Source: an uncultured Bacilli bacterium
GTDB lineage: Bacteria > Bacillota_I > Bacilli_A > RF39 > UBA660
DNA length: 64,000 bases
Assembly (NCBI GenBank): GCA_947623735.1
Contig: CANQHE010000001.1
Span: 18,687-82,686, forward strand
Direction of reading: 5' to 3'
Position 1 is the stretch's first letter, and each line of letters starts with the position of its first letter. Of the stretch, positions 1-64,000 are shown piece after piece. Both the position numbers and the translations under genes were made by a program. The notes under the pieces were generated by a model, which had not been told where the DNA came from, did not search any database, and saw only the letters and a list, made by a program, of their open reading frames with translations.

Positions 1-474
1 TTCTTTAGCTACTCCTTTAAGTTCTGCTAAAGTCATTTTACTATAATCTTTAGCCTTACTTGTACTTTCTTTCTTTTCTTCTTTTTTTACTTCTGCTTTT
101 ACAGTTTTTACTACTTTACCTTCTAAAGCATCATTACTTATCTTAACTAAATTTTTAAAAGCCGCAGGATCATTAATTGCCATTTCACTTAAAACTTTCC
201 GATTAATTTCAATTCCGGCTTTAGATAAGCCATTCATAAATTTTGAATAACTAATACCTTCTTCTCTACAAGCGGCATTAATTCTTGTTATCCAAAGTTT
301 CCGGAAGTTTCTCTTATTAGCTTTTCTATCCCGATAAGCATAAGCTCCACTATGGAAAACTTGTTCTTGGGCTGTCTTATATAATCTATGTTTACTGCCA
401 AAGTAACCTTTAGCTTCCTTTAAAACTTTTCTTCTTCTATTTTTAGAAACAGTTCCACCTTTAACTCTTGTCAT
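1..474 (-). CDS. rplT: 50S ribosomal protein L20, 5' complete, runs off the window start; carries a >=40 aa K/E-rich C-terminal extension ending in a Rho_N-like motif
   Basis: Reverse translation from ATG at 474 gives [18 protein letters not shown]...[26 protein letters not shown], then continues in frame as [38 protein letters not shown] with no stop by position 1. Order infC-rpmI-rplT is the conserved operon. Confidence 0.85.
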
Positions 475-483
475 ATTAACCTC

Positions 484-678
484 CTAGATAACAGATTTTA
501 ATCTGCTAGCTTCTCCTTTTCCTAAAATTCCCTTATTTCTTCTTTGACGTACTTGCTTAGCTGTATCTTTATTAGTTTTATGATTACCATTACTTTTCTT
601 ATAAGTTAATGTTCCATTTTTCTTTTTCTTTAATACTTTACTACTTGCTTTATGTGTTTTTTGTTTACACTTTGCCAT
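484..678 (-). CDS. rpmI: 50S ribosomal protein L35
   Basis: 64 aa basic protein MAKCKQKTHKASSKV... between infC and rplT. Confidence 0.8.
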   Translation of the reverse strand: MAKCKQKTHKASSKVLKKKKNGTLTYKKSNGNHKTNKDTAKQVRQRRNKGILGKGEASRLKSVI

Positions 679-689
679 AATCTTTCCTC

Positions 690-1208
690 CTACTTATTTT
701 TTGGTGCTAAAAGCATAAATATTTGTCGACCATCAATCTTCGGTTGTGCTTCTATTACTGCGACATCTTCTAAAGCTTCATAAAATCGCAATAAGACTTC
801 TTTCCCTAATTCTGGTCTTGCCATTTGACGGCCTTTAAAACGGATAAATGCTTTAATCTTATGTCCTTTAACTAAATAATCTTTCGCATTTCGAACCCGA
901 GTTTCAAAATCATGAACATCAATTGTCACTGACAACCGATATTCTTTTAATTCTTTATTCGATTCTCTTTGTTTCTTTTGGGCTTCTTTTAGTTTCTTTT
1001 GTCTTTCATAACGGTACTTATTATAATCCATAATCTTAGCAACCGCCATATTCCCATTATCATTCATTAAAACTAAATCCAGTCCCGCATACTTGGCTAA
1101 AGTTAAAGCATCTTCACGCATTTTTTGCCCCATCTGTTCTCCATTAGGACCAATAACCATCATTTCTTTTACTTTTATTTGCTCATTTATTGGGAGCTCT
1201 TTACTCAC
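690..1208 (-). CDS. infC: translation initiation factor IF-3
   Basis: 172 aa with IF-3 motifs (VIGPNGEQMG, DLVLMNDNGNMAVAKIMDY, HDFETRVRNA), upstream of rpmI-rplT. Confidence 0.9.
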   Translation of the reverse strand: MSKELPINEQIKVKEMMVIGPNGEQMGQKMREDALTLAKYAGLDLVLMNDNGNMAVAKIMDYNKYRYERQKKLKEAQKKQRESNKELKEYRLSVTIDVHDFETRVRNAKDYLVKGHKIKAFIRFKGRQMARPELGKEVLLRFYEALEDVAVIEAQPKIDGRQIFMLLAPKNK

Positions 1209-1397
1209 ACTTGCTATACCTTTTGCACCTCCATTAAATTAAAAAGGTAGAATACAAATCTATTCCACCTAAAAACCTTATTAAATATTCTTATTCGGCT
1301 TTTTACCCATGAATATCATTCATCAGGTGGAAAAAATTTCGCTTTCCTTTTTCAATTTCTTAATAATTATATATTATTATATGTAATTTGTCAAGAA

Positions 1398-1913
1398 TTA
1401 TTTTTCTACACATTTATAAGAATCTTCACTATCTTTTATATCCTCATAAGACTCCCAAAATGCATCTTCATCAAAATTTCTCTCTTCATCAAAGAATTCT
1501 CCAAATTCAAAAGAATCAAATATCTCATCACTCATTTTGTTAATATCATAAGTTATTGTAATTACAACGGAATAATTCTTCTTATTAGTATCAATATCAA
1601 AGTCTACTCCTTTGTATTTATCTTTATTTTCTTTATACTCCCCTAAATAAGCCTCTTCAAATTGTTCTTCGAAAGTATCAAAATTTTCTTTTACATCTTC
1701 ATTACTTTTATCAAGTACCATTTCAGCTTTTTGAACTATTGTTGTAACTTTTTTATTCTTTCCATAGTTTATCTCAAAACTAGTTTTTGCTGTTTCATAA
1801 ACATCTGTATCTTCCATATCCATACTGCACACAATCTTCTTGTTTCCAAGACTACAACCTGAAAGTAAAACAACCATCATAACCCCTAAAATTGTTTTAA
1901 AAGCTTTTTTCAA
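1398..1913 (-). CDS. acidic lipoprotein, unknown function
   Basis: Signal peptide with lipobox LLSGCS; 171 aa rich in D/E. Confidence 0.6.
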   Translation of the reverse strand: MKKAFKTILGVMMVVLLSGCSLGNKKIVCSMDMEDTDVYETAKTSFEINYGKNKKVTTIVQKAEMVLDKSNEDVKENFDTFEEQFEEAYLGEYKENKDKYKGVDFDIDTNKKNYSVVITITYDINKMSDEIFDSFEFGEFFDEERNFDEDAFWESYEDIKDSEDSYKCVEK

Positions 1914-1989
1914 AACATATCACCTCTATAAACCTTCTAATAATATTATACTATAAAGAATAATTATGGGCAATCAAAAAAAGCTATTT

Positions 1990-2424
1990 CTAGCTTAATT
2001 TCTCTTTTACAAGTCTACTTACCAAACTCATATCAGCATTAGTTATTTTAGCATTTAATTCTTTCATAACCTTGCCCATATCTTTCATACTAGTAGGTTT
2101 AACTTCAAGAAATACTTCTTCTATAACTTTATTAATCTCTTCTTCGCTCATTTCTTCTGGTAAATAAACATTTAATATTTCTACTTCTTGTTCTAACTTC
2201 TCTACTTCTTCAAATTTATTATATTTTTTAAATTCTTCCATTGAATCTTTTCTAACTTTAACTTGCTTCTTTATTACTGCGGTAACTTCTTCATCACTAA
2301 GTTCATGTTTTTTACTAATTTTTTCTAACTGTAAAGCACTCTTAAGCATTCTAAGGACTGATAATTTAAACTTATCGCCACTTTTCATTGCTTCTTTTAA
2401 TTCTTTTGCTATTTTCTCGTTCAT
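1990..2424 (-). CDS. GatB/YqeY domain protein
   Basis: 144 aa MNEKIAKELKEAMKSGDKFKLSVLRMLKSALQ... typical YqeY; sits next to rpsU as in many Firmicutes. Confidence 0.8.
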   Translation of the reverse strand: MNEKIAKELKEAMKSGDKFKLSVLRMLKSALQLEKISKKHELSDEEVTAVIKKQVKVRKDSMEEFKKYNKFEEVEKLEQEVEILNVYLPEEMSEEEINKVIEEVFLEVKPTSMKDMGKVMKELNAKITNADMSLVSRLVKEKLS

Positions 2425-2435
2425 AATTACCTTCC

Positions 2436-2624
2436 TTAATAATTATTTCTGTGTTTCTTCGCATTACGCATTTGTTCTTTCTTTTCATTTCTTCTCCGAA
2501 CGCCAGGTTTTTCATAATGCTTTCTTTTCTTTAACTCAGAAGGGACACCGCTACGAGCAACTTTAGCTTTAAATTTCTTTAAAGCGCCATCAACGTTTCC
2601 ATTTTGAACTACGACTTTAGTCAT
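2436..2624 (-). CDS. rpsU: 30S ribosomal protein S21
   Basis: 62 aa MTKVVVQNGNVDGALKKFKAKVARSGV...RKHYEKPGVRRR. Confidence 0.9.
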   Translation of the reverse strand: MTKVVVQNGNVDGALKKFKAKVARSGVPSELKKRKHYEKPGVRRRNEKKEQMRNAKKHRNNY

Positions 2625-2702
2625 TTATAAATCCCTCCCTTCATTTACTAATTTATAGTATAACACCAGTATTTTTAAATATCAAGTAAATATTTAGATT
2701 TC

Positions 2703-2909
2703 TTATGGTTTTTCCCCGCTTTTTTCCCCATTTTCTAAATCTTGAACCCCTAAATGATATGACATCAATTCTTCTTTTATATCATTTTTAAGTGTATTAA
2801 GAAAATTTTTTTTATAGTTATTAATCATAAATCCTGTAAGCATAACTACAATAAACACTAAAAAAAATGCATAAACTAAATATATTGAAGCAAATCCTTT
2901 ACTTTTCAT
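2703..2909 (-). CDS. small membrane protein, candidate bacteriocin immunity protein
   Basis: 68 aa with one long TM (IYLVYAFFLVFIVVMLTGFMI), immediately downstream of the three-peptide array and its terminator. Function inferred from position only. Confidence 0.35.
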   Translation of the reverse strand: MKSKGFASIYLVYAFFLVFIVVMLTGFMINNYKKNFLNTLKNDIKEELMSYHLGVQDLENGEKSGEKP

Positions 2910-2934
2910 ATTCTTTTCTCCTATTTAAATTATA

Positions 2935-2964
2935 ACAAAAAAAGGGTTAATTTAAAACCCTTTC
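2935..2964 (-). terminator. rho-independent terminator closing the bacteriocin peptide array
   Basis: On the minus strand GAAAGGGTTttaaattAACCCTTT hairpin followed by a T run (TTTTTTG), directly after the TAA of peptide 3. Confidence 0.7.
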
Positions 2965-2971
2965 TATTAGT

Positions 2972-3127
2972 TTAGCAATAGTTTTTTGTTTTAGCGCGTC
3001 TAATAGAAGACCCAATACCTTTTCCAAAATCGATGATAGTAGTAAATACTTTTACTATCGCGGTAAGTAGCGCTGCACTAAAAGCACCACCATAAACCAC
3101 TAGTAATTCTTTATCTTCTAATTTCAT
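2972..3127 (-). CDS. double-glycine-leader bacteriocin prepeptide 3 (leader MKLEDKELLVVYGG; mature AFSAALLTAIVKVFTTIIDFGKGIGSSIRRAKTKNYC)
   Basis: Hand-translated 51-aa ORF missed by the ORF track because it is under 60 aa. Leader fits the LSxxELxxIxGG-type consensus. Mature peptide is cationic and amphipathic with a single C-terminal Cys. ATG overlaps the stop of peptide 2 (TAATG). Confidence 0.75.
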   Translation of the reverse strand: MKLEDKELLVVYGGAFSAALLTAIVKVFTTIIDFGKGIGSSIRRAKTKNYC

Positions 3128-3276
3128 TAGTTGCATTTATTTGGGTGAATATAACCATATATTACTGAAGCAACAAACACACCTACTGCTCCAATCCCAA
3201 ATAATCCTATCTTTAAAGCATTTATAAAACTACCACCATCAGCTGACATTAACTCATTAACTTCTAGTATTTTCAT
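3127..3276 (-). CDS. double-glycine-leader bacteriocin prepeptide 2 (leader MKILEVNELMSADGG; mature SFINALKIGLFGIGAVGVFVASVIYGYIHPNKCN)
   Basis: Hand-translated 49-aa ORF. GxxxG-type motifs (GLFGIGAVG) typical of class IIb two-peptide bacteriocins. Start overlaps the stop of peptide 1 (TAATG); its stop overlaps the start of peptide 3. Confidence 0.75.
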   Translation of the reverse strand: MKILEVNELMSADGGSFINALKIGLFGIGAVGVFVASVIYGYIHPNKCN

Positions 3277-3404
3277 TATCTTCTTCCTTTCACTAACTTA
3301 CAAAAATTTGCTATACTAATTACACTAATTAAAACATGAGTTAAAATTCCAATGAAAGAACCTCCCTCATAATTTAATAATTCTTCTTTTCTTAAAATCT
3401 CCAT
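3276..3404 (-). CDS. double-glycine-leader bacteriocin prepeptide 1 (leader MEILRKEELLNYEGG; mature SFIGILTHVLISVISIANFCKLVKGRR)
   Basis: Hand-translated 42-aa ORF starting 13 nt after an AAAGGAAGG RBS. Leader has E at -8 and hydrophobics at -4/-7/-12 before the GG. Confidence 0.7.
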   Translation of the reverse strand: MEILRKEELLNYEGGSFIGILTHVLISVISIANFCKLVKGRR

Positions 3405-3420
3405 ATTAAAACCTTCCTTT

Positions 3421-3828
3421 CTACCACATTAAATCCTTAACTTTTAATAGGAGGCTTTGTTTATTATAATAAAAAGTCAGAAAAACAATCTCATTCGAAT
3501 TAAGTGTTTTATCAATCTTTAATACCAAGGATTGATAACTTATCATATTTTCTTGGTCCACTTTCATTTCGCTATCAATAATTTCATATTTAACCTTTCT
3601 ATTATTAATTTTTAGAGCATCAATTTCTATATTACTGGGAATTACTGTATTAATAACACATTCTTTATCACAAGTAACATATCCTTTTCCCTGATAGTTA
3701 TCATAAACTTCCTTTTTCATCATATATCCTAGTATTATAAGCATAATTAAAAAACTTAATAAAATTATAATCCAAAATTTTCTTGGTTTTTGATTCAAAA
3801 GAACTAATTTATTATCAGTTAAATTCAT
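3421..3828 (-). CDS. membrane-anchored accessory protein of the bacteriocin export operon (possible short secretion accessory or immunity protein)
   Basis: 135 aa with N-terminal TM (FWIIILLSFLIMLIILGYMM) and a beta-rich C-terminal domain. Overlaps the ABC transporter stop (ATGA coupling). Confidence 0.4.
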   Translation of the reverse strand: MNLTDNKLVLLNQKPRKFWIIILLSFLIMLIILGYMMKKEVYDNYQGKGYVTCDKECVINTVIPSNIEIDALKINNRKVKYEIIDSEMKVDQENMISYQSLVLKIDKTLNSNEIVFLTFYYNKQSLLLKVKDLMW

Positions 3829-5882
3829 TCTGGTAAATCCTCCACCATAATCACATTTTTAAAGCAATCTTTCATATCTTTATGGGAAACATAAATTAAT
3901 ATTTTATCTTTATAATATTTCATAATTTTTTTAAGTATTGCTCTTTCCATTGTAATACTTACTTCACTTAATGCTTCATCAAGCATAATAACACTAGCTT
4001 TTTTAAGTAGAGCTCGAGCCAAAATAATTCTTTGTCTTTCCCCTCCACTTAAATTATTAATACTGGCATTAATAATTGTTTCATACCGGTTAGGTCTTTT
4101 ACTAACTATATCTTCAATTTCACAAATTTTAGTTACTTCAAGAAACTCTTCTTCCCGAATATTTCTAAAACAAATAATATTATCTCTAATTGTTCCTGTA
4201 AATAATCTTTCTTCCTGTCCTACATATAATATATCCCTTCTTATAGCTTCCAAACTGAAATCTTTTTCACTCTGATTGTTTAAAAGTATATTACCATCAT
4301 ATCCTTCAATAATTCGATAAATAAGTTTACAAACTGTACTTTTACCAGCTCCGCTTGGTCCATCAATTAAAACCTTGCTTTTACTATCAAGTTTAAAACT
4401 TACATCTTTTAACACTTTTTTATAAGTATTATAACTAAAACTTACCTTTTTAAATTCCAATTCTTCAATCTTTAAAGTTTTTAATCCCACATCCCGAGCT
4501 TCCTCTTTTATGGCTAAAAACTCACTCAATTTACTAAAAGAAGCCTTTAAATAATTATATTTTGGTATCAGTTCTAAAATTTCTTTTACAGGGTCAAATA
4601 AATAAAGAATAATACTATTAAACGTAACTAAATTTAGAACATCTAACTTTCCCTGATTTATTAAATAAAATCCCAAAGTCATGATAACAAAAAGACCCAT
4701 TTCATAAATAAAATCTTTCATCAAATCAATTCCATTAAGTAAACTTTGTAAATTAAAATTGCATCTTAATAACTTTATAAGTTTACTCTCTAACTTCTGA
4801 AAGAATGTATCTTCCATATTCAAATTTTTAATGCTGGTATTTTGTTCTATCATCTCAATTAGATTAGCATTAAACTCTGTTCCCACTTCGATATTATTCT
4901 TCACTTTCCGATATATAATCTTACTAAAAAGCAAGCCTATTCCTATATAAATACTTACTATTAAACAAAGCACTAAAAATAGTTTCGCATTTATAAAGTA
5001 TAACACCAACGCTGCTCCAATAAGCAACACCGTATTAAGAAGAACACTTGTGAATATTTCTGAAAGTAAATTTTTTACTTGTCCGAGTTCCTCTACCCTT
5101 GATACAATTTCTCCTGTCTCACGGTTTTGCATAAATTTTAAAGGGAGACCAAAAATATGCTTTAAAGTATCATCGTATACCGCAATATCTAAATTCTTAT
5201 TAAAATAATTTAAATAATAACTTCGCATGAATTTACAAATAATTTTTAGTAAAGTGAGAAAGAAAAATATCAAAACCATAAACTTTACTAATCCTAAATC
5301 TTCTCCTTTATTTAACATGGTAATAACTATTTGAAAATAAAAAGTCCCAATAATCGAAAAAATAATTAAAATTAATGTTATAAAACAAATAATAATAAAC
5401 TGTTTTCTATTACTTTTTAACAACTTGAGAAATAAATTATAAATAGATAGTTCTCTATCATATTTTATAATATTATTTACTGGCATAAACAAACCTAAAA
5501 TATTATCCCAAATTTGTAAAAACTCTTTTATTTTCATTTTAACTTTACCACGGGCTGGGTCCATTATATAAATATCATTATTACTAATTTTATATATAAC
5601 TACAAAATGATTTAAACCATTTTTTAAGACTACATGAGCTATCGCGGGTAAATAGATATTTTTATCATGAATATTATCCACTCTGACACCAGTTGCTTCA
5701 AACCCATATTTTACTGCGGCTTTTATGAGTTGATAAAGATTCGTGCCATTACTAGTAGTAATCGTATCATCTCTAATTTTATCTATTGGAACATAACCGC
5801 CATAATATTTTATAATCGACGCCAAAGAACAAGCTCCACAATCTGTAATATCATGTTGTCTTACAACTTCTACTTTTGCTAT
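3825..5882 (-). CDS. bacteriocin-processing ABC transporter with N-terminal C39 peptidase domain; apparent ATA initiation codon (first canonical start TTG at 5825 lies after the catalytic Cys)
   Basis: C-terminal ABC ATPase motifs GPSGAGKST, LSGGERQRIILARAL, IMLDEA; six TM helices. The in-frame extension upstream of the track's TTG start encodes IAKVEVVRQHDITDCGACSLASI, matching the C39 QxxDxxDCGxAC active site. The only stop upstream is TAA at 5886-5888, and GGGAGGG lies 7 nt before the ATA at 5882. Confidence 0.75.
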   Translation of the reverse strand: MAKVEVVRQHDITDCGACSLASIIKYYGGYVPIDKIRDDTITTSNGTNLYQLIKAAVKYGFEATGVRVDNIHDKNIYLPAIAHVVLKNGLNHFVVIYKISNNDIYIMDPARGKVKMKIKEFLQIWDNILGLFMPVNNIIKYDRELSIYNLFLKLLKSNRKQFIIICFITLILIIFSIIGTFYFQIVITMLNKGEDLGLVKFMVLIFFFLTLLKIICKFMRSYYLNYFNKNLDIAVYDDTLKHIFGLPLKFMQNRETGEIVSRVEELGQVKNLLSEIFTSVLLNTVLLIGAALVLYFINAKLFLVLCLIVSIYIGIGLLFSKIIYRKVKNNIEVGTEFNANLIEMIEQNTSIKNLNMEDTFFQKLESKLIKLLRCNFNLQSLLNGIDLMKDFIYEMGLFVIMTLGFYLINQGKLDVLNLVTFNSIILYLFDPVKEILELIPKYNYLKASFSKLSEFLAIKEEARDVGLKTLKIEELEFKKVSFSYNTYKKVLKDVSFKLDSKSKVLIDGPSGAGKSTVCKLIYRIIEGYDGNILLNNQSEKDFSLEAIRRDILYVGQEERLFTGTIRDNIICFRNIREEEFLEVTKICEIEDIVSKRPNRYETIINASINNLSGGERQRIILARALLKKASVIMLDEALSEVSITMERAILKKIMKYYKDKILIYVSHKDMKDCFKNVIMVEDLPE

Positions 5883-6042
5883 ATTTTATCCCTCCCTTCA
5901 CTTCTATTTATTACCGGTTTTTTTCCAATTTCCTTTATTTTTTTGCATTTTGGGTACTTTTTTTTACATTCCCGCCAAAATTCGACAAATTTCCCTATCT
6001 ATCTTGAGTATAATAGCAACCCAAAAGGAAGGGAAAAACTTT

Positions 6043-6489
6043 ATGAAAAATCCCAATATTTTAATAAATTTACGAATCAAACATAATAAAAGTCAGCAAT
6101 TTATAGCTAACCTTTTAGATGTAACTCTTAAAACTTATAAATATTATGAACTAAATATTTATCAAATGAAACTTAGTAAATTATCTATTTTAGCCACTTT
6201 TTACAATGTATCTTTAGATTATTTAACTGGTTTAAGTAAATTTAAAAATCCTAATCTTCCTTCCATTAATTATACAAAATTACAATATAATTTAATTTAC
6301 TATCGCATTTTTTATAATATTCCTAAAAAAGATTTAACAATTATTACTTATCACTCTCGTCCCACTATTGATAAATATGAAAAAACACCTACTTCTGTAA
6401 GTGTTCTCTATCTTTATCTTTATGCTAAACATTTTAACTTATCTCTTGATTACATGTGTGGTAGAACCACAAAAAAAGAAATACTTTAA
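6043..6489 (+). CDS. tandem-HTH XRE-family transcriptional regulator (paralog 1 of 4), divergent from the bacteriocin operon
   Basis: 149 aa from ATG at 6043 (RBS AAGGAAGGG). Two HTH_3-like halves, each ending in a SLDY(L/M)xG motif. Paralogous to 43042-43497, 45457-45906 and 53786-54232. Confidence 0.65.
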   Translation: MKNPNILINLRIKHNKSQQFIANLLDVTLKTYKYYELNIYQMKLSKLSILATFYNVSLDYLTGLSKFKNPNLPSINYTKLQYNLIYYRIFYNIPKKDLTIITYHSRPTIDKYEKTPTSVSVLYLYLYAKHFNLSLDYMCGRTTKKEIL

Positions 6490-7646
6490 TCTTTCAGTAC
6501 TTCTTTTAATAAAACTTCATCATCTTTAAATAAATCATATTTTTTAACAATAAACTTAAATATAACTTTAAGTAAAGCAATACAAGGGGTTGCAATTACC
6601 ATTCCAATTATTCCAAAATAATGCGCAAAAACAAGTAACCCCACAATAATTGTCACTGGATGTAACTGAGTTGTTTTACTCATAATTACCGGTTGTAAAA
6701 TATAATTTTCCACTAATTGTACAACTACACATATTATTAATACAGCAATACCTGTAATTGAACCTTGAGAAAAACCAACAATTAAAGCCATTGCTCCTCC
6801 AATATATGGTCCAATATAAGGAATTAAATCCGTAAGTCCACAAACTAAACCAAATAGAAGTGGAGCATTAAGACCTACTATCATAAACCCAATAGTATCA
6901 CAAACAAATACCATTAAAGCAACAAGTAAAGTCCCACTTATAGTTTTTCTTACTTCTTTTCCAATATCACTTAATAATACTTCAATTTCATATTTATTTT
7001 TAGATGGTACTAATTTTAAAAAGTGGGTTGCTATCGCATCAAAATCAAAAAGCATATATAAACCTACTACTAAACTAATTAAAATAGTTCCTAACCCCGA
7101 TGCGACACTTCCAAGTATACTTACTATTGAATTAGGAAGTGAATTAGTCATATTAACCACATAGTTTCCTACCCCACTAAATAAATTATCTTTAAAACTT
7201 GTTAAATCTACTCCACTAATAGCCACTTGATTAATAAAATCATCCGCAAAACCTCTGAATTTATCAATAATTGATGGCAATATTCCTATTAAATCATTAA
7301 TCTGATTATATAAAGTTGGAATAAGTATTCTTAAGAAAACATACATAAATATTAAAAATATTGCATAAACAAGTAAACTTCCCACAATTCTAGGAATACC
7401 TTTATTATTCATTTTTTTAACTATCGGATTAAGTAACCACGCAATAATAAACCCAATAAATAAAGGTGATAAAACCGATATAAAAGTAAACAAAAAATGC
7501 CAAATATTTAAATTCTTTAAAATAATTGTTCCAAAAAGTACTATAGCAACTATCATAACTATATAAAGTAATTTAAGTATTTTCTTTGTAAAAAGTACTA
7601 CTTCATTTATTTCTTCATTATTAATTTCCTTAAGATTTTTTTTCAT
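6486..7646 (-). CDS. AI-2E family transporter (UPF0118/PerM-like permease)
   Basis: 386 aa, 8 TM, typical C-terminal core (GLLVFAHYFGIIGMVIATP). Confidence 0.7.
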   Translation of the reverse strand: MKKNLKEINNEEINEVVLFTKKILKLLYIVMIVAIVLFGTIILKNLNIWHFLFTFISVLSPLFIGFIIAWLLNPIVKKMNNKGIPRIVGSLLVYAIFLIFMYVFLRILIPTLYNQINDLIGILPSIIDKFRGFADDFINQVAISGVDLTSFKDNLFSGVGNYVVNMTNSLPNSIVSILGSVASGLGTILISLVVGLYMLFDFDAIATHFLKLVPSKNKYEIEVLLSDIGKEVRKTISGTLLVALMVFVCDTIGFMIVGLNAPLLFGLVCGLTDLIPYIGPYIGGAMALIVGFSQGSITGIAVLIICVVVQLVENYILQPVIMSKTTQLHPVTIIVGLLVFAHYFGIIGMVIATPCIALLKVIFKFIVKKYDLFKDDEVLLKEVLKD

Positions 7647-7647
7647 A

Positions 7648-8175
7648 TTAAACCCTCATTAATTCAGTTTCTTTTTCCCTAAATATTTCATCAATCTTTT
7701 TATTATATTTTGTAATTAATTCTTGTACTTGCTCTAACTCTCTTTTTTCTTGGTCTTCTGGTAATTCTTGTTTTTTTATCTCATTATTAACTTCTTGTCT
7801 TATATTTCTTAAAGCAACTCTTGCTTCTTCACATACCATCTTGGCTTGCTTTACATAATCTTTTCTCTTATCTTCAGTAAGCTCTGGTACTGTAAGTGTT
7901 ATAACTTCCCCATTATTTACCGGAGTAATGCCAATATTTGCTTCATTAATTGCTCTTTCTATTTCTTTTAAGGCACTCCTATCAAATGGCTTAATCATTA
8001 AACTTCTTGCCTCTGGAACTGTAATATTTGCTAAACTCTGAATAGGTGTATCTACTCCATAATAACTAGCATTAATTCCATTAAGCATCGCTGGTGTTGC
8101 TCTCCCCGCTCTAATATTAAGTAATCTTGCTTCTAAACTTTCGATAGTTTTTATAAATTTTGCTTCATTATCCAT
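7648..8175 (-). CDS. frr: ribosome recycling factor
   Basis: 175 aa ...LLNIRAGRATPAMLNGI...ITLTVPELTEDKRKDYVKQAK... Confidence 0.9.
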   Translation of the reverse strand: MDNEAKFIKTIESLEARLLNIRAGRATPAMLNGINASYYGVDTPIQSLANITVPEARSLMIKPFDRSALKEIERAINEANIGITPVNNGEVITLTVPELTEDKRKDYVKQAKMVCEEARVALRNIRQEVNNEIKKQELPEDQEKRELEQVQELITKYNKKIDEIFREKETELMRV

Positions 8176-8186
8176 ATTATTCCTCC

Positions 8187-9005
8187 TTAATCAATTACTA
8201 TACTATCATTATAATCTTGTTCAATCGTTTTTACAAGATAAGTAACATTTAAAAAACCACCTTTATCAATAAATAATGTATAATTTTCATCTTTATCTAA
8301 AGCTTTTAATGTTTCATCAATAAGAATAACCTCAACTTCTTCTTCCCCTTTTTCTATTTTTGTTTGTTTATTCTCTAATCTTTCTCTAATTTTAACTTTT
8401 ATATCTTCCATTGTTACTTCATAATTATCTAGTATATCTTTATTACTTAAAATTGTTCCGTTATTAATATCAATTACATAAGATTCCGCTTTAACAAACT
8501 CTTCCCCATCAAAACAATCAAAATCATATTTTAAACTTACTAAAGATGCATAATCTCTTGCAAAATATCTATCAAATCTTAAATAACTAGCTTTATATAT
8601 ATTATCATCTTTATATATAACTTTTTCTTGCTCTTCCTCACTTAAGTTTTGATCACTTAAAACTAAATATGTTTTTTCTAACTCTCCTACTTCATTATTT
8701 ATAGTATTCTCTATTGTTCTAGCATCACTACTATCAATATTTATCGCAACTTCTTTATAACTAATATCTCTATTACTACTCTTTATATTTTCATTTAAAA
8801 AATATATGTAATCTTTATCTTCCCTAATCTTTTTACTTTCATCTTTAGCTACTTCTTCATGAATCTTACTTTCAGGATCATCTTTTTTATTTTTACTCTC
8901 ATCATTAGTAAGCATAACTGTTAAGAAAAAACCACCTACGACTAAAAAAACGATAAAAAAGAAAAATAACATTGCATAAACTTTCCCATTTCTAACATCA
9001 TTCAT
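8187..9005 (-). CDS. membrane-anchored hypothetical protein
   Basis: 272 aa with N-terminal TM (AMLFFFFIVFLVVGGFFLTVML); no recognizable domain. Confidence 0.5.
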   Translation of the reverse strand: MNDVRNGKVYAMLFFFFIVFLVVGGFFLTVMLTNDESKNKKDDPESKIHEEVAKDESKKIREDKDYIYFLNENIKSSNRDISYKEVAINIDSSDARTIENTINNEVGELEKTYLVLSDQNLSEEEQEKVIYKDDNIYKASYLRFDRYFARDYASLVSLKYDFDCFDGEEFVKAESYVIDINNGTILSNKDILDNYEVTMEDIKVKIRERLENKQTKIEKGEEEVEVILIDETLKALDKDENYTLFIDKGGFLNVTYLVKTIEQDYNDSIVID

Positions 9006-9011
9006 AAACTT

Positions 9012-9596
9012 CTAACCTCCAGTTTGATATAACTTCATCATCGCTTTAATATTATTTATCTTAAGCCCCATTTTTAATTGGGTCCAATAATCTTCCGGTT
9101 TTATATTACCAATATTTATTGCTGTCTCATTATCATATGCTAAAACCTTACCATTTTTTACTATTAATAAAGCGGGAGCATATATATTCTGCTTTCCTGT
9201 ATCTAAAACCGGTAAATAAGAAGCCAGTCTAATCACAATACTTTGATATGTTGCATTAGCATTATCTCTATCTTCTTTAAAATCATAGTAATATACTTTT
9301 TCAATTTTAAGTTCTTGAGCCGCATCATTAATCATTTTGGCATAATATCCACTCCACTCATTCGCTGGATATCCCATAAATATTATCCCTGATCCATTCT
9401 TAAGTATTGTATATACTTCATTTGCATTTACATAACTAAAAACATTATCTTTACTTACTAATGAATAATCATGATCAAACTTTGTATTATCATCATTTGT
9501 TTTATCACTAAAATCTTTATTACCTACATAAATAAAAGCAATTATTATTAAAATAAATAATATACTCTGTAAAGTTCTTTTAATACCCTTATTCAT
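9012..9596 (-). CDS. hypothetical exported/membrane-anchored protein
   Basis: 194 aa with N-terminal TM or signal. Confidence 0.5.
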   Translation of the reverse strand: MNKGIKRTLQSILFILIIIAFIYVGNKDFSDKTNDDNTKFDHDYSLVSKDNVFSYVNANEVYTILKNGSGIIFMGYPANEWSGYYAKMINDAAQELKIEKVYYYDFKEDRDNANATYQSIVIRLASYLPVLDTGKQNIYAPALLIVKNGKVLAYDNETAINIGNIKPEDYWTQLKMGLKINNIKAMMKLYQTGG

Positions 9597-9674
9597 ATTT
9601 AAAACCTCTAAAGATATTATAACATTAATTATTCTTTATATTAAGTAAAACTAACTATTTTTGTTAAATAAGTG

Positions 9675-10184
9675 TCAAATACTTTTCTTTCTAATTTTTT
9701 TATAAGCATCACTTGTTGTATCTCCCTGAAGCATATAATTAATATATTCTTTTCTTAAATTAATAATATCTCTTTCCATAATATCAAAATAATCTCCTGG
9801 CAAATATATAACCATATTTTTTTCTTCAAATTCTATAGTTCCTCTTCTTCTAATATAAACATCTTGCATACAATCTAAACAAACATAATGCTTATAACTT
9901 CCAAGTAAATATGAAGAATCAACCCATTTCCCTTCTTCCCTAAAAGCATAACCTACAAAAAGATAAATATCATGATTACAATTATCTTGCATTACTCCAT
10001 TAAGTGTTCTTAAAAATTCTTGAGGTAAAGCCTGCTTTTTAGCATCAATTATTTCTTTTAAAGCAATATATTTTTTAACTACTTCATTTTGTTTTAATAA
10101 TTCTAACTCTTCTTTTTCTTTACTTAATTTTTCTCTTTCTTCTTTAGTTTCTGCTAAAAATAATTTTCTTTGTTCTTCTGTCAT
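9675..10184 (-). CDS. hypothetical cytoplasmic Cys-containing protein
   Basis: 169 aa with a coiled-coil N-terminus and a CNHD...CLDC cysteine cluster. Confidence 0.5.
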   Translation of the reverse strand: MTEEQRKLFLAETKEEREKLSKEKEELELLKQNEVVKKYIALKEIIDAKKQALPQEFLRTLNGVMQDNCNHDIYLFVGYAFREEGKWVDSSYLLGSYKHYVCLDCMQDVYIRRRGTIEFEEKNMVIYLPGDYFDIMERDIINLRKEYINYMLQGDTTSDAYKKIRKKSI

Positions 10185-10250
10185 TTTAAAACCTCCAACC
10201 CTTAAATTGTATCGCTAAAAATAAATTAACGCAATAAAAAAGAACTAAAT

Positions 10251-11129
10251 TTAGTTCCCTTTAACTTGATTCATAACTTCTTCAGCAAAGTTTTCACTTC
10301 TTTTTTCCATACCTTCGCCAACTTCAAAACGAATCATTGAAATAATTTCTCCATTATTTTTCTTTACATAATCTTGTACTGATAAATCATTATCTTTAAC
10401 AAATACTTGTTCCGCAAGACATATTTCTTTTAAGTATTTTTTAATTCGTCCTTCGACCATTTTATCGGCAATTTCGGCTGGTTTGCCTTCAGACATAGCT
10501 AGTTCTTTTTGTACTGCTCTTTCCTTATCTAATACTTCTTCGGGTACATCACTTGCAAATACATATTGTGGTCTCATTGCTGCTGCTTGCATTGATACAT
10601 CTTTAGCTACTTCAGGATTTGCTCCTTTTATCACACTTAATACGGCAATTTTACCACCCATATGTAAATAAGCTCCAAAAACTTCATCATCATTTTTATT
10701 TACTATGGCTATTCTTCTTAAACTTAATTTTTCCCCAATCTTGGCTGTTTTAGCTACTATTAAATCATGAATTGTACCCTCTTCACATTTAAGATTATTA
10801 GCTTCTTCTAAATCTTTAGCATCACTTTTTAAAATAGTGTTACCAATCGTATCAATCATACTTGTAAATTCTTCATTTTTACTAACAAAGTCTGTTTCAC
10901 TATTTACTTCTAAAATAACGGCTTTATTGCCATCTATATAAATATTAGCAAGTCCTTCAGCGGCTATTCTTGATTCTTTTTTAGCACTTTTGGCAATTCC
11001 TTTTTCTCTTAACCATTGAATTGCTTCATCCATATTACCATTAGTTTCGGCTAAAGCTTTTTTGCAATCCATCATACCCGCTCCGGTCATTTCTCTTAAG
11101 TCTTTAACCATACTCGCTGTAACTTCCAT
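10251..11129 (-). CDS. tsf: elongation factor Ts
   Basis: 292 aa MEVTASMVKDLREMTGAGMMDCKKALAETNGNMDEAIQWLREKG... Confidence 0.92.
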   Translation of the reverse strand: MEVTASMVKDLREMTGAGMMDCKKALAETNGNMDEAIQWLREKGIAKSAKKESRIAAEGLANIYIDGNKAVILEVNSETDFVSKNEEFTSMIDTIGNTILKSDAKDLEEANNLKCEEGTIHDLIVAKTAKIGEKLSLRRIAIVNKNDDEVFGAYLHMGGKIAVLSVIKGANPEVAKDVSMQAAAMRPQYVFASDVPEEVLDKERAVQKELAMSEGKPAEIADKMVEGRIKKYLKEICLAEQVFVKDNDLSVQDYVKKNNGEIISMIRFEVGEGMEKRSENFAEEVMNQVKGN

Positions 11130-11147
11130 CTTCGTTCCTCCTCTTCA

Positions 11148-12131
11148 CTATTTTAAATTTTCAATTAATTCATCTTTCTTCATTGATGAATAACCTTTTA
11201 TTCCTTTTTCTTTAGCAATTCCCTTAAGTTCTGCTAAAGTCATTTTACTATAATCTTCTTTGCTTTCTTCTTTATTCTCTACTTTTTCTTCTTTAACTTC
11301 TTCTTTATTTTTAGTTTCCTTATCTTTTTTTACTTCTTCCCCTATATCAACCTTTTTCATATCTTTAGGTTCTTCTTTGATAAGTTCATCCATTGTTTTT
11401 GGTTCACTTTTGGCTTTTTTATCTTCTTCAGATAAATAATCAACCATTTCTAAACCACGGGCTTCACATATTGCATTATTAATTACTCCAAGAATAACTT
11501 TAACACTCCGAACAGCATCATCATTACCTGGAATTACATAATCAACATCATCAGGGTCACAATTTGTATCAACAATTCCAATAACCGGAATTCTAAGTTC
11601 TCTTGCTTCTCTAATTGCATTAATTTCCTTTTTAGGGTCAACTATAATTAAAGCATTTGGAAGTTTAGCCATATCTCTAATACCACTTAATATTTTATTA
11701 AGTTTTTCGTATTCTTTTTTAAGACCAATAACTTCTTTCTTTGGTAACAACTCAAATTTACCACTTTTTTCCATTTCTTCAATTTCTTCTAGACGTTTAA
11801 CTCTTCTTCTAATTGTTCTAAAGTTTGTTAAAGTTCCCCCTAACCATCTTTCAGTAACATAGTAAGAATTACTTCTTAAAGCTTCTTCTTTTGAAGCATC
11901 TTGCGCTTGTTTTTTCGTTCCTACAAATAAGAAAGTTCCACCATTTTGGGCAATTGCTTTAACAGCTTCATAAGCTTCCTCTAATTTTTTTGTTGTTTTT
12001 TCAAGGTCAATAATATAAATATCTTCTCTTGCCCCGAAAATATACTCTTTCATCTTTGGATTCCATCTTTTAGTTTGATGTCCAAAGTGAACTCCTGCTT
12101 CTAATAAATAACTCATAGAAACAACGGCCAT
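11148..12131 (-). CDS. rpsB: 30S ribosomal protein S2 with a ~90 aa K/E-rich C-terminal extension ending in a Rho_N-like motif
   Basis: S2 core [27 protein letters not shown]... to ~aa 235, then a low-complexity K/E-rich stretch ending [36 protein letters not shown]. The same motif ends the rplT extension. Confidence 0.9.
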
Positions 12132-12325
12132 AAATCATCCCATCCTTTCGTTTTTACCTCTTAATGGTTCATCACTTTACTCCACTATTAATTTAGCACT
12201 CGAAGTAAAACTCCCCATTAATGTGTATTTGCAATTTATTTGCCGAGATTATTTTACTATATATTATATAAAAAAACAAGTATTAAATTACCTGTTTTAG
12301 CAAAGTAGTCTTTAAACTACTCATT

Positions 12326-12958
12326 TTAATCATTAAGATTTTCATAATAAGGTTTATCATCAGGTAAAAACATATCATTGTCATCCCCATACATATTTTC
12401 ATTAAAATATAAAATATCACTTGTAGTCGCCGGAAAATAATTCAATGTTTCAATTGGACTTATATTTTCAGTATCAAAATCAATATCAAAAACTGTAATT
12501 GTTAATTTTCCCTCTTCTCTTTCTTCTACTTTATAATAATAACTTTCCATCACTTCAAAAGAAGGTAATGTCTCGCCATTAAATTCAAAAGTATAACCAC
12601 TTTTATAATAATTACAAGAATAATTATCTTTAAATTCATAAGTTTCATAATAATTATCATGCTTCGTCTTCCATACTTTATTTACAATATTAGTTATATT
12701 TCCCCCTGTATATTTTGCAATAATCTCTTGTTCTTTTTTTAATTCTGAACGCTTAACTAATAGCTTTCCTGAAAATAGTATCACCATTCCTATACATACT
12801 ACCCCTAATAATATTAAACCTTTCTGAGTAGTTTGAAAGAGCAATTTTTTTCCCTTCTCTTTGGCTTTTTCTCTTTTTAAAGGATAACCACAATTAGGGC
12901 ACACCCTTGCTTTGTCACTAAATTCTTTCCCACATTCCTTGCATTTAATTAAAGCCAT
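12326..12958 (-). CDS. zinc-ribbon membrane protein, unknown function
   Basis: N-terminal CxxC...CxxC (CKECGK...CPNCG) followed by a TM and an aromatic-rich extracellular domain. Confidence 0.5.
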   Translation of the reverse strand: MALIKCKECGKEFSDKARVCPNCGYPLKREKAKEKGKKLLFQTTQKGLILLGVVCIGMVILFSGKLLVKRSELKKEQEIIAKYTGGNITNIVNKVWKTKHDNYYETYEFKDNYSCNYYKSGYTFEFNGETLPSFEVMESYYYKVEEREEGKLTITVFDIDFDTENISPIETLNYFPATTSDILYFNENMYGDDNDMFLPDDKPYYENLND

Positions 12959-13155
12959 AAATCATACTCCTTAATCGGACTATATATTCTCCAAGTAATA
13001 AATTACATCGCTATTTTAGTCATTTAATTTATCAATAAATAAATTGTATCATAAGAAAAAATCTAAGTCAATAAACGGCCTTAAAATATAAAACAATTTA
13101 TTATTAGTGCTAAATTTAAAAAAGCTAATGGAAAACCATTAACATTTCTTGAAAC

Positions 13156-14004
13156 TTATCTTGCTTGTCTTTTAATTAGTTTGGCATGTAATACTACTTT
13201 TTCTTGATCATTATAACAAGTCGATAAAGTAAGTATTTTATCTCCAGCTTGGACAGTTGTTTTAAAATCATATATACTTCTACCCTTTAAAGTATCTAAA
13301 AACTTTTGTTGAGCTTCATCTGTTCCAAAATTAGTTGTTAAATAATAAGTTTCCGTTTTAATTTTATATACCGAAAATACTTGCCATAATGTATTTTCAG
13401 CTTCCGTAGATAAGTTAACTACATAATTATCAGTATTTTCATACCAATTATTTTTAACAATATTTTTAAGCGAACCAAACATTGTTGTATCCATTCTTCC
13501 ATGAGCATATATAATAGTATTAGCATCTAAATCTTTAATATTATTGCGATAATCCATAAATACCCATCCAGCCCCATTAATTGTTTTATTAAAAGATCTA
13601 TTTAAATAATAACTATTATCTTCAGCTTGGACTACAGGATAATTAATAGTGGTTCCATTAACTTTTAAATATGCAACCGTATCACTATTTAAAGCCTTTA
13701 GCTCGTTAAAATCCACACTATATAAAGGAAGTTTAATATATTTCCAGTAATCATCTTCTACTGAAGCATCTGGCGGATTTACAAGTTCATCTTTATCATC
13801 AGCCGGTATTTCTTCTACTTTAATTTCTCCTAAATCCTCAATTTGTTCTCTTGTTTCTTTATTATCTTTACTCCAAAGGAATATATGTAAAGAAGAATAT
13901 ATAAGGGCTCCTAAACTAATTAAAGCAACAACTATCCATACCCAAGATTTAAATCTAAGTTTTTTCTTTTTTGGTTTATTACTTTTATTTTTTTTATCAC
14001 TCAT
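13156..14004 (-). CDS. srtB: class B sortase
   Basis: 282 aa with N-terminal signal anchor, catalytic TLSTC motif near the C-terminus and a conserved His (IIYAHGR). Sits at the 3' end of the array of sorting-signal proteins. Confidence 0.8.
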   Translation of the reverse strand: MSDKKNKSNKPKKKKLRFKSWVWIVVALISLGALIYSSLHIFLWSKDNKETREQIEDLGEIKVEEIPADDKDELVNPPDASVEDDYWKYIKLPLYSVDFNELKALNSDTVAYLKVNGTTINYPVVQAEDNSYYLNRSFNKTINGAGWVFMDYRNNIKDLDANTIIYAHGRMDTTMFGSLKNIVKNNWYENTDNYVVNLSTEAENTLWQVFSVYKIKTETYYLTTNFGTDEAQQKFLDTLKGRSIYDFKTTVQAGDKILTLSTCYNDQEKVVLHAKLIKRQAR

Positions 14005-14100
14005 CTTGTTGATTCCTCCCTAAAAGGTACTAATATTATATCATATTTTCTATCTTAAAGATATTCTTTTTACTATATTTTTATCTTAAACTTAAACTAA

Positions 14101-14126
14101 AAAAGCGATCAACTCGCTTTTTAATA
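14101..14126. terminator. bidirectional intrinsic terminator between adhesin paralog 1 and srtB
   Basis: AAAAAGCGAtcaacTCGCTTTTT hairpin flanked by A and T runs. Confidence 0.6.
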
Positions 14127-14133
14127 AATTATT

Positions 14134-15837
14134 TTATTCTCTTACAAATTTCTTTCTAAGAGCAAGAACGATACCACCTAAACTTACAGCACCAATACCA
14201 ACATAAGTTAGAATATTATCACCAGTCTCTGGACTTACTAAAACTAATTGTAATTCCATACCATCAGTAATTTCTGTATCAAGGCTAAGTTCTTTACCAT
14301 CTTTATCTAAGAATTTCTCTACATCATATACATCTTTTATATTTTTCTTATAATCTGCTAAAGTTGTTCCTTTAGTAACAACATCTTCATAACCAGAATT
14401 ATCAATTGTAACTATAAAAGTTACTAAATCTTTAGCATCAATTAAGAATTGTAAAGCATTTTCAATATCACTTGTTGCTTTATTTAAAGTAGCAACTGCA
14501 TCATCTATTTCTGCTTGACTTTTATATTCTCCTTCTTCAATTTTAGAATATTTTTCAAATATTTCTAATAATTCTTGAAGAGCTCTAATTTCAGCAATAT
14601 TAAGATTTTCATCGTCATCATATTCTGCAGTTTTTTCTGTCACTTCGGCCAATGCTTTTTCTAAAGCACTACTTGCTTTCTCTAATTCACTATAATTTAA
14701 TACTTCGGCTTTTGAGTTTTCAGCAAGTAATGATCTATCTATTTCACTAGCAAAAGCACCACCTTTAATAGAATTTTTAAACGCATTAGCAGTATTATTT
14801 TCAATAGCTAATGAGCCATTTTTTCCTTCAAAATAACCACCAGTTATCTCAAAACTATTTACAGCGGTTTCAGTGGCATCAGCCTTAGTTTCAAATACAG
14901 CAACACCATTTTCACTATAAACTTCTGTTCCTTCACCTATAGTGATTTCAATCTTTTTATCATATGTATCATTAGCAGTTATACTTATACCTGCTCCAGT
15001 TGCTGTCGGATAACCAGATCTTTCTGTAGGGTTTTCTACATAAGCACCCATACCAGTAATTATCGCATTTTTAATATTAAATTTACCAGACTTAATACCT
15101 ATACCTTCTCTACCAGAGATTTCACCACCAGTTATATTCCATTTTGCATAACCAGCTGCATAAATTCCTTGACCACCATTAGCTTTAGCTTTTATTAAAG
15201 CTCCTTCAAATATGTTAATTTCTGGCGCATTTTCTCCATCTTGTTTAACATTTCCATTTACTGTTAAAGCATCACTATTAAATGGATGATCAATAGTTCC
15301 TTTAACATTTAAGGTAACTCCATTAGCTTTTGTTGGATCAGCCTTTCCCCAAATTGCAACTGTACCTTTTACAGTAGCTCCAGCATTAATATTAACTATT
15401 GTCTCTTTACTAGTATCGTCTGAACCATAAATAGTAAAAGTTGAAACATTATCACCGGTCTTTGTTTCTAAAATAGCACCTTCATCAAGTGTTACTTTAC
15501 TACCAGCTTGAGCCACTATAATAATACTTCTATCACTTCTTGCTAAAGTACCATTACTTACAGTTAAGCTAGCATTATCAGAAACAGTGATTTTACTTTT
15601 TAATTCTACTGTTTTACCGCCTAAATCTAAAGTGATATTTTTCGTAACAGTAATATCTTCTGTACCAGCAGTAATAGTTCCTTCGCCTACTGTACAAGTC
15701 TTGTCACCATCACTAGCAGTAAGACAACTTTTAAAAGTTTCCCAAGATGTAATCTCATCGGCACTTACCATTCCAGTAAATCCAAAAGTTGCAATAGCCA
15801 TAACCATAAACCCCATTATTCTTTTGAGATTCTTCAT
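14134..15837 (-). CDS. sortase-anchored beta-helix surface protein, paralog 1 (signal peptide, PbH1-like repeats, ubiquitin-like C-terminal domain, SPETGDN sorting signal)
   Basis: True start is MKNLKRIMGF at 15837 (RBS AGGAGGGAG); the track's upstream extension to 15933 reads through the promoter. Repeated NITGG.I.G.EGIG.KSG motifs. C-terminus SPETGDNILTYVGIGAVSLGGIVLALRKKFVRE is a sorting motif plus TM plus basic tail. Confidence 0.8.
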   Translation of the reverse strand: MKNLKRIMGFMVMAIATFGFTGMVSADEITSWETFKSCLTASDGDKTCTVGEGTITAGTEDITVTKNITLDLGGKTVELKSKITVSDNASLTVSNGTLARSDRSIIIVAQAGSKVTLDEGAILETKTGDNVSTFTIYGSDDTSKETIVNINAGATVKGTVAIWGKADPTKANGVTLNVKGTIDHPFNSDALTVNGNVKQDGENAPEINIFEGALIKAKANGGQGIYAAGYAKWNITGGEISGREGIGIKSGKFNIKNAIITGMGAYVENPTERSGYPTATGAGISITANDTYDKKIEITIGEGTEVYSENGVAVFETKADATETAVNSFEITGGYFEGKNGSLAIENNTANAFKNSIKGGAFASEIDRSLLAENSKAEVLNYSELEKASSALEKALAEVTEKTAEYDDDENLNIAEIRALQELLEIFEKYSKIEEGEYKSQAEIDDAVATLNKATSDIENALQFLIDAKDLVTFIVTIDNSGYEDVVTKGTTLADYKKNIKDVYDVEKFLDKDGKELSLDTEITDGMELQLVLVSPETGDNILTYVGIGAVSLGGIVLALRKKFVRE

Positions 15838-15859
15838 AATCTCCCTCCTTCTAACAAAG

Positions 15860-15890
15860 ATTATAACATAATACCCCCCCCCCACGTCAA
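15860..15890 (-). promoter_or_regulatory. sigma-A-like promoter with a G10 homopolymer in the spacer (candidate phase-variation switch) for paralog 1
   Basis: Minus strand reads TTGACG-T-G10-TATTATGT-TATAAT (extended TGn -10) with a 19-nt spacer. The C10 run on the plus strand is 15874-15883, ~25 nt upstream of the RBS. Confidence 0.65.
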
Positions 15891-15985
15891 TATATGCTAT
15901 TAACCTTTTTACAATTTTACGTCTAAATTCCAAAAAAAAGAAGCGATGAAATTTAATTCATCACTTCCATAAAAAATTTAATTAA

Positions 15986-17650
15986 TTAGTTTCTTGCATA
16001 TCTTTTCTTTAAAGCTATACCTAAGCCTAAAGTTCCAACAGCAGCTACACCAGCATAAGTTAAGATATTATCACCAGTTTCTGGACTAATAACAATTGCT
16101 TCAAAATACATACCTTCAGTAATTTCTGTATCAAGACTAAGTTCTTTTCCGTCTTTATCTACAAACTTTTCAATATCATAGTCATCTTTTAGAAGTTTCT
16201 TATAATCTCCTAAAGTCATACCTTTCTCAAGTTCTATTGAAATTTCTTCATCATCTATTACTAATGTAAATGTAACAAGATCTTTTGCTTCATTAACTAA
16301 TTTTATGGCATTGCTTAGTTCTTCAGTAGATTTAATTGTTGCTTCTGTTGCTTCATCAATAGCAGCTTGAGTAGTTAATAAATCACCAGCACCAAGCCCA
16401 TAATTACTTAATATTTTCTCTAGATTTTTTAATGCTTTAGTTTGCGCCGCATTTAATTTTTTATCTTGTAAACTTTCTGCTAATTTGTGTCCCTCTTCTA
16501 AAGTTTTAGAAAATTCCTCACTAGCCTCATTTAGTTTATCAAAATTTAAAACTTCAGCTTTAGAATTTGCCGCAAGTAATGATTCGTCTATTTGTGATGT
16601 AAAAGCTCCTCCGGTAATTGAGTTTTTAAAAGCTTCTTTATCTTTAGAAATAATATTTAAAGAACCTTTTGCACCTTCAAAATAACCATCACTTATTTCA
16701 AATTCTTTAACTGCTGTATCTTCTATTCCCGTAGGTCCTTCATAAATAGCATAAGCATTCGTACTATATACTTCTGTATCACCACTTATAGAGATTTCTA
16801 CATCTCCAGCATAAGCTTCATTAGTTGTAATACTTATAGCTGATCCAGTTGCTGTAACCTTTCCAGACTCTTCAACTGGATTTGGCACATATTCTCCGTT
16901 TCCATATATATATCCTCCAGTAATATTAAATTTACCAGATTTAATACCTATACCTTCATTTCCTGAGATCATTCCACCTTCAATATTCCAAGTACCATAT
17001 CCAGCGGCATATATACCTTGAACATTAGAAGAAATAATAGCGGTATCATAAATATTTACTACTGGTCCATTAGTAGATATCCCAACATTACCATTAATTG
17101 TAACACCATCACTGTTATTACCATTAATTGTACCACGTATATTTAAAACTACCCCATCAGCTTTACCATTGTTGTCAGCAATACCAACTGTACCATTTAC
17201 AGTTGCATTAGCATTAATGTTAACTGTAGTCTTATCATTACCACTATCAGCGCCAACAATTCCGATAACTGTTACATTATCATCAATACCTGTTAAACTA
17301 ACATTTTCAAGTGTTAATGTTGTTCCCTTTCTAACTGTAACAATTGTACTTCTATCATCTCTATGAAGATTACCATTTTTAATTGTTAAATTTCCAGTAT
17401 CATCAAGTATAATTCTGTTAAGTAACTCAAAATCAATTTTATTTAAATCAAGTGTAATATTACCTTTAACAGTTAACTCTTCATTTACTGCTACAACTGT
17501 CGAATCCAAAGTACAACTTTTTGTACCACTATCTTGCATACAAGTTTTAAAAGTATCCCAAGCAGTAGTATCAGCTTTTGCTACACTCACAAATCCTAAA
17601 GATGCAAGAGTAACACCAAATAACCCCATCATTCTTTTGAGATTCTTCAT
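15986..17650 (-). CDS. sortase-anchored beta-helix surface protein, paralog 2
   Basis: True start MKNLKRMMGL at 17650. Same architecture as paralog 1; C-terminus SPETGDNILTYAGVAAVGTLGLGIALKKRYARN. Confidence 0.8.
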   Translation of the reverse strand: MKNLKRMMGLFGVTLASLGFVSVAKADTTAWDTFKTCMQDSGTKSCTLDSTVVAVNEELTVKGNITLDLNKIDFELLNRIILDDTGNLTIKNGNLHRDDRSTIVTVRKGTTLTLENVSLTGIDDNVTVIGIVGADSGNDKTTVNINANATVNGTVGIADNNGKADGVVLNIRGTINGNNSDGVTINGNVGISTNGPVVNIYDTAIISSNVQGIYAAGYGTWNIEGGMISGNEGIGIKSGKFNITGGYIYGNGEYVPNPVEESGKVTATGSAISITTNEAYAGDVEISISGDTEVYSTNAYAIYEGPTGIEDTAVKEFEISDGYFEGAKGSLNIISKDKEAFKNSITGGAFTSQIDESLLAANSKAEVLNFDKLNEASEEFSKTLEEGHKLAESLQDKKLNAAQTKALKNLEKILSNYGLGAGDLLTTQAAIDEATEATIKSTEELSNAIKLVNEAKDLVTFTLVIDDEEISIELEKGMTLGDYKKLLKDDYDIEKFVDKDGKELSLDTEITEGMYFEAIVISPETGDNILTYAGVAAVGTLGLGIALKKRYARN

Positions 17651-17672
17651 AATCTCCCTCCTTCTAACAAAG

Positions 17673-17703
17673 ATTATAGCATAATACCCCCCCCCCAGGT
17701 CAA
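17673..17703 (-). promoter_or_regulatory. promoter with G10 tract in the spacer for paralog 2
   Basis: TTGACC-T-G10-TATTATGC-TATAAT, 19-nt spacer. C10 run at 17687-17696. Confidence 0.65.
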
Positions 17704-17798
17704 TATATGCTATTAATCTTTTTACAATTTTACGTCTAAACATCAAAAAAAAGAAGTAATGAAAATTTATTCATCACTTCCAGAAAAAACTTAATTAA

Positions 17799-19580
17799 TT
17801 AGTTTCTTGCATATCTTTTCTTTAAAGCAAATCCAAGACCTAAAACACTTATTGCTCCAACACCCACAAATGTTAAGATATTATCTCCCGTTTCTGGACT
17901 ACTAAGAACAACATTAACTTCAGTATCTTCAGTATACTTCTTATCTAAATCTGTAATTTCTTTACCATCTTTATCTAAGAATTTTTCAATATCATAATCA
18001 CCTTTAACAAGCTTTTTAAGATTGTTTAAAGTAGCTTTTTCTTTTTCTAACTCAAAATCTTCTTTAATGGTTTTTTTACCATCTTTAATAACTAAAGTGA
18101 AAGTAACTCTATTTCCAGCTGCTACTAAATCATCAAATGCAAAGTTAGTTTGTTCAACTAAGTCATTTATCAAAGCTGTATAATCATCAATAGCTTTTTG
18201 AGTTGTAGGTCTTTCATCAAAAGATATATTACTAAAAGCTTCAGCTAATCCTTTAATTTTTTCAACTACTTTTTTCTCAGCTTTATTAAGAACAGACTCA
18301 TCACCATAATCTTTAATCTTATCAAGTTCATCTGCTTTACCTTCTAAAGCTAAGAAACTTTCATAAGCTTTTTCTAACTCGCTATAATCCAAAATTTCAG
18401 CTTTAGAATTTGTTGCAAGTAAAGCTTCATCTACATTACCATTATAAGTACCACCAGTTACTTTATTCTTGATATTCGCATCATCTTTAGATTGGATATT
18501 AAGTGCATCTTTATCTACAGCACTTTCAAAGTAACCATCACTAATATTTAAACCTTTAACAGCAGTACCAGTACTACCATCAGTTTTATATTCCATAACG
18601 GCATTTCCTTGTTTACTTACTAATTTACCACCTGAAATAGATACTGTGACTCTACCATTTCCATAACTATTAGTTACACTTAAAGCAGCACCAGTATTTT
18701 CAGCAGCACTATCCTCTTTTCTTGGAGTTCCATTATATTCTCCATTACCAGTTATATCTCCACCAGTAATATTAATATTACCAGCTTTAGCAGATATACC
18801 TTCAGAACCAGTAATAGTTCCACCAGTTATATTCCATTTTGCATAACCTGCGGCATATATAGCTGGACCATCAGAAGTAATTGTAGCTCCTTCACCAACA
18901 TTAAATTCTGGAGCTTTATCATCATCATCAGTCTTTAAATTACCATGAGCATATAAGCCAAATCTAGTAGCTTTTATTGTCCCATTAACGGTTACATTTA
19001 CACCTTTTGCTCCTTCGTCATTAAATACAGCAATACCAACTTCACCAATTAAAGTTGCATTTTCTCCAATTGTTACACTTGTTGTACTTGTTCCTGTTGC
19101 GGCCTTATCACCCCAAACTGAAATGACTTGAACATCATCAGTTTCTGTTGTTTTTAAAGTTCCCTTAACTACATCAACAGTTGAACCTACTCTTACATTT
19201 ACTATGGCAATACCACTACTTTCAATAGAACCATTACCAACACTACTAGTATCAGTAATCGTAAACTTTGCTGTACTATTATTCCCATCAGTATCTTGAC
19301 CAACTGAAATACGATTTTTCAAAGTTAACTTATGACCATTTAAATCCAAAGTAATATTATTTTTAACAACAATATCTGTACTACTAGGACTTGGTTCGCC
19401 ATCTGTTTCACTAAAATCGCCATTAAGTTTACAAACCTTATTTCCAGTTTCATCTTCTAAACAAGTTTTTAAATCAGCAAAACTACTAATTAAGGAATCT
19501 TCTGCTCTAACAGTCATCGTAAATGCAAATGCCATGACTGTTATAACCAATAACCCACTTATTCTTTTGAGATTCTTCAT
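17799..19580 (-). CDS. sortase-anchored beta-helix surface protein, paralog 3
   Basis: 593 aa starting MKNLKRISGLLVITVMAFAFTMTVRA; C-terminus SPETGDNILTFVGVGAISVLGLGFALKKRYARN. Confidence 0.8.
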   Translation of the reverse strand: MKNLKRISGLLVITVMAFAFTMTVRAEDSLISSFADLKTCLEDETGNKVCKLNGDFSETDGEPSPSSTDIVVKNNITLDLNGHKLTLKNRISVGQDTDGNNSTAKFTITDTSSVGNGSIESSGIAIVNVRVGSTVDVVKGTLKTTETDDVQVISVWGDKAATGTSTTSVTIGENATLIGEVGIAVFNDEGAKGVNVTVNGTIKATRFGLYAHGNLKTDDDDKAPEFNVGEGATITSDGPAIYAAGYAKWNITGGTITGSEGISAKAGNINITGGDITGNGEYNGTPRKEDSAAENTGAALSVTNSYGNGRVTVSISGGKLVSKQGNAVMEYKTDGSTGTAVKGLNISDGYFESAVDKDALNIQSKDDANIKNKVTGGTYNGNVDEALLATNSKAEILDYSELEKAYESFLALEGKADELDKIKDYGDESVLNKAEKKVVEKIKGLAEAFSNISFDERPTTQKAIDDYTALINDLVEQTNFAFDDLVAAGNRVTFTLVIKDGKKTIKEDFELEKEKATLNNLKKLVKGDYDIEKFLDKDGKEITDLDKKYTEDTEVNVVLSSPETGDNILTFVGVGAISVLGLGFALKKRYARN

Positions 19581-19602
19581 AATCTCCCTCCTTCTACAAA
19601 AG

Positions 19603-19633
19603 ATTATAACATGATACCCCCCCCCCAGGTCAA
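19603..19633 (-). promoter_or_regulatory. promoter with G10 tract in the spacer for paralog 3
   Basis: TTGACC-T-G10-TATCATGT-TATAAT, 19-nt spacer. C10 run at 19617-19626. Confidence 0.65.
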
Positions 19634-19677
19634 TATATAGCCATCAAATTTACACATATCTTATTTAATTTTACTAT

Positions 19678-20211
19678 TTAAAACTTTTTAGTCCTTTTTA
19701 AAATTATAAAAATGCCTCCACTAATTAATATTAAAATTACTACAAGATATCCATATGATTTACTACTAACTTCTTCATATATTCCTTTATTTTCTTCTAA
19801 ACATTCTTTAGTATTTTCTTTATTTTCTATTTTAGCTACTAAATCACAATAATTACTTTCTTTTTCATAAGCATCTATAGCTTTCATTATTTTATCTTTT
19901 ACTTCATCATCATATCCAACAAAATAATTAGAACCAATTATAACAAGAGGTAATTTATTTTTCTTAATATCTAATGTTTTTCTAACATCATTAAATAAAT
20001 CTGGATAATCTTCAATATTAATATATTCTACATTTATAAATTTATCTTTTTTATATTCTTCAAGCCAATTTTTTTCAGTTTTACATTCTTCACATTCTTC
20101 TTCATAAAAAACATTAATTTTAATATTATATTCTGAATTCGTTATAACAGCATAGGAAGTTATCGGAAAACATAAAATCATAATTAATAATAACATAAAT
20201 AAAACTTTTTT
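19678..20211 (-). CDS. membrane-anchored thioredoxin/glutaredoxin-like protein, last gene of the giant-protein operon
   Basis: Start MKKVLFML at 20211 (RBS GGGGAGG). Signal peptide, CEEC redox-like motif, C-terminal TM YLVVILILISGGIFIILKRTKKF. Confidence 0.5.
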   Translation of the reverse strand, partial: KKVLFMLLLIMILCFPITSYAVITNSEYNIKINVFYEEECEECKTEKNWLEEYKKDKFINVEYINIEDYPDLFNDVRKTLDIKKNKLPLVIIGSNYFVGYDDEVKDKIMKAIDAYEKESNYCDLVAKIENKENTKECLEENKGIYEEVSSKSYGYLVVILILISGGIFIILKRTKKF

Positions 20212-20284
20212 CATTATTTCCTCCCCAATATTGTTTAAAGGTGTGATTATCAATTATCACACCTTTAAAACTTGTTTTTAATTT

Positions 20285-23200
20285 TTACTGTGTGTCCGCA
20301 ATAACATTAATGCCTTTTTCTAATTCTTCTGTTTCTGTATCATCTTTAATATATTTTATATCAACTAATGATGGATCTTTCGTTTTTACAGTTATATTAC
20401 TAAAATCATCACTATCATTAGAATAATTAACTCCAATTTTCATCGATTGTGATACTATTGTAGCCGAATTATTTGCGACACTTTCTAATCTTAAATTATA
20501 TTTATTACTACTTAATGTATTTGCAGCATTTCTTATTTCAGCATTTGTATCAAAAGCCTTCATGATTACATCACTATTTTTGCCACTACTTTGGGCATCA
20601 TCTTTAGCAAAAGTATTAAGATATAAATCTGTTCCAGACGCTACATTTCCATTAAGATAAACATAATTCTCTATTTTAGAAGCTTCAAATCTATTCCATC
20701 TTATATCACCAATTACTTTAGTACTATGACTAATTAAAATACCATACGTTGCATTTCCAGCCCCTATATTACTTACTTTAGAATCCCAAAGAGTAAATTT
20801 AGCTTTTTCCCCTGAAGTAATATTGACATTTATAATCGCATTACCATTTTCTGAATAATCACTACTATTTCCTTGAATATTTAATCTTTGGAAGAATATT
20901 TCATCAGCCGTAATATTAATTCCTTTAACTTTTAAAATAGATGTTTCTTTTTTATCTCCTATAATAGTCATTGATTTATTAATTGTTAATATTTTATCAC
21001 TTAGATCAATAGTAGAATTTTCATTTATGTATATTTCATCGACTTCAGGTTTTGCTAATGCTTTTTCAAATTGATCAGCATTAGAAACATGCTCAGCCCC
21101 TTCTTTTACACTAACACAAAATGCAGTATAATAAGTTGCATCGCCCGTCACATTTACTTGTTCTTTAACCGAAGCCGACATTTCACAACTTGTTCCCTCT
21201 CCAGAAGCTGTCTTCGTATCGTTATAATTTAAAGAGTAGCCCTTCAAATTATAAATATGACCCTTGTATTCTAATTTTTTCAAAGATGCAAATACTTCTC
21301 CTTCATCAGTTGGTGGTGTTACATTTGATCCATATATTGCATACCTTATGAATGAAGCTTTTGAACCAGCCTCAACATTTTGGAAAGTTATTTTATAAAT
21401 TTTAGAATTTTCTTCTTTATTATAATAATTATAGTAGTCATAATCTTCATCAAATGCTTTAGTATCTCCACGAGTTCCTTTTGTAGCCGGTGTTATTTTT
21501 TCTTTTGTTATTTTTTGAGCCTTTTTATTATCATTAATCGTTAAATTTACAACAGAATTATCATTTTTCGGAGTTTTAATTGCCGGCAAATTATAATTCT
21601 CATTATTCATAGTAAGTTTATCACCACTTACTGTACTTGTATCTTTTACTAAAATTCCAGCTTCAGTATTATCACTAACATCTAGACTACTAAATGTTAA
21701 TCCTCCCGCATTAGATACAACAATAGCTTCTTTAGCTCCCGTTAATTTAAGATTTTCCATACTAACACTTGGAGTTTTAATTGTAAAAATATTTGTTAAA
21801 TTTTTATCACTTTTTGCCGTAATAGTATATGCATCACCATTACTAGATATATTAACCGGATTATTTACCTCCAATGTATTTTCAACATCGAAGCTTTTCA
21901 TTATTTGAATTTTTTTAATACTTTTATTTGCTAAAGCCGCGGTTAATTCTGCTTCATTTTGAACAGGAGCAATATCTGTTTCAAACTTGAATGTATATTC
22001 TTTTGTTACCTCATCATTAAGTTTTACTGAATCATCAAGACTACCAATTATTAATTTAAACTCTTTATTTTCAACAGCCATTTTATTTAAAGTCATATTA
22101 CTTTCAGCTTCTTCGCCACCTAAAACTTTTTTAAATAATGCTTGTGCTCCAACTTGAATTTTTTCTTTTAAAGCTGAACCAATAGGATCTAAACTAGCTG
22201 TTTGCACTTCATAACTACTTGCATCCTTAGTAAATACTACCTTTTTGTCCCCGAAAAATAATGTGATATCTTTTATTTCTCCTCTTTGAAGAATATAAGC
22301 AATAGTACCAGGGATAGAAGTTCTATTCATATCACTTAATTTAGTAGTTGTATCTTTTACTTTAAATGTAATCGTATTGCCATCTTGATTAACTTCGAAA
22401 ATATCTGAAAAATCTGTTGAAAAATGACTATCTTTATTTTTCAAATCCTCAACTACATCAACTAAGAATTTATCTATATTTAATGTATAGTGAGCTTTCA
22501 AAGTAATATCTTCATCTTTATTTGTACTAGCAGATCCAAAAGCAAATTGAACACTTGAGCCTTTCTCCTTATCATACCAATAATCAAGACTATGATATTT
22601 ATAACTATCTAAACTTGGAGCTATTGAAGACTCTATAGTTTCTCCTTGATATACAATTTTAGCTTCAGATTGCACTGTTCCAGTAGACTCATCAAAATAT
22701 TCAAATATTACTTTATTTTCTGATAAGAAAGTAAATGTAGTATTTATAGTTATCTCTTCTGAAGGTAAAAATTCTTTATCGGCATTGCCATCATAATCTA
22801 TTTTATAATGAATACCTTGATTACCATCTTTCATTTTAAATAACACAATAATATATCCATTTTCATAATCAGTTGGTGATGGATGTTTTTCAACATAATT
22901 GCCTTCGCTATCTTTTAAACTGATAGTCCATTTATTATGATATTCTGCTGGTAAATCATCAATAGGAACTGTAATTTTTACAGGAACATAATATCCTTCA
23001 TCTTCACTAAATCCAGCTGCTGGATCTAAAGTTTGTTCCTTTACCGTACCAGTTAAACCATTATGATAGCTTCCAGTTTCTTCTTGCATTCCAGTTGAAT
23101 ATTTAACATCAACCTTACTAAAATCAAAATGCCAACTATTTTCTAATGTTTGCTTATCTATTTCATTTAATTCATTTTCTTTAACTGGTTCATAATCACT

Positions 23201-25276
23201 ACCAGAATTTGAATCTCCCTGAAATTTTAGTTTACTCCAATTAATTGTAATTGAATATTCTCCATATTCTTCATCAGTTCCATCTAAATCAACTTTAATT
23301 TCAAATGTTTTATTATTATCTTTAGGATTAATATATTTAAGTACATACATTATCTTAGATCCATCAAAATCTTTACTTGTAATAGCTTTTCCATTAGAAG
23401 AATTATCAGTTGTTTCTTCCTCATCACCATGAAGAAATTTAACAATTATATTATCTTTATTTTCACTAACAGGTAATTTTTCATCTAATTTAATTATAAA
23501 TCCTAAATAATATGGACCATATCCCGTATTAAATGGATCACTATTCCAGTCATTATTGTCAAAAATTGGTAATAATCCCGTAACTTCTAATTTTTGAGGA
23601 TTATCATTTATCTTACTAAATGTAGTTTTATATCCATCTTTTGCTTCCCAACCATAAGGTGTATTAAATGGATCGCTACTATCATCTATATTATCAATTG
23701 TAAAAGTTGATGCTTTACGACACTTTAATTCGCTGAAATCTATTCTTATTTTAGTTGGAACCCCATCAATTTCAATAATAATATCCCGATATTTTGTTAC
23801 CTCTTTTTCTTCAACTTCCATCAATAATGTTAGCTTATTATCTGTAAAATCACTTTTTGTAGCTACATTATATTCATCTCCATCACCAGGTCCTTTAGGA
23901 AGTTTAACATTTACTTCATTTATACCATCATTTAAAGTTAGTGTAAATGCAAAATAATAATTTGATGGACTACTTCCAAAGCCTTTTACACCTTTTTGTT
24001 CTGTTATATAGCCACTAATCTTATAGCCATCTTCATTTTTTTCAATTTTATATGTATCCTCCGGTGTATAATTAAGTTCTTTTAACTCTTGTAATCCTTT
24101 TTCAGGAATAGTTTTATCTATTTCCGCTTGTGAAGTATAAGCAAATTTTATATCGTACTGTTCTTCAATTTTATCATTTTGGGAACGAGCATTCTTATCA
24201 TCCACTTTTATAGTTAAAGTAAGCTTATCCTTGATATTAACTAAATCTCCCAAAGTTACATTTTTAAACTTTGTTAAAGCATCAGTCCCATCACGTACTT
24301 CAATTCCTGTTAATTTACATAGTAATAATGCAAATTGTTGCCATGCTGGCGATAATGGTCCCGCACCCCCACTTACGTCATCATCATCAAATTCAACACT
24401 TTCCGTACCATTAGAAATAGTTAATGACGTAACGTTTTGAGCATTTACTATATTAACAATATCACCAATTAACCCCGTATTAGATATTTCACTATTTTTC
24501 TTATTTAAGTCATAAACATTAAATGTTATTACTCCATCTTTAAAGTCAACATCATAATAATAGCCATTTGTCTTAGTATTTTTATTAATTGTCTCTTTAG
24601 CTGTATTTATAAGATTATCTGTATTAACTTCATCATACCAAGTTGCTTTTAATTTTATATTTTTAGTAACAGTGTCACTATCAAAATCCCAAGTTCCATT
24701 GCCATCTTCAGTTTTAATCCATTCTTTGAATCTCTTTTCCTCTCTTGTAGGAGCATTTTCACCCGTAATTAGATTTCTATCTATTTTTCCATTTTCTTCA
24801 ACATAAATATGATCTTTTCCATCTTTAAATGAACCTTCATCTAATTCAAATTCTACTTTATAAAGTTCTTTTACATATTTATAATCAACATATCGTATGT
24901 TAATCTTTTGACTTGCATCTAACTTTATACTATCTGTTCCTAAAAATGGTGTAGTTACTTCCCAACCAGCTCGCTCATGATTTGCGTATTTTACTTTTAA
25001 TCTATAAATAGTCATTTTACTATAATCTGTATCACCAGCTGAAGGAATTCCATTTTTACTCTTATTCGCTGCTAATATTATATCTTGAATATTTATTTTA
25101 TGCTCGCTTGTAAAAACATATTCGCCAATTATTAATGCTTCATCAGCATTAGGAACAAGTGAATCAATTACATCTCCTAATTCTTCTAAATTTACTTCTC
25201 TTGCATTTACTTGAAAAATTGATACGAAGAAACTCATAAACAAGATAATCAATAATTTACAATATTTATTTTTCAT
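20285..25276 (-). CDS. giant secreted surface protein (1663 aa) with Listeria-Bacteroides (Flg_new) repeats and beta-helix regions; no sorting signal
   Basis: N-terminal signal peptide MKNKYCKLLIILFMSFFVSIFQVNA; Flg_new-like GW...YxxW segments; no LPXTG-like C-terminus. Stop-start spacing to flanking genes suggests co-transcription from the 27.05 kb promoter. Confidence 0.7.
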   Translation of the reverse strand: MKNKYCKLLIILFMSFFVSIFQVNAREVNLEELGDVIDSLVPNADEALIIGEYVFTSEHKINIQDIILAANKSKNGIPSAGDTDYSKMTIYRLKVKYANHERAGWEVTTPFLGTDSIKLDASQKINIRYVDYKYVKELYKVEFELDEGSFKDGKDHIYVEENGKIDRNLITGENAPTREEKRFKEWIKTEDGNGTWDFDSDTVTKNIKLKATWYDEVNTDNLINTAKETINKNTKTNGYYYDVDFKDGVITFNVYDLNKKNSEISNTGLIGDIVNIVNAQNVTSLTISNGTESVEFDDDDVSGGAGPLSPAWQQFALLLCKLTGIEVRDGTDALTKFKNVTLGDLVNIKDKLTLTIKVDDKNARSQNDKIEEQYDIKFAYTSQAEIDKTIPEKGLQELKELNYTPEDTYKIEKNEDGYKISGYITEQKGVKGFGSSPSNYYFAFTLTLNDGINEVNVKLPKGPGDGDEYNVATKSDFTDNKLTLLMEVEEKEVTKYRDIIIEIDGVPTKIRIDFSELKCRKASTFTIDNIDDSSDPFNTPYGWEAKDGYKTTFSKINDNPQKLEVTGLLPIFDNNDWNSDPFNTGYGPYYLGFIIKLDEKLPVSENKDNIIVKFLHGDEEETTDNSSNGKAITSKDFDGSKIMYVLKYINPKDNNKTFEIKVDLDGTDEEYGEYSITINWSKLKFQGDSNSGSDYEPVKENELNEIDKQTLENSWHFDFSKVDVKYSTGMQEETGSYHNGLTGTVKEQTLDPAAGFSEDEGYYVPVKITVPIDDLPAEYHNKWTISLKDSEGNYVEKHPSPTDYENGYIIVLFKMKDGNQGIHYKIDYDGNADKEFLPSEEITINTTFTFLSENKVIFEYFDESTGTVQSEAKIVYQGETIESSIAPSLDSYKYHSLDYWYDKEKGSSVQFAFGSASTNKDEDITLKAHYTLNIDKFLVDVVEDLKNKDSHFSTDFSDIFEVNQDGNTITFKVKDTTTKLSDMNRTSIPGTIAYILQRGEIKDITLFFGDKKVVFTKDASSYEVQTASLDPIGSALKEKIQVGAQALFKKVLGGEEAESNMTLNKMAVENKEFKLIIGSLDDSVKLNDEVTKEYTFKFETDIAPVQNEAELTAALANKSIKKIQIMKSFDVENTLEVNNPVNISSNGDAYTITAKSDKNLTNIFTIKTPSVSMENLKLTGAKEAIVVSNAGGLTFSSLDVSDNTEAGILVKDTSTVSGDKLTMNNENYNLPAIKTPKNDNSVVNLTINDNKKAQKITKEKITPATKGTRGDTKAFDEDYDYYNYYNKEENSKIYKITFQNVEAGSKASFIRYAIYGSNVTPPTDEGEVFASLKKLEYKGHIYNLKGYSLNYNDTKTASGEGTSCEMSASVKEQVNVTGDATYYTAFCVSVKEGAEHVSNADQFEKALAKPEVDEIYINENSTIDLSDKILTINKSMTIIGDKKETSILKVKGINITADEIFFQRLNIQGNSSDYSENGNAIINVNITSGEKAKFTLWDSKVSNIGAGNATYGILISHSTKVIGDIRWNRFEASKIENYVYLNGNVASGTDLYLNTFAKDDAQSSGKNSDVIMKAFDTNAEIRNAANTLSSNKYNLRLESVANNSATIVSQSMKIGVNYSNDSDDFSNITVKTKDPSLVDIKYIKDDTETEELEKGINVIADTQ

Positions 25277-25290
25277 AATTCTACTCCTTT

Positions 25291-26886
25291 TTAACTATAT
25301 TCGACTGTAACATTAGCCTCTGTCCCGTCACTTAAATAAATTGTTGCATTACGTACATTTAAATTTACATTAGTAATATACTTATTATTTCCTTTAAAAG
25401 TACGCTCTGTACCATTATAAAGAATTGTTTTATAATCACTATCATTGATTGGAGAACCATTCTTATAAATAATTCCCTCATATTGAATAGTTGAATGCAA
25501 TTCATTATCAATTTTTCGCAATTTAAGAACATATGTGGCTGGTTTTTCTTTAATCGTTATTGTATGGGTATCAGTTTTTCCATTTTTGCTCGTAACTTTT
25601 ACAGTAACCGTTCCTACTTTGTTTGCTGTTACTTTACCATTTTGCGTTATACTAGCATTGCCACTTCCATTAGTAATACTCCAAGTAACCGTCTTATCTG
25701 TTGCATTACTAGGATTAATTGTCACTTTTAAACTTACAGTATCTCCCACATACATTTCACTGCTTCCTGTTATTTTAACGCTTTTTACTTCCACTACAGT
25801 TGGTTTAGGATTAGATTTTTTCTTAACACTTATTTCTTTACTAGCAGTTTTACCACCGTCTTCTGTTTTTACCGTAATTTTAACAGTACCAGTATTTTTC
25901 CCAGTTACTCGACCATTTTGATCAACTGTAGCTATATTACTATCACTACTAGACCATGATACATTTTTATTTGTCGCATTACCTGGCTTTATTACAGCCT
26001 CTAATTTAATTGTATCTCCAACATATACTTCTTTATCCCCATTTATAGATACTCCTGTAACATTTATGACTGGTGCTTTTTTCACAGTTATAGTTTTCGA
26101 AGACTTTTTACCATTACTAGTAGTAGCACTTATTACTACTGTTCCTTCACTTCTTCCTGTTACTCTTCCATAACTATCTACAGTTGCGACATACTGATTA
26201 CTACTTGTCCATGTTACATTTTTATCGGTAGCTTCATCAGGTTTTACTATAGCTTGCAATATTATCGTATCCCCAATCGTTACCTCTTCATAACCGTTAA
26301 TCGTAACACTTTCAGCATCAATCTTTTCTTTTGTAACTTTAACTTTGCAAGTAGCTGTATATTTCCCATCTTTAGTTTTTATAGTTATTATAGCTTCACC
26401 TTCACTTAAAGCTTTAATCTTCCCATTTTCAAGCATAGTAACTATTTTATCATTACTTGATGTCCAAACAAATTGATCAAGACTAACTCCTGAAGGTAAA
26501 CTAATTACATCTATTTTTTCTTCTTTATCAATTAAAATATTTAAACTTGTAACATTTAGCTCTAATTTTTCTAATGCACTCCATCCGGCATATAAAGTAA
26601 TATCATTAGTTATTTCACTATTAAAATTAAATTCTTTCTTTAACTCTTTATCAGTGTACCAACCTAAAAAATTATAACCTTCTTTTACCGGATCTTTTGG
26701 CTTTGAAACTTGCTCATGAGCTCGCACTTTTACACTAGCAACAGCTGTACCTCCATTACTCTCAAAAGTAACCACATATTCTTTTACTGTACAACCTTTA
26801 ATTAAAAATATTAAAATTATACAAAGTAATAATATTCCCAAAATAATTCCAATTAAAATTTTATTATCGGATACCTTTTCCATCAT
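25291..26886 (-). CDS. membrane-anchored Big_2 (bacterial Ig-like group 2) repeat protein with an N-terminal Flg_new repeat
   Basis: 531 aa with N-terminal TM and at least three Big_2 repeats (VTWTSSN..ATVD.NGRVTG...GT..I). RBS AAAGGAAG. First gene downstream of the poly-G promoter at 27051-27081. Confidence 0.75.
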   Translation of the reverse strand: MMEKVSDNKILIGIILGILLLCIILIFLIKGCTVKEYVVTFESNGGTAVASVKVRAHEQVSKPKDPVKEGYNFLGWYTDKELKKEFNFNSEITNDITLYAGWSALEKLELNVTSLNILIDKEEKIDVISLPSGVSLDQFVWTSSNDKIVTMLENGKIKALSEGEAIITIKTKDGKYTATCKVKVTKEKIDAESVTINGYEEVTIGDTIILQAIVKPDEATDKNVTWTSSNQYVATVDSYGRVTGRSEGTVVISATTSNGKKSSKTITVKKAPVINVTGVSINGDKEVYVGDTIKLEAVIKPGNATNKNVSWSSSDSNIATVDQNGRVTGKNTGTVKITVKTEDGGKTASKEISVKKKSNPKPTVVEVKSVKITGSSEMYVGDTVSLKVTINPSNATDKTVTWSITNGSGNASITQNGKVTANKVGTVTVKVTSKNGKTDTHTITIKEKPATYVLKLRKIDNELHSTIQYEGIIYKNGSPINDSDYKTILYNGTERTFKGNNKYITNVNLNVRNATIYLSDGTEANVTVEYS

Positions 26887-27050
26887 TTTATATACTTCCT
26901 TTCTAACTTGCTATTCAAAAAAAACATTTTAAACCTAGCTTCGTTTAAAATGTACAACAACTCCATTCTAACTCAACTCCTTTATTATAAAATTAACTCA
27001 TAACAAACAATATTAGATAACTATTTTTTATTTATTATTCTACTAAAAAA

Positions 27051-27081
27051 ATTATACCATATAACCCCCCCCCCAAGTCAA
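27051..27081 (-). promoter_or_regulatory. promoter with G10 tract in the spacer for the Big_2 / giant-protein / thioredoxin-like operon
   Basis: TTGACT-T-G10-TTATATGG-TATAAT, 19-nt spacer. C10 run at 27065-27074. Roughly 160-nt 5' UTR before the Big_2 gene. The paralog-5 terminator hairpin (AAAGAGAGGtttcaaaGCTTCTCTTTTTTT) lies just upstream at ~27100-27140. Confidence 0.6.
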
Positions 27082-27145
27082 TAAAAAATGTCACTTTTAA
27101 GCACAAAAAAAGAGAAGCTTTGAAACCTCTCTTTAGATCTTACTC

Positions 27146-28873
27146 TTAGTTAGTAAATCTTTTCTTTAAAGCAAATCCAAGACCTAAAACACTTATTGCT
27201 CCAACACCCACAAATGTTAAGATATTATCTCCAGTTTCTGGGCTACCAAGAACAACAGTAACTTCAGTATCTTCAGTATACTTCTTATCTAAATCGGTAA
27301 TTTCTTTACCATCTTTATCTAAGAATTTTACAATATCATAATCTTCTTTCGCAGCTTTTTTAAGATCATTTAATGATGCTTTTTTATCAAATTCATAATC
27401 TCTAGTTTCTTTAACTTTATCCCCATCTTTAACTACTACTGTAAGTGTTACTACATTTTTAGCAGCTTGTAATTCTTGTAAAGCTAAAGTCATTTCATCA
27501 GCAAGGCCTTGCATAGCATTAGCATACTCTTCAATTTCAGCTTGAGTTTTAGGTTGCTTATCAAAATCAAATTTATCATATTTTAAAGCAATTGCATTAA
27601 TTTTGTTAGTTACTTTTTCCTCAGCTTTATTATACTTATAATCTTCAGTATATACACTATCTAAATCTTCAATTTCTTTAGAAACTTTTTGTAAATTTGC
27701 TAAAGCTTTTTCTATAGCTGTATAATCTAATTCTTCAGCTTTAGAACCTTCTTTAATTAAACCTTCACTTACAATATCCGCAAAAGAGCCACCGGTAATT
27801 TTATTTTTGAATACTGACTCAGTTGCATTATTAATTATAGCTGAACCTTCAGCACCTTCAAAGTATCCTCCAGTAACTGCAAATTCTTCTACAGCTGTAC
27901 TAGTAGTACTAAATTCAAATAAAGCAACACCATTAGCACTATAGAATTCACCGCCAGTAATATTCATTTTAACTTTACCATTTTTACTAGCATATGTATC
28001 AGTAATACTTATTGCTGCTCCAGTAGGTTCACTTCCGCTTCCGTTAGGTTCAGGATCATCATCATATTCCCCAGTACCAGTGAAAATACCACCTTTAATA
28101 TTATAAGCACCAGATTTAACACCTAAAGCTTCACGTCCTGTAATAGTTCCACCTTCAATAGTCCAGTCAGCATAACCAGCACCATAAAGAGCAACACCAT
28201 TTTCACTTGTAATTTCAGCAGTATCTCTAATTATAACTTTAGGCACAGTTGCATCAGTAGTACCATCTTTTTTAATTCTACCATCTACAGAAACCGCATC
28301 AGAATTAGTAGTATTAACTGTACCAGCAATATCTACAGTTACGCCATTTGCGTATGTAGCATCATTACTAGCTGCAACATTTATGTTACCATTTATAATT
28401 GCACCCTCTTTAATTACAACAGATGTTTTAGTATTAGTATCATTTGATCCCCAAATACCTATTGAAGATACATTATCAGGAGCTGTTGAAGTAAGTGTAA
28501 CACCACTTTCTACAACTAAACTAGTTCCCTTTCTAACTGTAACAATTGTACTTTCTGTAGCAGTCTCAATTTTACCACCATTTCCTTTAATAGTTAGAGC
28601 ACCTTTTGATGTACTTTCATTAACATCTAATATTAAACGATTATTACCCTCCAATGTTAAAGTATAACCACCTAAATTTAATTCCTTAGTAGTTTTAATA
28701 GTAACATCACTATTTGAAGTAACATCACCAGTTAATGTACAAACAGTACTTTCGCCTTGCTCTAAGCAATTTTTTAAAGTCGTCCAAGCATCATCGGCTT
28801 TAGCCATACCTGTAAATCCAAAAGCTGCGATAGATATACCAATTATTCCTGATATTCTTTTGAGATTTATCAT
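27146..28873 (-). CDS. sortase-anchored beta-helix surface protein, paralog 4
   Basis: 575 aa starting MINLKRISGIIGISIAAFGFTGMAKA; C-terminus SPETGDNILTFVGVGAISVLGLGFALKKRFTN. Confidence 0.8.
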   Translation of the reverse strand: MINLKRISGIIGISIAAFGFTGMAKADDAWTTLKNCLEQGESTVCTLTGDVTSNSDVTIKTTKELNLGGYTLTLEGNNRLILDVNESTSKGALTIKGNGGKIETATESTIVTVRKGTSLVVESGVTLTSTAPDNVSSIGIWGSNDTNTKTSVVIKEGAIINGNINVAASNDATYANGVTVDIAGTVNTTNSDAVSVDGRIKKDGTTDATVPKVIIRDTAEITSENGVALYGAGYADWTIEGGTITGREALGVKSGAYNIKGGIFTGTGEYDDDPEPNGSGSEPTGAAISITDTYASKNGKVKMNITGGEFYSANGVALFEFSTTSTAVEEFAVTGGYFEGAEGSAIINNATESVFKNKITGGSFADIVSEGLIKEGSKAEELDYTAIEKALANLQKVSKEIEDLDSVYTEDYKYNKAEEKVTNKINAIALKYDKFDFDKQPKTQAEIEEYANAMQGLADEMTLALQELQAAKNVVTLTVVVKDGDKVKETRDYEFDKKASLNDLKKAAKEDYDIVKFLDKDGKEITDLDKKYTEDTEVTVVLGSPETGDNILTFVGVGAISVLGLGFALKKRFTN

Positions 28874-28897
28874 AAATCTTTCCTCCTTCTACTAAAC

Positions 28898-28928
28898 ATT
28901 GTAACATAATACCCCCCCCCCACGTCAA
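28898..28928 (-). promoter_or_regulatory. promoter with G10 tract in the spacer for paralog 4
   Basis: TTGACG-T-G10-TATTATGT-TACAAT, 19-nt spacer. C10 run at 28912-28921. Confidence 0.65.
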
Positions 28929-28996
28929 TATCAAAGCCAAAGGTTTACAACAAAAAAGACAATCTTTAAATCAGATTGCCTTAATTTATTATTTTA

Positions 28997-30448
28997 TTAG
29001 TTTCTTTTTAAAGCTTTTCTTGTTGTAAAACCAACTACTCCTAAACTAATTATTGCCATACCTACATAAGTTAAGATATTATCTAATGTTTCCGGTGCTT
29101 CTTTTACAACTACTAAATGCATATCAGCTTCAACTAAAGTATCTAAATCTAAATTTTTACCATCTTTATTTTTAAATCCAGTTGCATCTTTGTAATTTTC
29201 TAATAAATCTGCTAAAGTAGTACCAGCATCAACTGTTAAAGTAGTTTCTTTACCATCTTCTTCAACTACAATATCATATTGTATTTTTTCAAAAATTACT
29301 TTAACTGTTACTTCACTATCAGGCATTGTAAATTTATTTACTTTAACAGGAACATCCTTACCATTTGCATCAGTTACTATAACTTCAATAGCTTTATAAC
29401 CTTCATTACCTTTATAAGTAATTGTTACTTCTTCACCTTTTTTAGCTACAGCTTTATCAGTTGAAACTGTACCATTTTCAGTCTTTTCTATATTTACAGC
29501 ATATTTAACAACTTTATCAGGTGCATAAACTACATTAGTACCACTTATAGTAGCACCACTTTCTAATGTAACATTTCCTTTAAATTCAAGTTTAGCACTA
29601 CCATTAGTTTTAATTGTCATACCTACTGGAATATCAACATCATCATTAACTGTAGTATCATTATTAATAACAATATTATCTACACCTGTTTTACTAGCTT
29701 CCTCTAATGCTTGTTCCATAGTTAAATAATAATAAGATCTTTCACCATTTGAAGCAGTTATTGGAAATTCAATATCATAAGTAACTCTTACATAAGTATA
29801 AGAAACATTACTATCAACACTACCTGAATCAGATAATCTCCATACCCAAATAGTATCACTTTCTGGTACTGTAAAAATATAGTCTTCACCATATACTAAA
29901 TCATCAACATCACTTTTTCCAGTTAAATCTTTTATTTTATCACCAATACTTGTGCCACCATTACTTAAATCAGTTATTGTAGTCCAAACACCATCTTTAT
30001 TATATTGAATTTGAACACCTAACGTCCAAGCCGGAATATTATCATCATGTTCAGTTCCTTTGCTTTGAGCATCAGCATTAGCTTTAGCTTGGGCTTTTGC
30101 ACATTCGATATCACAAGAATCAGATGTATAAGCATAATGTTTATCTAAAGTTTTATTTTCCTTTGTTAAACCAGTAGGTGCTACACTAACATAGAATATA
30201 CCTAAACTAGCTTTGCCAACCTCACCTGATCCGTATCCTGGTGTTTGAGCTAAAATTGAATCAATAGTATCTTGATTAACTTTAACAGTTACTTTTGCTG
30301 CATAATCATCACCAACAGAAATATCTTCAACCTTAAGTAAATTTGCATCTAAACCACCATTACTTAAAGTTAAACCTGTTGCATTAACTGTTACTACTGC
30401 TACAAACATAGCAACAAATGTCATTACAAATAATTTTAATTTTTTCAT
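28997..30448 (-). CDS. sortase-anchored surface protein, paralog 5 (divergent N-terminal region, same ubiquitin-like C-terminal domain, APETLDN sorting motif)
   Basis: 483 aa with signal peptide MKKLKLFVMTFVAMFVAVVTVNA. C-terminal YDIVVEEDGKETTLTVDAGTTL...VVVKEAPETLDNILTYVGMAIISLGVVGFTTRKALKRN. Confidence 0.75.
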   Translation of the reverse strand: MKKLKLFVMTFVAMFVAVVTVNATGLTLSNGGLDANLLKVEDISVGDDYAAKVTVKVNQDTIDSILAQTPGYGSGEVGKASLGIFYVSVAPTGLTKENKTLDKHYAYTSDSCDIECAKAQAKANADAQSKGTEHDDNIPAWTLGVQIQYNKDGVWTTITDLSNGGTSIGDKIKDLTGKSDVDDLVYGEDYIFTVPESDTIWVWRLSDSGSVDSNVSYTYVRVTYDIEFPITASNGERSYYYLTMEQALEEASKTGVDNIVINNDTTVNDDVDIPVGMTIKTNGSAKLEFKGNVTLESGATISGTNVVYAPDKVVKYAVNIEKTENGTVSTDKAVAKKGEEVTITYKGNEGYKAIEVIVTDANGKDVPVKVNKFTMPDSEVTVKVIFEKIQYDIVVEEDGKETTLTVDAGTTLADLLENYKDATGFKNKDGKNLDLDTLVEADMHLVVVKEAPETLDNILTYVGMAIISLGVVGFTTRKALKRN

Positions 30449-30514
30449 AATATCATTCTTCCTTTCTAAAATTAATTGTTTGCTTTAAACAAAATTTTCT
30501 CCTTTCTTAAATCC

Positions 30515-30545
30515 ATTGTAACATAATACCCCCCCCCCACGTCAA
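30515..30545 (-). promoter_or_regulatory. promoter with G10 tract in the spacer for paralog 5
   Basis: TTGACG-T-G10-TATTATGT-TACAAT, 19-nt spacer. C10 run at 30529-30538. Confidence 0.65.
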
Positions 30546-30611
30546 TATTGAATCTAAAATTATACATCAAAAAAGACAACCTTTTAATTAGATTGCCTTA
30601 AATTAATTTTA

Positions 30612-32663
30612 TTAGTTTCTTTTTAATACTTTTCTTGTTGTAAAACCAACAAAACCTAAACTTAATACAGCTACACTTATATATGTTAATATATTATCAA
30701 GTGTATTAGGTGATTCCTTTACTACAACTAAATACATACCATCTTGAACAGGTGTATCTAAATCTAAATCTTTACCATCTTTATCTTTAAATCCTGTGGC
30801 TCCTTTATAATTATCTAATAAATCTTTTAAAGTTGTTCCAGCATCAGTCGTTAAAGTACTCTCTTTACCATCTTCTTCAACTACAATATCATATTGAACT
30901 TTTTTAAATGATACTTTAACAGTTACAGCACCTTCTGGCATTGTAAATATAAATCCAGTTTTAATAGCTTCAAATGGTAATTCTTCTCCAGCCTCATTTA
31001 AAATTTTAATTTCTGCAATTTCATAACCTTTATCTGGAGTAACAGTAGCCATTACACTTTCTCCTTTAGCCGCATTTTTAGGTAATTTAATACTACCACT
31101 TTTAGGTTTATCAAATGTAATATCACTAACTTTACCAACTACCCCATTTTCAGATTGTTCTACATCAGTATCTAAATATTTTAAAGCAACATCTTGATCA
31201 AAACTTCCAAAGGTTACAATAATATCTTTATTTAAATTTTCTTCATCACCATAAGTTAAAAGTGGTTCTTTTTTACTTTCAAATTCTCCTCCATCAATTG
31301 TAACTTTGGCCTCATCTTCATAACCTGCTTCTGTATTATCAACTATTACCGCAACACCACTAGGTAATTGCACTCTGCCACTTGTATCGCCTTCATCTTT
31401 AGCATCACCAATAGTTATATTATCACCAGTTCCGGTTGCTTTTATTTTACCACCAGTAATTGCAACATCTCCTTGACGAGCAACAATACCAGATTTTCCT
31501 TCAATTATCGCATCTCCTGAAATATTTAGTTTTCCTTTTTGAGGATGATAAATACCAACAATACCACCTTTTAGGCTTCCACCAGTAACATTAATTGTTG
31601 TATCCGCACTTGGATCAGATCCGTTACCAGCAACTGCTGCCGCATCACCAGTAATTTCTCCACCACTAATAGTAGTCTTAACACCATCATAAGCAACTAC
31701 ACCATATCTACCATCAATAGTACCATTTTTAACATCAACTGTTTTCCCTTGAGAGTAAACACCTGCTTCTGCTCCAGTTATATTTCCACCATTAATAACT
31801 ATTGTAGAATTATCAACGCCATCAACACCATATTGAGTCCCAGTAACTTCAGCCTTATTTATGGTAATATCACCATTGCTAGTCGCATAAATTCCAGCCC
31901 AACCTGTAAATTTACCACCATCAACAGTTGTTATCGTTCTTCCATGTACTGCAAGTCCAATTCCGTCATTATCATTTGATTTAATTGTTCCCCCAGTAAT
32001 TGTCGCATTAACATTTCCAGTTGTGTTACCATTTACAACCACAGCTGCTCCAACTGTACCTTCTATAGTTCCACCAGAAACTATTAATTTTCCAGTTCCA
32101 TTTGTATTAAGGTTAATACCTTGTGTACCTTTTACTATACCACTTTTTATTTCTATCGTATTAGCTTTATCATTTTGAGCACTAGTATTAAGATCAGATC
32201 CAATAGCTCCTCCAGTAATTAATCCACCTGGCCCTATAGCTGTAGTATATTTATTTTCAATTGTAGGTCCATCAACAGTTAAATAGTTACCAGTTGCATA
32301 TAATTGTATTGTAGGATATTCTCTATTATTAGAAATTGAGCCTGTTCCTTTAATTGTTAAGTTAGCATCCCCCCATAACGCTATTTGACAATCATCTTGT
32401 AACTTAATATTATAACTTCCTAAATCAAGAATTATAGGCTCTGAAGTTGAACCGATAAATAAATCAGGAAAATTATCAATAGATTGTTTTAAAGTTACAG
32501 TATTACCACTAGCCTCGGCATAACTATCTCCACCAAGAGCTTCAACAATCTCAGCCGCAGTTTTAGCAGGATTTCCATAAACTCCAACATTTGCAGCATT
32601 AACTGTTACTACTGCTACAAACATAGCAACAAATGTCATTACAAATAATTTTAATTTTTTCAT
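30612..32663 (-). CDS. sortase-anchored Gly/Thr-rich beta-helix surface protein, paralog 6 (SPNTLDN sorting motif)
   Basis: 683 aa with the same signal peptide as paralog 5 and dense GG.I.G/TGG repeats. C-terminal ...VVVKESPNTLDNILTYISVAVLSLGFVGFTTRKVLKRN. Confidence 0.75.
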   Translation of the reverse strand: MKKLKLFVMTFVAMFVAVVTVNAANVGVYGNPAKTAAEIVEALGGDSYAEASGNTVTLKQSIDNFPDLFIGSTSEPIILDLGSYNIKLQDDCQIALWGDANLTIKGTGSISNNREYPTIQLYATGNYLTVDGPTIENKYTTAIGPGGLITGGAIGSDLNTSAQNDKANTIEIKSGIVKGTQGINLNTNGTGKLIVSGGTIEGTVGAAVVVNGNTTGNVNATITGGTIKSNDNDGIGLAVHGRTITTVDGGKFTGWAGIYATSNGDITINKAEVTGTQYGVDGVDNSTIVINGGNITGAEAGVYSQGKTVDVKNGTIDGRYGVVAYDGVKTTISGGEITGDAAAVAGNGSDPSADTTINVTGGSLKGGIVGIYHPQKGKLNISGDAIIEGKSGIVARQGDVAITGGKIKATGTGDNITIGDAKDEGDTSGRVQLPSGVAVIVDNTEAGYEDEAKVTIDGGEFESKKEPLLTYGDEENLNKDIIVTFGSFDQDVALKYLDTDVEQSENGVVGKVSDITFDKPKSGSIKLPKNAAKGESVMATVTPDKGYEIAEIKILNEAGEELPFEAIKTGFIFTMPEGAVTVKVSFKKVQYDIVVEEDGKESTLTTDAGTTLKDLLDNYKGATGFKDKDGKDLDLDTPVQDGMYLVVVKESPNTLDNILTYISVAVLSLGFVGFTTRKVLKRN

Positions 32664-32726
32664 AATATCATTCTTCCTTTCTAAAATTAATTGCTTTAAA
32701 CAAAACCTTTCTCCTTTCTTAAAGCC

Positions 32727-32757
32727 ATTATAACATATAACCCCCCCCCTTCGTCAA
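32727..32757 (-). promoter_or_regulatory. promoter with G9 tract in the spacer for paralog 6
   Basis: TTGACG-AA-G9-TTATATGT-TATAAT. The spacer is still 19 nt, the shorter tract being compensated by AA. C9 run at 32741-32749. Confidence 0.65.
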
Positions 32758-32873
32758 TATCAAAAATACAAATAGACGTCAAGAAAATAAATCTTTCAAA
32801 AATCATGAAAAAAATTCCCATCAAAACTCGATGAGAACTTTTTATTTTTAAAATAATATTTTACTTTTATTTA

Positions 32874-34238
32874 TTAATCTTCTGACTCATATAAAGCTTC
32901 AAATGCTGGAACTGTAATTGTTACACCATCTCTAACATAAATTTCAGGATCAATAGGTTTCCAACCAACAAACTTAAACCCATCTCTTGCATCAGGCGCT
33001 GTCATTTCAATACTTGATGTATCAGCCCGTCTACCTACATTAACAGCACTTTTTCCTCCATCAAATCCTACACAATAAGTTGTATTACATGTAAAGCGTG
33101 CAAACCAAATAAGTCCTCTTCCATCAACACCATATTTCTTTAATGTTTCATTATCTATTCCATTTAATGTTAAATATGAATTAGATGTAACTCCAATCGT
33201 ATCTTTTAAAGTAATAGTTGGTATTGAAGCAATCGTCCGATTCGTAGAAACAATTTTCGCTCTTTCAGAAGCTGATAATTTAAATACTTGTTTAGGCTTA
33301 CTTGTTTCTTCTTGTGTTTTCTTTTCTTCTGTTGCATTTTGTTTATTAGCTTCCGCTTGTTTTAAACTATCTTCCGATTCTCTTTGTCTTCTAGCTTCGG
33401 CATCCGCTTCAGCCTGAGCCGCTTCTGCTTCCACTTTGGCAGCTCTTTCAGCTTTAGCTGCATCTCCGGCTTCTTTTTGGGTTTTAAGTAACTCTTCGTA
33501 TGCTTTATTGTTAGCTTCTTCAGCTCTAGCAGCCGCATCTAATGCCCATTGTGGTAAACTACTTACAGATTGTTCTGCTTCTTCTTTTTCCTTTTCTTTT
33601 TTTGCCTGCTCTTCTTGAACTCTCAATTGTTCAGCTTCAGCTTTTGCTTTTTCATCTTGGGCTTTTTTAGCAGCTTCTTCGGCCGCTTTCTTAGCTTCAT
33701 CAGCGATTCTTTTCTCCTCAGCCGCTTTAGCCGCCGCTCTATTAGCAGCCTCTACTTCTGCTTGAGCTTCTTCCTTAGCTTTTGTTGCTTGTCTAACTTC
33801 TTCTTCGGCTTTTTCAATTTTAGCCATCGCTGCTTGTTTTTCAGTTTCATTCTTAGCTGATTTTAATTCGGCTTCAGCCGCTTTTTTAGCTTCAGTCGCT
33901 CTAATTACCTCTTTTTGAGCAGTTTCTTCTTTGGCTTTGGCTTCCTTAACTGTTGCCTCTGCCTTTTCAAACTTCTCTTGAGCCGCTAAAACTGATTTTT
34001 CCGCTTTCACAACTTCTTCTTTAGTTTTTTCTACCTTTTCTTCAGCTTGTTCTACTTCTTTTTGTGCTTCTTCAACTGTCTTTTCAGCATAACTTAAAGT
34101 ATTTCCTTTATCTACCACACTAGTATAAGCTTTATTTACATTATCATTATTTACAGCAACTATATATGCTCCTGTTGCCACTAATCCCGATGTTAAAACT
34201 AAACCAGTAACAGCTTTAAAAGATAATAATTTCTTCAT
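32874..34238 (-). CDS. M-protein-like A/E/K-rich coiled-coil surface protein with a C-terminal Flg_new-like globular domain
   Basis: True start MKKLLSF at 34238 (RBS AAAGGAGA). N-terminal signal anchor, ~250 aa of AEEKVEKTKEE-type heptad-like low complexity, C-terminal GFKFVGWKPIDPEIY. No poly-G promoter upstream. Confidence 0.65.
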   Translation of the reverse strand: MKKLLSFKAVTGLVLTSGLVATGAYIVAVNNDNVNKAYTSVVDKGNTLSYAEKTVEEAQKEVEQAEEKVEKTKEEVVKAEKSVLAAQEKFEKAEATVKEAKAKEETAQKEVIRATEAKKAAEAELKSAKNETEKQAAMAKIEKAEEEVRQATKAKEEAQAEVEAANRAAAKAAEEKRIADEAKKAAEEAAKKAQDEKAKAEAEQLRVQEEQAKKEKEKEEAEQSVSSLPQWALDAAARAEEANNKAYEELLKTQKEAGDAAKAERAAKVEAEAAQAEADAEARRQRESEDSLKQAEANKQNATEEKKTQEETSKPKQVFKLSASERAKIVSTNRTIASIPTITLKDTIGVTSNSYLTLNGIDNETLKKYGVDGRGLIWFARFTCNTTYCVGFDGGKSAVNVGRRADTSSIEMTAPDARDGFKFVGWKPIDPEIYVRDGVTITVPAFEALYESED

Positions 34239-34380
34239 ATTATAATGTCTCCTTTCTTCCAATAAATATTAAGAAATATTTATACGTATATTATATGCAT
34301 AAAACTCCCAATTAGTCAAGCCCAAAATAAAAAGTGTTAATCCTTTTTGAAAATGTCAGTACAAGATTTTTTGAAAATGT

Positions 34381-34640
34381 CAGTACTATCATATGATAGA
34401 ATATATCTTCGGAACAACTGTTGAAGTATGGCAAGGTGTATTTAATCCTAATTTAGTAGAATATTCAAAAGACATATTGAAGGTCATAGAAGTGATCCTG
34501 TTAAAAGAGAGCAAAAAAGAATTGATGATTAAAAGATATTAGAACAGCTTATAAGAGAAAGAGATGAAAGATTAAAAGCAAGGGCGAAACATAGTTGAGT
34601 TCATCTTGACCCTTGCTTTTTAGATTTCATTAATCATAAT
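34381..34640 (+). other. degenerate insert: 50-aa orphan ORF (MIEYIFGTTVEVWQGVFNPNLVEYSKDILKVIEVILLKESKKELMIKRY) followed by a long imperfect hairpin; flanked by 14-nt direct repeats and an inverted copy
   Basis: GAAAATGTCAGTAC occurs at 34343-34356 and 34371-34384, with an inverted copy (GACATTTTCAAAAAA) at 34706-34720. Hairpin AAGCAAGGG...CCCTTGCTT at ~34589-34622. No similarity to other genes in the window. Confidence 0.25.
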
Positions 34641-34780
34641 ATTTTCACAAATAAAGCTCGTCTTTATTTGTTACTAATTCACTTGCATCGCAAAATACAA
34701 AAACTGACATTTTCAAAAAATCTTAACAGCCCAAAATAAAAAGACAACCTTTAATTAGATTGCCTTAATTTACCATTTAA

Positions 34781-36529
34781 TTAGTTTCTTTTTAATGTTT
34801 TTCTTATTGTAAAACCTAAAGTTCCTAAACTAATTAATCCTAAACTTACATAACTCATAACTGGATCTAAAGTTTCAACAGCTTCAATACTAACAACTTT
34901 AACATACATACCATCAGTAAGTTTTACATCAGATTTTAATTCTTTACCATCTTTATCAGTTATTTTAAGGAATTCTACACCTGACATACTTAACATTTCT
35001 TCAATGTCTTTAACAGTTGAACCTTCCCAGAAGCCCATATCCTCAGCTTCACCATCAACTTCTATAGTAACGGTATAAACATCTTTATAAACTACTGTAA
35101 TTTTAGTATCAGCATTAAGTGGTGTCTTATCATTAAGATCAATAGTTTTCTTACCCATTAAGAATTGTTTAATAATATTAGAATCTCTATATTCATCTAA
35201 AGCTATATCTTTTAAAGCTTTACCTTTAAGAACTTCAAATGATTCAATTTCTTCTCCATCAACATCTACCAAAGTAATTTTAATAGTTTCAACAGTACTT
35301 GAAGTATTACTATTATTTTTAACTAATGTAAGGTTATCATCGCCAACTTTAACATTTACTGCTTTAGCTGATTTATTAAGTAAAATAGCTCCTTCTTCAG
35401 CACTAATAGTTAATTTTGTTGCATCAGCATCTTCTTCAATAACTAATTCTTGACCTTTAGCAACATTAATATTATTAGCGGATACATCTCCTTTAACAGT
35501 TATTGTATTATTGTTAATGACAACACCTTGAGTAAAGTCTACGTTTGCTCCAGCTGATTCATCAACTGTTTCATATTCAAATACAACACCAGCACCAGTT
35601 ACAGTTAGTTTATTATTTTCTCCTGGAACTGAACCAATCTTAGTAGCAGTCACATTGGCAGAACTACTAATAATTGCATTTCCATCTAAAGAAATATCTT
35701 TTCCACTTGATGTTGCATTACCTGTTGCATTAACCTTAGTAGTACCTCCAATATTTGAATCTCCCACTAAAGTAATACCAGTACTAGTATTACCAGTTAC
35801 AGTTATAGTTGAATCACCCTCTGAAGTAATTTTACCTTTAACTCCTGATACCCCATTAGTAACAGTTAAATTACCATTATTTAATGTAATATCTTTATCT
35901 CCAGTAATACCAAATCCCATACTATTTGTTACTTTTACAGAACCATTATCTTTAATATCTAGCTTATTAAGCCCTTGCATACCACATTCCATTTTGGTGA
36001 TATTTAATGCTGAACCTTCGCCACTTACAGTTACAGTTCCTTGATAGTATGCTGATCCATTATAACCAGTAATACCTCCTGTGTTAGATGTACTACTTGT
36101 AGTATAGTTTCCTGTAATATTTACTTTACCACCATTAGTAATATTTAAAGCTGAATTAGCTCCTTTTAAAACTATGGCATAATTTCTTGGCATATTAGAA
36201 CCAGTTACAAATTGGGTTGTAGTTGTATTAGTAAATACTAATTCCCCACCATTTACTGTAACCTTTCCATTCTCTCCAATAATTAAAGTCCGATCACCAA
36301 AATCGACTTTACTAGCAATTGTAATTTCACCATCAATTTCAATCGCTTCGCATTTTGCATCTGAAGCACTACCATTATACCCTAAGGCCGTAGTTAAATC
36401 AGTTGTATCAGTAACTTTACAAATCTTGGCATTAGAATCTCTAGTTACTTCCGCATTAGCTGTCATGTTAAATGCTAAAGACATAACAGCAATCATCAAA
36501 AACCCACTTATTCTTTTAAGATTTTTCAT
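34781..36529 (-). CDS. sortase-anchored beta-helix surface protein, paralog 7 (AVETLDP sorting motif)
   Basis: 582 aa with signal peptide MKNLKRISGFLMIAVMSLAFNMTANA, NITNGG/VTGN repeats, C-terminal ...VVSIEAVETLDPVMSYVSLGLISLGTLGFTIRKTLKRN. Confidence 0.75.
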   Translation of the reverse strand: MKNLKRISGFLMIAVMSLAFNMTANAEVTRDSNAKICKVTDTTDLTTALGYNGSASDAKCEAIEIDGEITIASKVDFGDRTLIIGENGKVTVNGGELVFTNTTTTQFVTGSNMPRNYAIVLKGANSALNITNGGKVNITGNYTTSSTSNTGGITGYNGSAYYQGTVTVSGEGSALNITKMECGMQGLNKLDIKDNGSVKVTNSMGFGITGDKDITLNNGNLTVTNGVSGVKGKITSEGDSTITVTGNTSTGITLVGDSNIGGTTKVNATGNATSSGKDISLDGNAIISSSANVTATKIGSVPGENNKLTVTGAGVVFEYETVDESAGANVDFTQGVVINNNTITVKGDVSANNINVAKGQELVIEEDADATKLTISAEEGAILLNKSAKAVNVKVGDDNLTLVKNNSNTSSTVETIKITLVDVDGEEIESFEVLKGKALKDIALDEYRDSNIIKQFLMGKKTIDLNDKTPLNADTKITVVYKDVYTVTIEVDGEAEDMGFWEGSTVKDIEEMLSMSGVEFLKITDKDGKELKSDVKLTDGMYVKVVSIEAVETLDPVMSYVSLGLISLGTLGFTIRKTLKRN

Positions 36530-36552
36530 CTATCATTCTCCTTTCATCATTA

Positions 36553-36583
36553 ATTCTAACATGATACCCCCCCCCCACGTCAA
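36553..36583 (-). promoter_or_regulatory. promoter with G10 tract in the spacer for paralog 7
   Basis: TTGACG-T-G10-TATCATGT-TAGAAT, 19-nt spacer. C10 run at 36567-36576. Confidence 0.6.
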
Positions 36584-36692
36584 CAATTTAACATTAAATT
36601 GACAAAAAAAGACAAAAAAGAAACATAAAAGAAAGAACTTACCCTCGCACTTTATCTAGCATTTATTATTTATTCATGATAAAATAAACCTG

Positions 36693-36917
36693 ATGTTTAT
36701 GAAAAAAATTCTAATTAAACTAATAAAACTTTATCAATCTATACCCGGAGATTTCCACAATCACTGTCGCTTTTATCCCACTTGTAGTAATTATGCGATT
36801 GAATCTTTAGAAACCCACGGCTTATTTAAAGGCTTATATTTAACTATTAAAAGACTTTTAAGATGTAACCCTTTTAACAAAAAAGGTGGTATTGACCTAG
36901 TTCCACCTAAAAAATAA
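36693..36917 (+). CDS. yidD: membrane protein insertion efficiency factor YidD
   Basis: 74 aa ...[34 protein letters not shown]... is the diagnostic YidD motif. Confidence 0.85.
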
Positions 36918-36991
36918 TCCTTTATATTTTTTTCTTAAAACTTAAACTTTTCCATAGAAAAAAGTCCATCTCTGGACTATATAATCTTAAA

Positions 36992-37084
36992 TGGCGGAGT
37001 AGAGAGGATTTGAACCTCCGCGCCAGCATTCGCCGACCTAGATCCTTAGCAGGGACCCCTCTTCAGCCTCTTGAGTACTACTCC
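36992..37084 (-). tRNA. tRNA-Ser (anticodon GCU), class II with long variable arm
   Basis: Reverse complement GGAGTAGTACTCAAGAGGCTGAAGAGGGGTCCCTGCTAAGGATCTAGGTCGGCGAATGCTGGCGCGGAGGTTCAAATCCTCTCTACTCCGCCA is 93 nt with anticodon loop CTGCTAA and encoded CCA. Confidence 0.85.
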
Positions 37085-37214
37085 AAATTGCCATTACTAC
37101 TAGAGTATACACTAAATACTATTTTAAGTCAAGTAACTCTTTTAAACTTTTCTTCTCTTTTAGTATTAGTTAATTATAGAATATTATTCCTATTTTTTCC
37201 AATACTAATTATAG

Positions 37215-38657
37215 GTGAATAACATGGAAAATAAAATAATCAAACGACTAAAAAAAGAATTTACAAGTGTTCCCGACTTAACCATCAAAAAAATTAAAAT
37301 TTCGTTATTTACAACGGTATATGTCGCCTACATTGAAACTGTTTCATCTTCCGATAAAGTAAATGACTATATCTTAAAAAACTTAAGTCACTTAAGTATA
37401 TCTAAAAATCCTAAAATATATAACTTAGATAGTATTATTCCCGGTCCCAACAGTATTACAATTAAAAACTTAGATGAAATGGAATATTACATTACTAATG
37501 GTTTTACTCTTGTAATATTAAATGACTCTCTTATTGCTGTCGAAACTAAAGCCGATATAAATCGAGGTATTCCCACTCCTGATACCGAACCCGCCACCAA
37601 TGGTCCCAAAGATGCTTTCACGGAAAATTATCAAATAAACATGGGTTTAATTAAAAGACGTCTTAAAAGTAGTACTCTAAAAACTACCGAATTTACTGTC
37701 GGTCGTATTACTAAAACCAAAGTTGGTTTATTATACTTATCAGATATTGCTGATGAAACTCTTATTAATGATATCTCAAATCGTATTTCTAAAATCGATA
37801 TTGATGGTATTATTGATAGTTCCACTCTCGGTCAACTTATTTGTGCTGAAAATAAAGCTCATTTCCCTATTTATGTTATTACCGAAAGACCTGATAACGT
37901 TTCTAAAGCTTTACTTGAAGGTAAAATTGCAATTGTTGTTGATACTTCTCCTTTTGTCATATTATTGCCGGCTTTTTTTGCGGATTTCATTAATCCTGGT
38001 GTCGATAGTTATCATAAAAGTACCAATATTAATTTTTTAAAAATTCTTCGTCTCGCTTGTTTTTTCTTATCGATGACTATCCCGGCTATCTATATTGCTT
38101 TAGTAAATTACAATCAAGAAACAATCCCGACTCCTCTCTTAGTCAGTTTTAGCATTCAAAGAGATGGCGTTCCCTTCCCCGCAATAATTGAAGCCTTTAT
38201 TATGTTATTTATTTGTGAAATGATGCGTGAATCAGACCTTAGATTTCCCAACTCTTATGGTAGTGCTATTTCTATTCTTGGCGCTTTAGTTTTAGGTGAT
38301 GCCGCGGTTACTGCCGGAATTGTTTCCCCTATCATGATTATTATTATTGCGCTAACTTTTATCGCAAGTCTTATCTTTACAGAAATTGAGGTTTATAATG
38401 CTCTTCGTTTTAGTCGTTTTGCCTTTTTATTATTTGCCTCTTTCTATGGTATTTTAGGTATTGTTTTTGGTATGTTTTACTTTTTAATAAAAATATGTGA
38501 TATCAAATCATTTAATAAACCTTACTTCTATCCTATCTCTCCTTATGATAAAACTTACTTCTTCAAAACTATCCTTAAAAAACCAACCGCGAAAGATACT
38601 AAAAGAAGTTCGATGTTAACCCATAAAAACTTTACTAAAAAAGGTGAATCGCTATGA
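37215..38657 (+). CDS. spore germination protein, GerA (A-subunit) family
   Basis: 480 aa with N-terminal soluble domain plus C-terminal TM region containing ...GVPFPAIIEAFIMLFICEMMRESDLRFPNSYGSAISILGALVLGDAAV..., typical of GerAA/GerKA. Confidence 0.85.
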   Translation: MNNMENKIIKRLKKEFTSVPDLTIKKIKISLFTTVYVAYIETVSSSDKVNDYILKNLSHLSISKNPKIYNLDSIIPGPNSITIKNLDEMEYYITNGFTLVILNDSLIAVETKADINRGIPTPDTEPATNGPKDAFTENYQINMGLIKRRLKSSTLKTTEFTVGRITKTKVGLLYLSDIADETLINDISNRISKIDIDGIIDSSTLGQLICAENKAHFPIYVITERPDNVSKALLEGKIAIVVDTSPFVILLPAFFADFINPGVDSYHKSTNINFLKILRLACFFLSMTIPAIYIALVNYNQETIPTPLLVSFSIQRDGVPFPAIIEAFIMLFICEMMRESDLRFPNSYGSAISILGALVLGDAAVTAGIVSPIMIIIIALTFIASLIFTEIEVYNALRFSRFAFLLFASFYGILGIVFGMFYFLIKICDIKSFNKPYFYPISPYDKTYFFKTILKKPTAKDTKRSSMLTHKNFTKKGESL

Positions 38658-39733
38658 AAAAAATATTTCTTTTATTTATTCTAACTTTTCTTCTATCAGG
38701 CTGTTATGACTATAATGAACTTAATGATTTAGCCATCATATCCGGAATTGGCATTGACTATACAAATGATAAATATGAAGTAACCTTTGAAATTATGAGT
38801 ACTAAAAAAGAAGGTGACTCATCTAGTGCTTCCACATCTAGTTATACGGTCTCATCTAAAGGTAAAACTGTCTTTGAAGCCTTTTCTAACAATGGTAATA
38901 TCATGGATAAAGTTCCCTATTATGACCATGTTGAAGTTGTTGTAATCGATGAAGAAGTAGCCAAAAATCATTTAGAAGAAGTCGCTGAATTTTTAATTCG
39001 GAACTCTAAATTCCGTAATGAAGTTTATCTAACCATCAGTAGTAATACTAAAGCCAAAGATTTATTATCGGCTTCTTTTAAAGAAAAACCTGATGCTAGT
39101 TCCTTTATTGTCGGTCTCCTTGAACATAGTTCTAACTCATCAAGCGCGGGCTATTATGATATCTTTACCGAAACTCTAAATAACATTTTAACTAAAGGTA
39201 AAGATGCTCGTCTCCCTGTTTTTACTTTAAAAGATAAAAAAATATCTTTAATCGGTATTGGTCTTTTTAAAGATTTTAAATTACAAACTATATTAGATAA
39301 TAAATCTTCAGTTATTCTAAATATTTTAAGTAACTTTAATGTTGAAACAGCTCTATTTGAAAAATCATGTGCCAGTAATAATAAAACTGTGATAAGTATT
39401 TATGAATCTAATATATCTATCGAACCTAATAATAAAAATACGATTATCTCTGGTAATATAAGTGCTCGGATAAATGAAGATACTTGTAATTATGACTTAA
39501 AAAAAACTAATACTTACGAACTATTAGAAGACCAATTTACTAAAGTTATTACCGAAGATTTTAATAATACGATTAATAATTTAAAACTATATCAAACTGA
39601 TATCTTAAGTATAGGTAAAAGTTATTATAATAAATATCGTAAACCCTATTATAATCTTTGGATTAATCAAGATTTTATCTATGATATTGATTTAAAAATA
39701 AATAAGAAAGGTTTAATATTTGAGGTGAATTAA
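38654..39733 (+). CDS. spore germination lipoprotein, GerAC (C-subunit) family
   Basis: Lipobox FLLSGCYDY plus Ger(x)C-type domain. Overlaps the A-subunit stop (ATGA). Confidence 0.8.
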   Translation: MKKIFLLFILTFLLSGCYDYNELNDLAIISGIGIDYTNDKYEVTFEIMSTKKEGDSSSASTSSYTVSSKGKTVFEAFSNNGNIMDKVPYYDHVEVVVIDEEVAKNHLEEVAEFLIRNSKFRNEVYLTISSNTKAKDLLSASFKEKPDASSFIVGLLEHSSNSSSAGYYDIFTETLNNILTKGKDARLPVFTLKDKKISLIGIGLFKDFKLQTILDNKSSVILNILSNFNVETALFEKSCASNNKTVISIYESNISIEPNNKNTIISGNISARINEDTCNYDLKKTNTYELLEDQFTKVITEDFNNTINNLKLYQTDILSIGKSYYNKYRKPYYNLWINQDFIYDIDLKINKKGLIFEVN

Positions 39734-40770
39734 TGAAACAAATATCTAGTATTAATTATTTTTTAACTCGTAGTTTATTTTTAGGTTTTGGTATATCTCT
39801 TATTCTAAACTATGGTAAAGATTCTTACTTAGGCGCTTTACTTGGCATATTTATTGGTTTAATTATTAATTATTTTTATAAATATATTATTAATAATAAA
39901 CCTTCTACTAATTTAGATACTCTCTATCAAAAAAATAAAAAACTAGGCCTTATCGCCAAAACATCTCTTTTTATTGTAAGTTACCTCATTCTTCTTTATA
40001 CTCTAATTTTATATATTACTTTTGTAATTAGTTTCCTCTTAGTTAGTTCTCCCGAATATTATTGTTTAATTCCTTTTATTATTCTCTCTCTCATGCTTGC
40101 TTTTAAAGGTTTAACTAATATTTCCCGAGTATCTTTTGTTTTATTATTTTTTAGTCTTATTTTTACCCTTCTTGGTTTTTTAGGTCTCTTAGGTTTATTT
40201 AACACCCAAAGCTTTCTCCCCATTCTTACTAATACTCCTCTAAATTTTTTAAAAGCCACTTTAACTTTCGCGGGTATTAGTACGTTTCCGAGTATTTTAA
40301 CTCTTCATTTTCCCCCAAATCCCAAGCATTATCAAAAATCTTATCTTCTATCCTCTCTAACTATTCTTTTTACGATAATCTTTATCATCGGTGTTTATGG
40401 TGAACCCTTAATGAATATTTTTCGCTTTCCTGAATATACCATCTTAAAACAAATTAAAATGTTTAACTTCATCGAAAAAGTTGAAAACATCTTCTCTGTT
40501 GTCTGGATATTTGATTTATTTATAACTACTACAATGGCAATATATTCAATAAATAAAGCATTACCCCCTAAAAATAATAAATTAATAACTATTATTATTC
40601 TTATTGTAACATCAATTATTATTGATACGATATTTTCTTATAACTATGTAAATGAACTCCGTCTTTATTATCTTCTTCCCATCTTATCCTTAACTTTTTC
40701 CATAGTAATACTAATTATATATCTAATTCTCATTAAGAAAACTCACACTAAATCATCATCTACTATATAA
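39733..40770 (+). CDS. spore germination protein, GerAB (B-subunit) family permease
   Basis: 345 aa polytopic membrane protein; its start overlaps the C-subunit stop (TAATG). Confidence 0.75.
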   Translation: MKQISSINYFLTRSLFLGFGISLILNYGKDSYLGALLGIFIGLIINYFYKYIINNKPSTNLDTLYQKNKKLGLIAKTSLFIVSYLILLYTLILYITFVISFLLVSSPEYYCLIPFIILSLMLAFKGLTNISRVSFVLLFFSLIFTLLGFLGLLGLFNTQSFLPILTNTPLNFLKATLTFAGISTFPSILTLHFPPNPKHYQKSYLLSSLTILFTIIFIIGVYGEPLMNIFRFPEYTILKQIKMFNFIEKVENIFSVVWIFDLFITTTMAIYSINKALPPKNNKLITIIILIVTSIIIDTIFSYNYVNELRLYYLLPILSLTFSIVILIIYLILIKKTHTKSSSTI

Positions 40771-41336
40771 TATACATCTTTATATATAAACTTATCTTTC
40801 TTATTTATTGCATACAAAAATACTTCTATTCCTCTATTTTTAAAACTATCAATTATTCTATTTGAAGCAACATCATATAATAACCCAATAAAATCATAAG
40901 TATAAGTACTACTACTATTTAAAACATAATTTAATACTCCTACTTTAAAATTATTACTTTTAAACTTTCTAATTACACTATTAAAGAAACTCATAACATA
41001 TATTTTTTTATTTTTATATTTATTTAATAACTTCGTTAATTTATCAATATCTATATTTATATCTTTAATTTCAATTAAAATAATTTTATCAGTTGCGAGT
41101 TTAAGTATATCCTCTAACTTTATTAAACCCTCTTTTTTTAAAGTTTTATAATCACTCTTCCAAATAAACTTCCCTTTAACTAATGGATTATGATGAATAA
41201 CAAACTCACCATCTTTACTGGTATAAACATCTAACTCAAAACCAACATATTTATCACTATTAATAGCTTTTAAAAAGGCTGGTATTGTATTTTCTTTTGT
41301 ATAACTAGTTACTACTCCCCTATGTGCAATAAACAT
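40743..41336 (-). CDS. glycerophosphodiester phosphodiesterase family protein
   Basis: MFIAHRGVVTSYTKENTIPAFLKAI...GFELDVYTSKDGEFVIHHNP is the GDPD catalytic N-terminus (HR..E.D..H). Confidence 0.75.
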   Translation of the reverse strand: MFIAHRGVVTSYTKENTIPAFLKAINSDKYVGFELDVYTSKDGEFVIHHNPLVKGKFIWKSDYKTLKKEGLIKLEDILKLATDKIILIEIKDINIDIDKLTKLLNKYKNKKIYVMSFFNSVIRKFKSNNFKVGVLNYVLNSSSTYTYDFIGLLYDVASNRIIDSFKNRGIEVFLYAINKKDKFIYKDVYYIVDDDLV

Positions 41337-41388
41337 TTTAACACTCCCTATAAAATTATATTAAATAATATCTAATTTAATACAAAAC

Positions 41389-41462
41389 AAAAAAGATAGA
41401 GAGTAACCTCTATCATGGAGTTTCTTCCTGCCCATATATAAATTCGAAAGCAATATGAGCAA
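41389..41462 (-). terminator. conserved 3' module with intrinsic terminator (copy 1), shared with 43636-43712
   Basis: On the coding (minus) strand ...CATGATAGAGgttactCTCTATCTTTT is a 7-bp stem plus T run. ~70 nt are near-identical at both loci. Confidence 0.6.
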
Positions 41463-41469
41463 GTTATTA

Positions 41470-42885
41470 TTATTCAGCACCCTCTACAACAAATGGATCA
41501 GAAACAGTTCCTATCCCACTTAACTTAACAGTACTAGCTAAATTTATTACAGGGCGTACACCTTGAGATCCCGAAGTTCCATTCAGATTATAACTATTAT
41601 CTGCAAAAAACAACATTGCACTACCCTGACTATAAGAAAATGGAGACATGGTCCAAAACTGTTGACCAGTATAAATATAATAACTAGTATTTTTATTATA
41701 TCCTTGATTTCCACCCGCATATATTATTTCATCAGAAGTTATTAAGCCTATTGGATATGTAAGTTTATGATTACCTATAAGTTCACCAGAAGTGTTTTTT
41801 GCATCCTTTAAAGTAAATAAATCCTGTTCTTTTTGTTTGCACATAAGTGTAGGGCTTTGAATAGTTCTATAACTACCATTAAGAAAAGTTCTTCCCATTG
41901 GCCCATATGCCGTTGCATTTTTTCCATAACCTAACCTTGAATCTGACCATACACTATTACTCACCCAAACCTCTGAAGTAGTATTTAAGCTTCTATCATT
42001 GCAAAAGCCACTATCTTTATCTATCATAGCTGAATATTTTTCAAGATTTTCTTTATACCAATTATCAACAGCAATTTTTACAGTACTATCATATTCATTA
42101 GTATGAGTTTCCTTATATGAATTTTTATTTTGATTACCATACATATATCCAACAAAAGTATTATCTCCAAGAGAAGAATTAAATGCTACTTTTTCACTCA
42201 ATATACTATCTTCAGCCATTTGCTCTGATGACTTTCCATTATAAATAATTCTAATTGAACCATTGCCATTTATTCGAATAATTCGCCAATAAAACCCAGC
42301 AAATTTTACCCAATTATCTTTAATAGCACCCCGGAAATAATAACTTCTACCATAATCATCTTCAGTCTCATATAATTTTCCACTTCCATCAGCGGTTTCT
42401 ATGCTATCAAAACTTGTTTTACTTTTTTCAATAATTTTATTAGCCACTACTTTTTTACATGCTATAGCCGAAGCATCACAATACTTATTTATTTCATTGA
42501 ACCAAACATAACATTTATCCTGTTTGGCCAAATTAGCCATAATATGGTTACCATTTTCTGTTTTTAAAATAACTTCTTGATCTCTACTATCACCATTAAC
42601 ACAATAACTTTTTTCTGTGTTAATTAAATAAGAATTAGCATCTGGCATTCTTTCTATTGATGATTCATTTCCTTCATCATCTATGGTGTACATAGCCATA
42701 ATTTTAAAATCATAAGCTTTTGCATTAATTGTTCCTCTTACTATAGGAATACTTTCTGTTAGTTGATATTTAGCTTTTGTTAAAAATAAATTTATAATAA
42801 CAAATACTAAAGCACATAATACAAAACCAACTATCATACCTCTTTTTAAATTATTGCCTCCATAATTTACTTTCTCAAACTTCAA
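41470..42885 (-). CDS. N-terminally anchored extracytoplasmic protein of unknown family, paralog A
   Basis: 471 aa with N-in signal anchor (IVGFVLCALVFVIINLF). Shares motifs with 43734-45293: YYFRG..KDNWV.F...YWRIIRINGNGSIR(I/L)IY, HTNE, GLITSDE..(Y/F)AGG, WTMSP(F/Y)S, GVRPVINL. Confidence 0.65.
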   Translation of the reverse strand: MKFEKVNYGGNNLKRGMIVGFVLCALVFVIINLFLTKAKYQLTESIPIVRGTINAKAYDFKIMAMYTIDDEGNESSIERMPDANSYLINTEKSYCVNGDSRDQEVILKTENGNHIMANLAKQDKCYVWFNEINKYCDASAIACKKVVANKIIEKSKTSFDSIETADGSGKLYETEDDYGRSYYFRGAIKDNWVKFAGFYWRIIRINGNGSIRIIYNGKSSEQMAEDSILSEKVAFNSSLGDNTFVGYMYGNQNKNSYKETHTNEYDSTVKIAVDNWYKENLEKYSAMIDKDSGFCNDRSLNTTSEVWVSNSVWSDSRLGYGKNATAYGPMGRTFLNGSYRTIQSPTLMCKQKEQDLFTLKDAKNTSGELIGNHKLTYPIGLITSDEIIYAGGNQGYNKNTSYYIYTGQQFWTMSPFSYSQGSAMLFFADNSYNLNGTSGSQGVRPVINLASTVKLSGIGTVSDPFVVEGAE

Positions 42886-43041
42886 TATTCTACTTCCTTT
42901 CTATAATTAATTATCAATTATATTAGAAATTTCTAACTTACAAATAAATTATAATATGTGCTAGTGTAAATGTCAAGAAAAATATCATTATTTCACGCAC
43001 TTTTACTAATAAAACATAAAGTCATGAGAAAATACTAATAG

Positions 43042-43497
43042 GTGATAAAGATGTACAAAGATAGAATAAAATTTTTAAGAGAAAGATATGGTTACACTCA
43101 AAAAAATATTGCTGATATCTTAAAAATAGACCGCGGTTTATATGCTCAATATGAAATTGAATACTCTATCATTCCCATTAAACATCTTATAAAAATAGCC
43201 AACTATTTCAAAGTATCTATCGACTATATATTTTCTTTTACAGATAAAATGGAAAAAGTAATTCCTAAAGAAATAGATAAAAAACTATCAGGAAAAAGAA
43301 TAAAAGAATTACGAAAAAGTTTAAAACTAACTCAAACTGAATTTGTAAATCATCTTAATATAAACCAATCAACCATCGCCGAATACGAACGTGGTACTAA
43401 TCTAATCGCCACCTACTCTTTATATTCCATTTGTAAAAAATACAATATATCAGCCGACTATCTTCTAGGTAGAATTGATAAAAATACTATAAACTAA
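43042..43497 (+). CDS. tandem-HTH XRE-family regulator (paralog 2 of 4), divergent from 41470-42885
   Basis: 151 aa ...YTQKNIADILKIDRGLYAQYE...VSIDYIFSF... then ...LTQTEFVNHLNINQSTIAEYERG...ISADYLLGRIDKNTIN. Confidence 0.7.
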   Translation: MIKMYKDRIKFLRERYGYTQKNIADILKIDRGLYAQYEIEYSIIPIKHLIKIANYFKVSIDYIFSFTDKMEKVIPKEIDKKLSGKRIKELRKSLKLTQTEFVNHLNINQSTIAEYERGTNLIATYSLYSICKKYNISADYLLGRIDKNTIN

Positions 43498-43635
43498 TTA
43501 TATATTAATGATGTAAAAATAACATCATCATACAAAAATGAGGAAATATTTTTTGTATGCCCTAATTTCCCGACTTTATATCTTAATTATTGTTCCAATT
43601 CCATATTTTTAGCACTTCTTATATCGAATCTATTC

Positions 43636-43712
43636 AAAACTAAAAGATAGAGAGTAACCTCTATCATGGAGTTTCTTCCTGCCCATATATAAATTCGAAA
43701 GCAATATGAGCA
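43636..43712 (-). terminator. conserved 3' module with intrinsic terminator (copy 2)
   Basis: Same sequence as 41389-41462, including GATAGAGgttactCTCTATC plus T run. Confidence 0.6.
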
Positions 43713-43733
43713 AGCGATACTTTATTTTTAATA

Positions 43734-45293
43734 TTACAATGTTTGGACTACGTATGGATTAGTACCTGTTCCTGGATCTCCTTTTTCATCAAGTGTAAAT
43801 TTTGTACCAGCTTTCAGATTTATTACTGGGCGCACACCAGTAATTTCGTTGGGCACGTAGTTGCTGGTGAGGTCGCCATCATTATTCACAAGGAACACAT
43901 AAGCAAAGGCGCCGTAAAAGCTATACGGAGACATTGTCCAATAATACCTATTAGTATATAGCCAATAACCATGGTTTGATGTTCCTCCAAAACCTCCTGC
44001 AAATACTACTTCATCACTTGTTATTAAGCCGACGGGCACTGGTAACTTATTATTCCCTTTTACCATTTCTCCATTGCTTCCTTTTGTTCCACTTGTATTA
44101 GCACTCGGACCTGTATACAAGTCTCTTTCTTGTGCTGTTTTATCTGTTGAGCTTCCATTATATCCACACTTCAATGTCGGTGTTTGAGTTTTCTTCCAAC
44201 CGTTAGTATAAATTCTTCCCCATGGGGCATAGCCTGTATATTGGTTTCCGTATCCATCGCCTGGAGCGCTTTGATCTGCTGTTTTATCTACCTGCCTATC
44301 TCCACAAAAGCCGGTATCTACATCTATGTAACCATTTGCTAATGTTCCTAAGTTTGTATTATTTGTATACCAATTTACTATTTCATCTAATACTGTACTA
44401 TTACTTGCATTTGTATGGGTTTCTTCGTATTTGCTTTTGCCTATTCCTCCTGTCATATAACCTACGTATGTATTATCATTATAACTTTGATTAAAATACA
44501 CAGCTCGGGGATATGAACTACCACCAATATTTTGTCGTGGCGTTATCATTGTTGTTTCTCCAGTTGCGCTTGGAGCCTTTTTAGTATCTTTACTTGTCCC
44601 AGCATAGATTAATCGTATTGTTCCATTTCCATTAATTCGGATGATTCGCCACCAGATATATTGGTTGTTTGTGGTGTCTTTTCCAAACACTAACCAGTTA
44701 TTATCGATTGTTCCCCTATAATAATAACTTATTCCAAAATCATCTTCCGCTTCATATACTCCATTTTCTCTTAATGTACAACCCCCATCACATGATGTTC
44801 CTGTAAATTTGGCACTTCCGTTTGAAGTTAAACCTAAATCATTAAGTACATCTTCACTAGTTATTATTTTTTCTTCATCAAAAAACAAATAACATTTAGT
44901 CCCCTTTTTACTATATGGTTTGACACTTATTGTTTTATTTTCTTTATCAAAATTTATTGTTAAACTAGTACTCTTTACATCTTCAAAACTATTACTTTCA
45001 TTGGTGTATTTTTCTGTACAATAACTTTCATTTTCATTAAATACATAATTATCTTGTATAGTATCCACATCTTCATAAGTTTGACTACCATTTGCTTTAA
45101 ATTTTATTCCTGCTAACTCAAAATCCACTAATGTATAATTTATTGTTCCATTTGCTAATTTTCTACTTTCCACTAATTTATACTTTGCTCTCGTAAAAAA
45201 TAAATTAATTACTATTACTAATACAAATGCTATTACAAAGCCTATTAATATTCCCTTTTTCCCATTTACATAATTTATTTTCTCAAACTTCAA
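43734..45293 (-). CDS. N-terminally anchored extracytoplasmic protein of unknown family, paralog B
   Basis: 519 aa with signal anchor ILIGFVIAFVLVIVINLFF. Same motif set as paralog A; C-terminal ...FLVNNDGDLTSNYVPNEITGVRPVINLKAGTKFTLDEKGDPGTGTNPYVVQTL. Confidence 0.65.
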   Translation of the reverse strand: MKFEKINYVNGKKGILIGFVIAFVLVIVINLFFTRAKYKLVESRKLANGTINYTLVDFELAGIKFKANGSQTYEDVDTIQDNYVFNENESYCTEKYTNESNSFEDVKSTSLTINFDKENKTISVKPYSKKGTKCYLFFDEEKIITSEDVLNDLGLTSNGSAKFTGTSCDGGCTLRENGVYEAEDDFGISYYYRGTIDNNWLVFGKDTTNNQYIWWRIIRINGNGTIRLIYAGTSKDTKKAPSATGETTMITPRQNIGGSSYPRAVYFNQSYNDNTYVGYMTGGIGKSKYEETHTNASNSTVLDEIVNWYTNNTNLGTLANGYIDVDTGFCGDRQVDKTADQSAPGDGYGNQYTGYAPWGRIYTNGWKKTQTPTLKCGYNGSSTDKTAQERDLYTGPSANTSGTKGSNGEMVKGNNKLPVPVGLITSDEVVFAGGFGGTSNHGYWLYTNRYYWTMSPYSFYGAFAYVFLVNNDGDLTSNYVPNEITGVRPVINLKAGTKFTLDEKGDPGTGTNPYVVQTL

Positions 45294-45456
45294 GTTTATC
45301 TCCCTTTCTATTCTATCAAATATATTAGTTTTTTCTAACTTACAAATAAATTATAGTCTAGTAAATGTCAAAAGTCAAGAGAAAACTCAGCATTTCCGGC
45401 ACTATATTCAAATGCTTTTTAATTAATGAGAAAATTATATCGAGGAGAAAAGCGAT

Positions 45457-45906
45457 ATGTTTGATAACAATAATATTAAAAGTATAAGAGAACAAGCAAA
45501 CTTAACCCAGGATGAAATGGCCAAAAAATTAGGAGTTAAAAGAAGTACCTATTCCATGTGGGAAAGTAATAATGAATGTATTCCCATAAAAAGATTAATT
45601 AAACTTGTTAATTTGTTTAATCTTTCTATTGATTATGTTTTTAACTTTACAAGCCAAAAGCAATACCCTAATTGCAAAGAAATTAATATCAAAGAAAGTG
45701 GTAAAAGATTAAAAGAATTTAGAAAGAATCTTAATTTAACTCAAATAGAACTGGGAGAAATTTTAAAAATAGCACCTACGATGGTTTTAGAATACGAAAA
45801 AGGTAGATACATAATATCTACTGGTACATTATATTTATTATGTAAAAAATACCATATATCCGCCGACTATCTTTTAGGTAGAATTGATAAAAATACTTTA
45901 AAATAA
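45457..45906 (+). CDS. tandem-HTH XRE-family regulator (paralog 3 of 4), divergent from 43734-45293
   Basis: 149 aa ...LTQDEMAKKLGVKRSTYSMWE...LSIDYVFNF... then ...LTQIELGEILKIAPTMVLEYEKG...ISADYLLGRIDKNTLK. Confidence 0.7.
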   Translation: MFDNNNIKSIREQANLTQDEMAKKLGVKRSTYSMWESNNECIPIKRLIKLVNLFNLSIDYVFNFTSQKQYPNCKEINIKESGKRLKEFRKNLNLTQIELGEILKIAPTMVLEYEKGRYIISTGTLYLLCKKYHISADYLLGRIDKNTLK

Positions 45907-46039
45907 AAAGATGTTGTTCTAATTTTATATTCCAGATATAAAATATCAACATCATTTATTTTAAGTAAAACTTAAGGAATAGTCTTGTATCCTAATTCTA
46001 TTATACTAAACCTTAATCAAGTATATAAGTTCTAAAAGG

Positions 46040-46140
46040 ATATTGGGCGCACACCAAAGATATTGTTGTTCACGTTGTTGTTGAGCTGGCCATCATTATA
46101 CACAACGAACACGCCAAACCAACTAAAAGAAATATTACTT
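46040..46140 (-). pseudogene. orphan 3' cassette 1, homologous to the C-terminal ~30 aa of 43734-45293
   Basis: Minus-strand translation FSWFGVFVVYNDGQLNNNVNNNIFGVRPISF* aligns to FAYVFLVNNDGDLTSNYVPNEITGVRPVINL of the full gene. No start, no upstream ORF. Preceded (in plus coordinates) by a ~95-nt conserved flank at 45943-46037. Confidence 0.55.
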
Positions 46141-46360
46141 AATCTAAACTATCCCTCATTTATTATATCATAAATTTTTTAAAAACAAATGGATTCATTT
46201 ACCATTTGTTTTTTAATTTAAAAAGATATTGTCCTAGCATTAAACACGAAGATTTAAAGCATCAATATCATTTATTTTAAGTAAAACTTAAGGATTAATC
46301 TTGTATCCTAATTCTTTTCTACTAAACCTTAATCAAGTATATAAGTTTTAAAAGGATATT

Positions 46361-46440
46361 GGGCGCACACCAGGTCTATCCCAGTTCACATTGTTGTTGG
46401 TGAGGTAGCCATCATCACGCACAAAAAATCACAAAATAGA
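46361..46440 (-). pseudogene. orphan 3' cassette 2, a second divergent copy
   Basis: Minus-strand translation ...VRDDGYLTNNNVNWDRPGVRPISF*. The same ~95-nt flank sits at 46264-46358 with ~90% identity to copy 1, so the unit is tandem with a ~321 nt period. Confidence 0.55.
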
Positions 46441-46451
46441 CTAACCCTAAA

Positions 46452-47573
46452 TTAAATATCTAATCTTAAAACTATATCACTTTCAGGATAACTAACACAA
46501 GGATGAATATAATCATTTTCATTCATAGCCTTAACCATACTACTTCCAATCATTTTTACATTACCTTCAAGTAAAATACTTCTACAATATCCACATATTC
46601 CTACTCTACACATTGAAGGTGCCTTAATATTTGCTTTTTCCATTGCAACTAATAATGTTTCATCACTCTTACAAGTAGTTTCTACTAAATCATCTTTTAA
46701 TATTACTTTAAGACTATATTTTTTTATTTCTGAAGGTGTATAATCTACTTGAAAATTTTCATAATGCACACATTTCTTTGGAATATCAAATTCCATTAAA
46801 ATTTCATTCATTGTTTTATATAAAGTTTTAGGTCCACACATCAAAACTGTATTAAATTCTTTAATATATGGTTCTAACATTTCTTTATTTATATGTCCAT
46901 ATAAATATTCATCAGCCTCTTCTCTTGTTAAAGTAATAACAAACTTAACCTTTCTACTTTTCTTATTAATACTTTCTATTTCATTTCTAAAAATTATATC
47001 ATCTTTAGTTTTCGCTGAATAAAATACTGTTAAATTAGCATCTATCTCTTTATCTATTATTGAATATGCGATGGCCATAAAAGGTGTAATTCCACTACCC
47101 CCAGCAATACCAATAATATTTTTTTCATCTCTTATTTCATTATAACCAAACTCTCCCATCGGTCTAGATATCGTAAGACCATCTCCTACTTTCATATTAT
47201 CTAACATAATATTACTTACAAGACCATTTTCTACTCTTTTAATTGTAATTCGATATTCCCCTTTTTTTGCTAAACTTGGTCTTGAAGATAACGAATAAGC
47301 TCTTGTTGCATACTCTTCATCAATAAACATTTTAAGACTAATGTATTGTCCTGCTTTAAAAGGTTCTAAACTATCTGTTCCTTTACTTTTATCTGGTATT
47401 AAAATAAAAGATTTAGTATCTTTAGTCTCACTAATAATATCTTTAATAATTACATATTGTAAATCTTTACTATCTTTAACTAAAGTATCAATATTAGTAT
47501 CTTTAATATCTCTCCCACTATAATCTTTAATAATATCATTCCGTACTTTCTTTAATTTTTCAATCTTATCCAT
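46452..47573 (-). CDS. oxidoreductase with FAD/NAD(P)-binding domain and C-terminal 2Fe-2S ferredoxin domain
   Basis: 373 aa with ferredoxin-reductase-type fold motifs (GIAGGSGITPFMAI) and C-terminal ...SMCRVGICGYCRS... plant-type [2Fe-2S] cysteine pattern. Confidence 0.65.
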   Translation of the reverse strand: MDKIEKLKKVRNDIIKDYSGRDIKDTNIDTLVKDSKDLQYVIIKDIISETKDTKSFILIPDKSKGTDSLEPFKAGQYISLKMFIDEEYATRAYSLSSRPSLAKKGEYRITIKRVENGLVSNIMLDNMKVGDGLTISRPMGEFGYNEIRDEKNIIGIAGGSGITPFMAIAYSIIDKEIDANLTVFYSAKTKDDIIFRNEIESINKKSRKVKFVITLTREEADEYLYGHINKEMLEPYIKEFNTVLMCGPKTLYKTMNEILMEFDIPKKCVHYENFQVDYTPSEIKKYSLKVILKDDLVETTCKSDETLLVAMEKANIKAPSMCRVGICGYCRSILLEGNVKMIGSSMVKAMNENDYIHPCVSYPESDIVLRLDI

Positions 47574-49080
47574 GTTTTACCTCTCTATTTAATTTATCCT
47601 GAGTTACATAAATTCCACTATAAAAAGCATTATCAACTCCTGATGCAAATAAACTACTACCTCCCACAAAACTTATTTTATCCATTACTTCATCTGGATA
47701 AGCAAGTATTCTATTAATACTATTATCATAACCTTTACGCATATATCCAAACCACGAACCATTAATATTATTTGTATATCTTTCTATAGTAAAAGGAGTT
47801 GCTATTTCTATTTCTTCAATATATTCAGTTATATCAATACCCAAATTTTCTTCAAAACTATTAATCATTTCTTTTGCCATATCTTCTTTAAACTTTTGAT
47901 AATCATATTTATTTATATTCTTAAATATATCTTTAAAAAACATTTTTTCTAAAACTAAAATTGTGGTATTTTTAGGACTAGCATCTATATTTACTACATT
48001 AGGTACTATTCCCATAATTGTATTATGATTTTTATTCATCATATATTTAACATTAATATCACTACTTAAATTATCAACTAATAAATATTTATGATGTTTT
48101 AATCCTAATTCTTGATAACTTTTATTTAACCCCAAATAAACAATTACTCCATTAGCCCCTATAGTTCGGGCATTTTCAAGTTTCTTAATGTCTTTAGCCG
48201 CATCTTTAATTAATTCTTTAAAAACATATCTTTTAGATACATCAAATACTACTTCTTTTGCTTTATATATAAGTCCATCTTCCGTTTTTAATATCATTAA
48301 ATTATTTTCTTTAGTTACCTCTATAACATTTGAATTATATAAAATTTTACCACCCATACTTTGATATTTATTAATCATATTTAAAACAAATTCTAAACTT
48401 TTACAAGTTAAAACTACTTCTTTTTTAAAAATTAATTTATACATATATTCTGCATAATCAATAAAACTAAGTTTATTTAAAGGACTTCCCAAATTAAGCC
48501 AAACAAAACTAAGTTTATTTATAACTTCTCTTTTTAAACCCAAAAGATTTAACCCATCTATTGCCATTAAATCTACAAACTTATAAAAATTAGGATATTC
48601 ATTTTCTTCTACTTTTCCTTTATCTAATAAAACTTTTAAAGCTTCATGAATTTCTTTTACTATTTTTAAAAGTTTTTTTAATTTTTCCATTGAACCAGGA
48701 TATTCTTCCTCTAATTGTACAATTATATCTTCAGCTTCCCCCTTAATTATAAAATCTTTTTTACTACTTACTTCTTTAATTTCTATATCTAATGGTATTC
48801 TAACTGTTGGAACATCTATTTCCCATTTATCTAATATTTTTTTTAAATCCCCTGTTATTTCTTCATCGCCATAATTAGCCAAAGTATGTAAAGTTGTATC
48901 AAATTCAAATCTTCCTCTTTTAAAAGTTGTAACTAACCCTCCCGGTAAACTATTTTTTTCTAATATCAGTACTTTTTTATCATTACTCGCAAGATTAAGA
49001 CCAGCGGCTATTCCCCCCATACCAGAACCAACTACTATATAATCATATATCACTATAATCATCCTCTCAAATAATATCAA
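47566..49080 (-). CDS. FAD-dependent oxidoreductase (amine oxidase / phytoene desaturase-like family)
   Basis: N-terminal dinucleotide-binding motif DYIVVGSGMGGIAAGLNLASNDKKVLILEKNSLPGG. Overlaps the downstream reductase gene (operon). Confidence 0.65.
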   Translation of the reverse strand: MILFERMIIVIYDYIVVGSGMGGIAAGLNLASNDKKVLILEKNSLPGGLVTTFKRGRFEFDTTLHTLANYGDEEITGDLKKILDKWEIDVPTVRIPLDIEIKEVSSKKDFIIKGEAEDIIVQLEEEYPGSMEKLKKLLKIVKEIHEALKVLLDKGKVEENEYPNFYKFVDLMAIDGLNLLGLKREVINKLSFVWLNLGSPLNKLSFIDYAEYMYKLIFKKEVVLTCKSLEFVLNMINKYQSMGGKILYNSNVIEVTKENNLMILKTEDGLIYKAKEVVFDVSKRYVFKELIKDAAKDIKKLENARTIGANGVIVYLGLNKSYQELGLKHHKYLLVDNLSSDINVKYMMNKNHNTIMGIVPNVVNIDASPKNTTILVLEKMFFKDIFKNINKYDYQKFKEDMAKEMINSFEENLGIDITEYIEEIEIATPFTIERYTNNINGSWFGYMRKGYDNSINRILAYPDEVMDKISFVGGSSLFASGVDNAFYSGIYVTQDKLNREVKHG

Positions 49081-51428
49081 ATATTAAACATATTTTCTAT
49101 TTCATCCATGTCTACTCCATTTTGATAAATATATTCTTTATGTTTTTTAAGACTATCTAAACAATACTTTTTAACTTCTTCTTTTTGTAATTCATAACCC
49201 TTAATATATTTTAAAGCTAAAAGTACTAAATTAAACCTATCTATTTCATTTAATACTCGCATATCAAAAGCTGTTGTAATAGCTCCTTCTTCTTTATAAC
49301 CCCTAACATGTAAATTATTATTATGTCTCTTATAAGTAAGTTCATGAATTAAATTAGCATACCCATGAAAAGCAAAAATAATTGGTTTATCTTGAGTAAA
49401 TAAATTATCGTAATCTTCATCACTTAGCCCATGTGGATGAATTAAATTACTTTGAAGGCGCATTAAATCTACTACATTTATTACTCTTATTCTTAAATCA
49501 GGGATATATTTATGTAAAATGAGTGAAGCCCCAATAATCTCCGTATTAGGGGTATCTCCGGCACTTGCTAAAACAATATCTACTCCTGTATCATCATTGC
49601 TAACAAACTTAAGAACACCTATCCCTTTTCGGCAATGTTCGATAGCATCTCTCTTATCTAACCATTGTCTTGTTAAATGTTTACTTGCAACTACTACATT
49701 TATATAATTTTTAGTTTTGGCAATATGGTCAAAAGTTGATAAAAGTGTATTCGTATCTATTGGTAAATATATTCTTACTGTATCGGCTTTTTTGGTTACA
49801 ATATGATTTAAAAATCCCGGATCTTGATGCGTATATCCATTATGGTCTTGTTGCCAGACATGGCTAGTAAGAATAATATTTAAACTCGAAATATCTTTTC
49901 GCCAAGGTAATTCTCGACATATTTTAAGCCATTTTGCATGTTGTGAAACCATACTATCAATAATTCTACTAAAAGCTTCATAAGTATGAATAAAACCATG
50001 TCTTCCTGTAAGCAAATATCCTTCAAGCATTCCCTCACAAGCATGTTCAGAAAGTATCGAATCAATTATGGCCCCATCAGTATTTAAAAATTCATCACCT
50101 TTAATCGTCTCGCCATTCCATTTTCTATTTGTTACTTCAAAAACATGAGTGAGTCTATTTGATAAAGCTTCATCTGGTCCAAATATCCGATAATTATTTT
50201 TATTTAATTTTACAATATCCCGAATAAAAGCACCTAAAACGGTCATATCACTTTCTTTTATTGTTCCTGGTTTTTTTATATCTAACATATAATCTTTAAA
50301 ATCCGGCATATTAAGCTCTTTTAATAATAAGCCCCCATTAGCACTCTTATTAGCGCCCATTCTATATTCTTTATCAGGTATTAACTCTTGTAACCCTCTT
50401 TTTAAAGTTCCATTACTATCAAATAATTCTTCGGGATGATAACTTTTAAGCCAAGCTTCTAATATTTCCAAATTATTAGGATGATCTTCATCTACTAAAA
50501 CGGGTACTTGATGGGCTCTAAAAGTTCCTTCCACAATCTTTTCTTCGACAATCTTTGGCCCTGTCCATCCTTTTGGGGTTTCTAAAATAATCATTGGCCA
50601 TCTTGGTCTTGATGTATCTTTATTTTTTAAAGCCTTCTCTTTAATTTCTTTAATTTTTAAAACAACTGTTTCTAAAGCTTCTGCCATTTCTTCATGAATT
50701 AAAGCCATATCTCCCTTATAACTTACCATAATTGGATCATAGCCCATTCCCCTAAAATACATTTCTAATTCTTCTTTACTTATTCTCGCTAGAATAGTAG
50801 GATTAGCAATTTTATAACCATTTAAATGTAATATTGGAATCACAACTCCATCACTAATTGGATTAATAAATTTATTTAATTGCCAACTAGTCGCACATGG
50901 ACCTGTTTCTGCCTCTCCATCACCCACGACACAAGTAACCCACAAATCAGGATTATCTAAAACCGCCCCATAAGCATGAGCTAAACTATATCCGAGTTCT
51001 CCTCCTTCATTAATACTCCCTGGCATTTCGGGAGCTACGTGACTAGAAGTTCCTCCCGGAAAACTAAATCTTTTAAATAAAGATTTAAGCCCATCTTCAT
51101 CATAAGTTATATCGGGATAAAATTCACTATAAGTTTTTTCTAAATAAACATTAGAGTAAAAAGCTCCGCCCCCATGTCCCGGACCACTTACATATATCAT
51201 ATTTAAATTATATTTCTTTATTATCCTATTTAAATGAACATAACAAAAATTTTGACCAGGAGTCGTTCCCCAATGTCCTACAATTTTCTTTTTAATATGT
51301 TCCAATTTTAATGGTTCTCTAAGTAATGGATTATCTTTTAAATAAAGTTCTGCTGCTGCAAGATAATTAGTCGCTCTAAAATAAGCATCTATTTTTTCTA
51401 ATTCTTTATCCTTTAATATTCTTTCCAT
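49077..51428 (-). CDS. xfp: xylulose-5-phosphate/fructose-6-phosphate phosphoketolase
   Basis: 783 aa with ...GHWGTTPGQNFCYVHLNRIIKKY... and ...EGGELGYSLAHAYGAVLDNPDL...; TPP-dependent phosphoketolase signature and length. Confidence 0.9.
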   Translation of the reverse strand: MERILKDKELEKIDAYFRATNYLAAAELYLKDNPLLREPLKLEHIKKKIVGHWGTTPGQNFCYVHLNRIIKKYNLNMIYVSGPGHGGGAFYSNVYLEKTYSEFYPDITYDEDGLKSLFKRFSFPGGTSSHVAPEMPGSINEGGELGYSLAHAYGAVLDNPDLWVTCVVGDGEAETGPCATSWQLNKFINPISDGVVIPILHLNGYKIANPTILARISKEELEMYFRGMGYDPIMVSYKGDMALIHEEMAEALETVVLKIKEIKEKALKNKDTSRPRWPMIILETPKGWTGPKIVEEKIVEGTFRAHQVPVLVDEDHPNNLEILEAWLKSYHPEELFDSNGTLKRGLQELIPDKEYRMGANKSANGGLLLKELNMPDFKDYMLDIKKPGTIKESDMTVLGAFIRDIVKLNKNNYRIFGPDEALSNRLTHVFEVTNRKWNGETIKGDEFLNTDGAIIDSILSEHACEGMLEGYLLTGRHGFIHTYEAFSRIIDSMVSQHAKWLKICRELPWRKDISSLNIILTSHVWQQDHNGYTHQDPGFLNHIVTKKADTVRIYLPIDTNTLLSTFDHIAKTKNYINVVVASKHLTRQWLDKRDAIEHCRKGIGVLKFVSNDDTGVDIVLASAGDTPNTEIIGASLILHKYIPDLRIRVINVVDLMRLQSNLIHPHGLSDEDYDNLFTQDKPIIFAFHGYANLIHELTYKRHNNNLHVRGYKEEGAITTAFDMRVLNEIDRFNLVLLALKYIKGYELQKEEVKKYCLDSLKKHKEYIYQNGVDMDEIENMFNI

Positions 51429-51946
51429 TAATGATCACTCTATCCTATTATCCATTATATCAAATAATAAGAAAAAAAACTATATAAGAAATATAGTTTC
51501 AAGCTAATTTTAACTAAAACAAATAATCAAGTTTATTTTCTAAACTGACAAATATACCAATTAAAATCTATAGAAATTATATCATAAATTAAAATATTTT
51601 AAAACCCGAATATCTTACACTTTTTATTTAACTCGTTATTATAACAAAATTCAAAAGAAAAATAACCCTTTCGAGTTACTTTTCTTGCCCGAGGGATCCC
51701 GTACTTAACATACGATTAGAACATTCGCATATAAAATGCTTGGTTCGATACACCTCAAAGGTCTTCTAACAAAATTATACTACATTTTTACGAATTTACA
51801 ACCAATTTTTCTTCATTATTAAGGAGTGATAAATTATGTATTCATGCAAAAATTACTATTAAATACATTTAAAATATTAAAGTCGTAGTAATTTTAAGAG
51901 TAATAAATAAAAAATCCCCATATTTATGGGGATAAAATATCTAAAT

Positions 51947-52023
51947 TGGTGGAGAATGTGGGATTCGAACCCGCGACCCTCTGCGTGCAGGGCAGATGCT
52001 CTAGCCAGCTGAGCTAATTCCCC
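51947..52023 (-). tRNA. tRNA-Ala (anticodon UGC)
   Basis: Reverse complement GGGGAATTAGCTCAGCTGGCTAGAGCATCTGCCCTGCACGCAGAGGGTCGCGGGTTCGAATCCCACATTCTCCACCA has the G3:U70 identity pair and anticodon loop CCTGCAC. Confidence 0.9.
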
Positions 52024-52080
52024 AAAGAACATAACTATCTTATCATATGAGATAGCCAAAATCAAGAGTTTTTTTAAAAA

Positions 52081-52275
52081 TTATAAAACTTTTACTAAAC
52101 CCTTCTCAATTTCCTCTAATGCTCTTCCAAGTTCTTTCTTATTCACATAGTCTTTCTCTCGCATTTGAAAATGTTTATTCTCAAGCATTTGTTTACTTCT
52201 CATTGAAGCCACATGAACTAAAATATACTTTGAATCTACCACATTAAGTAATTTATCGATTGAGGGGTATAACAT
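52081..52275 (-). CDS. rpoZ: DNA-directed RNA polymerase subunit omega
   Basis: 64 aa MLYPSIDKLLNVVDSKYILVHVASMRSKQM... matches the RpoZ N-terminus. Confidence 0.8.
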   Translation of the reverse strand: MLYPSIDKLLNVVDSKYILVHVASMRSKQMLENKHFQMREKDYVNKKELGRALEEIEKGLVKVL

Positions 52276-52363
52276 ACTCTTCCACTTCCTTTACAATAAT
52301 ATCATACTAAATATTTCTAAAACTTAGAAGTATAAAGAAAATATTTTGACAAAACCTTTACAT

Positions 52364-53059
52364 TTAAAATAATTTCATTTGTCCTTCAATTTCCCAACTA
52401 GTTTCTTCTCTTTTATCTTTACTATCTATTACTTCTTTTTTAACTTCAACTCTTCGTTTTTCTTTATCTTCATATAATTTTAAAGCCTCTTCTACTTTTA
52501 TCGCTGTAAAAGCAACATTATAAAGATTTAAAAAACTAAAAAATCTTCCCTTTTTTTCTCTTCGATAGCATTCTTTACTTAAAAACTTTCTCACTAAATC
52601 ATAAAGTTCCAATTCATCAACATAACTACCCCTATTTCTTAATTGATAAAATTCTTCCGATGGAAATTTTTTAAAATTTTCGTTATAATACATTTCATAG
52701 CTACTCAAAAATAATTTTAAAAAAGCCGGATATTTTAAACATCTACTAACTATTACTCCTGCAAGATCAAAATAACTTAAATACTTTTCCTGTTTTTTAT
52801 ATGGCACATCTAAACAATAGCTATACATCTTCCCTTTATATTTCCTTCGATAAACTATCTCTATATCTAACTTAGAAATATCTCGATTAACTATTTTTTT
52901 AGCCATTAAAAACTGTTTTAAATCATATTCACTATTAAAAGTCATCGTATATGTACAAAGAGCTCTCAAATTATTATTAACATTAACCCTCTCATCTAAT
53001 TTATCAAGTGGAATAAACTCATGCTTTGCTCCATTCTTAATTCCTAAAAAATACTTCAT
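52364..53059 (-). CDS. hypothetical protein
   Basis: 231 aa basic cytoplasmic protein with no recognizable motif; second gene of an operon divergent from regulator paralog 4. Confidence 0.45.
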   Translation of the reverse strand: MKYFLGIKNGAKHEFIPLDKLDERVNVNNNLRALCTYTMTFNSEYDLKQFLMAKKIVNRDISKLDIEIVYRRKYKGKMYSYCLDVPYKKQEKYLSYFDLAGVIVSRCLKYPAFLKLFLSSYEMYYNENFKKFPSEEFYQLRNRGSYVDELELYDLVRKFLSKECYRREKKGRFFSFLNLYNVAFTAIKVEEALKLYEDKEKRRVEVKKEVIDSKDKREETSWEIEGQMKLF

Positions 53060-53092
53060 AAAATCCCCTCTAAAAATATTATACCCTTAAAA

Positions 53093-53674
53093 TTAAATAT
53101 AATCAATAATTAAAGCCTTTAATAATGCTTTTGCCTTATCATTTCTTCCCATATCAGTTATTTTTAATAAAACCCTTTTATTTATATAATTATTATTAAT
53201 ATATGCTTTTATAACTTCTTCTAAAAAACTATCAAAATCTAAAATATTTTCTTTTATTTCTTCCATCTTAATATCTTCAATTAACCTTAAAACCTCTTTA
53301 TCATTCTTTTCTCTTATGCCATCTAAAATAATACTCATTATCGCCAAGTCATCATATATATTAAAAACATTTATCAAAACTATAAAAACATTATCTTTAT
53401 TTACATCATTTAAAATATTTATAAAATCCTTAATTCCCCTCTTTTTAATTAATAAAACTGGATAATCTCTAACTAATGGTAAAAAATCTATATCTCGTCT
53501 TAAATTTTTAATATCATATTTATTAACAATATCCTTAAACCATTCTATACTCTTATCTATATTTACCTCACTTGCTTTTCTAAGTATATTGTAAACAGCA
53601 TCAACATCACTATCACTACAGATATTATCTTTTAAATTTAAAAATAACCCCTCCAAAAAAAGAATCTTATCCAT
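53093..53674 (-). CDS. hypothetical protein
   Basis: 193 aa with no recognizable motif; first gene of the operon divergent from 53786-54232. Confidence 0.45.
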   Translation of the reverse strand: MDKILFLEGLFLNLKDNICSDSDVDAVYNILRKASEVNIDKSIEWFKDIVNKYDIKNLRRDIDFLPLVRDYPVLLIKKRGIKDFINILNDVNKDNVFIVLINVFNIYDDLAIMSIILDGIREKNDKEVLRLIEDIKMEEIKENILDFDSFLEEVIKAYINNNYINKRVLLKITDMGRNDKAKALLKALIIDYI

Positions 53675-53785
53675 AAATGACCACCTAAGATAATTTTATC
53701 ATATAATTAGCAAATTGTAAAATGCTATACAAATAAACTCCAAAAAGTCCATTATAACTCATTTTTTGAGAAAATATATCTACAG

Positions 53786-54232
53786 GTGATGAAAATGCAA
53801 TTTCCAAGAATGAAAGAAATTAGAGAAGAAAAAGGATTAAAACAAAAAGACGTTGCTCAAGCTTTAGGCGTTACTAAAGGTTCATATAGTATGTGGGAGT
53901 GTGGAGCCGACACTATCCCTTTAAGAAGATTAAATGAATTTTGTAATTTATTTGATGTATCTATTGATTATGTTGTTGGTTTCAATAATAAAAAGAAATA
54001 TACCAATTCTAAACCCGACATCAAACTCAAAATAACTGGTGAAAACTTAAAAAAGATTCGCCTTAAAAAATCTTTAACCCAAGTTAAAATAGCTGAAGAA
54101 TTAAAAATCAATCAACCAACTTGGAATCGTTATGAAAACAGTAAAACTTTAATTCTAACTGTAGTTTTAGTCGAACTTGCCAAAAAATATCATTATTCTA
54201 TTGATAAAATATTAGGTAAAAATAAAGATTAA
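53786..54232 (+). CDS. tandem-HTH XRE-family regulator (paralog 4 of 4)
   Basis: 148 aa ...LKQKDVAQALGVTKGSYSMWE...VSIDYVVGF... then ...LTQVKIAEELKINQPTWNRYEN...YSIDKILGKNKD. Confidence 0.7.
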   Translation: MMKMQFPRMKEIREEKGLKQKDVAQALGVTKGSYSMWECGADTIPLRRLNEFCNLFDVSIDYVVGFNNKKKYTNSKPDIKLKITGENLKKIRLKKSLTQVKIAEELKINQPTWNRYENSKTLILTVVLVELAKKYHYSIDKILGKNKD

Positions 54233-54307
54233 TGTAGTTATTCCTACATTTTTTTATGCTTAAATATAAGAAAAAAGCTCCAAAACAGAAGCTTTATAAT
54301 CAAAAAA

Positions 54308-54385
54308 TGGTCGAGAAGACAGGATTTGAACCTGCGACCCCTTGGTCCCAAGCCAAGTGCACTACCAAATTGTGCTACTTCTCGA
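54308..54385 (-). tRNA. tRNA-Pro (anticodon UGG)
   Basis: Reverse complement TCGAGAAGTAGCACAATTTGGTAGTGCACTTGGCTTGGGACCAAGGGGTCGCAGGTTCAAATCCTGTCTTCTCGACCA has anticodon loop CTTGGGA. Confidence 0.8.
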
Positions 54386-54389
54386 TAAC

Positions 54390-54466
54390 TGGTGCACCCT
54401 AAGGGAGTCGAACCCCTAACCTTTAGATCCGTAGTCTAACGCTCTATCCAATTGAGCTAAGGGTGC
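54390..54466 (-). tRNA. tRNA-Arg (anticodon ACG)
   Basis: Reverse complement GCACCCTTAGCTCAATTGGATAGAGCGTTAGACTACGGATCTAAAGGTTAGGGGTTCGACTCCCTTAGGGTGCACCA has anticodon loop CTACGGA. Confidence 0.8.
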
Positions 54467-54568
54467 GTCCCCAAAAGTCTGCACTTTTTCCAAAATGCAT
54501 ATTAATTATATTATAATTATATGCAAAAATCAAGACTTTTTAACCTTTATCCTTTAAAAAATCACCTT

Positions 54569-55381
54569 TTAAATATATAATTTATTTAAATTATAATCCT
54601 GTATTTCAAAACTAGTTCCTTTATCAATAACTTTTCCTTTAAAAACTCCACTTCTTGCTATTACAACTTTAAAAGTAATTCTAATATATCCATCACTAAT
54701 TAATTTAATAAATGTCTCAAAATCTATTAAATTCTTAAACTGATAATCATAAAATTTATAACTAACATCTAAATTCTCAGTTTTTTCCCAAGCTTTTACT
54801 AATAATAACTTTTTCTTTTTACTCTCAAATCTTTCTTTTACCAATTTAAAACTCCAATAACTTTTATCTTCGATTAAAGAATTATTCTTATCATAAACTA
54901 GTAAACTAATTCTTTCTCTTTCATAATCAACTTCTAATCTAAATAAAAATCTATTTCCCACAAAAGTTGCTGTATTAGCTTGAACTGAAAAGTTAAATAT
55001 CTTTTTTCGCATATCATCTTTTTTATAATATCCATATTTATCTTTAAGTCTTTTTAACTCATCATTACTTTTTCCTTCAACTGGAGCATTAAACAATACT
55101 AAATAATTACCTATAGCTTCCTTTTTAACTTTAATATCGATATCTTTATATGTCTTTTTAGGTAATAAACTTAAATAAGTCTTTAATGCTCCATTCTTAC
55201 CCATCTTTAAATCAGATATATACCCCCTTTCTTTAATATCATTTACAGCATTTTTTAATTCTTTTAATTCATCTAATTTCACCAAAAACATCCCTTTCTT
55301 TAAAAGAATGTTTCCTACTATAGCACAACCGAAGGGCGAAATTTGTCGAATTATGGGAGCAAACTCAAAAAAAAAGAACAA
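54569..55381 (-). CDS. hypothetical protein
   Basis: 270 aa; the true start is probably internal (MFLVKLDELKEL...). No recognizable motif. Confidence 0.4.
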   Translation of the reverse strand: MFFFFEFAPIIRQISPFGCAIVGNILLKKGMFLVKLDELKELKNAVNDIKERGYISDLKMGKNGALKTYLSLLPKKTYKDIDIKVKKEAIGNYLVLFNAPVEGKSNDELKRLKDKYGYYKKDDMRKKIFNFSVQANTATFVGNRFLFRLEVDYERERISLLVYDKNNSLIEDKSYWSFKLVKERFESKKKKLLLVKAWEKTENLDVSYKFYDYQFKNLIDFETFIKLISDGYIRITFKVVIARSGVFKGKVIDKGTSFEIQDYNLNKLYI

Positions 55382-55408
55382 ATTTTCAATTTTTGTTCTA
55401 ATTTTTAC

Positions 55409-56026
55409 TTATTTTAAGTATTTATTGAATATTTCTTTCATGGCATCAGCTGATCTATAACCAATAAAACCATCAACTACTTTACCATTTTCTATGACTA
55501 CAACTACTGGTGTATAACCATGAGCTTCAAACAAACCACCTAAAGTGCCATCTTCCCCATTAACTGTTGCATCAACATCTTTCATCGCATCGATTAAATT
55601 TCTCATATAAGTAACCCAAGTAGAGAAAGCATGACCCTCACCTGAATCAGACTCACTATTCTTAAGTTCTAAAGGAATATAATCTAATGTAAATCCAAGA
55701 TCACTTTGGACTTGGTTAAGTACTGGTACTGTTTGAACACATACTGAACAAGTACTACGACCAATATAAACTATATGTGTTTTTTTATCGCTGAGTAAAG
55801 TATCAATCTCATCTTCAGCAATTGCATTCATTTTACTTACGTCATAACTTGATGATGAACTACTTCCCCCTTGACTTGTTCCAGTATTACTACTTCCACT
55901 ATCTGAACTACCACCTTTAATGTATAATCCAATAAGAAGCATAAATACAATCACAAAACCTAAAACAACGATAAAAGTTAAGTTTCTTATTTTTTCCGCT
56001 AGCATTACTTTGTCTTCGTTTTTCAT
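55409..56026 (-). CDS. membrane-anchored thioredoxin-fold thiol-disulfide oxidoreductase
   Basis: N-terminal TM, Ser/Gly-rich linker, then CxxC active site (IGRSTCSVCVQ) in a thioredoxin-like context. Confidence 0.65.
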   Translation of the reverse strand: MKNEDKVMLAEKIRNLTFIVVLGFVIVFMLLIGLYIKGGSSDSGSSNTGTSQGGSSSSSSYDVSKMNAIAEDEIDTLLSDKKTHIVYIGRSTCSVCVQTVPVLNQVQSDLGFTLDYIPLELKNSESDSGEGHAFSTWVTYMRNLIDAMKDVDATVNGEDGTLGGLFEAHGYTPVVVVIENGKVVDGFIGYRSADAMKEIFNKYLK

Positions 56027-56092
56027 TTTTTTCCCTCCTTAAAAACAAGTAGTATTATACATCTACTTCTAAAAAAAATCAAGTCCCCGCTT

Positions 56093-56467
56093 CTAAGCGA
56101 TTAAAGTAGCTACTACTTTTTCCTTTTTTTTATCATATTCTAGCTTGATTTTATTATCATTATAACTTTCTTTAGTCTCAGGATTAACGACTATTCCTTC
56201 ATTATTTCCAAACATATAACCATTTTCTACTAAATCATTTACCGTTATATATGTTGTATCAGCTTCATCAAACAACTTTTTATTATTTATAGCGTATGCT
56301 TCTGCTTGTTCTTCAATTATATTTTTAACTTCACTTACAGATATTTCATTATCAATTTGAAATGCATAACTTGTTTTATTTATCATAATAAAAGCTACTA
56401 TTCCTACTAAAATAATAACTATAATTAATTCCACTTTTGTATATCCAAACTTATTTAAATTCTTCAT
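56093..56467 (-). CDS. prepilin-type (type IV pilin / pseudopilin-like) protein
   Basis: MKNLNKFG|YTKVELIIVIILVGIVAF: class III leader, G at the cleavage site, Glu at +5 and a hydrophobic helix. Confidence 0.55.
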   Translation of the reverse strand: MKNLNKFGYTKVELIIVIILVGIVAFIMINKTSYAFQIDNEISVSEVKNIIEEQAEAYAINNKKLFDEADTTYITVNDLVENGYMFGNNEGIVVNPETKESYNDNKIKLEYDKKKEKVVATLIA

Positions 56468-56527
56468 TCCTTTACCACCTTAACTATAAGTATATCACAC
56501 TAAAAAAAAAGAAAAAAGTCTTTTTCT

Positions 56528-57013
56528 TTAATCTTTTACATATTTTTGCAATATTCTATATTCTTCCACCAATCGCTCTAAACTAAATGTCGCATTCGCG
56601 GGACTTGTACTCGGTAAACATATTGCCTCTATTCCAATGTTATCTCTAATATACTTATTATATAAATTATAAGCTGTCTTCCCATCAACAAAAATGGTTT
56701 TAACTTTACTATTATGTATAATCACACCTATATCATTAGGAATTACATTTTTAATTGAAGCATCACTTGAACCTTTAATCTCACAAGAGGCACAAACATC
56801 AAATAAGGAAATATGATGCTTAGTTAAAAACTTCTTTTTACTTGCAATATCTGTTATTTCTTCGTCAAATAATATCCCTAAAACTTTCCAAAATCTATTT
56901 TGGGGATGATGATAATAAAACCCGGCTTCTCTTGATTTAATACTCGGAAAAGAACCTAATATTAATACTTCGGAATTTTCATCATAAAAAGGTTCGATTG
57001 TATGTTTTTCCAT
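56528..57013 (-). CDS. uracil-DNA glycosylase superfamily protein (deoxyinosine / mismatch glycosylase-like)
   Basis: LILGSFPS...FYYHHPQNRFW near the N-terminus is the UDG-superfamily motif A context. Confidence 0.55.
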   Translation of the reverse strand: MEKHTIEPFYDENSEVLILGSFPSIKSREAGFYYHHPQNRFWKVLGILFDEEITDIASKKKFLTKHHISLFDVCASCEIKGSSDASIKNVIPNDIGVIIHNSKVKTIFVDGKTAYNLYNKYIRDNIGIEAICLPSTSPANATFSLERLVEEYRILQKYVKD

Positions 57014-57036
57014 CTTATATTTTTAAAAAAGTAGTC

Positions 57037-58497
57037 TTAACTAACTACTTTCTTTCTAATTATCATTAATACTCCCCCACTTACTAAAAATAAACCTATA
57101 TACTTCCCAATATTATCTATAGTAGGTGGTACATCACTAGTAGTTTCATCTCCCGGTTTTTCTGAAAGTGTATAGACACTAAAGTGATTTGTATTAAATG
57201 TTGCCATACCATTTTCTACTTTTACCGTATACTCTACTACTTTATTATCATCATTTACATAATAAACAATTAAATCTTTATCCTTTAATTCTTCTGTTAT
57301 TGGAATACTAACTTTAAAATTACCATCATCTAATTTAGTTATATAACTATCCGCGGTTTTAGAATAAAGTTTTAAATCATACATTTGCGGATTAATAAGT
57401 TTTAAAACATCATTAATCTCTTTATATTCTTTACTATTTTCATCTAAAACATTAACACTTAAATTTGTATCAAGCGGAATATTTGCACTATCACTAGAGA
57501 TAGCTACTTCTGTTTGCATATCAATATTACTATAACGTGGTACTTCCATTTTTTTACTATTGCGTTCAATTACAAAATTTTTACTTATTCCATTTATTGT
57601 AATTGTATAATAGTAATCCCCCATTTTAGCTTCATCGCCCATAACAGACCAATCAAACAAAATATCTTCGCCCATATCTTGGTAATATTCACCAATATAA
57701 CCTTCTCTTTTTCCAGCTACCTCTATTTTTGTATCATTATTTCCTAAATAATCATCTATTCTTTTTTTCGCGGCTGCTATATAAGCTTCAGGCGTATTCT
57801 CTGTTTTATCTGGAATATAAATAACACTAATTTGTCTAAAAGCTAAAACATCATATATATCATAAACTATTCCATTATATATAATTGAAAAAGGACCAAA
57901 AGTAACATCATACATCGGGTCAATATCTCCACCCGCTCTTACATCTAAATAATAATTAAAATTACTATTTTCAAAAGCTTTTCTTAATACTGGAGCAAAA
58001 TAAGCTATCTTATTAATATCATTAATATTATTTATATCTTTAATATTCGCTAAATAATTAATAAGATTTAAATCCTTTACTTCAAAATAAGTTTTATAAG
58101 TATCTTCTTTATCAAATACTAGACCATATTTATTTATTCGGTCTATATACTTTTCTACTTTCTTCATGATTTTAGCATCACTTTTTGCCCAAACAACCTT
58201 TACTTTCTTTTCAATAGTTCGAAAATCTCCCGTTCTCTCAGCAACCGCTAAAGTACACTCGCTAGCATCATCATTACACTCCCCTAGATAACCTATCGCC
58301 TCTGAATTATTATACTTATCATAAAAATATCCCGCTGAAACAAATTCGACATTACTAATATCATCCGGTTTAACTGCCCCAATTTTAAATACCCCATCAA
58401 CAACTTCTTTTTCCATAATTTCTTCTATGGTAAGGGCTTTAACATTTAAAGATAAACTAAATAAGCAAACAATTCCCAATAATAATTTCTTCATCAC
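57037..58497 (-). CDS. secreted surface protein with a degenerate sorting-signal-like C-terminus
   Basis: Signal peptide, 486 aa. C-terminal SDVPPTIDNIGKYIGLFLVSGGVLMIIRKKVVS resembles the island's SPETGDNILTYVG...RKK tails. Confidence 0.55.
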   Translation of the reverse strand: MMKKLLLGIVCLFSLSLNVKALTIEEIMEKEVVDGVFKIGAVKPDDISNVEFVSAGYFYDKYNNSEAIGYLGECNDDASECTLAVAERTGDFRTIEKKVKVVWAKSDAKIMKKVEKYIDRINKYGLVFDKEDTYKTYFEVKDLNLINYLANIKDINNINDINKIAYFAPVLRKAFENSNFNYYLDVRAGGDIDPMYDVTFGPFSIIYNGIVYDIYDVLAFRQISVIYIPDKTENTPEAYIAAAKKRIDDYLGNNDTKIEVAGKREGYIGEYYQDMGEDILFDWSVMGDEAKMGDYYYTITINGISKNFVIERNSKKMEVPRYSNIDMQTEVAISSDSANIPLDTNLSVNVLDENSKEYKEINDVLKLINPQMYDLKLYSKTADSYITKLDDGNFKVSIPITEELKDKDLIVYYVNDDNKVVEYTVKVENGMATFNTNHFSVYTLSEKPGDETTSDVPPTIDNIGKYIGLFLVSGGVLMIIRKKVVS

Positions 58498-58567
58498 AAC
58501 TTCACTCTCCTAATACAATTTTATCATAATAAATTATATATTTCTACTATATTTTAAAAAAGATAAG

Positions 58568-59464
58568 TTATTTCTTATCTTTCATTATTTCACTAAGCGC
58601 GGCCCCAAAAGTTGCTACATCCCCTAAATTCGCGGGAATTATTAATTTTGTTGCTTGCCCATCAGCTACTTTACCTAAAGCATCTAAACTTTTTAACGTA
58701 AGTACGGCATTATCAGCTTTAGCACCTTTAAGTAGTTCTATTCCTTTAGCTTCGGCTTCTTTTATTTTAAGCATCGCCTCCGCTTCTCCTTCAGCAATCT
58801 TAATTTGACTCTCTTTTTGAGCTTCAGCTCGCAGAATAGCACTTTCTTTTTCACCTTCGGCAATTAAAATACTTGATTTCTTCTCTCCTTCAGCTTGTAA
58901 TATTTTTTCTCTTCGCTCTCTTTCAGCCCGCATTTGTTTTTCCATCGCTTCTTGAATATCTCTAGGAGGAATTATATTTTTAACTTCCACTCTATTTACT
59001 TTTATTCCCCAAGGGTCTGTGGCTTCATCTAATATTGACCTCATTTTCCCATTAATAATATCTCTACTAGTAAGGGTTTGATCAAGCTCTAACTCGCCAA
59101 TAATATTTCTAAGGGTTGTCGCGGTCAAATTTTCAATCGCTGATACGGGAGCATCCACCCCATAAGTATATAACTTTGGGTCTGTAATTTGAAAATATAC
59201 TACTGTATCTATCTGCATCGTTACATTATCTTTAGTTATTACTGGTTGGGGAGCGAAATCTTTCACTGTTTCTTTTAAACTAACTACTTTTGCTACCCTA
59301 TCTATAAAAGGCATTTTAAAATGTAACCCATTTTGCCACGTTGTATAATAACTTCCTAATCTTTCAATAACATATGCCTTTGCTTGAGGCACAATTTTGA
59401 TATTTGGTATAACAATAATTGCTACTATTACTAAAATTGCAATAAATACTTCCATTTTATTCAT
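58568..59464 (-). CDS. SPFH/band 7 (stomatin-prohibitin-like) membrane protein
   Basis: N-terminal TM plus SPFH domain and a C-terminal coiled coil (AEGEKESAILRAEAQKESQIKIAEGEAEA). Confidence 0.8.
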   Translation of the reverse strand: MNKMEVFIAILVIVAIIVIPNIKIVPQAKAYVIERLGSYYTTWQNGLHFKMPFIDRVAKVVSLKETVKDFAPQPVITKDNVTMQIDTVVYFQITDPKLYTYGVDAPVSAIENLTATTLRNIIGELELDQTLTSRDIINGKMRSILDEATDPWGIKVNRVEVKNIIPPRDIQEAMEKQMRAERERREKILQAEGEKKSSILIAEGEKESAILRAEAQKESQIKIAEGEAEAMLKIKEAEAKGIELLKGAKADNAVLTLKSLDALGKVADGQATKLIIPANLGDVATFGAALSEIMKDKK

Positions 59465-59897
59465 CCTTCCTTACTACTAATTTTACACCATCGATAGCCA
59501 TTATTATGACTTCTTCGCCTTCTTTTATTACACTATCACTTAAAGCACTCCATCTTTTGCCATCGACTTTTACTTCGCCAACTTTATTCTTTTTTATCTC
59601 TTCGGTTACAATTCCTCGCATTCCCACCACTCTATCAAGATTGGTTTTAACTTCATCTCTTGTAAGTCTTTTAACTAAAAATGGTCTTGTAATAAGCATT
59701 AAAGCTAAACCTAAAGAAACAAAAACTGCGAATTGAATATAAAACTGACTGACAAAAAACGACAAAAATAAACTAACTAAAGCACTAGCAATAAACCATA
59801 CACTAACTAAATTTATTGTCATCGCTTCTATTATTGTTAAAAGTATCACTATAACTAGCCATAACACCCACATCATATAATCACCTCTTAACCCCAT
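59457..59897 (-). CDS. NfeD-family membrane protein, partner of the SPFH protein
   Basis: 146 aa with 3 TM plus a C-terminal OB-fold-like domain. Overlaps the SPFH gene start. Confidence 0.7.
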   Translation of the reverse strand: MGLRGDYMMWVLWLVIVILLTIIEAMTINLVSVWFIASALVSLFLSFFVSQFYIQFAVFVSLGLALMLITRPFLVKRLTRDEVKTNLDRVVGMRGIVTEEIKKNKVGEVKVDGKRWSALSDSVIKEGEEVIIMAIDGVKLVVRKDE

Positions 59898-59951
59898 TAT
59901 ACGTTACAAACCTTAAAAAAACAAGTATATTTTCTTATACTTGCTTAAAAT

Positions 59952-61715
59952 TTATTTTATGACTTTTTTATAAATAAATGGTATAGCAACAAGTATTACA
60001 TTACATACTACTAACCCATACATATACCGATATTCATTATATACTGGTGCCGCGATCATATTTGTAAACCATAACCCAAATAAAGGTAAATATATAGCAA
60101 ATATTCTTTTATCGACTTTCGTATATAGTGATAACATAAAACTAAGTATTAAAAGAACAAAGGAAAATCCTAAACTCCAAACCATCATTACAAGTGGTAA
60201 ATTTTTAGAGGTACTACTCATAATTGCTCTTCTAACAATTGAAGGAGCTAAACTCTTTTTATAAATTCCATACTGGGTAACATCATATACTTCTAAAGTC
60301 GTATCACTACTTTCTCTAACACTTACATAAGCTGAATCAGGATACCAATATCCCAAAGTTGATGTAAGATAAGCTTCTACATAAGTTGTCGGATTATTTA
60401 GAAATGTTTTAAACCAATATTTAAAGAAATCTTTTTGAGTTTCTTTTAAGATAGTACTATCTGTTAAATCTTTAACTGGATCTGCTATCCAAGTTTTATA
60501 TTCTTCCTCTAAATTATCAGTATTAATTAATTTTTTAAAATATTCATCACTTTCTTTATCAACATACCCTTTATTTACATATACTCTTCCTACTTGTTGT
60601 AATAAAATCGAATAAGATTCGGCTGTTCTACTATAAGTAACCCCTATCATTTTATAAATAGGTCCCGTAATAATATAAAAAGCACTAACTAACACTAACG
60701 CACTTATAGGAATAATTTTATGTTTTTTAAAATAAACAAGTAAGAATACTAATAAAGCTAAAATATATACATATATCCCATTATTTCTAAAGAATAATAT
60801 CATCATGGAACTTAGAAGAAATACTATATAATTACCTCTAGTTACTTTATCTTTATCAACGATATTTAAAATAGCTAAACTAAAAGGAATAAAAGCTACT
60901 CCAAATAAAACATCTTTCCATAAAGTAACACTCATATATCCAAAATCCGGGGCAAAACTAAAATATAAAACTAAAATATAAGTTATAATTTTAGGTACTC
61001 CTTTTTTATTTAAATAAGTTATTACACTCGTAAGTATTACCGCGATAATAATTATTTGGACAATTATATAAAAACATATTCCCATTGTTCCACTATTAAA
61101 TAAAGTTTTTCCTATTTTATAAATAGTTCCAAAAAAGTAAGTAAAAGCAAGCGGATGATGATTAATTAATAATCCTTTTTCATACCAATTTATAATATCT
61201 AAAGAATCTATTGTCATTACTCCGGGGAAAAAGGTAAGTAAATAAGGTATTTTCCCGAGTACTATTAAAATAAAAGAATATAATGCTAACTTTTTACTAT
61301 TAATGACTTCCTTTTTATCTAACTTATAATTCATAACAAATTTTATTAAATAACAAATTAAAACATATATAAATGGTATTAAAAATATTGTAAAACCAAA
61401 TCCTAAAAAGACATTTTTAAAATTAATAAAATTTGCTGTTGCACTCCCCAAATATTTTTTTACTGTTCTTCCTAAAATAAGAATAATTGCTAAAACAACT
61501 GATGTTCCTAAAGCATACTTTTTCCCTCTCTTATCCAAAGTTTTATTATCAAACCTTTTAAATAAAATATATATTCCTACAAAAGCGATTAAATATAATA
61601 TCTTATAACTATTAAAGTCATGATAAGCATCAATTTGATATAATATGGCACTATAAGAAAGTAATGCTATAACTAAAGGATTCATTATTAATTCTTTTAT
61701 TTTATTTTTCATCTT
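59952..61715 (-). CDS. large polytopic membrane protein (possible YfhO/ArnT-like glycosyltransferase); function unassigned
   Basis: Likely start is MKNKIKELIMNPL (~61715); the track's extension to 61817 overlaps ogt. More than 12 TM helices with a C-terminal extracytoplasmic domain. Confidence 0.45.
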   Translation of the reverse strand, partial: KMKNKIKELIMNPLVIALLSYSAILYQIDAYHDFNSYKILYLIAFVGIYILFKRFDNKTLDKRGKKYALGTSVVLAIILILGRTVKKYLGSATANFINFKNVFLGFGFTIFLIPFIYVLICYLIKFVMNYKLDKKEVINSKKLALYSFILIVLGKIPYLLTFFPGVMTIDSLDIINWYEKGLLINHHPLAFTYFFGTIYKIGKTLFNSGTMGICFYIIVQIIIIAVILTSVITYLNKKGVPKIITYILVLYFSFAPDFGYMSVTLWKDVLFGVAFIPFSLAILNIVDKDKVTRGNYIVFLLSSMMILFFRNNGIYVYILALLVFLLVYFKKHKIIPISALVLVSAFYIITGPIYKMIGVTYSRTAESYSILLQQVGRVYVNKGYVDKESDEYFKKLINTDNLEEEYKTWIADPVKDLTDSTILKETQKDFFKYWFKTFLNNPTTYVEAYLTSTLGYWYPDSAYVSVRESSDTTLEVYDVTQYGIYKKSLAPSIVRRAIMSSTSKNLPLVMMVWSLGFSFVLLILSFMLSLYTKVDKRIFAIYLPLFGLWFTNMIAAPVYNEYRYMYGLVVCNVILVAIPFIYKKVIK

Positions 61716-62191
61716 CCAAAAACTCCTTCCGCATTTTCTAATTCTAATAAATTTATTTTGATTCCAATATCTTTTCCAAAACCCCCAATCCCATGCGAAG
61801 CCACTACTCTGTGGCAAGGCACAATTATTAAGATTCTATTTTTATGACAAACATTTCCAACAGCTCTCATCGCTTTAGGACTCCCACTTAAGGCTGCTAA
61901 ATCTCCATAACTTACTGTTTTCCCGTAAGGTATCTTTCGCATTTTATTCCAAACTTTCTTTTGAAAAAGCGTTCCCTTTAATTTTATTGGAATATCAAAA
62001 CTTTTTCTTTTCCCTAAAAAATATTCTTCCAACTCTCTTTTGGTTTTTATTATTAGTTCCGTTTCTTTTAATTTATACCCATCGATTTCTTTATCCAAAG
62101 TAATATCGGTAATAAAACCTTTATCTTCGGCGATTAAAAATTCATAACCCCCAATTACATATTTATAATAATACATATCTTTTTCCCTCAA
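61709..62191 (-). CDS. ogt: methylated-DNA--protein-cysteine methyltransferase
   Basis: 160 aa with the PCHRVV active-site motif and YGDLAALSGSPKAMRAVG. Confidence 0.85.
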   Translation of the reverse strand: MREKDMYYYKYVIGGYEFLIAEDKGFITDITLDKEIDGYKLKETELIIKTKRELEEYFLGKRKSFDIPIKLKGTLFQKKVWNKMRKIPYGKTVSYGDLAALSGSPKAMRAVGNVCHKNRILIIVPCHRVVASHGIGGFGKDIGIKINLLELENAEGVFGR

Positions 62192-63077
62192 CTAAAGGTT
62201 TTATTTCCCTTTTCTTTATGATTGGCATACTTATATCTGGTATATCTTCTTTCTTAATATTTAAAAATATATCCAATAACTCTCTTAATTCACAATCATA
62301 TCTTGCCATACTCTTAACAATCTCCATAGCCCTACTTTCTCCTATTTTATATAAATCATCATAACTTATTTTCTTTAAAATAAATTTTCTTGTAATATCT
62401 GCCAAAATAAGCATCATATAAGTATCATCTTTCGTATGACAATATAAATCAATTTTTCTATTAAGTTCATACACCATCTTGCATACTTCTCTACTTTTAA
62501 AACTAAGTTCTTCTTCCCCATTTTCATTTATAACAACTATCATATCATTTAAAATCTTATCAACATCTTCTAATTTTAAATCTTTAGTCCAAGCAAGACT
62601 TGTTAAAATAATACCATCAATTCTATCAGCACATAACTTTGGTCTTTCATTATCTACAATTGAATACTTTTTAAAATCTATTTCCGAAAGAGTTAAATTA
62701 TCTTCTTTAAGTAATTCTCTTAACTTTAAATCATTCGCGAGTATTTCCCCCGTTTTCTCTTCCGTTGATTCTTGTACTACAAAATCTTGATTCATATAAT
62801 CAATTACATGCGAAAATATCGGAGTTGCAATATCATGGAATAAAGCGGCTATTGTCGCTTTTTTATTTTTACTATAACGCCAAGTAATTAAAGCCGTTGA
62901 AAGAGAATGATGATATCTACTAATATAGATAGAAAAATTATATATATCTAAAGATGCATAATCCATTCCACAGAAATACCCAATATCTTTAAGTCTTAAT
63001 AAACATGGTACATCTAAATATTTCTTTAAAAAATCTGGTATTTCCCCTATTTTATTTATATAATCTTCTATTTTCAT
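62163..63077 (-). CDS. HD-domain phosphohydrolase
   Basis: HDIATPIFSH motif (H...HD) near the N-terminus. Confidence 0.6.
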   Translation of the reverse strand: MKIEDYINKIGEIPDFLKKYLDVPCLLRLKDIGYFCGMDYASLDIYNFSIYISRYHHSLSTALITWRYSKNKKATIAALFHDIATPIFSHVIDYMNQDFVVQESTEEKTGEILANDLKLRELLKEDNLTLSEIDFKKYSIVDNERPKLCADRIDGIILTSLAWTKDLKLEDVDKILNDMIVVINENGEEELSFKSREVCKMVYELNRKIDLYCHTKDDTYMMLILADITRKFILKKISYDDLYKIGESRAMEIVKSMARYDCELRELLDIFLNIKKEDIPDISMPIIKKREIKPLVEGKRYVLL

Positions 63078-63092
63078 AATACGCCTATAAAA

Positions 63093-64000
63093 CTATGACC
63101 TTTTTACACTTATATTAACCGCATGACCATTAATATCTACTAAAGCTTTTAATTCTTCATTATAATTTATTTCTACTGCCAAAGTTTCTTTCGCAACATA
63201 ATCTTTAAATACTTTTAAAGCTTCTTTAATATCTTCGTCCCCATTATAATCAATAATTATTCTATCACTGACATTATAATCTTCTGTTTTCCGCATATTT
63301 TGGACTTTAGATACTATTTCTCTTGCTATTCCCTCAAGTACTAATTCATGACTTAATTCGGTATTTAAAATAATAAAATTATTATCTTCCATCCCCACAT
63401 TAAATCCTTCTTTTGAAGATATTCTAATATCTACCATCTCTCTATTTACTTCTACTTTTTCTCCGGCAATATCCATTATAATTACTTCATTATTATTAAG
63501 TTTCGTAATATCTTCTTTCTTTAAATCATTTAATTTTTCGCCAAACTCTTTTATCTTAGCTCCCATTGTTTTTCCAACTACTTTAAAGTTAGGTTTAATA
63601 GTAAAATCCATATACTCTTCTAAATTATTTACAAATACTACTTCTTTAACATTTAATTCTTCTTTTATTAAAGGTACTAAATCTTTTAAAATAGCTTCAT
63701 TACTACCATCTATTAATGCTTCTTTAAGTGGTTGTCTAACCTTTATTTTAGCTTCTTCTCTAACCATTCTCCCCACACTTATAAGTAACCGTACTAAATC
63801 CATCTTATCTTCTAATTCTTTATCAATATATTTTTCTACAACTTCCGGATAATCAGCTAAATGAACTGATTCTTCATTGGTTAAATTGCGATACATTTCT
63901 TCACTTAAGAAGGGAACAATCGGTGCCATTAATTTAGCTAAGCCCACTAAAACTTCATAAGTTGTAATATAAACAGCTTTTTTCGAATCATCTAAACTAT
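63093..64000 (-). CDS. ileS: isoleucyl-tRNA synthetase, C-terminal part only (runs off the window end); type-2-like C-terminus without Zn finger
   Basis: ...KLMAPIVPFLSEEMYRNL... is the anticodon-binding-domain motif. C-terminal ELSHELVLEGIAREIVSKVQNMRKTEDYNVSDRII resembles IleRS C-terminal junction domains. The reading frame continues open past 63947 to the window end. Confidence 0.6.
   Translation of the reverse strand, partial: SLDDSKKAVYITTYEVLVGLAKLMAPIVPFLSEEMYRNLTNEESVHLADYPEVVEKYIDKELEDKMDLVRLLISVGRMVREEAKIKVRQPLKEALIDGSNEAILKDLVPLIKEELNVKEVVFVNNLEEYMDFTIKPNFKVVGKTMGAKIKEFGEKLNDLKKEDITKLNNNEVIIMDIAGEKVEVNREMVDIRISSKEGFNVGMEDNNFIILNTELSHELVLEGIAREIVSKVQNMRKTEDYNVSDRIIIDYNGDEDIKEALKVFKDYVAKETLAVEINYNEELKALVDINGHAVNISVKRS

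Follow-up and report, generated by a model that had tools for sequence, protein, structure and literature searches.

Two tandem units beside a surface-protein gene of an uncultured Bacilli bacterium resemble stand-alone template RNA genes of the DGR type

What is the role of two short tandem units that repeat a piece of a neighbouring surface-protein gene and have no start codon? The question is raised by positions 45900-46479 of the window, by which we mean the whole stretch of 64,000 nt that was analysed, from an uncultured Bacilli bacterium (window GC 0.29; the GerA, GerAC and spore permease genes at 37215-40770 indicate a spore-forming member of the Bacillota). The original prediction took the units for partial silent cassettes serving segmental gene conversion in the manner of pilS or vlsE, or else for decaying remnants of further paralogs. 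Our analysis leads to another reading, held with moderate confidence, namely that they are stand-alone DGR-type template RNA genes, each specifying a non-coding RNA of ~230-255 nt.

The direct repeats at 45934-46083 and 46250-46399 are 88% identical over 150 nt, and their spacing of 316 nt replaces the period of ~321 bp first given. On the minus strand each unit consists, in order, of a cassette of 76-100 nt, a flank of ~95 nt and a hairpin flanked by an A-tract and a T-tract. In both units the cassette is a homologue of the variable segment of the surface-protein gene 43734-45293; the flank is near-identical in the two and is missing downstream of the real surface-protein genes. The repeats and the shared 12-mer GGTGTGCGCCCA bear out the predicted arrangement of two tandem units, each joining a conserved flank to a surface-protein segment. 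The peptides read from the minus strand were also correct, as the translations end in ...VVYNDGQLNNNVNNNIFGVRPISF and ...VRDDGYLTNNNVNWDRPGVRPISF, each followed by a stop codon, with ...LVNNDGDLTSNYVPNEITGVRPVINL as the counterpart in gene 43734-45293, and neither unit contains a usable ORF or start codon. The homology with this gene stands too, although not at the extreme C-terminus: the homologous segment covers about residues 457-488 of 519, and ~30 further residues follow in the gene.

The two copies have indeed diverged from each other, but unevenly. They differ at 20/58 positions in the cassette, 5/103 in the flank core and 16/57 in the terminal hairpin (Fisher 1e-6 and 1e-4), so that the flank core is 95% identical while the adjoining parts are 65-72% identical. 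Most of the differences in the terminal hairpin are compensatory. Such a pattern is not expected from the simple, uniform decay of a duplicated relic. The cassette region is identical across four metagenome assemblies of the organism.

The gene 43734-45293 (minus strand) encodes a full-length, membrane-anchored, DUF6273-like surface protein of 519 aa. Together with its paralog at 41470-42885 (minus strand, 471 aa, 35% identical), it belongs to a very large membrane-anchored family of >5000 homologs, some of them bearing PF19789/DUF6273, and every member has a hypervariable stretch between 'VF.V' and 'GVRPVINL'. A double helix-turn-helix XRE-type regulator gene at 45457-45906 (plus strand), convergent with unit 1, is paired with gene 43734-45293 as 43042-43497 is paired with the paralog, and the pairing of surface gene and XRE regulator recurs in 16 other loci. 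The surface-gene/regulator module is tandemly duplicated in the window.

The variable, VR-like segment SFYGAFAYVFLVNNDGDLTSNYVPNEITGVRP lies at 43827-43922 on the minus strand and has a 5' block and the 3' 12-mer GGTGTGCGCCCA in common with both units. On the minus strand this 12-mer has exactly three occurrences (43827, 46044 and 46360), with a chance expectation of 0.27 even when two mismatches are tolerated, and the letters next to it are GTAATAAATCT in the gene but ATATCCTTTTA in the units. From its letters, this GC-rich 3' end, common to template and variable repeat and with divergence right after it, appears IMH-like. Furthermore, C-ending codons make up 15/32 (47%) of the variable segment vs 43/487 (9%) outside it (p = 1e-7), and GC is 0.50 in the segment vs 0.33 elsewhere in the gene. 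This template-like codon footprint indicates that template-type sequence was written into the gene at some time. We presume that gene 43734-45293 is the target gene of the units, possibly a former one. The equivalent segment of the paralog 41470-42885 is AT-rich, has no nucleotide homology to the units and bears no codon footprint; judged by its sequence, this paralog is not a target of the units. For gene 43734-45293 only one allele is on record, and recent rewriting of it, or current activity in the window, is no more than possible.

The units of the window belong to a previously undescribed, multi-copy family. The cassette/flank junction GGNGTNCGNCCNATATCCTTTTA was found in 134 copies, distributed over 101 loci in the genomes of 27 gut Bacilli species, in a scan that covered one representative genome per species; the carriers are gut MAGs labelled uncultured Bacilli, Mycoplasma sp. 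CAG:776, Tenericutes UMGS1172, Ca. Caccenecus and others. Every junction copy is a short cassette with 21-74 in-frame codons upstream, ending in GVRPISF and a stop codon. The homology between cassettes starts near a conserved (M)SPYN motif, and their consensus, SPYNFNGSNANVFxVNSNGNLNNNNVNNTNGVRPISF, is Asn-rich and AAC-rich. A flank-profile search of the junction loci raised the number to 182 units in 31 genomes, with up to 20 per genome and up to 11 within 8 kb, and a metagenome scan added 34 further loci. All of the 105 cassette peptides examined are mutually distinct. Asn accounts for 35% of the cassette-tip residues vs 11% in the full-length genes. The latter fall, in the fetched loci, into two classes: genes with template-like, GC-rich NNC codons in the variable segment and a GGTGTGCGYCCA end, and genes that are AT-rich and share no nucleotide homology with the units. 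In several genomes (e.g. JAMPHW01) the full-length genes adjoining units have no nucleotide homology to them. The many MSPYN starts suggested that the cassettes could encode small, RiPP-like peptides; we rejected this reading, since many copies, both window units included, have no start codon.

The part of the unit outside the cassette behaves as a structured RNA. Four helices are backed by covariation: P1, P2, P4 and a long-range helix. In an alignment of 127 unit flanks the two strands of P1, UAUCCU and AGGAUA, are invariant; the P2 hairpin between them covaries (e.g. GC 93 / AU 33), P3 is a short hairpin, and P4 is a long hairpin with heavy covariation (e.g. UA 74 / CG 44 and GC 72 / AU 47). 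P1 itself exists in six fully compensated versions among the variant-junction units recovered with the profile (TATTCT/AGAATA, TACCTT/AAGGTA, TACCCT/AGGGTA, TACTCT/AGAGTA, TATCTT/AAGATA and TAACCT/AGGTTA). The long-range helix is formed by a 10-nt leader (consensus GGGTTAATCT), located a median of 121 nt upstream of the junction, and the complementary flank segment AGATTAATCC, which starts 2 nt after P1. The pairing is complete (10/10) in 97/124 units and 9/10 in 26 more, whereas only 0.5% of the shuffled controls reach 10/10; several pair types occur at each position of this helix (at position 1, TA 59 / GC 46 / AT 25).

A -10-like hexamer is found just upstream of the leader in 118/152 units. 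One locus (L046) has the textbook promoter TTGACT-17-TATAAT, and in another (L100) the layout of -10 box and leader is repeated in consecutive units. By its sequence each unit has the appearance of a small RNA gene in which a -10 box and a leader precede the template, and a structured flank and a T-run hairpin come after it. We discarded an antisense RNA transcribed from the plus strand, since it is the minus, cassette-sense strand that agrees with the covarying helices, the -10 boxes and the T-runs alike. Rfam 15 covariance models, searched at gathering and at permissive thresholds against both window units and one canonical unit, gave chance-level matches only (E up to 10).

Both window units are predicted to fold into the family structure. 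Unit 1 is a predicted RNA gene on the minus strand at 45900-46170, whose transcript would run from ~46155 to ~45900, as judged from the sequence, the fold and the profile score. An extended -10 box, TGATATAAT, can be read at 46170-46162. The leader GGGAUAGUUU (46146-46155) supplies the 5' strand of the long-range helix by which the template loop is closed. It pairs 10/10 with AGACUAUUCC at 45985-45976, and relative to the family consensus GGGUUAAUCU/AGAUUAAUCC the helix GGGAUAGUUU/AGACUAUUCC is doubly compensated, a variant unique to this unit. The TR-like template segment ...FFSWFGVFVVYNDGQLNNNVNNNIFGVRP occupies 46044-46145, is AAC-rich like the rest of the family and terminates in the GC-rich GGTGTGCGCCCA at 46055-46044. 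The flank core that follows (45976-46043), delimited by covariation and fold, contains P1, with UAUCCU at 46042-46037 paired to AGGAUA at 45993-45988 and the P2 hairpin between the two strands, then the 2-nt CA and the 3' strand of the long-range helix (45985-45976). The 3' part (45902-45975) comprises the short hairpin P3 (45975-45961), an A-rich run, the long hairpin P4 (core 45953-45910) and the T-run, which overlaps the stop codon of the regulator gene 45457-45906 on the opposite strand. The predicted minimum-energy fold of 46155->45900 reproduces all of the family helices. Between the units, at 46176-46215, lies an extra hairpin with an A-tract and a T-tract on either side, which by sequence resembles a bidirectional terminator.

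Unit 2, also on the minus strand, is a predicted RNA gene at 46216-46479, and sequence, profile score and fold suggest a transcript from ~46447 to ~46216. It has two candidate -10 boxes, TGATATAGT at 46479-46471 and TTTAAT at 46456-46451, which fall within the 3' end of the oxidoreductase gene 46452-47573. Its leader GGGUUAGUCU (46438-46447) pairs 10/10, with two G-U pairs, with AGAUUAAUCC at 46301-46292; this pairing was read by hand, and the helix is also present in the predicted minimum-energy fold. The TR-like template segment ...VRDDGYLTNNNVNWDRPGVRP lies at 46360-46437, with GGTGTGCGCCCA at 46371-46360. In the flank (46225-46359), P1 pairs 46358-46353 with 46309-46304 and is followed by CA and the 3' strand of the long-range helix at 46301-46292, then by P3 (46291-46277) and by P4 (46269-46225) with its T-run. 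P4 is indicated by compensatory pairs and by the fold.

The window templates are among the shorter ones of the family, with 100 nt (unit 1) and 76 nt (unit 2) from leader to junction compared to the median of 121, that of unit 2 being the shortest of all, and both are without the 5' 'MSPYN' part. Nevertheless, against a profile built without these two units, both score as typical full-length members (113.9 bits for unit 2 and 112.1 bits for unit 1, family median 114.4). On these scores and the retention of compensated helices we reject the proposal that the units are decaying paralog remnants; from their sequence, the window RNA genes appear intact and evidently constrained.

If the cassettes serve as templates, what do they write? 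We compared each gene with the cassette closest to it, by overall identity, in its own genome, which gave six pairs of at least 70% identity. In these pairs 65/104 mismatches are at cassette adenines, although adenine makes up 30% of the cassette (p = 5e-12), whereas in the reverse direction only 9/104 are at gene adenines. The substitution spectrum is A>G 39, A>T 17 and A>C 9. Three of the pairs have 11/11 (L043), 16/20 (L038) and 17/25 (L091) mismatches at cassette adenines. The L043 gene is directly followed by four units and differs from the first of them at 11 of 11 adenines and at nothing else; over 93 nt, all 13 of the 13 differences are at adenines. The clean gene/cassette pairs show no synonymous change at all. 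Adenine-only differences between gene and cassette are the defining signature of DGR mutagenic retrohoming, and the pattern in L043, L038 and L091 argues that templating occurs in at least some genomes.

The window pair does not display this signature. Only 8/29 mismatches between gene 43734-45293 and unit 2 are at adenines (p = 0.33), and unit 1 offers no adenine-only fit to the gene and requires a 3-nt gap besides. Four paralogs of the same organism (P0004, P0006, P0020 and P0021) were considered as adenine-only derivatives of unit 1 or unit 2, and none fits. The assignment at the level of the family rests on conservation, covariation, architecture and the adenine signature, whereas transcription, the enzyme, priming, homing and any present-day activity in this organism are inferred.

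No ORF with the reverse transcriptase motifs YxDD or GxxxSQxxAN was found in the window, the contig extensions and the 151 loci (1.13 Mb in total); the scan covered the window, ~13 kb beyond its ends (L109-L112), 101 genome loci and 34 metagenome loci. Likewise, clustering of the 944 ORFs neighbouring the units revealed no Avd/HRDC-like accessory protein among the recurrent neighbours, which are surface proteins, XRE regulators, a YhcG nuclease, conjugation genes and housekeeping genes. Of these only the YhcG/DUF1016-type nuclease stood out; its gene comes after 17 units, and synteny across several genomes blurs the significance of this association. The enzyme is presumably unlinked to the units; alternatively it is lacking in some lineages, perhaps in this one too. 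Viral contigs scanned with three unit-derived patterns gave no match, and blastn of the whole L043 unit against phage and plasmid collections returned short partial matches to the hairpin or tail end, none of them at a DGR. A phage or plasmid origin is hence not supported.

How would such a unit work? The RNA would start right after its own -10 box, and the 10-nt leader would pair with the flank segment, closing the template into a loop. The template would be an AAC-codon-rich copy of the variable tip of the DUF6273/C-type-lectin-like surface protein. Immediately 3' of it, UAUCCU would pair with AGGAUA, the long-range helix would come 2 nt later, and the short hairpin, the A-rich run and the long hairpin with its T-run would complete the molecule. 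By analogy with the DGR RNA of the Bordetella phage, a reverse transcriptase encoded elsewhere in the genome could prime from the AGGAUA strand and copy the template as far as the leader helix, with errors at adenines. Through the shared ends, GTGTTC..TTGTG..GATGGC on one side and GGTGTGCGCCCA on the other, the cDNA would next take the place of the variable segment in gene 43734-45293 or in a paralog.

The model for this scheme is the avd-TR-Sp RNA of the Bordetella phage BPP-1 DGR, determined by cryo-EM (Handa et al., bioRxiv 10.1101/2023.10.23.563531). In that RNA the template 3' end forms a duplex with the spacer, the spacer strand of which ends in the priming adenosine; 2 nt on, a duplex of 10-13 bp between the spacer and the sequence upstream of the template halts cDNA synthesis, and a short stem-loop and adenosines close the element (bioRxiv 10.1101/2023.10.23.563531). 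Paired sequences up- and downstream of the template were reported in 207/278 DGRs (bioRxiv 10.1101/2023.10.23.563531). The units have the same elements in the same order, that is P1 at the template 3' end, the CA linker, the leader/flank helix, P3 and the A-rich run, as well as a GC-rich 3' end common to template and target, and the leader helix of unit 1 is the counterpart of the phage 'cPRT Stop' duplex. However, there is no sequence similarity with BPP-1. Moreover, the BPP-1 RNA lies between avd and brt, whereas each unit is a gene by itself, with a -10 box and a terminator-like hairpin of its own and without linkage to a reverse transcriptase or Avd, and a genome carries many of them where the phage system has one.

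Unexpressed partial copies of the variable segment of a surface protein, arrayed near the expressed gene, are familiar from Neisseria pilS, Borrelia vls and Anaplasma msp2. These systems act by DNA recombination and produce mosaics that are identical to their donors. That the units are silent donors of this kind, for a RecA-type segmental gene conversion, accords with several observations: they are promoter-distal partial copies of exactly the variable segment, they share their ends with the gene, and cassette arrays are found in other genomes. The L003 locus has in addition a mosaic variant patch in the gene body; we tested whether this patch derives from the neighbouring paralog, and it does not. 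The original prediction was right in seeing donor copies of the variable segment, as the 47% vs 9% of C-ending codons attests, but the recombination that it proposed is not supported, as the variable segment of the gene contains no cassette-identical tracts beyond the conserved ends. The difference in Asn content between full-length genes and cassettes likewise means that the genes are not simple mosaics of cassettes. Clean pairs differ only at cassette adenines, which recombination does not yield, and pilS, vls and msp2 cassettes show no adenine-specific changes and have no attached structured RNA. Gene conversion would also leave unexplained a covarying RNA structure of 150 nt, a -10 box and a terminator-like hairpin on every cassette; with their own expression signals and covarying helices, the cassettes are not inert DNA. 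We therefore regard gene conversion as very improbable. A shade less probable again is that the units are functionless, decaying 3' remnants of deleted paralogs that were tandemly duplicated. The duplication of the surface-gene/regulator module itself, the 5' truncation of the window templates relative to the family and the want of a cognate adenine-only target in this organism would suit such a history, but a flank core so much better preserved than its neighbours, the typical full-length scores of both units, the doubly compensated long-range helix of unit 1 and the conservation of junction and structure across 31 genomes would not.

A more serious competitor, still unlikely in our estimation, is a structured non-coding RNA with a non-template role, regulatory or retron-like, or a fossil DGR RNA kept after the loss of the enzyme. 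It would account for 1.13 Mb of sequence without the enzyme, for the many units adjoining genes without nucleotide homology to them, for the YhcG-type nuclease gene after 17 units and for the window pair without adenine signature. It does not account for the embedded AAC-rich frame, which is open and stops exactly at GVRP in all copies, nor for the adenine-specific pattern in L043, L038 and L091, nor for a helix layout that is that of a reverse-transcription template.

Returning to the reading of the units as template RNA genes, we tentatively put forward, as a real possibility, an extension to the whole family: a DGR lineage of gut Bacilli in which the template has split from the enzyme and multiplied, so that one unlinked reverse transcriptase would serve many templates and rewrite DUF6273 tips. 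The template RNA genes of a genome, each furnished with a -10-like box and a terminator-like hairpin of its own, would then form a library of as many as 20 or more different members, in arrays that reach 11 units. Many members of the lineage would be genomes labelled Mycoplasma or Tenericutes, and the window units would be library members in a spore-forming relative. The use of one enzyme for more than one repeat, with components that may be far apart, has precedents in the Stenotrophomonas DGRs, an example of which has 2 TRs and 6 VRs (PMC6642488), and in the Treponema denticola DGR with its remote targets (PMC4891356). However, known multi-repeat DGRs multiply their variable repeats, with at most ~2 templates, whereas here the templates are multiplied, each with its own flank RNA. 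Our literature search returned DGRs with many targets and at most ~2 templates; template arrays or these lineages were not found.

DGR surveys start from the reverse transcriptase and then seek one template nearby. If templates can also exist as independent, multi-copy RNA genes at a distance from the enzyme, these surveys at present overlook both such templates and their targets, and the choice among templates would add a second, combinatorial layer to DGR diversity beyond adenine mutagenesis. The family also supplies a natural and compact RNA scaffold, composed of leader helix, template loop and primer helix, in >180 sequence variants, which would be useful for studies of recognition by DGR enzymes and in building re-programmable mutagenesis tools. 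For uncultured gut Bacilli, of which little is known, it is a pointer to surface proteins that vary rapidly, and in the window what appeared to be pseudogene debris would hold two conserved RNA genes.

DUF6273, which has a C-type-lectin-like fold, has been documented in gut phages as a domain targeted by DGRs (PMC10743442), and phage DGRs diversify DUF6273/C-type-lectin-like receptor-binding proteins, as in the tentaclins and in Faecalibacterium prophages (PMC10743442, PMC11792537). The units resemble these systems in the family of the target domain and, apparently, in the location of the variable segment in a surface beta-hairpin region. The phage systems are canonical, with one template beside the reverse transcriptase on a phage genome, whereas the presumed targets of the units are chromosomal, membrane-anchored bacterial proteins. 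A sequence search of solved structures with the surface protein gave chance matches only. In the AlphaFold model of the 43734-45293 protein, a confident one (pLDDT 88), the variable segment is predicted to lie in a beta-strand region, and the best Foldseek match of this model is a DUF6273-bearing IgA peptidase of Thomasclavelia.

A metagenome assembly from the same organism (L003) is identical to the window over ~6.9 kb, apart from 63 clustered differences that are all confined to a 280-nt mid-gene patch (window 44055-44336) inside the surface-protein gene 43734-45293. The neighbouring paralog was considered as the source of this patch and rejected, as the patch is not derived from it. Either the patch marks a mosaic allele that arose when the gene recombined with a different paralog, or L003 is a chimera assembled at low coverage. 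L003 and a second, independent assembly (L002) have ends lying at most 7 nt apart, at window 43993-44000, a position that precedes the variable segment of the same gene by ~70 nt. This shared end point could be caused by a repeat common to the paralogs or by population heterogeneity in the variable segment.

After each of the two full-length surface genes lies a 96-nt stretch (41368-41463 and 43621-43714, 94% identity) which includes the hairpin GATAGAGGTTACTCTCTATC and a T-run. This stretch is a 3' UTR/terminator common to both genes and is unrelated to the conserved flank of the template RNA units. The DUF6273-like surface genes also each have a partner regulator, in which the XRE-type helix-turn-helix domain occurs twice (43042-43497 and 45457-45906), a pairing that recurs at 16 other loci in many related genomes.

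Arrays of units are located between housekeeping genes (L043 1560-2900, L100 1180-4400, and L096/L104). In L043 the array has a surface gene on one side and the S10 ribosomal operon on the other; in L100 it lies between uvrA and an unidentified cluster of three ORFs. A single contig, CANRPK010000020.1, carries ~12 units over two adjacent loci. Directly downstream of 17 units, and on the same strand, lies a gene for a YhcG/DUF1016 PD-(D/E)XK nuclease, as in L088 (4713-5633 and 6033-6953), L053, L063, L123 and L150; unit and nuclease form repeated modules of ~1.3 kb each. The nuclease could be either a functional partner of the units or a case of mere conserved synteny.

Elsewhere in the window, ten large minus-strand ORFs follow one another at 14134-36529, the longest of 1663 aa. 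Listeria-Bacteroides repeat or Big_2 domains are present in several of them and several match nothing in Pfam; the run appears to be a surface-protein island. The cluster at 3421-5825, seen via a contig extension (L110 5384-8506), looks like bacteriocin export and precursor genes: after a C39-peptidase ABC transporter come first a 135-aa ORF that matches no Pfam family and then four small ORFs (42-68 aa).
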